Notes under the pieces: generated by a model
Told to the model about the DNA's origin: nothing
The model's input: the letters and a program-made list of their open reading frames with translations, nothing else
Database searches by the model: none
Program-made: the position numbers and the translations under genes
Source of the DNA: a virus
Lineage: Duplodnaviria; Heunggongvirae; Uroviricota; Caudoviricetes
Virus record (IMG/VR): IMGVR_UViG_3300029253_000315
DNA: 4,535 nucleotides
Strand: one strand, 5' to 3'
In this document: one piece after another, positions 1 through 4,535 of the stretch
Position numbering within the stretch: the first letter of the stretch is position 1
Layout of the letters: each line of letters opens with the position of its first letter

Positions 1-510
1 GATGCACCGATCATCTCAATAGGTGCAATATTTTTCGATCCGCAAACCGGAGATATAGGACCGGAATTTAGTAAGACTATCGATCTGGAAACTGCTGGCG
101 GAGTCATTGATCGGGACACCATTAAATGGTGGCTTAAGCAATCACGCGAAGCGCAATCTGCCATTATGACCGATGAAATCCCGTTAGATGATGCACTGTT
201 ACAATTGCGGGAATTTATCGACGAAAACTCCGGTGAATTTTTTGTTCAGGTCTGGGGAAATGGAGCCAACTTCGACAACACAATTTTGCGCCGTTCATAC
301 GAACGGCAGGGGATCCCCTGCCCGTGGCGTTACTACAACGATCGCGATGTACGCACAATCGTTGAGCTGGGGAAAGCCATAGACTTCGATGCCAGAACGG
401 CTATTCCATTCGAAGGTGAGCGCCATAATGCACTTGATGACGCCCGTTACCAGGCAAAATACGTTTCAGCTATCTGGCAAAAACTGATCCCGAGTCAGGC
501 TGATTTTTAA
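1..510 (+). CDS. Phage-associated DEDDh (DnaQ/RNase T-like) 3'-5' exonuclease, 5'-partial: frame 1 is open from base 1, so the N-terminus (including the Exo I motif) lies upstream of the window
   Basis: Frame 1 has no stop from 1 to the TAA at 508-510. The translation contains an Exo II-like motif (WGNGANFDNTIL) and an Exo III-like motif (HNALDDARYQAKY, His-x4-Asp pattern). Its position upstream of xis-int matches the accessory (ea-like) region of lambdoid prophages. Family assignment is from motif recall, not a database search. Confidence 0.6.
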   Translation, partial: DAPIISIGAIFFDPQTGDIGPEFSKTIDLETAGGVIDRDTIKWWLKQSREAQSAIMTDEIPLDDALLQLREFIDENSGEFFVQVWGNGANFDNTILRRSYERQGIPCPWRYYNDRDVRTIVELGKAIDFDARTAIPFEGERHNALDDARYQAKYVSAIWQKLIPSQADF

Positions 511-524
511 TGTTCAACCCTGAT

Positions 525-552
525 CGCCGCTAACCGCATATAGTTAGCGGCG
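525..552 (+). promoter_or_regulatory. Perfect inverted repeat CGCCGCTAAC-N8-GTTAGCGGCG (10-bp stem, 8-nt loop) in the exonuclease/xis intergenic region; possible terminator, RNA processing or protein-binding site
   Basis: Read directly: 525-534 cgccgctaac, loop 535-542 cgcatata, 543-552 gttagcggcg (exact reverse complement). Followed by GTTAT rather than a long T-run. Confidence 0.35.
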
Positions 553-568
553 GTTATGAGATATAGCC

Positions 569-772
569 ATGAGCAGCTTATTTTTAACCGAAGATGAATT
601 GCTAATATTAACGGGCTGCAAATATGCAAGCCACCAGCGAAAATGGTTAATGGAAAACGGGCTTCCGTTCTATACCAATCGTAGTGGCAAACCGATTGTC
701 AGCCGGGATCTATTTACCTGCAATAAAACTTTACCACCACGCGAGGTAGAGCCGAATTTTGGTGCGATCTGA
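569..772 (+). CDS. Small excisionase-like protein (DUF4224-like; putative recombination directionality factor)
   Basis: 67-aa ORF immediately upstream of the integrase, with its stop overlapping the integrase start (TGATG, 770-774). The N-terminal segment LFLTEDELLILTGCK...WLMENGLPFY resembles DUF4224-type proteins typically encoded next to phage integrases. Function inferred from context and recalled family similarity. Confidence 0.5.
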   Translation: MSSLFLTEDELLILTGCKYASHQRKWLMENGLPFYTNRSGKPIVSRDLFTCNKTLPPREVEPNFGAI

Positions 773-1797
773 TGGGAAGACGAAGGAAAAATCCTGAACA
801 CGAAAAATTACCTCCAAATGTATACCCAAATAAATATAGTTATGTATGGAAACCAACATCCAGAGAATCTGTCACACTAACCGCCATCAAGGATGGTTTA
901 GCTGCTTTATGGAAAAAGTATGAGGAAACTGTAAATAATCGCGATCGTGCAATGACATTCGGTCGCTTGTGGGAAAAATTCCTCGCCAGCGCCTATTACA
1001 GTGACCTTAGTCCAAGAACACAAAAAGATTATCTGCAACATCAAAAAAAATTGCTTGCCGTATTCGGTAAGGTACCAGCGGATTCCATAAAACCAGAACA
1101 CATCCGTCGATACATGGACAAAAGAGGGGAGCAGAGTAAAACGCAAGCCAACCATGAAAAAAGCAGTATGTCCCGTGTTTACAGTTGGGGGTATGAGCGA
1201 GGGTACGTCAAGGCTAACCCATGTGCAGGTGTAAGTAAATTCAAGGCCAAAAACCGCGAACGATATGTAACCGACAAAGAATACCAGGCAGTATTAAGCG
1301 TTGCACCTCTTCCTGTTTTTATCGCAATGGAAATTGCCTATCTGTGTGCAGCGAGGGTTTCCGATGTGTTATCGCTGAAATGGGAACAGATTGGAAACGA
1401 CGGGATATTCATCCAGCAAGGGAAAACCGGAAAAAAACAGATAAAAGCATGGAGTCCACGATTACAGGCAGCGATCGAAAAAGCAAAACAGTTACCAAAA
1501 TCTGCCTATGTGATCAGCAATCAATACGGCAACCGATATATGTACAAAGGCTTTAACGAAATGTGGGTAGAAGCAAGAAATCGTGCTGGAAAAATTTCAG
1601 GTATTTTAACCGACTTCACCTTTCATGATCTGAAGGCGAAAGGAATTTCAGACTATGAAGGAAGCAGCCGGGATAAGCAACTTTTCTCTGGTCACAAAAC
1701 CGAAGGGCAAGTGCTAATCTATGACAGGAAGGTTAAAGTTTCACCAACACTTGATGTCCCGTTACCTGAAAATATTCCAAGAAAATATTCCAAGTAA
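772..1797 (+). CDS. int: Lambda-family tyrosine recombinase (prophage integrase), with Lys at the Arg-II position
   Basis: 341-aa ORF. The C-terminus aligns by eye with the lambda Int catalytic region: ARVSD (Arg-I, codon 1354-1356), QGKTGKK, FHDLKAKG (His 1624-1626; Lys 1633-1635 where Arg-II is expected), SGHK (His 1693-1695), LIYDRK (Tyr nucleophile 1720-1722). It sits 52 bp from the 3' end of tRNA-Ser. Confidence 0.9.
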   Translation: MGRRRKNPEHEKLPPNVYPNKYSYVWKPTSRESVTLTAIKDGLAALWKKYEETVNNRDRAMTFGRLWEKFLASAYYSDLSPRTQKDYLQHQKKLLAVFGKVPADSIKPEHIRRYMDKRGEQSKTQANHEKSSMSRVYSWGYERGYVKANPCAGVSKFKAKNRERYVTDKEYQAVLSVAPLPVFIAMEIAYLCAARVSDVLSLKWEQIGNDGIFIQQGKTGKKQIKAWSPRLQAAIEKAKQLPKSAYVISNQYGNRYMYKGFNEMWVEARNRAGKISGILTDFTFHDLKAKGISDYEGSSRDKQLFSGHKTEGQVLIYDRKVKVSPTLDVPLPENIPRKYSK

Positions 1798-1804
1798 TTC
1801 CAAG
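1772..1804 (+). repeat. Three direct repeats of ATTCCAAG (1774-1781, 1787-1794, 1797-1804) spanning the int stop codon; candidate arm-type integrase binding sites of the attachment region
   Basis: Read directly: aatATTCCAAGaaaatATTCCAAGtaATTCCAAGtg. Spacing is 13 and 10 bp. Location is between the int coding end and the tRNA 3' end where the att core is expected. Confidence 0.35.
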
Positions 1805-1849
1805 TGTGATTTTTGTCACTGACTTAATGATGTGTAAGTGATTGAATTT

Positions 1850-1939
1850 TGGCGGAGAGAGGGGGATTTGAACCCCCGGTGGAGTTGCCCCCACTCCGGT
1901 TTTCGAGACCGGTCCGTTCAGCCGCTCCGGCATCTCTCC
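1850..1939 (-). tRNA. serU: tRNA-Ser (anticodon CGA), 90 nt with long variable arm and encoded CCA
   Basis: The reverse complement of 1850-1939 reads GGAGAGATGCCGGAGCGGCTGAACGGACCGGTCTCGAAAACCGGAGTGGGGGCAACTCCACCGGGGGTTCAAATCCCCCTCTCTCCGCCA. It has a 7-bp acceptor stem (GGAGAGA/TCTCTCC), an anticodon stem CCGGT/ACCGG with loop CTCGAAA (anticodon CGA), and a T-arm GGGGG-TTCAAAT-CCCCC. The serU assignment rests on recalled E. coli K-12 synteny (serU-mtfA-asnT). Confidence 0.93.
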
Positions 1940-2032
1940 GTTCAGATGGTTGCCATGATGCCAGGAAATTTGGCATTTTAACAGTCCCTGTCCGTGCAAT
2001 TTTGTTCAAGTGACGAGTTTGCGAGCAAAACG

Positions 2033-2830
2033 ATGATTAAGTGGCCCTGGAAAGTACAAGAATCAGCACATCAAACTGCCCTTCCCTGGCAGGAAGCACT
2101 ATCGATCCCCCTTTTAACGTGTCTGACGGAACAGGAACAAAGCAAATTAGTCACTCTTGCCGAACGTTTTTTACAGCAAAAGCGGCTTGTTCCTTTACAG
2201 GGCTTTGAACTGGATTCATTAAGAAGCTGCCGGATAGCACTTCTATTTTGCCTACCCGTTCTGGAGTTAGGACTGGAATGGCTGGATGGTTTTCATGAAG
2301 TCTTAATTTATCCTGCGCCATTTGTGGTCGATGATGAATGGGAAGACGATATCGGTCTGGTGCATAACCAACGTATTGTTCAGTCAGGTCAGAGCTGGCA
2401 GCAAGGGCCTATCGTTTTGAACTGGTTGGATATACAAGATTCTTTTGATGCTTCTGGTTTTAACCTGATTATTCATGAAGTCGCTCATAAGCTGGACACC
2501 CGTAACGGCGATCGCGCCAGCGGAGTTCCCTTTATTCCGTTGCGTGAGGTTGCTGGCTGGGAACACGATCTTCATGCTGCAATGAACAACATTCAGGAAG
2601 AAATCGAATTGGTTGGCGAGAATGCGGCGAGCATTGATGCTTATGCTGCCAGTGATCCTGCTGAATGTTTTGCCGTACTTTCTGAATATTTCTTTAGCGC
2701 CCCAGAACTTTTTGCTCCTCGTTTCCCTTCATTGTGGCAACGTTTCTGCCAATTTTATCAACAAGATCCTTTGCAGAGACTGCATCGCACTAATGATACA
2801 GACTCGTTTTCGGCGACGAATGTTCATTAA
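2033..2830 (+). CDS. mtfA: MtfA (Mlc titration factor A; DUF980/M90-type zinc peptidase), 265 aa
   Basis: Translation from the ATG at 2033 begins [14 protein letters not shown], which I recognise as the E. coli MtfA N-terminus. It contains an HEXXH zinc-binding motif (IIHEVAHKL). The ORF-track start at 1994 adds 13 residues ([13 protein letters not shown]) that I treat as a spurious upstream extension. Confidence 0.9.
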
Positions 2831-2855
2831 TTAACAACTTTGCAGATTAATTAAC
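2826..2855 (+). promoter_or_regulatory. Duplicated AT-rich element ATTAATTAAC (2826-2835 and 2846-2855) upstream of the asnT promoter; possible UP element or Fis-type activator sites
   Basis: Read directly; two exact 10-bp copies 20 bp apart, each containing the palindrome TTAATTAA. The second copy is centred roughly 70 bp upstream of the predicted transcription start. The first copy overlaps the mtfA stop codon. Confidence 0.3.
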
Positions 2856-2883
2856 CAATTGAAATGACTTATGAAATTTAGTG

Positions 2884-2920
2884 TTGACAGACAAGGTACC
2901 GCTAAGTAATATGCGCCCCG
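2884..2920 (+). promoter_or_regulatory. Sigma70 promoter for tRNA-Asn: -35 TTGACA (2884-2889), 17-bp spacer, -10 TAATAT (2907-2912), GC-rich discriminator GCGCCCCG (2913-2920)
   Basis: Read directly. Consensus -35, optimal spacer and near-consensus -10 lie 18 bp upstream of the mature tRNA 5' end. A GC-rich discriminator is typical of stringently controlled stable-RNA promoters. Confidence 0.6.
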
Positions 2921-2930
2921 TTCACACGAT

Positions 2931-3006
2931 TCCTCTGTAGTTCAGTCGGTAGAACGGCGGACTGTTAATCCGTATGTCACTGGTTCGAGTCCAGTCAGAG
3001 GAGCCA
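2931..3006 (+). tRNA. asnT: tRNA-Asn (anticodon GUU), 76 nt with encoded CCA
   Basis: Sequence TCCTCTGTAGTTCAGTCGGTAGAACGGCGGACTGTTAATCCGTATGTCACTGGTTCGAGTCCAGTCAGAGGAGCCA, with anticodon loop CTGTTAA (GTT), matches the E. coli tRNA-Asn as I recall it. The asnT copy is assigned by adjacency to mtfA. Confidence 0.95.
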
Positions 3007-3168
3007 GATTCAAGTTTTCATGCTTATCTGTACGTTTATATTTGTTTACGATTCAGTAAGTTAGCGTGAAAATCCTTGCCGGTGCGTATCTGGTTTTATC
3101 TCCGCATCGGGATAATTTGGTGGTCAGATCTGGGGTCAGTTTGGTTCGATTCTGGAGTGACCCCCAAA

Positions 3169-4437
3169 ATGTCTTTAAACGATTCTAAAATCCGCAAGTT
3201 AAAATCTTCTTCCCGTCCGGTAAAACTCTCCGACTCTCACGGTCTGTATCTGCTCGTCAATCCGGGCGGTTCACGCATCTGGTATCTCAAATATCGTTTC
3301 AACGGAAAAGAATCCAGAGTCAGTCTTGGCGCATACCCGCTGGTCTCACTGGCAGAAGCCAGGCAACAGCGCGACGGTATCCGCAAGTTACTGGCGCAGA
3401 ATATCAACCCGGCGCAGCAGCGCATGGCAGAGAAAGCCGCCTGCTCCCCTGAAAAGTGCTTTAAAGCGGTGGCGGTGGCGCTGGCCTGGCACAAAACCAA
3501 CAAAAAATGGTCGGCTGATTATGCCGCCCGTATTCTCGCCAGTATGGAAAACCATATCTTCCCGGCGGTTGGTCATTTGCCCGTTGCCAAACTTAAAACG
3601 CAGGATTTCACTGCCCTGCTGAGGGTTATTGAGGATAAGGGCTTTCTGGAAGTCGCGTCCCGCACGCGGCAGCAACTCAGCAACATCATGCGCTATGCCG
3701 TATAGCAGGGGCTTACCGAAAGCAATCCGGCGCAGCATCTGGATGGCGTTGTCTCCTCCCCCGTAAAGAATCACTACCCCGCGTTACCGCTGGAGCGGTT
3801 GTCCGAACTGCTTGGCCGCATCGGTGACTATCAGCAGGGCCGGGAGTTAACCCGGCTGGCGGAGGTGCTGACACTGCACCTGTTCATCCGTTCCAGCGAA
3901 CTGCGTTTCGCCCGCTGGAGCGAGATCGATTTCAGGCACAAAATCTGGACCATCCCCGCCACCCGCGAGGCCATCGACAAAGTTCGGTTTTCGGGGCGTG
4001 GCGCAAAAATGCGTACTCCGCATATCGTACCGCTCTCCCGCCAGGCGATTGCCCTTCTGAAACAGATACAGGAGCTTTCCGGCCATCTGGATCTGGTGTT
4101 TCCCGGCGATCATAATCCGTACAAGCCAATGAGCGAAAACACAACCAACCGGGCGCTGCGCCTGATGGGGTATGACACGAAAACTGAAATCTGCGGGCAT
4201 GGACTCAGGGCAATGGCCTGTAGCGCCCTGGTGGAGTCGGACCTGTGGTCACGCGATACGGTGGAGCGGCAAATGAGCCACCAGGAGCGCAACAGCGTGC
4301 GGGCGGCATATGTGCATAAAGCAGAGCATCTGGAGGCCAGAAAGGCCATGATGCAGTGGTGGTCGGATTATCTGGATGTGTGCCGCGAGGGGTATGTTGC
4401 GCCGTACATTTATGCCCGGCAGCATAAGGCAGCCTGA
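3169..4437 (+). pseudogene. int: P4-family (phage/island-type) tyrosine integrase interrupted by one in-frame amber codon (TAG at 3703-3705); fragments 3169-3705 and 3706/3799-4437 are in the same frame
   Basis: ORF-track entries 3076..3705 and 3799..4437 are both in frame 1, and I translated 3706-3798 with no further stop. The product from the ATG at 3169 starts MSLNDSKIRKLK...GLYLLVNPGGSRIWYLKYRFNGKESRVSLGAYP, an N-terminus typical of P4-type integrases. The downstream part carries catalytic-domain motifs (IRSSELRFARWSEIDF, CGHGLRAMA, VRAAYVHKAEHLEARKAMMQWWSDYLD). It lies immediately 3' of tRNA-Asn in the same orientation, the usual arrangement for asn-tRNA islands. GGAG at 3154-3157 is a plausible Shine-Dalgarno. 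Confidence 0.8.
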
Positions 4438-4535
4438 ATCAGAAATAGCGTAAATCATTAAAACCGGAAAAGCAGATCCTGGGTAATGACTCCAACTTAT
4501 TGATAGTGTTTTATGTTCAGATAATGCCCGATGAC

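What the first reader, a model, noticed from the sequence alone, without database searches (positions are those of the whole stretch)
1772..3168. Back-to-back tRNA integration hotspot: two different integrase elements flank serU-mtfA-asnT with tRNA 3' ends pointing outward
tRNA-Ser(CGA) on the minus strand has its 3' end at 1850 facing the lambdoid int (stop at 1797), and tRNA-Asn on the plus strand has its 3' end at 3006 facing the P4-type int (start at 3169). Only about 1.1 kb of core DNA (mtfA and promoters) separates two independently acquired elements. Both tRNA genes are full length with CCA, consistent with site-specific integration that regenerates the tRNA 3' end. Such double hotspots are where novel cargo accumulates; the cargo itself is outside this window on both sides.
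Basis: partly seen in the sequence, partly recalled or inferred. Interest (0 to 1): 0.55.

Follow-up and report, generated by a model that had tools for sequence, protein, structure and literature searches.

The report
Known serU/asnT double integration site
Two mobile elements, a lambda-like prophage and the decayed remnant of a small genomic island, sit back to back at two neighbouring E. coli tRNA genes; this arrangement is real but common and already described.

Summary
tRNA-Ser(CGA) lies at 1850-1939 (-) and tRNA-Asn(GTT) at 2931-3006 (+). Their 3' ends face a lambda-type xis-int module (569-1797) and a P4-type integrase gene (3169-4437). The 1157 bp between the two tRNA 3' ends is colinear with E. 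coli K-12 serU-mtfA-asnT at 99.4% identity, and K-12 has neither integrase.

Three refinements:
- The prophage/host junction lies inside serU. The 3' 62 nt of the tRNA (1850-1911) come from the phage and carry a compensatory G-C pair in place of the host A-U pair in the variable arm. In a relative, the displaced host fragment sits at the far end of the prophage. The crossover therefore maps to the anticodon stem-loop (1893-1911).
- The asnT integrase is a pseudogene, with an in-frame TAG at 3703-3705. An IS1 end follows 44 bp after its stop codon.
- In relatives, the asnT element is a 4-10 kb remnant bounded by 16-bp repeats of the asnT 3' end.

All four occupancy combinations of the two sites occur, so the two elements were acquired independently. 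About 20% of complete E. coli genomes carry this serU module and about half have asnT occupied. Adjacent serU and asnT islands are already tabulated for strains 536 and CFT073. This is already known and of low interest.

The parts
1..510 (+). 3' end of the prophage exonuclease gene (the gene starts left of the window)
   Evidence: Pfam Rv2179c-like 3'-5' exoribonuclease domain, E 1.3e-36. PHROG exonuclease families match. In relatives this is the C-terminus of an 808-826 aa exonuclease downstream of dicB-ydfD.
569..772 (+). Excisionase (xis), DUF4224; overlaps the int start by 1 nt
   Evidence: Pfam DUF4224, E 1.9e-15. PHROG phrog_1266 'excisionase', E 3.1e-21.
772..1797 (+). Lambda-type tyrosine integrase, 341 aa, apparently intact
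   Evidence: Aligns with lambda Int residues 1-338, E 8e-13. It has Pfam Phage_integrase and SAM-like domains. The exact protein is indexed in 3120 blocks of public assemblies. The C-terminus ..YSK and the catalytic R195, K218, H285, H308 and Y317 are conserved in the family, and K288 replaces lambda R311 in all 18 aligned members.
1774..1804 (+). Three direct ATTCCAAG motifs (1774, 1787, 1797); candidate arm-type Int binding sites of the P arm (inferred)
   Evidence: Three matches against 0.23 expected in the window, all within 31 bp. The only two matches in 36 kb of 64EVA prophage DNA lie within about 110 bp of the distal att junction.
1835..1911 (.). attL identity block. 1850-1911 is the phage-supplied 3' 62 nt of serU, and 1835-1849 is a partly similar 3' flank. 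The crossover maps to 1893-1911 (anticodon stem-loop; anticodon loop 1901-1907).
   Evidence: The distal end of the 64EVA prophage carries the K-12 flank plus 62 nt of serU with the K-12 A/T alleles, followed by phage DNA. The G1881/C1892 alleles track prophage presence in 15 of 15 occupied against 0 of 8 unoccupied copies. The SE11 genome paper lists a 77-nt duplication for its serU prophage.
1850..1939 (-). serU, tRNA-Ser(CGA), full length with CCA; a chimera of a host 5' part and a phage 3' part
   Evidence: ARAGORN and Rfam, 57 bits. The two differences from K-12 are tRNA positions 48 and 59, which pair with each other in the variable-arm stem (G-C against A-U).
2033..2830 (+). mtfA (Mlc titration factor / peptidase M90), a core gene
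   Evidence: Pfam Peptidase_M90, E 4e-60. Annotated as mtfA in K-12 and all relatives.
2884..2912 (+). Promoter-like site upstream of asnT (TTGACA-17-TAATAT)
   Evidence: Consensus scan, 10 of 12 matches. This is a consensus match only.
2931..3006 (+). asnT, tRNA-Asn(GTT), full length with CCA
   Evidence: ARAGORN and Rfam, 72.6 bits. Identical to K-12 asnT.
2991..3006 (+). 16-bp att core of the asnT element (CCAGTCAGAGGAGCCA; T-stem/acceptor junction)
   Evidence: The same 16-mer recurs as a direct repeat 10.4 kb downstream in 64EVA and 4.1 kb downstream in EC6563. In both it is followed by the K-12 flank AATTCTAAAAATTCGC.
3169..4437 (+). P4-type integrase pseudogene: in-frame TAG at 3703-3705 (codon 179) and an in-frame 6-bp duplication at 3466-3471
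   Evidence: Pfam Arm-DNA-bind_3 plus Phage_int_M match residues 1-178, and Phage_integrase matches the part after the stop. The intact 420-aa homologue in O145:H28 RM13514 has CAG at the position of the TAG. RefSeq marks the gene 'internal stop' in EC6563 and 64EVA. The conceptual product is 97.6% identical to the O145 protein and 69% identical to the yersiniabactin-island (HPI) Int.
4482..4535 (.). Terminal inverted repeat and end of an IS1 copy, inserted 44 bp after the int stop codon
   Evidence: All E. coli matches to the window end at 4481. Bases 4480-4535 match the end of an annotated IS1 in 64EVA at 96%. The identical junction occurs in GCA_905134115.1, next to a gene with IS1 transposase domains.

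Best explanation
The window is the E. coli chromosomal segment serU-mtfA-asnT, with a different integrated element on each side.

Left side. This is the int-proximal end (attL) of a Qin/lambda-like prophage: exonuclease, excisionase, integrase. Its lambda-type integrase recombined a phage attP that carries a copy of the 3' 62 nt of tRNA-Ser(CGA) with the host serU gene. The crossover fell in the anticodon stem-loop. The lysogen therefore expresses a chimeric but complete tRNA whose 3' part is phage DNA, and the original host 3' part is displaced to the far end of the prophage.

Right side. This is the remnant of a small island whose P4-type integrase, a 69%-identical relative of the yersiniabactin-island (HPI) integrase, targeted the last 16 bp of asnT. 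That integrase is now inactivated by a nonsense mutation, and an IS1 has inserted just downstream, so the remnant is most likely fixed in place.

The two elements arrived independently.

Shown here: the gene content, the boundaries, the att repeats in relatives, the allele swap in serU, the pseudogene state and the independent assortment. Inferred: the exact crossover position, the ATTCCAAG motifs as arm-type sites, and the activity of the left integrase.
For: - tRNA genes.
- Protein families.
- K-12 comparison: 1157 bp colinear at 99.4%, with both integrases absent.
- serU side: the displaced 62-nt serU fragment with host alleles and host flank sits at the distal end of the 64EVA prophage, about 46 kb away, beyond the tail-fibre genes. 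The G/C against A/T variable-arm alleles segregate perfectly with prophage presence, 15 against 8 copies, and form a compensatory pair.
- asnT side: the island is bounded by 16-bp repeats in 64EVA (10.4 kb; Rhs cargo) and EC6563 (4.1 kb). The window has TAG where the intact O145 homologue has CAG. IS1 follows at 4482.
- Independent assortment: the serU int occurs with HPI (L007-L012, L014), with an empty asnT (L013) and with this remnant (L001, L017, L019). The remnant also occurs with an empty serU (L015, L016, L018, L020-L023).
- Frequencies among 5426 complete E. coli genomes: serU module 1094; this asnT int at 90% identity or more, 480; HPI-type int about 2123; both sites occupied 489, against roughly 460-530 expected if independent.
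- Literature: PAI-serU and PAI-asnT (HPI) lie about 1.6 kb apart in strains 536 and CFT073 (PMC7545054). serU is a lambdoid prophage site in O145:H28 and SE11 (PMC7067040 and PMC2608844). Anticodon-loop and T-stem/acceptor-junction crossover classes are described in PMC4383910.
Against: - The window holds only one att copy of each element, so the distal ends, and whether the prophage is complete in the source genome, are inferred from relatives.
- The source genome was not found. The best complete genome is 99.5% identical and lacks the IS1, and the scan for the exact junction in genome contigs gave 0 hits.
- RefSeq annotation marks the left integrase as 'frameshifted' in 64EVA and RM13514.
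- The left integrase has Lys where lambda Int has the catalytic Arg311, so its activity is not proven.
- The count of 489 co-occupied genomes cannot separate this asnT integrase from the HPI one.
Confidence: 0.9

Rival explanations
1. The asnT-side element is still a functional mobile island. Its integrase would be made by readthrough of the TAG, or excision would be catalysed in trans by a related integrase such as the HPI Int. Unknown cargo would lie just beyond the window.
For: The reading frame continues in phase after the single TAG, and the downstream catalytic motifs (HGLR and the C-terminal part) are intact. In relatives the 16-bp att repeats are still perfect.
Against: - The TAG separates the DNA-binding domains from the catalytic domain.
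- The same nonsense allele is indexed in 549 blocks of public assemblies and is shared by 64EVA and EC6563, which indicates a vertically inherited remnant.
- IS1 follows the gene directly. In the one assembly with the identical junction, the island interior and the neighbouring chromosome up to wcaD are gone.
- Relatives carry only 4-10 kb, with a second degenerate integrase-like gene or Rhs.
Confidence: 0.06
2. One composite element spans both tRNA genes. The deposited 'phage' records ON470583 and ON470580 imply this, because they include the integrase, serU, mtfA, asnT and the second integrase.
For: Two records in the phage collection contain the whole arrangement at 97.7-99.4% identity.
Against: Those records are partial prophage predictions that run into host DNA. 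The middle block is colinear with K-12 at 99.4%, and K-12 has neither element. Each side occurs without the other. Each has its own att repeat.
Confidence: 0.02
3. The integrase genes are ancestral core genes, or the tRNA calls are wrong.
For: None found.
Against: Two independent methods call both tRNAs. About 71% of complete E. coli genomes have the K-12-type empty serU junction and about 49% have the empty asnT junction. Flanking att repeats exist.
Confidence: 0.01

Closest known systems
PAI-serU (PAI VII536, TcpC island) next to PAI-asnT (PAI IV536 = HPI, yersiniabactin) in uropathogenic E. coli 536 and CFT073
   Same: The two tRNA genes, the outward-facing 3' ends and the roughly 1.1-1.6 kb core spacer containing mtfA are the same. 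Two unrelated integrated elements lie back to back (PMC7545054).
   Different: Here the serU occupant is a lambdoid prophage rather than the 22-kb TcpC island. The asnT occupant is a decayed remnant with a different integrase (69% aa identity to the HPI Int), not the HPI.
Lambdoid prophages integrated at serU in STEC O145:H28, O157:H7, O103:H2 and in commensal SE11 (PP_SE11-6)
   Same: The xis-int-attL module is the same at 93-98% DNA identity in O145:H28, O157:H7 and O103:H2 genomes. serU is listed as a conserved prophage site, and in O145:H28 its prophage carries T3SS effectors (PMC7067040). The 77-nt duplication reported for SE11 matches the 1835-1911 block.
   Different: The cargo of the window's own prophage is unknown because the window ends inside the exonuclease gene.
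Phage lambda Int/Xis site-specific recombination
   Same: The N-terminal arm-binding, core-binding and catalytic domains align over the whole length. xis lies directly upstream and overlaps int. int is transcribed toward att. Repeated short motifs lie in both arms.
   Different: The target is a tRNA anticodon stem-loop with a 62-77 bp identity block, not the 15-bp lambda core between gal and bio. The second catalytic Arg (lambda R311) is Lys throughout this integrase family.
HPI / P4-type integrases that target asn tRNA genes
   Same: It has an Arm-DNA-bind_3 N-terminal domain. The gene lies directly 3' of the tRNA gene and in the same direction. The att core is the last 16 bp of the asn tRNA gene. 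It is 69% identical to the HPI Int.
   Different: It is inactivated by a nonsense codon and no yersiniabactin genes are present. In relatives the island is 4-10 kb (Rhs) or carries type VI secretion gene remnants.

Membership tests
tRNA-targeting integrative element, anticodon-loop ('A') class (Islander / Williams classification) | An intact tRNA gene lies at one end, and a displaced 3' tRNA fragment in the same orientation lies at the other end | tested here: met
   Met in the relative 64EVA: full serU next to int and a 62-nt 3' fragment at the distal end, in the same orientation. It cannot be tested in the window itself, which holds only attL.
tRNA-targeting integrative element, anticodon-loop ('A') class (Islander / Williams classification) | The fragment extends from the tRNA 3' end to the anticodon stem-loop | tested here: met
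   The fragment covers tRNA positions 29-90. Allele swaps at positions 48 and 59 place the crossover in positions 29-47.
tRNA-targeting integrative element, anticodon-loop ('A') class (Islander / Williams classification) | A tyrosine integrase gene lies adjacent to the regenerated tRNA gene | tested here: met
   int at 772-1797 ends 52 bp from the serU 3' end.
Lambda-type (arm-binding) tyrosine integrase | Full-length similarity to lambda Int, including the N-terminal arm-binding domain | tested here: met
   phmmer alignment of residues 1-313 to lambda Int 1-338, E 8e-13.
Lambda-type (arm-binding) tyrosine integrase | Catalytic R-K-H-R-H-Y residues | tested here: inconclusive
   R195, K218, H285, H308 and Y317 are present, but the second Arg is Lys (K288). 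The Lys is invariant in all 18 diverse family members aligned, so it is a family trait rather than a lesion. Activity was not tested.
Lambda-type (arm-binding) tyrosine integrase | A cognate excisionase is encoded next to int | tested here: met
   A DUF4224 / PHROG excisionase gene at 569-772 overlaps the int start.
P4-type integrase island at a tRNA 3' end (T-stem/acceptor 'J' class), HPI-like | Arm-DNA-bind_3 (DUF4102) N-terminal domain plus a tyrosine recombinase catalytic domain | tested here: met
   PF13356, E 7.6e-25; PF22022; PF00589, E 4.4e-17.
P4-type integrase island at a tRNA 3' end (T-stem/acceptor 'J' class), HPI-like | The int gene lies directly downstream of the tRNA gene in the same orientation, and a short direct repeat of the tRNA 3' end lies at the far end | tested here: met
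   int starts 162 bp after asnT on the same strand. 16-bp repeats are found in 64EVA and EC6563. The distal repeat lies outside the window.
P4-type integrase island at a tRNA 3' end (T-stem/acceptor 'J' class), HPI-like | An uninterrupted integrase reading frame (a functional, mobile element) | tested here: not met
   There is an in-frame TAG at 3703-3705 where the intact homologue has CAG. It is therefore filed as a remnant of such an island, not as an active member.
High-pathogenicity island (HPI, yersiniabactin) | The HPI integrase and the ybt/irp/fyuA genes lie downstream of asnT | tested here: not met
   The integrase is only 72% (DNA) and 69% (protein) identical to the HPI Int of genomes where ybtS-ybtX-ybtQ-ybtP-ybtA follow it. 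Relatives with this integrase have no ybt genes.

The most novel reading that the evidence does not exclude
Lysogeny by this very common serU phage family rewrites the host's single tRNA-Ser(CGA) gene, changing the variable-arm pair 48-59 from A-U to G-C. The integrase that does this belongs to a family in which the second catalytic arginine is always lysine. If the tRNA change had a phenotype, such as altered SerRS recognition, altered stability, or escape from a tRNA-targeting nuclease, or if the Lys-type active site had distinct chemistry, either would be a modest new finding. Nothing here shows either effect. The pair change is compensatory and looks neutral.
Probability: 0.05. Interest if true: 0.35.

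Novelty: already known. Interest (0 to 1): 0.1.

Why it matters
It matters little beyond correct annotation. The locus is a textbook example of tRNA-gene integration sites and of independent use of two adjacent sites. Three practical points follow.
- The prophage boundary should be drawn inside serU, not at its 3' end.
- The asnT integrase should be annotated as a pseudogene and remnant, so no active island or novel cargo should be expected there.
- Deposited 'phage' records that include serU-mtfA-asnT overrun into host DNA.

The G/C against A/T alleles in the serU variable arm are a simple marker for past or present occupancy by this phage family.

Tried and rejected
- I searched one representative genome per species (genome contigs) for the exact int/IS1 junction, in order to extend the source assembly. 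There were 0 hits. The junction was later found in GCA_905134115.1 through an exact-protein look-up, but that assembly has no serU prophage, so it is not the source.
- I took the two full-length hits in the phage collection as possible free-phage attP sequences. They turned out to be prophage predictions that include host genes, so attP had to be reconstructed from the attL and attR of 64EVA.
- I considered that the tandem 13-bp repeat at 1768-1793 is a frameshifting duplication that makes the lambdoid int a pseudogene, as the RefSeq 'frameshifted' flags suggest. I rejected this because the 341-aa product and its ..YSK C-terminus are conserved in E. albertii, Salmonella and Siccibacter homologues, and the exact protein is extremely widespread.
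- I considered that the asnT integrase is the HPI integrase. I rejected this on 69-72% identity and on the absence of ybt genes in relatives.
- The Rfam scan of the whole window found nothing besides the two tRNAs.
- The figure of 489 of 5426 genomes cannot be read as 'this exact pair'. HPI-type integrases at 72% identity can also bring coverage above 80%.
Full report
**Observation**

ARAGORN finds exactly two tRNA genes: tRNA-Ser(cga) at 1850-1939 on the minus strand and tRNA-Asn(gtt) at 2931-3006 on the plus strand. Rfam confirms both, at 57 and 72.6 bits against a gathering score of 29, and finds no other RNA family in the window. Both genes end in CCA.

A 341-aa ORF at 772-1797 stops 52 bp from the serU 3' end. 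An ATG at 3169 lies 162 bp beyond the asnT 3' end.

**What the genes are**

Left of serU, three genes read toward the tRNA:
- The C-terminal part of a prophage exonuclease (to 510; Rv2179c-like domain, E 1.3e-36).
- A 67-aa DUF4224 protein (569-772), which PHROGs classifies as an excisionase (E 3.1e-21).
- A tyrosine integrase (772-1797).

The integrase aligns with lambda Int over its whole length, including the N-terminal arm-binding domain (E 8e-13). In relatives the genes further upstream are dicB, ydfD, cI/cro-like regulators, replication genes, Q, lysis genes, terminase, head genes and tail genes, which make up a Qin/lambda-like prophage of about 46 kb.

Between the tRNAs lies mtfA (2033-2830; Peptidase_M90, E 4e-60).

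Right of asnT is a P4-type integrase gene. It has Arm-DNA-bind_3 and Phage_int_M in residues 1-178 and the catalytic Phage_integrase domain after that. The frame is interrupted by an in-frame TAG at 3703-3705.

The last 54 bases of the window (4482-4535) are the end of an IS1.

**Comparison with K-12**

In MG1655 the order is yodB, serU, mtfA, asnT, yeeJ, with no integrase on either side. Window 1850-3006 is colinear with K-12 over 1157 nt, with no indels and 7 mismatches (99.4%). Similarity ends at the two tRNA 3' ends.

**The serU junction**

Two of the seven mismatches lie inside serU: G against A at 1881 and C against T at 1892. They are tRNA positions 48 and 59, which pair with each other in the variable-arm stem, so the change is compensatory (G-C for A-U).

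In strain 64EVA, which is 99.5% identical to the window, the far end of the prophage lies beyond the tail-fibre genes. It carries the K-12 flank, then 62 nt of the serU 3' part with the K-12 A/T alleles, then phage DNA.

Across all loci fetched, all 15 prophage-adjacent serU copies have G/C. All 8 unoccupied copies, and the displaced fragment, have A/T.

So the 3' 62 nt of the serU gene in the window (1850-1911) are phage DNA. The crossover lies 5' of position 48 of the tRNA, within 1893-1911, which is the anticodon stem-loop. This is the anticodon-centred class of tRNA attachment sites (PMC4383910).

A further 15 nt beyond the tRNA 3' end are partly similar between the phage and the host. Together with the 62 nt this gives a 77-nt block (1835-1911), which equals the 77-nt duplication tabulated for the serU prophage of strain SE11 (PMC2608844).

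**Candidate arm sites (inferred)**

ATTCCAAG occurs three times in direct orientation at 1774, 1787 and 1797, against 0.23 expected in the window. In 36 kb of the 64EVA prophage it occurs only twice, and both copies lie within about 110 bp of the distal junction. In the reconstructed attP, five copies therefore lie within about 130 bp on either side of the crossover. This is the arrangement expected for arm-type Int sites. It is an inference and was not tested.

**State of the left integrase**

RefSeq flags this gene as 'frameshifted' in 64EVA and in O145:H28 RM13514. However, the 341-aa product is indexed in 3120 blocks of public assemblies. Its C-terminus ..YSK is shared by homologues from E. 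albertii, Salmonella and Siccibacter.

Of the catalytic residues, R195, K218, H285, H308 and Y317 are present. The position of lambda R311 is Lys (K288) in all 18 diverse homologues aligned, so the Lys is a family trait rather than damage. Integrases with this Arg-to-Lys change have been noted elsewhere (PMC12884075). I regard the gene as intact, but its activity is not proven.

**The asnT element**

- The intact 420-aa homologue in O145:H28 RM13514 has CAG where the window has TAG.
- The window also has an in-frame 6-bp duplication at 3466-3471.
- The conceptual product is 97.6% identical to the O145 protein and 69% identical to the HPI integrase. At the DNA level it is 72% identical to the HPI gene.
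- In 64EVA the island is 10.4 kb (integrase pseudogene, a second integrase-like gene, Rhs). In EC6563 it is 4.1 kb.
- In both, the island is bounded by the direct repeat CCAGTCAGAGGAGCCA, and the distal copy is followed by the K-12 flank. This is the T-stem/acceptor-junction class of attachment site.
- The exact N-terminal fragment with the nonsense codon is indexed in 549 blocks of assemblies, so the pseudogene is inherited vertically.
- The window's IS1 junction is identical in GCA_905134115.1. There the IS1 is followed by colanic-acid genes (wcaD to wza), so the rest of the island and the neighbouring chromosome are deleted or rearranged. Whether the same is true of the source genome cannot be told from the window.

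**Independence and frequency**

All four occupancy states exist:
- Both sites empty: K-12.
- serU prophage only: L013.
- asnT remnant only: EC6563 and L016, L018, L020-L023.
- Both occupied: the window, 64EVA, L017 and L019.

The same serU integrase also sits next to a full HPI in L007-L012 and L014.

Counts among 5426 complete E. coli genomes:

| Feature | Genomes |
|---|---|
| K-12-type empty serU junction | 3856 |
| K-12-type empty asnT junction | 2680 |
| This xis-int module | 1094 |
| This asnT integrase at 90% identity or more | 480 |
| HPI-type integrase | about 2123 |
| At least 80% of the window covered (serU module plus either asnT integrase type) | 489 |

The 489 figure is close to the 460-530 expected if the two sites are filled independently. 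These counts ignore phylogenetic structure and are rough.

**Comparison with what is known**

The back-to-back arrangement is already tabulated. In UPEC strains 536 and CFT073, PAI-serU (the TcpC island) and PAI-asnT (HPI) lie about 1.6 kb apart (PMC7545054). serU is a recognised lambdoid prophage site in O145:H28, where the prophage carries type III effectors, and in SE11. Restoration of the tRNA gene by element-borne sequence, with a displaced fragment marking the other end, is the standard model (PMC4383910).

**Verdict**

The feature is ordinary and already known. The asnT element is a dead remnant, so the prospect of novel cargo on that side is poor. The cargo of the serU prophage in the source genome remains unknown.

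Noticed in passing
window 1633-1635 (codon K288 of the int at 772-1797): The serU-type lambda-like integrase family has an invariant Lys (motif HDLKAKG) where lambda Int has the catalytic Arg311. This holds in all 18 diverse Enterobacterales homologues aligned, although the family is evidently successful, since thousands of lysogens exist. A 2026 paper mentions other integrases with this substitution.
   Followed up: partly
L006 15168-16430 (E. coli O145:H28 RM13514, WP_000055685.1): The 'intact' homologue of the asnT integrase in O145:H28 has HGLK where the window pseudogene and the HPI Int have HGLR / HGFR. The uninterrupted copy may therefore also be catalytically impaired.
   Followed up: no
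window 772-1822; L001 20772-21822; L006 12772-13822: RefSeq/PGAP annotates the serU integrase as a 'frameshifted' pseudogene ending at window-equivalent position 1822. The 341-aa product ending at 1797 has a C-terminus conserved across genera. The flag is probably an annotation artefact, linked to the tandem 13-bp repeat at 1768-1793.
   Followed up: partly
window 4461-4535; L020 10293-10367 (GCA_905134115.1, CAJHTO010000002.1): The identical int/IS1 junction exists in a public assembly. There the IS1 is followed by colanic-acid genes (wcaD to wza), which implies an IS1-mediated deletion or rearrangement of the region from yeeJ to wcaD. That assembly also has an IS5-family insertion next to a shortened zinT and no serU prophage.
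   Followed up: partly
L003 (ON470583.1) and L004 (ON470580.1): Two GenBank 'Escherichia phage' records (vB_EcoS-689R5 and vB_EcoM-606R7, both partial genomes) contain host serU, mtfA, asnT and the neighbouring island integrase; 606R7 even includes ybtS. Their ends overrun the prophage boundary.
   Followed up: yes
window 3466-3471: An in-frame 6-bp tandem duplication (GCGGTG) adds Ala-Val to the integrase pseudogene. EC6563's pseudogene is the same 1269-nt length as the window's (consistent with the duplication, sequence not inspected); the duplication is absent from 64EVA and O145.
   Followed up: yes
L006 20893-26208 (O145:H28 RM13514, downstream of the asnT int): In O145:H28 the same integrase type heads an island carrying type VI secretion genes (tssG, tssF, vgrG) and a HigA-like antitoxin. 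The island ends in an IS3 and a yeeJ gene truncated at its 5' end. Cargo of this island family therefore varies between lineages.
   Followed up: no

What the first reader, a model, noticed from the sequence alone, without database searches (positions are those of the whole stretch)
1624..1722. Lambdoid integrase carries Lys (AAG) where the second catalytic Arg is expected
In the box II region the protein reads F-H-D-L-K-A-K-G, whereas lambda Int has H-E-L-R (His308, Arg311). The downstream His (GHK) and the Tyr nucleophile (LIYDRK) are in the expected positions. Arg-II is close to invariant in tyrosine recombinases. The codon AAG at 1633-1635 is one transition away from AGG (Arg). This may be a lineage-specific variant or a subtle catalytic defect in an otherwise intact gene.
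Basis: partly seen in the sequence, partly recalled or inferred. Interest (0 to 1): 0.45.

Follow-up and report, generated by a model that had tools for sequence, protein, structure and literature searches.

The report
Integrase clade with active-site lysine
This prophage integrase does carry lysine where almost all relatives have a catalytic arginine, but the lysine is an old, strictly conserved trait of a large group of apparently working phage integrases, not damage to this gene.

Summary
Observation confirmed. The 341-aa integrase (772-1797, +) reads F-H-D-L-K-A-K-G. AAG at 1633-1635 encodes K288, which aligns with lambda Int R311 (Arg-II). R195, K218, H285, H308 and Y317 are in place.

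The Lys is a lineage trait, not a lesion. All 120 closest database homologues (55-99% identity) have Lys. Among the 150 best 50%-identity cluster representatives, 95 have Lys and 39 have Arg. In a neighbour-joining tree built with that column masked, the Lys forms make one clade of 80, explained by a single R->K change with no reversal. Both AAA and AAG occur. dN/dS against the Sakai Sp14 orthologue is 0.04.

Lys-form integrases occur in phages ST64B, ZF40 (record source: induced lysogen) and mEp390. Sp14 Int is 332/341 identical, and Sp14's excised attP junction has been sequenced (Asadulghani 2009).

The window holds a clean attR: a hybrid tRNA-Ser(CGA) with the crossover block in the anticodon stem-loop, an upstream Xis-like gene, and candidate arm sites.

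Natural Lys at Arg-II is documented as rare (0.5%; Gibb 2010), and Cre R292K is active. Verdict: an ordinary, functional variant of low-to-moderate interest. The kinetics of a natural Lys-II enzyme remain untested.

The parts
1..510 (+). 3' end of a prophage exonuclease gene (C-terminal Rv2179c-like 3'-5' exoribonuclease domain). It runs off the left edge of the window and is the early-left-operon neighbour of xis-int.
   Evidence: Pfam PF16473, E=3.5e-60. PHROG exonuclease families phrog_2082 and phrog_20376, E=1.3e-94. The orthologous full-length gene is annotated 'exonuclease' in Sakai Sp14.
569..772 (+). Xis-like recombination directionality factor, 67 aa, DUF4224. Its stop codon overlaps the int start codon (TGATG at 770-774).
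   Evidence: Pfam PF13986, E=1.9e-15. PHROG phrog_1266 'excisionase', E=3.1e-21, full length. The overlap is read directly from the sequence.
772..1797 (+). Lambda-type tyrosine integrase, 341 aa, with an intact ORF. Active-site residues are R195 (1354-1356), D198, K218 (1423-1425), H285 (1624-1626), K288 (1633-1635, the Arg-II position), H308 (1693-1695) and Y317 (1720-1722).
   Evidence: PF00589 scores 44.9 bits against a cut-off of 27.1. phmmer hits lambda Int over residues 1-313. The AlphaFold2 model has pLDDT 87.5, and the best Foldseek hit is lambda Int 1z1b_A (E=2.3e-16, TM 0.66). The C-terminal ...NIPxKYSK is conserved in homologues down to about 60% identity.
1633..1635 (+). AAG codon for K288. 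This is the residue in the Arg-II (lambda R311, Cre R292) position and is the subject of the finding.
1774..1804 (+). Three direct copies of ATTCCAAG (1774, 1787, 1797) that span the int stop codon. They are candidate P'-arm (arm-type) Int binding sites of attR. This is an inference.
   Evidence: Three matches against 0.23 expected by chance. The same motif is conserved at +40 (inverted) and +105 (direct) from the core in the otherwise diverged P arms of the EC931 and Sakai Sp14 prophages.
1850..1939 (-). tRNA-Ser(CGA) (serU) at attR, a hybrid gene. The 3' part (window 1850-1892) is phage-supplied and the 5' part is bacterial.
   Evidence: ARAGORN. Comparison with the K-12 empty site and with attL of EC931 and Sakai. 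The two differences from K-12 form one compensatory variable-arm base pair.
1893..1911 (.). A 19-bp block, ACTCCGGTTTTCGAGACCG, identical in attL, attR and attB. The strand-exchange region must lie inside it. It corresponds to the anticodon stem-loop (anticodon at 1903-1905).
   Evidence: Three-way alignment of attR (window), attB (K-12, L009) and attL (EC931 L006; Sakai L008).

Best explanation
The gene encodes a functional lambda-type tyrosine integrase of a serU-integrating lambdoid prophage of the Sakai Sp14 type. It belongs to a large, old gammaproteobacterial clade whose catalytic set is R-K-H-K-H plus Y instead of R-K-H-R-H plus Y.

A single ancestral R->K substitution at the Arg-II position was fixed and has been maintained by selection since. 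Shown here: the conservation, the single-origin pattern, the intact remainder of the active site, and the intact attR context.

Inferred from published Cre and TopIB mutant work: K288 does the job of Arg-II. Its ammonium group would contact a non-bridging oxygen of the scissile phosphate and help stabilise the transition state and the Tyr317 leaving group, while R195, K218, H285 and H308 play their usual roles.

Together with the upstream DUF4224 Xis-like protein and arm-type sites, the enzyme would recombine attP with the anticodon stem-loop of tRNA-Ser(CGA), and the phage would restore the 3' half of the tRNA.
For: (1) Position: K288 aligns with lambda R311 by phmmer and MAFFT. Arg-bearing relatives carry R in the same column.

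(2) Conservation: 120/120 homologues at 55-99% identity have K, with H285 and Y317 also 120/120. Of the 150 best 50%-identity representatives out of 7,248 hits, 95 have K and 39 have R.

(3) Single origin and no reversal: in a neighbour-joining tree of 116 full-length sequences built with column 288 masked, all 80 K forms make one clade, and Fitch parsimony needs one change.

(4) Selection: both AAA and AAG encode the Lys in different members. Window against Sakai int shows 51 synonymous and 9 non-synonymous differences, dN/dS 0.04. R195 and K218 are kept in 88/88 K forms, H285 in 87/88 and H308 in 84/88 (R195 and Y317 were selection criteria for this set).

(5) Working elements carry it. Sakai Sp14 sits at serU, and its Int is 332/341 identical with the same motif. 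Circular Sp14 was detected and the attP junction sequenced as site-specific attL x attR recombination (PMC2669165). ST64B, ZF40 (record source 'induced lysogen'), mEp390, Evi and BUCT709 are all K forms. ST64B excision has been quantified by attP qPCR (PMC12455584).

(6) Context: a precise attR with hybrid tRNA-Ser and a 19-bp identity block. serU is occupied in about 1,150 of 5,426 complete E. coli genomes and empty in most others. In 38 of 60 other species examined, K-form ints lie just upstream of an opposite-strand tRNA-Ser or tRNA-Leu gene.

(7) Chemistry precedent: Cre R292K is active in vivo and in vitro, and vaccinia TopIB R223K keeps about 10% activity. Arg-II is K in 0.5% of family members (PMC2943603).

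(8) Fold: the model matches full-length lambda Int.
Against: No recombination assay exists for this protein or, as far as I could find, for any purified K-form integrase.

The Sp14 evidence is qualified. Circles were seen only after mitomycin C and at low level. The authors considered the Sp14 Xis probably non-functional and attributed amplification to regional replication driven by Sp15.

For ST64B, a second chromosomal integrase (IntA) was reported to recombine its att sites, so ST64B mobility is not unambiguous proof for Sb28.

The engineered Cre R292K accumulates covalent intermediate, which indicates a ligation defect. A natural Lys could therefore carry a kinetic cost.

PGAP flags this int as 'frameshifted' in two genomes. 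However, the 341-aa frame and its C-terminus are conserved in diverged homologues.

The ON470580 'phage' record with a 100% identical Int contains host genes and is not evidence of a virion.
Confidence: 0.85

Rival explanations
1. The Lys is a damaging lesion. The integrase is catalytically crippled and the prophage is stuck or decaying.
For: Arg-II is 99.1% conserved in the family, and most Cre R292 substitutions kill or nearly kill activity. AAG is one transition from AGG. Sp14 excises only weakly. PGAP labels the gene a pseudogene in some genomes. The EC931 copy of the prophage carries an IS66 insertion and an exonuclease gene with an internal stop.
Against: Lys is invariant in 120/120 close homologues and in a monophyletic clade of 80 representatives. 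Both Lys codons are used. dN/dS is 0.04. The other active-site residues are almost fully conserved across the clade. Isolated or inducible temperate phages carry the Lys. [quoted passage not shown]
Confidence: 0.04
2. K288 sits in the Arg-II slot, but the guanidinium function is supplied by another arginine recruited from elsewhere in the fold. The precedent is IntDOT, which lacks Arg-I and uses a downstream Arg. Candidates are R319 (Y+2, in the YDRK motif) or an Arg contributed in trans.
For: There is precedent for a relocated catalytic Arg in the IntCTnDOT subgroup (PMC8138268). R319 is Arg in 91% of K forms against 54% of R forms. Position 318 (Y+1) is D/N in K forms but I/L/V in R forms.
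Against: R319 is also common in Arg forms, and some K forms replace it with V/H/L, so it is not a K-specific requirement. No Arg in the catalytic domain is exclusive to K forms. Lys alone suffices for activity in Cre R292K and TopIB R223K. All covariation here rests on a single R->K event and cannot be separated from shared ancestry.
Confidence: 0.07
3. The alignment is wrong and the true Arg-II equivalent is a different, nearby residue.
For: Overall identity to lambda Int is only about 21%.
Against: Box II is aligned without gaps by phmmer and by two MAFFT runs. The flanking His-II and the downstream His-III and Tyr are in register. The nearest arginines are 17 residues upstream and 11 residues downstream. 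Relatives at 32-40% identity carry FHD[LI]RAK with R in the same column.
Confidence: 0.01

Closest known systems
Bacteriophage lambda integrase (PDB 1z1b, 1z1g, 1p7d, 1ae9)
   Same: It has the same three-domain architecture: an N-terminal arm-binding region beginning MGRRR..LPPN.Y, a core-binding domain and a catalytic domain. It is the best sequence and fold match. The xis-int-att gene order is shared. Arg-I, Asp-I, Lys-beta, His-II, His-III and Tyr are conserved and in register.
   Different: Lambda has R311 where this protein has K288. Identity is about 21-22%. The target is the anticodon stem-loop of tRNA-Ser(CGA) rather than the lambda attB between gal and bio. The Xis is a DUF4224 protein, not lambda Xis. 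The C-terminal tail after the Tyr is shorter.
Integrase of E. coli O157:H7 Sakai prophage Sp14 (ECs_2773), described alongside CP-933U in the ST64B record note
   Same: It is 332/341 aa identical, with the same FHDLKAKG box II and the same C-terminus. It has the same serU attachment site and the same 3' tRNA repeat. Sp14 was shown to circularise by attL x attR recombination (PMC2669165).
   Different: There are eight substitutions and one missing codon, mostly in the N-terminal half. The prophage cargo differs. Sp14 excision is weak and dependent on mitomycin C.
Salmonella phage ST64B integrase Sb28, and the Pectobacterium phage ZF40 and coliphage mEp390 integrases
   Same: They belong to the same Lys-form clade (59%, 50% and 48% identity), with FHDLKAKG[IV]SD and a Y-[DN]-R-K motif after the Tyr (YDRK in ST64B and ZF40; YNRK in mEp390). 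They come from temperate phages recovered as phage genomes; ZF40's record gives 'induced lysogen' as source. ST64B excision has been measured by attP qPCR.
   Different: They are more divergent and have different hosts. Their attachment sites were not examined here.
Engineered Arg-II to Lys mutants: Cre R292K and vaccinia topoisomerase IB R223K
   Same: The same active-site position carries Lys. These mutants show that Lys can support phosphoryl transfer: Cre R292K is active in vivo and in vitro, and TopIB R223K keeps about 10% activity (PMC2943603).
   Different: Those are single substitutions in Arg-adapted active sites, and they accumulate covalent intermediate (a ligation defect). Here the Lys is ancestral to a whole clade. 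It is accompanied by clade-specific neighbours: Cys192 in place of the usual Thr three residues before Arg-I, and Asp/Asn318 next to the Tyr.
IntDOT and the CTnDOT-type integrases
   Same: They are another natural tyrosine-recombinase group that departs from the canonical catalytic set and is still active (PMC8138268).
   Different: IntDOT lacks Arg-I, not Arg-II, and replaces it with an Arg from another position. Here a Lys occupies the canonical slot.

Membership tests
Tyrosine recombinase / phage integrase family (Pfam PF00589) | Significant match to the family profile over the catalytic domain | tested here: met
   PF00589 scores 44.9 bits against a gathering cut-off of 27.1, E=1.4e-11, residues 183-317. 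PHROG phrog_1 'integrase', E=5.8e-54.
Tyrosine recombinase / phage integrase family (Pfam PF00589) | Tyrosine nucleophile near the C-terminus | tested here: met
   Y317 aligns with lambda Y342. It is invariant in 120/120 close homologues.
Tyrosine recombinase / phage integrase family (Pfam PF00589) | Arg-I (box I), with the Glu/Asp three residues later | tested here: met
   R195 and D198 align with lambda R212 and D215.
Tyrosine recombinase / phage integrase family (Pfam PF00589) | Arg-II in the box II H-x-x-R motif | tested here: not met
   K288 occupies the column of lambda R311. The literature gives 99.1% R and 0.5% K at this position (PMC2943603). This is therefore a rare tolerated state, not grounds for exclusion from the family.
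Tyrosine recombinase / phage integrase family (Pfam PF00589) | Beta-hairpin Lys (general acid), His-II and His/Trp-III | tested here: met
   K218 = K235, H285 = H308 and H308 = H333.
Lambda-type heterobivalent integrases (arm-binding, core-binding and catalytic domains) | Three-domain fold including an N-terminal arm-binding domain | tested here: met
   phmmer aligns residues 1-313 to lambda Int 1-338, including MGRRR..LPPN.Y. The AlphaFold2 model has pLDDT 87.5. Foldseek hits full-length lambda Int 1z1b_A with E=2.3e-16 and TM 0.66 over 351 columns. The Pfam arm-domain model itself did not hit at E<0.01.
Lambda-type heterobivalent integrases (arm-binding, core-binding and catalytic domains) | Arm-type binding sites flanking the core in attP | tested here: inconclusive
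   ATTCCAAG occurs three times next to the core in the window (0.23 expected). It occurs twice in the P arms of two diverged prophages. Binding was not tested.
Lambda-type heterobivalent integrases (arm-binding, core-binding and catalytic domains) | An adjacent recombination directionality factor (Xis) | tested here: met
   A DUF4224 / PHROG 'excisionase' ORF lies at 569-772 and overlaps the int start. Its function is inferred from family annotation only. The Sakai authors doubted the Sp14 Xis.
Lambda-type heterobivalent integrases (arm-binding, core-binding and catalytic domains) | Catalyses site-specific integration and excision | not testable with these tools
   The evidence is indirect only: precise attL/attR/attB junctions and published Sp14 circularisation with a sequenced attP.
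tRNA-gene-targeting integrases (element supplies the 3' part of the tRNA) | The int gene lies next to a tRNA gene whose 3' portion is duplicated at the other prophage end | tested here: met
   A 61-62-bp repeat of the serU 3' part lies at attL in EC931 and Sakai. The prophages are 47.0 and 44.0 kb. The crossover block lies in the anticodon stem-loop.

The most novel reading that the evidence does not exclude
The Lys-II clade may be a natural, adapted solution to running tyrosine-recombinase chemistry with Lys in place of Arg-II. It has at least 80 clusters at 50% identity, is spread across Enterobacterales, Aeromonas, Shewanella, Vibrionaceae and others, and mostly targets class II tRNA genes.

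In this reading, clade-specific second-shell changes compensate for the ligation defect seen in engineered R->K mutants. The candidates are Cys192 instead of the near-universal Thr of the 'TGxR' box I motif, and Asp/Asn318 next to the Tyr nucleophile. Alternatively, these changes deliberately shift the cleavage-ligation equilibrium.

If true, these enzymes would show which parts of the bidentate Arg-II role (phosphate contact and Tyr leaving-group activation) are dispensable. They would also offer a new scaffold for recombinase engineering.
Probability: 0.25. Interest if true: 0.5.

Novelty: already known. Interest (0 to 1): 0.25.

Why it matters
The result mainly guards against a misreading. 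An automated or manual check of the 'RHR-Y' signature would wrongly score this integrase, and about a fifth of complete E. coli genomes that carry it, as catalytically dead. That would label the serU prophages immobile. These include the O157 Sp14 element, which carries the effector genes espJ and tccP.

The data show instead that Lys at Arg-II is the normal state of a large integrase clade. A secondary value is that the clade offers a ready-made natural counterpart to the Cre R292K and TopIB R223K mutants for studying what Arg-II contributes to cleavage versus ligation.

Tried and rejected
(1) I first took 'Escherichia phage vB_EcoM-606R7' (100% identical Int) as proof of an active virion. 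I rejected this because the record is a 'partial genome' that includes the host genes mtfA, asnT and ybt, so it is a predicted prophage.

(2) Searching the Asadulghani paper for 'serU' matched only 'serum'. The Sp14-serU link came from the Sakai annotation and PMC8190617 instead.

(3) Nunes-Duby et al. 1998, the classic list of Int-family exceptions, is not held.

(4) Two full-text searches for described natural Lys-II integrases returned only the Gibb 2010 statistic. The Smyshlyaev 2021 classification does not mention lysine.

(5) The listing of cluster members returned no names for ten distant K-form representatives. I obtained taxonomic breadth from genome contigs instead. That scan required the K motif, so it shows breadth only, not the frequency of K.

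(6) I looked for an Arg exclusive to K forms that could substitute for Arg-II and found none. R319 is only enriched, 91% against 54%.

(7) The structure tools return no coordinates, so the K288 side-chain geometry relative to Y317 and the DNA could not be measured. Only fold-level similarity was obtained.

(8) The covariation of positions 192, 318, 302 and 297 with K/R cannot be separated from shared ancestry, because there is only one R->K event. I report it as a lead only.

(9) I considered the PGAP 'frameshifted' flag as evidence of decay. I set it aside because the 341-aa frame and its ...NIPxKYSK end recur in homologues down to about 60% identity, and the Sakai annotation calls the gene intact.

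Full report
**1. What is in the window**

The 4,535-bp window is E. coli chromosome at the serU-mtfA-asnT locus, with the right end of a lambdoid prophage. From left to right it contains:
- the 3' end of a prophage exonuclease gene (1-510; Pfam Rv2179c-like, E=3.5e-60);
- a 67-aa DUF4224 / PHROG 'excisionase' ORF (569-772);
- a 341-aa integrase (772-1797);
- tRNA-Ser(CGA) on the minus strand (1850-1939);
- mtfA (2033-2830) and tRNA-Asn (2931-3006);
- a P4-type integrase interrupted by an in-frame TAG (3169-4437).

The xis-like stop codon overlaps the int start codon (TGATG).

**2.

H285 is CAT 1624-1626, K288 is AAG 1633-1635, H308 is CAC 1693-1695 and Y317 is TAT 1720-1722.
- phmmer against all PDB chains finds lambda Int as the best match (1z1b_A, E=8e-13). 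It aligns 'tfhdlkakg' to 'tfhelrsls' without gaps, so K288 is the positional equivalent of lambda R311, the Arg-II of tyrosine recombinases.
- MAFFT alignments give the same column and pair R195/D198/K218/H285/H308/Y317 with lambda R212/D215/K235/H308/H333/Y342.
- The nearest arginines are R271 and R299, so a local misalignment cannot rescue an Arg.
- An AlphaFold2 model (mean pLDDT 87.5) matches full-length lambda Int best (Foldseek E=2.3e-16, TM 0.66). It matches the lambda catalytic core at 2.8-3.2 A rmsd.

**3. The Lys is a clade character, not a lesion**

- All 120 best homologues from the 5.8-billion-protein collection (55-99% identity) have Lys in this column. His-II and Tyr are also invariant.
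- An exhaustive phmmer search of 1.84 billion 50%-identity representatives gives 7,248 hits. Among the best 150, 95 have Lys, 39 have Arg, and the rest are fragments or odd. The Arg forms appear only among the most distant hits (about 32-40% identity) and read FHD[LI]RAK[AS]. This also confirms the column assignment.
- In a neighbour-joining tree of the 116 full-length sequences, built with column 288 masked and rooted on lambda Int, the 80 Lys forms make one clade. Fitch parsimony needs a single R->K change and no reversal. An NJ tree is a rough tool, but the separation is clean.
- Different members encode the Lys with AAA or AAG.
- Compared with the Sakai orthologue, the gene has 51 synonymous and 9 non-synonymous differences, dN/dS 0.04.
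- In the 88 Lys-form representatives (chosen for having Arg-I and Tyr), Lys-beta is kept in all, His-II in 87 and His-III in 84. An inactive enzyme would not preserve the rest of its active site this way.

**4. Elements that carry the Lys form are, or recently were, mobile**

*Sakai Sp14.*
- The Sakai prophage Sp14 sits at serU. Its integrase ECs_2773 is 332/341 identical to the window protein, with the same box II and the same C-terminus.
- Asadulghani et al. 2009 detected circular Sp14 by attP PCR after mitomycin C. They sequenced the junctions and concluded that the circles arose by site-specific attL x attR recombination (PMC2669165).
- The level was low, and the authors doubted the Sp14 Xis, so this evidence is qualified.

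*Named phages.* ST64B (Sb28), Pectobacterium phage ZF40 (record source 'induced lysogen'), coliphage mEp390, phage Evi and Stenotrophomonas phage BUCT709 all carry FHD[LI]KAKG. Xylella Xfas53 and Burkholderia KS5 are Arg forms.

*ST64B excision.* It has been quantified by attP qPCR (PMC12455584). That paper also implicates a second integrase in recombining the ST64B att sites.

*A record I discounted.* The 'phage' record ON470580, with a 100% identical Int, contains host genes and was not counted as a virion.

**5. The att site in the window is clean**

- Comparison with the empty site in K-12 and with the far ends of the EC931 and Sakai prophages shows a 61-62-bp repeat of the serU 3' part.
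- The attR copy in the window carries two phage-derived differences from K-12. These are the two sides of one variable-arm base pair: G48-C59 instead of A48-U59, a compensatory change.
- The only stretch identical in attL, attR and attB is ACTCCGGTTTTCGAGACCG (1893-1911), which is the anticodon stem-loop. Strand exchange must occur there.
- ATTCCAAG occurs three times across the int stop codon (0.23 expected by chance). It recurs at conserved offsets in the otherwise diverged P arms of two prophages. These are plausible arm-type sites for the lambda-like N-terminal domain (inference).
- About 1,150 of 5,426 complete E. coli genomes carry this int, and most others have an empty serU.
- In a one-genome-per-species collection, 255 loci encode relatives with the Lys motif, across Enterobacterales, Aeromonas, Shewanella, Vibrionaceae and others.
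- In 38 of the 60 loci examined, the int lies about 55-165 bp upstream of an opposite-strand tRNA-Ser(CGA), tRNA-Ser(TGA) or tRNA-Leu(TAA) gene. The clade has therefore kept integrating and has changed targets while retaining the Lys.

**6. How it most likely works**

Gibb et al. 2010 report Arg-II as 99.1% Arg and 0.5% Lys across the family.
- In the Cre transition-state mimic, Arg292 hydrogen-bonds a non-bridging phosphate oxygen and the Tyr phenolic oxygen.
- Cre R292K is active in vivo and in vitro but accumulates covalent intermediate.
- Vaccinia TopIB R223K keeps about 10% activity (PMC2943603).

By inference, K288 supplies the positive charge at the scissile phosphate while the other five residues act as usual. 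Whether the natural enzyme pays the ligation penalty of the engineered mutants, or has compensated for it, is unknown.

The residues that best separate Lys forms from Arg forms are:
- Cys192 against Thr, three residues before Arg-I (lambda T209);
- Asp/Asn318 against Ile/Leu/Val, next to the Tyr;
- Lys302 and Gly297.

With only one R->K event, this covariation cannot be told apart from shared ancestry. No Arg is exclusive to Lys forms. R319 is only enriched, 91% against 54%.

**7. Comparison with what is known, and verdict**

By homology, fold, gene context and att architecture this is a lambda-type tyrosine integrase. It fails one classical signature residue (Arg-II) in a way the literature already records as a rare natural state. 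The gene itself is essentially the Sp14-type integrase known since the O157 genomes.

I found no paper that describes the Lys-II clade as such. The clade-level picture may therefore be a small new observation, but it is not a new kind of system.

The 'lineage-specific variant' reading is supported, and the 'catalytic defect' reading is not. Interest is low to moderate. The value lies in avoiding false 'dead integrase' calls and in a natural counterpart to the R->K mutants.

Noticed in passing
window 1850-1939 (differences at 1881 and 1892): The tRNA-Ser(CGA) at attR is a hybrid. Its phage-supplied 3' part differs from K-12 serU at exactly two bases, tRNA positions 48 and 59. These are the two sides of one variable-arm base pair (G-C instead of A-U), so the phage copy keeps the tRNA fold.
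   Followed up: yes
window 1774-1804; L006 about 637 and 702; L008 about 3246 and 3312: ATTCCAAG is repeated three times across the int stop codon (0.23 expected by chance). It recurs at +40 (inverted) and +105 (direct) from the core in the P arms of two otherwise diverged prophages. These are candidate arm-type Int sites. The conserved Int C-terminus ...NIPxKYSK may partly reflect this DNA-level constraint.
   Followed up: partly
window 772-1822; L006 46475-47525; L007 3001-4048: NCBI PGAP annotates this integrase as a 'frameshifted' pseudogene in strains EC931 and F690, extending it 25 nt past the TAA. The Sakai annotation calls it an intact 340-aa integrase. The 341-aa frame and its C-terminus are conserved in diverged homologues, so the flag looks like an annotation artefact.
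   Followed up: partly
window 3169-4437 (TAG at 3703-3705): The P4-type (NCBIfam PRK09692-like) integrase next to tRNA-Asn is split by an in-frame TAG at codon 179. The 99.9%-identical gene in strain EC6563 is annotated as a pseudogene with an 'internal stop'. No 100% match was found among complete E. coli genomes.
   Followed up: partly
L001 (ON470580.1, 'Escherichia phage vB_EcoM-606R7'): This GenBank 'phage' record contains host chromosome: tRNA-Ser, mtfA, tRNA-Asn and the yersiniabactin genes ybtS and ybtQ. It is a predicted prophage with flanks, not a virion genome.
   Followed up: yes
L015-L074 (genome-contig loci): In 38 of 60 species, Lys-form integrases lie just upstream of an opposite-strand tRNA-Ser(CGA), tRNA-Ser(TGA) or tRNA-Leu(TAA) gene. 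All of these are class II tRNAs with long variable arms. The tRNA-Leu(TAA) gene is in some cases followed by tRNA-Cys.
   Followed up: partly
integrase residues 289 and 319 (window 1636-1638 and 1726-1728): Across both Lys and Arg forms, position 289 (usually Ala) becomes Arg/Lys/His in the sequences where position 319 (Tyr+2, usually Arg) is Val/Leu/His. Examples are KRK...YNV, KKK...YDL and KHK...YDH. This suggests a contact between helix K and the Tyr-bearing helix. It was seen by eye and not tested statistically.
   Followed up: no
L006 25465-27881 and 43700-46213 (strain EC931): In strain EC931 the serU prophage with a 100%-identical int carries an IS66-family insertion in the lysis region and an exonuclease gene with an internal stop. 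That particular prophage copy is decaying even though its int is intact.
   Followed up: no

What the first reader, a model, noticed from the sequence alone, without database searches (positions are those of the whole stretch)
3007..4535. Compositionally distinct P4-integrase island begins at the asnT 3' end; cargo lies beyond the window
Sequence from about 3170 onward is visibly GC-richer than the prophage and core segments to the left (judged by eye, not computed). It starts with a P4-family integrase directly 3' of tRNA-Asn. In Enterobacteriaceae asn-tRNA sites host the yersiniabactin high-pathogenicity island and other P4-like islands, and P4-like elements are known carriers of variable defense cargo. 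The 98 bp after the int stop (4438-4535) are AT-rich and likely hold the promoter region of the first cargo gene.
Basis: partly seen in the sequence, partly recalled or inferred. Interest (0 to 1): 0.5.

Follow-up and report, generated by a model that had tools for sequence, protein, structure and literature searches.

The report
Decayed asnT islet cut by IS1
The GC-rich stretch after tRNA-Asn is the left end of a small, common and already annotated E. coli genomic islet whose P4-type integrase gene is dead (premature stop) and whose "AT-rich promoter region" is really the integrase terminator split by an IS1 insertion, so it is ordinary.

Summary
The measurable observations hold. The integrase gene (3169-4437) is 56.3% GC against 44.7% to its left. 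It lies 162 bp after asnT, and the tRNA's 3' end is attL. K-12 has an empty site, so the element is accessory.

The interpretation needs four corrections:
1. The integrase is a pseudogene. An in-frame TAG at 3703-3705 replaces Gln-179, upstream of the catalytic domain. RefSeq annotates the same gene as "internal stop" in every closest genome opened.
2. It is not the yersiniabactin island (HPI) integrase (71% aa identity). It is 49% identical to P4 Int.
3. The last 54 nt (4482-4535) are the end of IS1. The 44 nt before it hold the left arm of the integrase terminator hairpin, not a cargo promoter.
4. In relatives with an intact right end, the islet is 4.1 kb (dead int plus a 294-aa recombinase-like gene) or 10.4 kb (adding Rhs toxin/immunity). 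One genome with an intact int has type VI secretion (T6SS) genes downstream. None opened carries ybt or recognisable defence genes. In the only public contig with the same int-IS1 junction, IS1 abuts truncated wcaD.

This is a known, decaying islet, and its interest is low.

The parts
2931..3006 (+). tRNA-Asn(GTT), asnT; the integration target of the islet
   Evidence: ARAGORN. Synteny with K-12 mtfA-asnT at 99%.
2991..3011 (+). attL core, CCAGTCAGAGGAGCCAgATTC. This is the last 16 nt of the tRNA plus 5 nt. Relatives repeat it as attR (CCAGTCAGAGGAGCCAaATTC) just upstream of yeeJ.
   Evidence: BLAST of relatives against the K-12 empty site shows K-12 positions 3610-3630 at both ends of the insert. 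The sequences are printed (L003:19030, L017:22388, L010:16135).
3007..3168 (+). Islet DNA between the tRNA and int (42.6% GC). It presumably holds the int leader. One chance-level sigma-70-like match lies at 3015-3042.
   Evidence: In L008 this stretch survives up to an IS1 that replaced int.
3169..4437 (+). P4-family tyrosine integrase pseudogene. It is 422 codons plus the stop, with an internal amber codon. It is 56.3% GC.
   Evidence: Translation. Pfam domains. 49.3% aa identity to P4 Int. 98% identity to the intact 420-aa E. coli protein P0001. The same gene is annotated 'internal stop' in RefSeq genomes.
3466..3477 (+). Tandem duplication of GCGGTG, which adds two residues in frame (AVAVALAW instead of AVALAW). 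It marks this allele.
   Evidence: present in the window and L003, absent from L001, L002, L004-L007.
3703..3705 (+). Premature amber stop (TAG) at codon 179. The two non-TAG relatives translated (L005, L006) read Gln there, and the HPI integrase reads His. It lies upstream of the whole catalytic domain (Pfam Phage_integrase maps to residues 234-386).
4438..4481 (+). 44 nt after the int stop. Positions 4465-4481 are the left arm of the int terminator-like hairpin, cut off from its loop and right arm.
   Evidence: The uninterrupted relative L003:16339-16410 folds into a 17-bp stem with a U-tract (-23 kcal/mol, z = -4.2). Window and L003 are identical up to 4481 and diverge from 4482.
4482..4535 (-). 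The first 54 nt of an IS1 element. This is the inverted-repeat end next to the 3' end of the transposase gene, which reads on the minus strand. The window ends inside it.
   Evidence: 100% match to positions 1-54 of the 768-bp IS1 of L022. The matching element is annotated as IS1A family transposase in RefSeq genomes.

Best explanation
Positions 2991-4535 are the left end of a small asn-tRNA genomic islet that is no longer mobile.

How it arose and decayed:
- A P4-family integrase once inserted the element into the 3' end of asnT, by site-specific recombination over the core CCAGTCAGAGGAGCCA(A/G)ATTC. This rebuilt the tRNA and left int next to attL.
- In this lineage a CAG-to-TAG change at codon 179 truncated int, so at most a 178-residue arm-binding fragment without the catalytic domain can be made. 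The islet therefore cannot excise by means of its own integrase.
- An IS1 then landed, or an IS1-mediated deletion ended, exactly between the left arm and the loop of the int terminator hairpin, 44 nt after the int stop.

What this means for the finding:
- The AT-rich tail is terminator remnant plus IS1 end, not a cargo promoter.
- Relatives carry very little beyond int: a 294-aa Integrase_1-domain gene, sometimes an Rhs toxin/immunity pair, and T6SS genes in one genome with an intact int. In the only contig sharing this junction nothing of the islet is left.

What is shown and what is inferred:
- Shown: the att repeats, the stop codon, the IS1 identity, the split hairpin and the contexts in relatives.
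- Inferred: loss of integrase activity, the order of events, and what follows IS1 in this particular genome.
For: Composition: (56.3% against 44.7% GC; GC3 0.66 against 0.39).

Att sites and empty site.

Integrase family: Pfam domains, and 49.3% identity to P4 Int over 98% of the length (E = 3e-129).

Nonsense codon:
- Searches show it.
- PGAP flags the same gene as 'internal stop' in H1, H19, H26 and H27.
- The exact 178-aa N-terminal product is indexed in 549 blocks of the public assembly collection.

Intact relatives exist: P0001, 98% identical and 420 aa, and L028.

IS1:
- One search gives 54/54 nt identity to IS1.
- Every closest complete genome matches the window only up to 4481.

Terminator hairpin.

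Same junction: L022 is identical to the window over 1893-4535 (the last mismatch is at 1892). IS1 there has no target duplication and abuts truncated wcaD.

Islet size and content in relatives:
- 4,138 bp in L003, from int to attR.
- 10.4 kb with a full Rhs gene in L017.
- T6SS tssG/tssF downstream of an intact int in L028.

Prevalence: 523 of 5,426 complete E. coli genomes carry a copy at least 80% identical.
Against: - The window stops 54 nt into IS1, so the rest of this genome's islet is unseen. IS1 could be a simple insertion, with the 9-bp duplication and the remaining islet beyond it.
- L022 lacks the serU prophage that the window has, so the two genomes are not identical.
- No complete E. 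coli genome in the collection has this junction.
- Loss of function is inferred from the stop codon only. An amber-suppressor background, or reinitiation downstream, is not excluded by sequence.
- The consensus terminator scan did not list the hairpin, probably because the T-tract is drawn into the stem. The terminator role therefore rests on the fold and my reading.
Confidence: 0.85

Rival explanations
1. An intact, cargo-bearing island (HPI, pks, an integrative conjugative element or a defence island) lies beyond the window. IS1 is a simple insertion between int and the cargo.
For: - asn-tRNA genes are documented integration sites for HPI (asnT) and pks (asnW/U/V), with 17-bp repeats and P4-type integrases (PMC8209727).
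- Some relatives of this integrase family have larger contents: T6SS genes in L028, and large hypothetical proteins plus an ATP-dependent nuclease in NRG 857C at asnV (integrase only 83% identical).
Against: - The integrase is only 71% identical to the HPI integrase. All 72%-class hits opened are the ybtS-linked gene.
- All contigs with this exact allele (Q179* plus the AV duplication) show the 4.1-kb islet, an Rhs-containing version of it, or IS1 with a deletion.
- L022, which has the same junction, has no cargo.
- None of the five IS1 copies seen in this islet has a target duplication.
Confidence: 0.1
2. The integrase is still functional. The amber codon would be read through, restoring Gln as a supE-type suppressor does, or the two halves would act together, so the islet would remain mobile.
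For: - There is a single lesion, and the rest of the frame is intact.
- dN/dS against intact alleles is about 0.10.
- The codon replaced is Gln, which is what a supE-type amber suppressor inserts (established genetics).
- The catalytic-domain frame downstream is open.
Against: - Other lineages of the same family carry different lesions at other positions: Q370*, W358* and frameshifts. That is the pattern of independent decay, not of a conserved recoding site.
- The low dN/dS is expected if the lesion is recent.
- The window shows no sign of a suppressor or a recoding signal.
- The attR side is probably gone (L022).
Confidence: 0.04
3. The GC step is not a sign of foreign origin. It would reflect only an AT-poor gene lying next to unusually AT-rich neighbours.
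For: - The left flank (44.7% GC) is below the E. coli average because it is prophage plus mtfA.
- The complete islet in L003 averages 50.7% GC.
Against: - The empty site in K-12 and EA13, and the att direct repeats, prove insertion independently of composition.
- GC3 of 0.66 against 0.39 is a real codon-level difference.
Confidence: 0.01

Closest known systems
Integrase module of the Yersinia high-pathogenicity island (HPI) at asnT in E. coli
   Same: - Same target (the asnT 3' end) and the same core repeat, CCAGTCAGAGGAGCCA.
- Same gene order, tRNA then int on the same strand.
- Same P4-type three-domain integrase of 420 aa.
[quoted passage not shown]
   Different: - Paralogous integrase: 71% aa and 72% nt identity.
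- No ybtS downstream. The 44 nt after the stop are not in the HPI locus.
- Immobilised by a nonsense codon in int, not by loss of the right repeat.
- Relatives carry Rhs or T6SS genes or nothing, not yersiniabactin genes.
Satellite phage P4 integrase (Int, 440 aa)
   Same: Alignable over 98% of its length at 49.3% identity. Same domain order, and integration into the 3' end of a tRNA gene.
   Different: - P4 uses a leucine tRNA gene (from general knowledge), whereas this element uses asn.
- No P4 replication or capsid-redirection genes (alpha, sid, delta, psu) are annotated in any uninterrupted relative.
- The gene here is a pseudogene.
asn-tRNA Rhs/T6SS islets of E. coli annotated in RefSeq genomes (for example EC6563, 64EVA, ESDR8)
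   Same: - 97.5-99.9% nt identity over 3100-4481 (EC6563 99.9%, ESDR8 97.5%). 64EVA matches the whole window up to 4481 at 99.5%.
- Same attL. EC6563 also has the same allele (TAG plus the AV duplication), as do the draft contigs L018-L025.
   Different: Those genomes continue with the terminator, a 1.3-kb AT-rich stretch and the Integrase_1-domain gene. The window instead has IS1 at +45 after the stop.
IS1-mediated adjacent deletions (classical IS1 behaviour)
   Same: - IS1 copies at five positions in this islet all lack a 9-bp target duplication, and each abuts a different truncated core gene.
- The IS1-wcaD joint of L022 is shared by other genomes with different left flanks.
   Different: Nothing unusual. 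For the window itself the distal flank is unseen.

Membership tests
P4-family (arm-type) tyrosine integrases | N-terminal arm-DNA-binding domain, central core-binding domain and C-terminal catalytic domain, with sequence similarity to P4 Int | tested here: met
   Pfam PF13356 (E = 4e-24), PF22022 (E = 6e-25) and PF00589 (E = 1e-16). tblastn to P4 int gives 49.3% identity over 98% of the length, E = 3e-129.
P4-family (arm-type) tyrosine integrases | Uninterrupted reading frame encoding the catalytic domain | tested here: not met
   TAG at codon 179, with the catalytic domain at residues 234-386. It is a pseudogene of the family, not a functional member.
tRNA-integrated genomic island | Direct repeats of the tRNA 3' end at both borders, and an empty site in some strains | tested here: met
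   attL is in the window. attR is found in relatives L003, L017 and L010. Empty sites are seen in K-12 and EA13. attR of this genome itself cannot be seen.
Yersinia high-pathogenicity island (HPI) | HPI-type integrase followed by ybtS-ybtX-ybtQ-ybtP-ybtA-irp2 and the rest of the cluster | tested here: not met
   71% aa identity to the HPI integrase of L007. ybt genes follow only the 72%-class integrase. The post-int sequence is absent from L007. None of the opened contigs or genomes with the window-type integrase has ybt genes next to it.
pks (colibactin) island | pks integrase at asnW/U/V followed by clbA-clbS | not tested
   No clb gene appears in any opened relative, but the pks integrase was not compared directly. 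Literature context only (PMC8209727).
P4-like phage satellite with a defence hotspot | int plus alpha primase/helicase, the sid/delta/psu capsid-redirection module and cos | tested here: not met
   By annotation and gene calls in uninterrupted relatives (L003, L017-L021, L023-L025), only int, an Integrase_1-domain gene and sometimes Rhs are present. This cannot be tested for the window's own genome beyond 4535.
IS1 | 768-bp element with the terminal inverted repeat GGTAATGACTCC..., encoding InsA/InsB | tested here: met
   Window 4482-4535 matches positions 1-54 of the 768-bp IS1 of L022 at 100%. The same element is 99.6-99.7% identical in L001, L002, L004 and L008, where it is annotated IS1A. 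Only one end lies in the window.

The most novel reading that the evidence does not exclude
The decay may not be neutral. In the complete genomes and contigs opened, this one asn-tRNA integrase family carries at least four independent knock-outs: three different nonsense codons and at least one frameshift. This is despite long-term dN/dS of about 0.1. IS1 has also cut the islet at five different positions, each with loss of distal DNA. That could mean E. coli is repeatedly selected to immobilise or purge this Rhs/T6SS islet, for instance because excision at asnT or integrase cross-talk with HPI/pks att sites is costly. Alternatively, the unseen DNA beyond IS1 could hold uncharacterised cargo.
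Probability: 0.12. Interest if true: 0.3.

Novelty: already known. Interest (0 to 1): 0.08.

Why it matters
It matters little in itself.
- The same islet, with the same dead integrase, is already annotated in hundreds of E. coli genomes.
- The practical lesson concerns the scan. A GC step plus an integrase next to a tRNA does mark an island border, but the reading frame should be checked for stops, and window ends should be checked for IS termini, before cargo is predicted.
- The recurrent, independent inactivation of this integrase, and the recurrent IS1-mediated erosion of the asnT-yeeJ region, are a modest illustration of how tRNA islets get fixed and then whittled away.

Tried and rejected
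- **Source genome.** I searched for the exact int-IS1 junction. None of the 5,426 complete E. coli genomes has it, and there were 0 hits in the GTDB representative genomes. It turned up only in one draft contig, L022, through the look-up of the 178-aa product.
- **HPI hypothesis.** Rejected on integrase identity and downstream genes.
- **'Core gene' hypothesis.** Rejected by the empty sites.
- **Conserved recoding of the stop codon.** Rejected, because diverged alleles carry stops at other positions and read CAG here.
- **Exact 17-mer search for attR.** It failed because the repeat starts one base later. BLAST against the K-12 empty site then found it.
- **Promoter scan of 4438-4535.** Nothing found.
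- **Consensus terminator scan.** It did not list the post-int hairpin, although folding supports it.
- **EA13 as a possible member of the L022 lineage.** EA13 shares the IS1-wcaD joint, but its asnT site is empty. The wcaD joint therefore does not date the event.
- **Literature search for this specific islet (asnT, yeeJ, integrase).** Nothing relevant found.
- **ORF 3076-3705 with a TTG start.** I take this to be an upstream extension of the int frame. The ATG at 3169 matches the start of all homologues.

Full report
**1. What is in the window**

ARAGORN finds tRNA-Ser(CGA) at 1850-1939 (minus strand) and tRNA-Asn(GTT) at 2931-3006 (plus strand). Between them lies mtfA (Pfam Peptidase_M90). 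Window 2800-3011 aligns at 99% to K-12 mtfA-asnT, so the tRNA is asnT.

To the left, 1-1849 is the integrase end of a lambdoid prophage inserted in serU. It holds the 3' part of an exonuclease gene, a DUF4224 protein and a 341-aa integrase.

To the right, a reading frame starts at ATG 3169 and ends at 4437.

**2. The observation**

The composition figures hold up:
- GC is 56.3% for 3169-4437 against 44.7% for 1-2930.
- GC3 is 0.66 against 0.39 for mtfA and 0.38 for the prophage integrase.
- The sliding profile steps up between 3100 and 3300.
- The difference is far beyond sampling noise (z about 6.9 from the counts, my arithmetic).
- The last 98 nt are 36.7% GC.

The contrast is exaggerated, however. 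The left flank is unusually AT-rich. In the uninterrupted relative L003 the complete islet averages 50.7% GC: int 56%, a 1.3-kb middle stretch 40%, the second gene 57%.

**3. The integrase**

The frame has the three domains of arm-type integrases (PF13356, PF22022, PF00589). It is 49.3% identical to phage P4 Int over 98% of its length. 'P4-family' is therefore correct.

But the frame contains an in-frame TAG at 3703-3705, codon 179. The catalytic domain maps to residues 234-386, entirely downstream of the stop. Where relatives lack this lesion they read Gln there (RYAVQQGL).

The allele also has a 6-nt tandem duplication at 3466-3477 (AVAV).

RefSeq annotation flags the same gene as 'internal stop' in the closest complete genomes opened. 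The exact 178-aa truncated product is indexed in 549 blocks of the public assembly collection. This is a common, fixed pseudogene allele, not a sequencing error.

Intact relatives exist:
- P0001, a 420-aa E. coli protein 98% identical.
- The gene in strain ESDR8.

**4. It is an island border**

BLAST of relatives against the K-12 empty site shows that K-12 positions 3610-3630 occur at both ends of the insert. These positions are the last 16 nt of asnT plus 5 nt.
- attL is CCAGTCAGAGGAGCCAgATTC, window 2991-3011.
- attR is CCAGTCAGAGGAGCCAaATTC, lying just before yeeJ.

K-12 and strain EA13 have asnT directly followed by yeeJ.

A copy at least 80% identical occurs in 523 of 5,426 complete E. 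coli genomes.

**5. It is not HPI**

The large class of hits at about 72% nt identity (2,123 genomes) is the HPI integrase. In L007 that gene is followed by ybtS, ybtX, ybtQ, ybtP, ybtA and irp2. The window protein is 71% identical to it. The 44 nt after the int stop are absent from L007.

asn-tRNA genes as targets of HPI and pks, with 17-bp repeats and P4-type integrases, are documented in PMC8209727. The present element is a third, separate user of the same att core.

**6. The last 98 nt**

All closest complete genomes match the window up to 4481 and no further.

Positions 4482-4535 are identical to the first 54 nt of a 768-bp IS1, at the end next to the 3' end of the transposase gene.

In the uninterrupted relative L003, the sequence after the int stop folds into a 17-bp hairpin ending in a U-tract: CGGAAAAGCAGATCCTG-ATTGAC-CGGGATCTGTTTTTTTG (-23 kcal/mol, z = -4.2, with 0 of 200 shuffles as stable). 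I read this as the int terminator.

IS1 sits exactly between the left arm (4465-4481) and the loop. No promoter-like match falls in 4438-4535. The 'cargo promoter' reading is therefore wrong. The simple terminator scan did not list the hairpin, so the terminator role rests on the fold.

**7. What lies beyond**

This cannot be read from the window. Contigs with the identical allele show three contexts:
- **(a)** int*, then a 1.3-kb AT-rich stretch, a 294-aa Integrase_1/Phage_int_SAM_2 protein on the minus strand, attR and yeeJ. This is the most frequent context: 16 further contigs were collapsed into it. The islet is 4,138 bp in L003.
- **(b)** The same plus a full-length Rhs protein (1,396 aa) and a 130-aa presumed immunity gene. 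The islet is about 10.4 kb in L017.
- **(c)** L022, the only contig with the same int-IS1 junction. It is identical to the window from 1893 to 4535. There IS1 has no target duplication (CAGATCCTG | IS1 | CACCAGTCC) and abuts truncated wcaD, followed by wcaC-wza and yegH in K-12 order.

In K-12, asnT and wcaD are about 85 kb apart. The simplest reading of L022 is therefore a large IS1-mediated deletion. A rearrangement cannot be excluded from 10 kb of flank.

The IS1-wcaD joint also occurs in complete genomes, with other left flanks: wcaM in EA13 and manC in ARL09/232. That IS1 is therefore an old deletion hub. EA13 has an empty asnT site, which leaves the order of events open.

L022 lacks the serU prophage, so it is a relative of the source genome, not the source itself.

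Related alleles carry TA genes, HTH genes, an ash-family gene, DUF2169 or Rhs fragments (L005), or T6SS tssG/tssF downstream of an intact int (L028). No ybt, clb or recognisable defence system was seen next to the window-type integrase. An 83%-identical cousin at asnV in NRG 857C has large hypothetical proteins and an ATP-dependent nuclease, which I did not pursue.

**8. Mechanism**

Shown:
- The att repeats.
- The integrase family.
- The nonsense codon upstream of the catalytic domain.
- IS1 in the terminator.

Inferred:
- The islet entered asnT by integrase-mediated recombination.
- It lost its integrase recently, through a single lesion. dN/dS against intact alleles is about 0.10.
- It is now being eroded by IS1.

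Other lineages of the family show independent lesions: Q370* in L005, W358* in L006, and frameshifts in L029 and L017. IS1 sits at five different positions in the islet, always without a duplication and always next to a different truncated core gene. This is the usual fate of fixed tRNA islets.

**9. Verdict**

It is an island border with a P4-type int at asnT. It is wrong on the points that would have made it interesting: a functional integrase, an HPI or defence link, a cargo promoter, and cargo just beyond the window.

The window's two ends both lie in repeats, a lambdoid exonuclease gene and 54 nt of IS1. This suggests that the window is a whole short-read contig, so extension needs new data.

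Novelty: already known. Interest: low.

Noticed in passing
window 3703-3705; L005:14069-15331; L006:14069-15331; L029:7069-8330; L017:12169-13430: The same asn-tRNA integrase family is inactivated by a different lesion in almost every lineage opened: Q179* here, Q370*, W358*, and frameshifts. Pairwise dN/dS is nevertheless 0.07-0.12. Only ESDR8 (T6SS genes downstream of int) and the P0001 contigs have it intact.
   Followed up: partly
L001:13596-14363; L002:13538-14305; L004:16474-17241; L008:6056-6823; L022:11314-12081: IS1 occurs at five different positions within or just after this integrase gene. It never has a 9-bp target duplication, and each time it abuts a different truncated core gene (yeeJ, a PTS IIC gene, shiA, wcaD). 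This points to repeated IS1-mediated deletions eroding the asnT/asnV islets.
   Followed up: partly
L022:12082 onward; L031 and L032 around 6001-6239: An identical IS1-wcaD joint is shared by several genomes whose colanic-acid genes are decayed (wcaC frameshift; wzc and wza internal stops). The left flanks differ: wcaM, manC or the asnT integrase. In L022 this implies loss or relocation of about 85 kb, including the his and O-antigen regions.
   Followed up: partly
window 1-1849 and 1850-1939: This is the integrase end of a lambdoid (Rac-like) prophage in serU. It holds the 3' end of an exonuclease gene with an Rv2179c-like domain, a DUF4224 protein and an intact 341-aa integrase. The same integrase is annotated as frameshifted in 64EVA and ESDR8. 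The two window-versus-L022 differences inside tRNA-Ser (1881, 1892) mark the prophage att overlap.
   Followed up: no
L009 and L010, 1-9850: In contigs with the intact integrase, a second element sits in tandem between asnT and this islet. It carries AlpA, DUF6387, H-NS-like, CoiA_N and RepL-like genes. A partial tRNA/att copy at L010:9816 separates the two.
   Followed up: no
L003:16339-17648: A 1.3-kb, 40% GC stretch with no annotated gene lies between the integrase terminator and the 294-aa Integrase_1-domain gene in the uninterrupted islet. It contains a 15-bp-stem hairpin at 16522-16555 on the minus strand.
   Followed up: no
L006:22019-29331 (NRG 857C, asnV): A cousin islet (integrase 83% identical, W358*) carries two very large hypothetical proteins (3.9 kb and 2.5 kb) and an ATP-dependent nuclease. 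These might form a defence-type module.
   Followed up: no
window 1-165 and 4482-4535: Both window ends lie in repeated DNA: a lambdoid exonuclease gene and 54 nt of IS1, which is the k-1 overlap expected for k = 55. The window therefore looks like a complete short-read contig, not a slice of a longer one.
   Followed up: no

What the first reader, a model, noticed from the sequence alone, without database searches (positions are those of the whole stretch)
3169..4437. P4-type integrase at asnT is split by a single in-frame amber codon
Both integrase fragments share one reading frame and are separated only by TAG at 3703-3705 (context RYAV-TAG-QGLTESNPA). The stop falls before the catalytic domain, so termination would yield an arm/core-binding N-terminal fragment without the active-site Tyr. 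This could be a recent inactivating point mutation that immobilises the downstream island, a sequencing error, or an amber read through in a suppressor background. A single-nucleotide lesion in an otherwise intact integrase is a clean marker of island fixation.
Basis: seen in the sequence. Interest (0 to 1): 0.6.

Follow-up and report, generated by a model that had tools for sequence, protein, structure and literature searches.

The report
Common amber-stopped island integrase pseudogene
The stop codon splitting this integrase gene is real, but it is an inherited and very common dead allele of an E. coli genomic-island integrase that public annotation already marks as a pseudogene, so it is ordinary.

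Summary
Window 3169-4437 is one reading frame for a P4/CP4-type tyrosine integrase beside asnT, broken only by TAG at 3703-3705. Intact relatives have Gln (CAG) or His there.

The interpretation needs correcting:
- It is not a sequencing error or a recent private mutation. The same GTA-TAG allele occurs in 269 of 5,426 complete E. coli genomes (353 copies; 84 genomes carry it at two asn-tRNA islands). The sense allele GTT-CAG occurs in 159. RefSeq annotates the gene as a pseudogene with an "internal stop".
- The window's exact 178-aa N-terminal fragment is on record in 549 blocks of public assemblies.
- Changes private to TAG alleles run non-synonymous:synonymous 9:5, against 49:176 on intact lineages. 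That fits relaxed constraint.
- The window copy carries two further changes: a 6-bp in-frame duplication (3466-3471) and Val-to-Glu at a family-invariant residue (3862-3864).
- IS1 starts 44 nt after the gene's stop codon. In the only public contig identical through that junction, the rest of the island is gone.

This is a decaying relic integrase of an eroded island, a known kind of thing.

The parts
2931..3006 (+). tRNA-Asn (GTT), the asnT copy downstream of mtfA. Its last 16 nt (2991-3006, CCAGTCAGAGGAGCCA) form the left direct repeat (attL core) of the island.
   Evidence: ARAGORN and Rfam. The same 16-mer recurs as a right repeat in relatives: L002 8961-8976, and L009 at 212-227 and 34714-34729. 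It occurs only once in the window.
3169..3702 (+). N-terminal part of the integrase pseudogene (178 codons): the arm-type DNA-binding domain plus about 80% of the core-binding domain.
   Evidence: Pfam Arm-DNA-bind_3 (E=7.6e-25) and Phage_int_M positions 3-80 of 96 (E=2.2e-20). PDB 3JTZ, a CP4-like integrase N-domain, matches at E=4e-34.
3466..3471 (+). 6-bp tandem duplication (GCGGTG) that adds Ala-Val to the core-binding domain.
   Evidence: Absent from most alleles (1263 nt) and present in the EC6563-type allele (1269 nt).
3703..3705 (+). In-frame amber codon TAG replacing Gln (CAG). The preceding codon is GTA, where the sampled sense alleles have GTT.
   Evidence: Counts across complete E. 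coli genomes are. The equivalent position is Q or H in 80 relatives from other species.
3706..4437 (+). C-terminal part of the pseudogene: the end of the core-binding domain plus the catalytic domain, through the natural TGA stop. R241, K280, H344, R347, H371 and Y381 are retained.
   Evidence: Pfam Phage_integrase, E=4.4e-17. Invariant-column comparison with 71 intact relatives.
3862..3864 (+). GAG (Glu232) where 70 of 71 ORF-intact relatives have Val. It lies in the stretch just before catalytic Arg241 and is probably a second damaging change. 21 of 24 sampled TAG alleles share it.
4482..4535 (-). Terminal 54 nt of an IS1 element with its transposase on the minus strand, inserted 44 nt after the integrase stop codon. 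It cuts off the rest of the island.
   Evidence: Matches to IS1-free relatives end at 4481. IS1 transposase is annotated at this place in L094 and L001. Junction sequences are compared.

Best explanation
The gene is a pseudogene. A P4/CP4-family tyrosine integrase once inserted a small genomic island into the 3' end of an asn tRNA gene. In relatives that island carries a second integrase-like gene and Rhs toxin modules. In one allele lineage codon 177 (179 in the window) changed from CAG (Gln) to TAG, so translation stops inside the core-binding domain and no protein with the catalytic Tyr is made.

The dead allele was then inherited. It was probably also moved between strains, and between the asnT and asnV copies, by homologous recombination or gene conversion. 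It is now the commonest form of this integrase in E. coli and has since evolved without detectable constraint. In the window's lineage it decayed further through a 6-bp duplication and V232E. An IS1 insertion just downstream, with an adjacent deletion, removed the rest of the island and its right attachment repeat.

Shown: the stop, its ancestral state, its frequency, the domain position, the relaxed N:S ratio and the IS1 junction. Inferred: spread by recombination or conversion, loss of function, and what lies beyond IS1 in this particular genome.
For: - Frame and colinearity with intact homologues.
- Ancestral codon: CAG in E. coli sense alleles; Q (35) or H (45) and never a stop in 80 relatives from other Enterobacterales.
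- Frequency: GTA-TAG in 269 genomes and 353 copies, GTT-CAG in 159 genomes, out of 436 genomes with the family.
- RefSeq PGAP annotates it as a pseudogene with "internal stop".
- The exact N-terminal fragment is in 549 blocks of public assemblies.
- Domain position of the stop.
- Relaxed constraint: TAG-private polymorphic changes are N:S 9:5 (9:3 in the first 18 copies). The neutral non-synonymous fraction is 0.76. Intact lineages give 49:176; Fisher p=0.0012 (2e-4 for the first sample).
- V232E is the only departure from 190 near-invariant columns.
- Independent lesions in sister alleles (a frameshift in L006/L100, a different stop in L007, an IS1 truncation in L103) show this integrase is repeatedly lost.
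- The two ATCC 8739 copies differ at 3 of about 1500 nt across tRNA, spacer and integrase, against 1.8-2.8% (and 15% in one 1.1-kb stretch) elsewhere in the islands. TAG alleles share a central haplotype with mosaic flanks. Both fit recombination or conversion.
- IS1 and loss of attR.
Against: - None of the 23 full-length TAG copies sampled has a frameshift or second stop, so the decay is shallow and the N:S test rests on only 14 changes.
- A dead integrase sitting in two separately integrated islands, each with perfect 16-bp repeats, needs an extra step: gene conversion, or integration helped in trans.
- The direct precursor GTA-CAG was not found in any complete E. coli genome.
- No expression or excision data exist here.
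- The window ends inside IS1, so what follows in this genome is inferred from one identical contig.
Confidence: 0.87

Rival explanations
1. Leaky stop. The UAG is occasionally read by near-cognate tRNA-Gln, which would restore the wild-type Gln. That would give a trickle of full-length integrase, so the allele is a down-tuned gene and not a dead one.
For: The ancestral residue is Gln. The stop is followed by C, which I recall from the literature (not tested here) is a weak termination context. No further ORF-breaking lesion appears in 23 full-length TAG copies. The TAG allele is present in two site-specifically integrated islands with intact repeats.
Against: Post-TAG changes downstream of the stop run N:S 6:4, including V232E at an invariant residue in 21 of 24 copies. 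The paralogue pattern is explained by a conversion tract. In this window the island has no right repeat to recombine with.
Confidence: 0.05
2. The truncated 178-aa N-terminal protein (arm-binding plus most of the core-binding domain) is kept for a job of its own, for example as a DNA-binding repressor of island excision or a competitor of related asn-tRNA integrases such as that of the HPI (the Yersinia high-pathogenicity island).
For: The TAG allele is the majority allele. The N-terminal fragment contains a complete arm-binding domain. The identical fragment is widespread.
Against: TAG-private changes upstream of the stop are N:S 3:1, plus an in-frame duplication, which gives no sign of constraint though the numbers are tiny. 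The fragment loses the last roughly 16 profile positions of its second domain. High frequency is equally explained by clonal inheritance and hitch-hiking.
Confidence: 0.04
3. Sequencing or assembly error, or a private mutation that arose recently in this isolate.
For: None beyond the single-base nature of the stop.
Against: The identical 35-mer spanning the TAG occurs in 269 complete genomes from unrelated projects. The exact protein fragment is in 549 blocks of assemblies.
Confidence: 0.01
4. The host carries an amber suppressor tRNA, so the gene is expressed in full.
For: None in the window.
Against: serU, the supD locus, lies in the window and has the wild-type CGA anticodon. Suppressor alleles are laboratory rarities, and 269 natural isolates share the stop. 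Other suppressor loci such as glnV and tyrT lie outside the window and could not be checked.
Confidence: 0.01

Closest known systems
Integrase of the Yersinia high-pathogenicity island (HPI) at asn tRNA genes in E. coli and Yersinia
   Same: Same P4/CP4-type architecture and the same target, the 3' end of asn tRNA genes including asnT. About 72% nucleotide identity to a second integrase class present in over 2,000 E. coli genomes, which is presumably the HPI integrase though I did not verify that. The N-domain matches the PDB 'CP4-like integrase' 3JTZ at E=4e-34. The E. coli HPI is also immobilised at asnT and spreads with its flanks by homologous recombination (PMC2606025).
   Different: It is a distinct integrase lineage on a different, much smaller island carrying Rhs and a second integrase-like gene, with no yersiniabactin genes. 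The HPI is fixed by loss of its right repeat, whereas this element is disabled by a nonsense codon.
Decayed integrase genes of tRNA-associated genomic and pathogenicity islands (general phenomenon)
   Same: A tRNA-flanking P4-type integrase disabled by a point lesion, with the island otherwise retained. Sister alleles are hit independently by a frameshift, another stop and IS1. 6 of 80 relatives in other species also carry internal stops.
   Different: The only unusual aspect is that one specific nonsense allele outnumbers the sense allele species-wide and occupies two paralogous islands in 84 genomes.
RefSeq PGAP pseudogene records for this gene, e.g. CJZ69_RS09060 and CJZ69_RS08970 in E. coli ATCC 8739 and MYG04_RS05490 in EC6563
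   Same: The same gene with the same TAG, annotated 'tyrosine-type recombinase/integrase; internal stop'. The EC6563 copy is 99.9% identical to the window copy and includes the 6-bp duplication.
   Different: Those strains keep the rest of the island and its right repeat. The window copy is followed by IS1.

Membership tests
P4/CP4-type tyrosine integrases (arm-binding DUF4102 type) | N-terminal Arm-DNA-bind_3 domain | tested here: met
   Pfam PF13356, E=7.6e-25, residues 3-87. PDB 3JTZ at E=4e-34.
P4/CP4-type tyrosine integrases (arm-binding DUF4102 type) | Central core-binding domain (Phage_int_M) | tested here: met
   PF22022, E=2.2e-20, but the stop cuts it at profile position 80 of 96.
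P4/CP4-type tyrosine integrases (arm-binding DUF4102 type) | C-terminal catalytic domain with the R-K-H-R-H-Y residues | tested here: met
   PF00589, E=4.4e-17. R241, K280, H344, R347, H371 and Y381 sit in columns invariant in 71 relatives. Assigning these residues to catalytic roles rests on the standard tyrosine-recombinase motifs, since no solved structure matched by sequence.
P4/CP4-type tyrosine integrases (arm-binding DUF4102 type) | Gene lies next to the 3' end of a tRNA gene that is repeated at the far end of the element | tested here: met
   The gene starts 162 nt downstream of asnT. The 16-bp repeat is found at island ends in relatives L002 and L009, but no right repeat is in the window.
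Functional (active) integrase | Uninterrupted reading frame joining the DNA-binding and catalytic domains | tested here: not met
   TAG at 3703-3705. PGAP marks it 'internal stop'.
Functional (active) integrase | Purifying selection on the coding sequence | tested here: not met
   TAG-private changes are N:S 9:5 against 49:176 on intact lineages, p=0.0012. The sample is small.
Functional (active) integrase | Catalyses excision or integration | not testable with these tools
   Needs PCR for attP/attB or a recombination assay.
Programmed stop-codon read-through or recoding | The stop is conserved across diverged homologues, with constraint maintained downstream | tested here: not met
   No stop at this position in 80 relatives from other species. 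Downstream N:S is 6:4.

The most novel reading that the evidence does not exclude
The amber allele may not be just drift. It outnumbers the sense allele and sits in both paralogous islands, which could mean selection for silencing or down-tuning the integrase. That might stabilise Rhs-toxin islands, with rare read-through by tRNA-Gln restoring the exact wild-type protein, and the allele would have spread between copies by gene conversion.
Probability: 0.06. Interest if true: 0.35.

Novelty: already known. Interest (0 to 1): 0.12.

Why it matters
It matters little beyond correct annotation. The stop is a lineage marker for a common dead integrase allele at E. coli asn-tRNA islands, and another example of mobile islands being fixed and then eroded by IS1. 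The one mildly useful population-genetic point is that a single nonsense allele has become the majority form and occupies two paralogous islands. That would make a small case study of gene conversion and recombination spreading a loss-of-function allele.

Tried and rejected
- Sequencing error: rejected by exact-word counts and the exact-protein look-up.
- Single-base precursor: a search for GTA-CAG in 5,426 E. coli genomes found nothing. GTA-CAG does exist in other species, including E. albertii, so whether this was one mutation or two adjacent ones stays open.
- Suppressor idea: only serU (supD) could be checked, and it is wild type.
- Structural anchor for the catalytic residues: phmmer of the C-terminal half against PDB found nothing even at E=10, so I used invariant columns instead.
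- Literature: two searches found nothing on this specific integrase or its stop. PMC8209727 and PMC10562709 gave only general context on asn-tRNA islands and T6SS-2/Rhs.
- Source strain: no complete E. coli genome is identical to the whole window (best 99.5%). It could be a Shigella or a draft E. coli genome, and I did not resolve this.
- Re-initiation: the first in-frame start after the stop is TTG at 3799, with a GGAG only 3 nt upstream. It would give a catalytic domain with no DNA-binding domains, so I did not pursue it.
- I did not run the large protein-database searches or structure prediction, because nothing in the verdict depended on them.

Full report
**What is in the window.** The 4,535-bp window is E. 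coli-type chromosome.
- Positions 1-1797 are the end of a prophage: the C-terminal 3'-5' exoribonuclease domain of an exonuclease gene, a DUF4224 gene and an intact 341-aa integrase. It is inserted at tRNA-Ser(CGA), serU, at 1850-1939 on the minus strand.
- mtfA (yeeI) follows at about 2033-2830.
- tRNA-Asn(GTT) lies at 2931-3006.
- The gene in question lies at 3169-4437.
- The end of an IS1 element begins at 4482.
- The order mtfA then tRNA-Asn is the asnT locus (PMC2606025).

**Check of the observation.** Translating 3169-4437 in one frame gives a single internal stop, TAG at 3703-3705, in the context RYAV*QGLTESNPA. The natural TGA follows at 4435-4437.
- Both halves align end to end with ORF-intact 420-aa homologues that read RYAVQQGLT.
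- Pfam finds Arm-DNA-bind_3 and Phage_int_M in the first half and Phage_integrase in the second.
- The stop falls at profile position 80 of 96 in the central domain, ahead of the catalytic domain.
- The N-domain matches the solved 'CP4-like integrase' fragment 3JTZ at E=4e-34.

**What the codon used to be.** E. coli alleles without the stop have GTT CAG (Val-Gln) where the window has GTA TAG. Among 80 related integrases fetched from other Enterobacterales species, the position is Gln in 35 and His in 45, and never a stop. Six of the 80 have stops elsewhere. The TAG is therefore a derived nonsense change from CAG. The single-step precursor GTA-CAG occurs in other species, including E. albertii, but in none of 5,426 complete E. 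coli genomes. One mutation or two adjacent ones cannot be told apart.

**It is neither an error nor recent.** I used 35-nt queries in which every 28-nt seed word must span the dinucleotide.
- GTA-TAG is found in 269 complete E. coli genomes at 353 places, and 84 genomes have two copies.
- GTT-CAG is found in 159 genomes, always once.
- The family as a whole is present in 436 genomes.
- RefSeq annotates every TAG copy I fetched as "tyrosine-type recombinase/integrase, internal stop".
- The window's exact 178-aa N-terminal fragment, including its 2-aa duplication, is indexed in 549 blocks of public assemblies.
- The amber allele is thus the majority form of this integrase in the species.

**What the integrase belongs to.** In relatives the gene heads a small island bounded by a perfect 16-bp repeat of the tRNA 3' end (CCAGTCAGAGGAGCCA).
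- In EC6563 the island is 4.1 kb: the integrase plus a 294-aa second integrase-like gene (PF12834/PF12835).
- ATCC 8739 has an 8.8-kb island at asnT and a 16.8-kb island at asnV, both carrying Rhs core and immunity genes.
- O145:H28 has T6SS genes further on.
- Other alleles of the integrase are broken independently: a frameshift in L006/L100, a different stop at codon 370 in L007, and an IS1 insertion at nt 879 in L103.
- The ORF-intact O145:H28 allele has Lys in place of the second catalytic Arg (HGLK instead of HGLR).
- Losing this integrase is evidently the rule.

**Is the TAG allele still under selection?** I compared 24 TAG copies (12 haplotypes) with sense alleles.
- TAG alleles share a central haplotype over roughly codons 83-230. 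Their flanks are mosaics of states also seen in sense alleles, which points to recombination.
- Changes found only in TAG alleles and polymorphic among them are 9 non-synonymous to 5 synonymous (9:3 in the first 18 copies).
- The fraction expected with no selection is 0.76. ORF-intact lineages give 49:176. Fisher p is 0.0012 (2e-4 for the first sample).
- Against 190 columns near-invariant in 71 intact relatives, the window departs only once besides the stop. That departure is V232E, just ahead of catalytic Arg241, and 21 of 24 TAG copies share it.
- The catalytic R, K, H, R, H and Y residues are all still present.
- Together with the 6-bp duplication, this describes a young pseudogene that is unconstrained but only lightly decayed. 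The test rests on few changes and should be repeated on all copies.

**The two-copy puzzle.** A dead integrase in two separately integrated islands looks odd.
- In ATCC 8739 the two copies differ at 3 of about 1,500 nt across tRNA, spacer and integrase.
- The rest of the two islands differs by 1.8-2.8%, and one 1.1-kb stretch by 15%.
- That pattern fits a recombination or gene-conversion tract that homogenised the integrase end and carried the TAG with it.
- The HPI (the Yersinia high-pathogenicity island), fixed at the same locus, is known to spread between E. coli strains with its flanks by homologous recombination (PMC2606025). That gives a precedent for a non-excising island travelling widely.
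- This step is inferred, not shown.

**This particular copy.** IS1 begins 44 nt after the integrase stop codon, and the window has no second copy of the 16-bp repeat.
- One public contig (GCA_905134115.1, L094) is identical to the window from 1893 to 4535, including the junction.
- In that contig IS1 is followed by a 133-aa WcaD-family fragment and the colanic-acid genes, and no right repeat occurs within 10 kb.
- Other strains have IS1 50 nt further downstream, followed by a truncated yeeJ (L001), or inside the integrase (L103).
- In this lineage there is therefore most likely no island left to immobilise. The integrase is a relic.

**Rivals.**
- Suppression: the only suppressor locus in view, serU (supD), is wild type.
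- Read-through restoring Gln is chemically plausible and not excluded, but the unconstrained downstream changes and V232E argue against a maintained function.
- A functional N-terminal fragment is likewise not excluded, and nothing supports it.

**Verdict.** Novelty is "already known" and interest is low.

Noticed in passing
window 1840-1892 (serU, tRNA-Ser 1850-1939, minus strand): The prophage at serU supplies its own 3' part of the tRNA. Compared with prophage-free strains, the variable-arm pair 48-59 is G-C instead of A-U, a compensatory double change (coordinates 1892 and 1881). A few more differences lie just past the tRNA end.
   Followed up: partly
window 1-1797: End of a serU-integrated prophage: the Rv2179c-like 3'-5' exoribonuclease domain at the C-terminus of a large exonuclease, a DUF4224 gene (569-772) whose stop overlaps by one base the start of an intact 341-aa integrase (772-1797). 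In O145:H28 RM12761 the same integrase is frameshifted.
   Followed up: partly
window 4482-4535; L001 5627; L103 2880: IS1 sits at three different junctions at or just after this integrase in different strains, each followed by different truncated genes (wcaD, or yeeJ cut at two points). This indicates repeated IS1-mediated erosion of the asnT island.
   Followed up: partly
L094 11329-20537 (GCA_905134115.1): In the contig identical to the window through the IS1 junction, IS1 abuts a 133-aa wcaD fragment in K-12 orientation. That implies loss or relocation of the stretch between asnT and the colanic-acid cluster, which in K-12 (from memory) includes yeeJ, his and the O-antigen genes. That contig also has an IS5-type element in place of yodB. 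The pattern looks Shigella-like; I did not identify the organism.
   Followed up: no
L005 5001-6263 (E. coli O145:H28 RM12761, WP_025380446.1): The ORF-intact allele of this integrase has HGLK instead of HGLR, a Lys at the position of the second catalytic Arg. It may be inactive despite its open frame.
   Followed up: no
L009 (ATCC 8739) 15580-16842 and 42119-43381: 84 complete genomes carry two TAG copies (asnT and asnV islands), while every sense-allele genome has a single copy. The paralogues are near-identical only over the tRNA-integrase end.
   Followed up: partly
L002 7580-8464 (minus strand), and equivalents in L003, L004, L008 and L090-L097: The island carries a second, usually intact 294-aa integrase-like gene (Pfam Phage_int_SAM_2 plus Integrase_1) facing the P4-type integrase. 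Its role is unknown, and it is absent from the window because of IS1.
   Followed up: no
L101 6001-9349 (E. coli RMDEC364): At another asn tRNA, an intact 424-aa allele of this integrase with a different C-terminal tail is followed by a second full-length tyrosine integrase gene. This looks like tandem islands.
   Followed up: no
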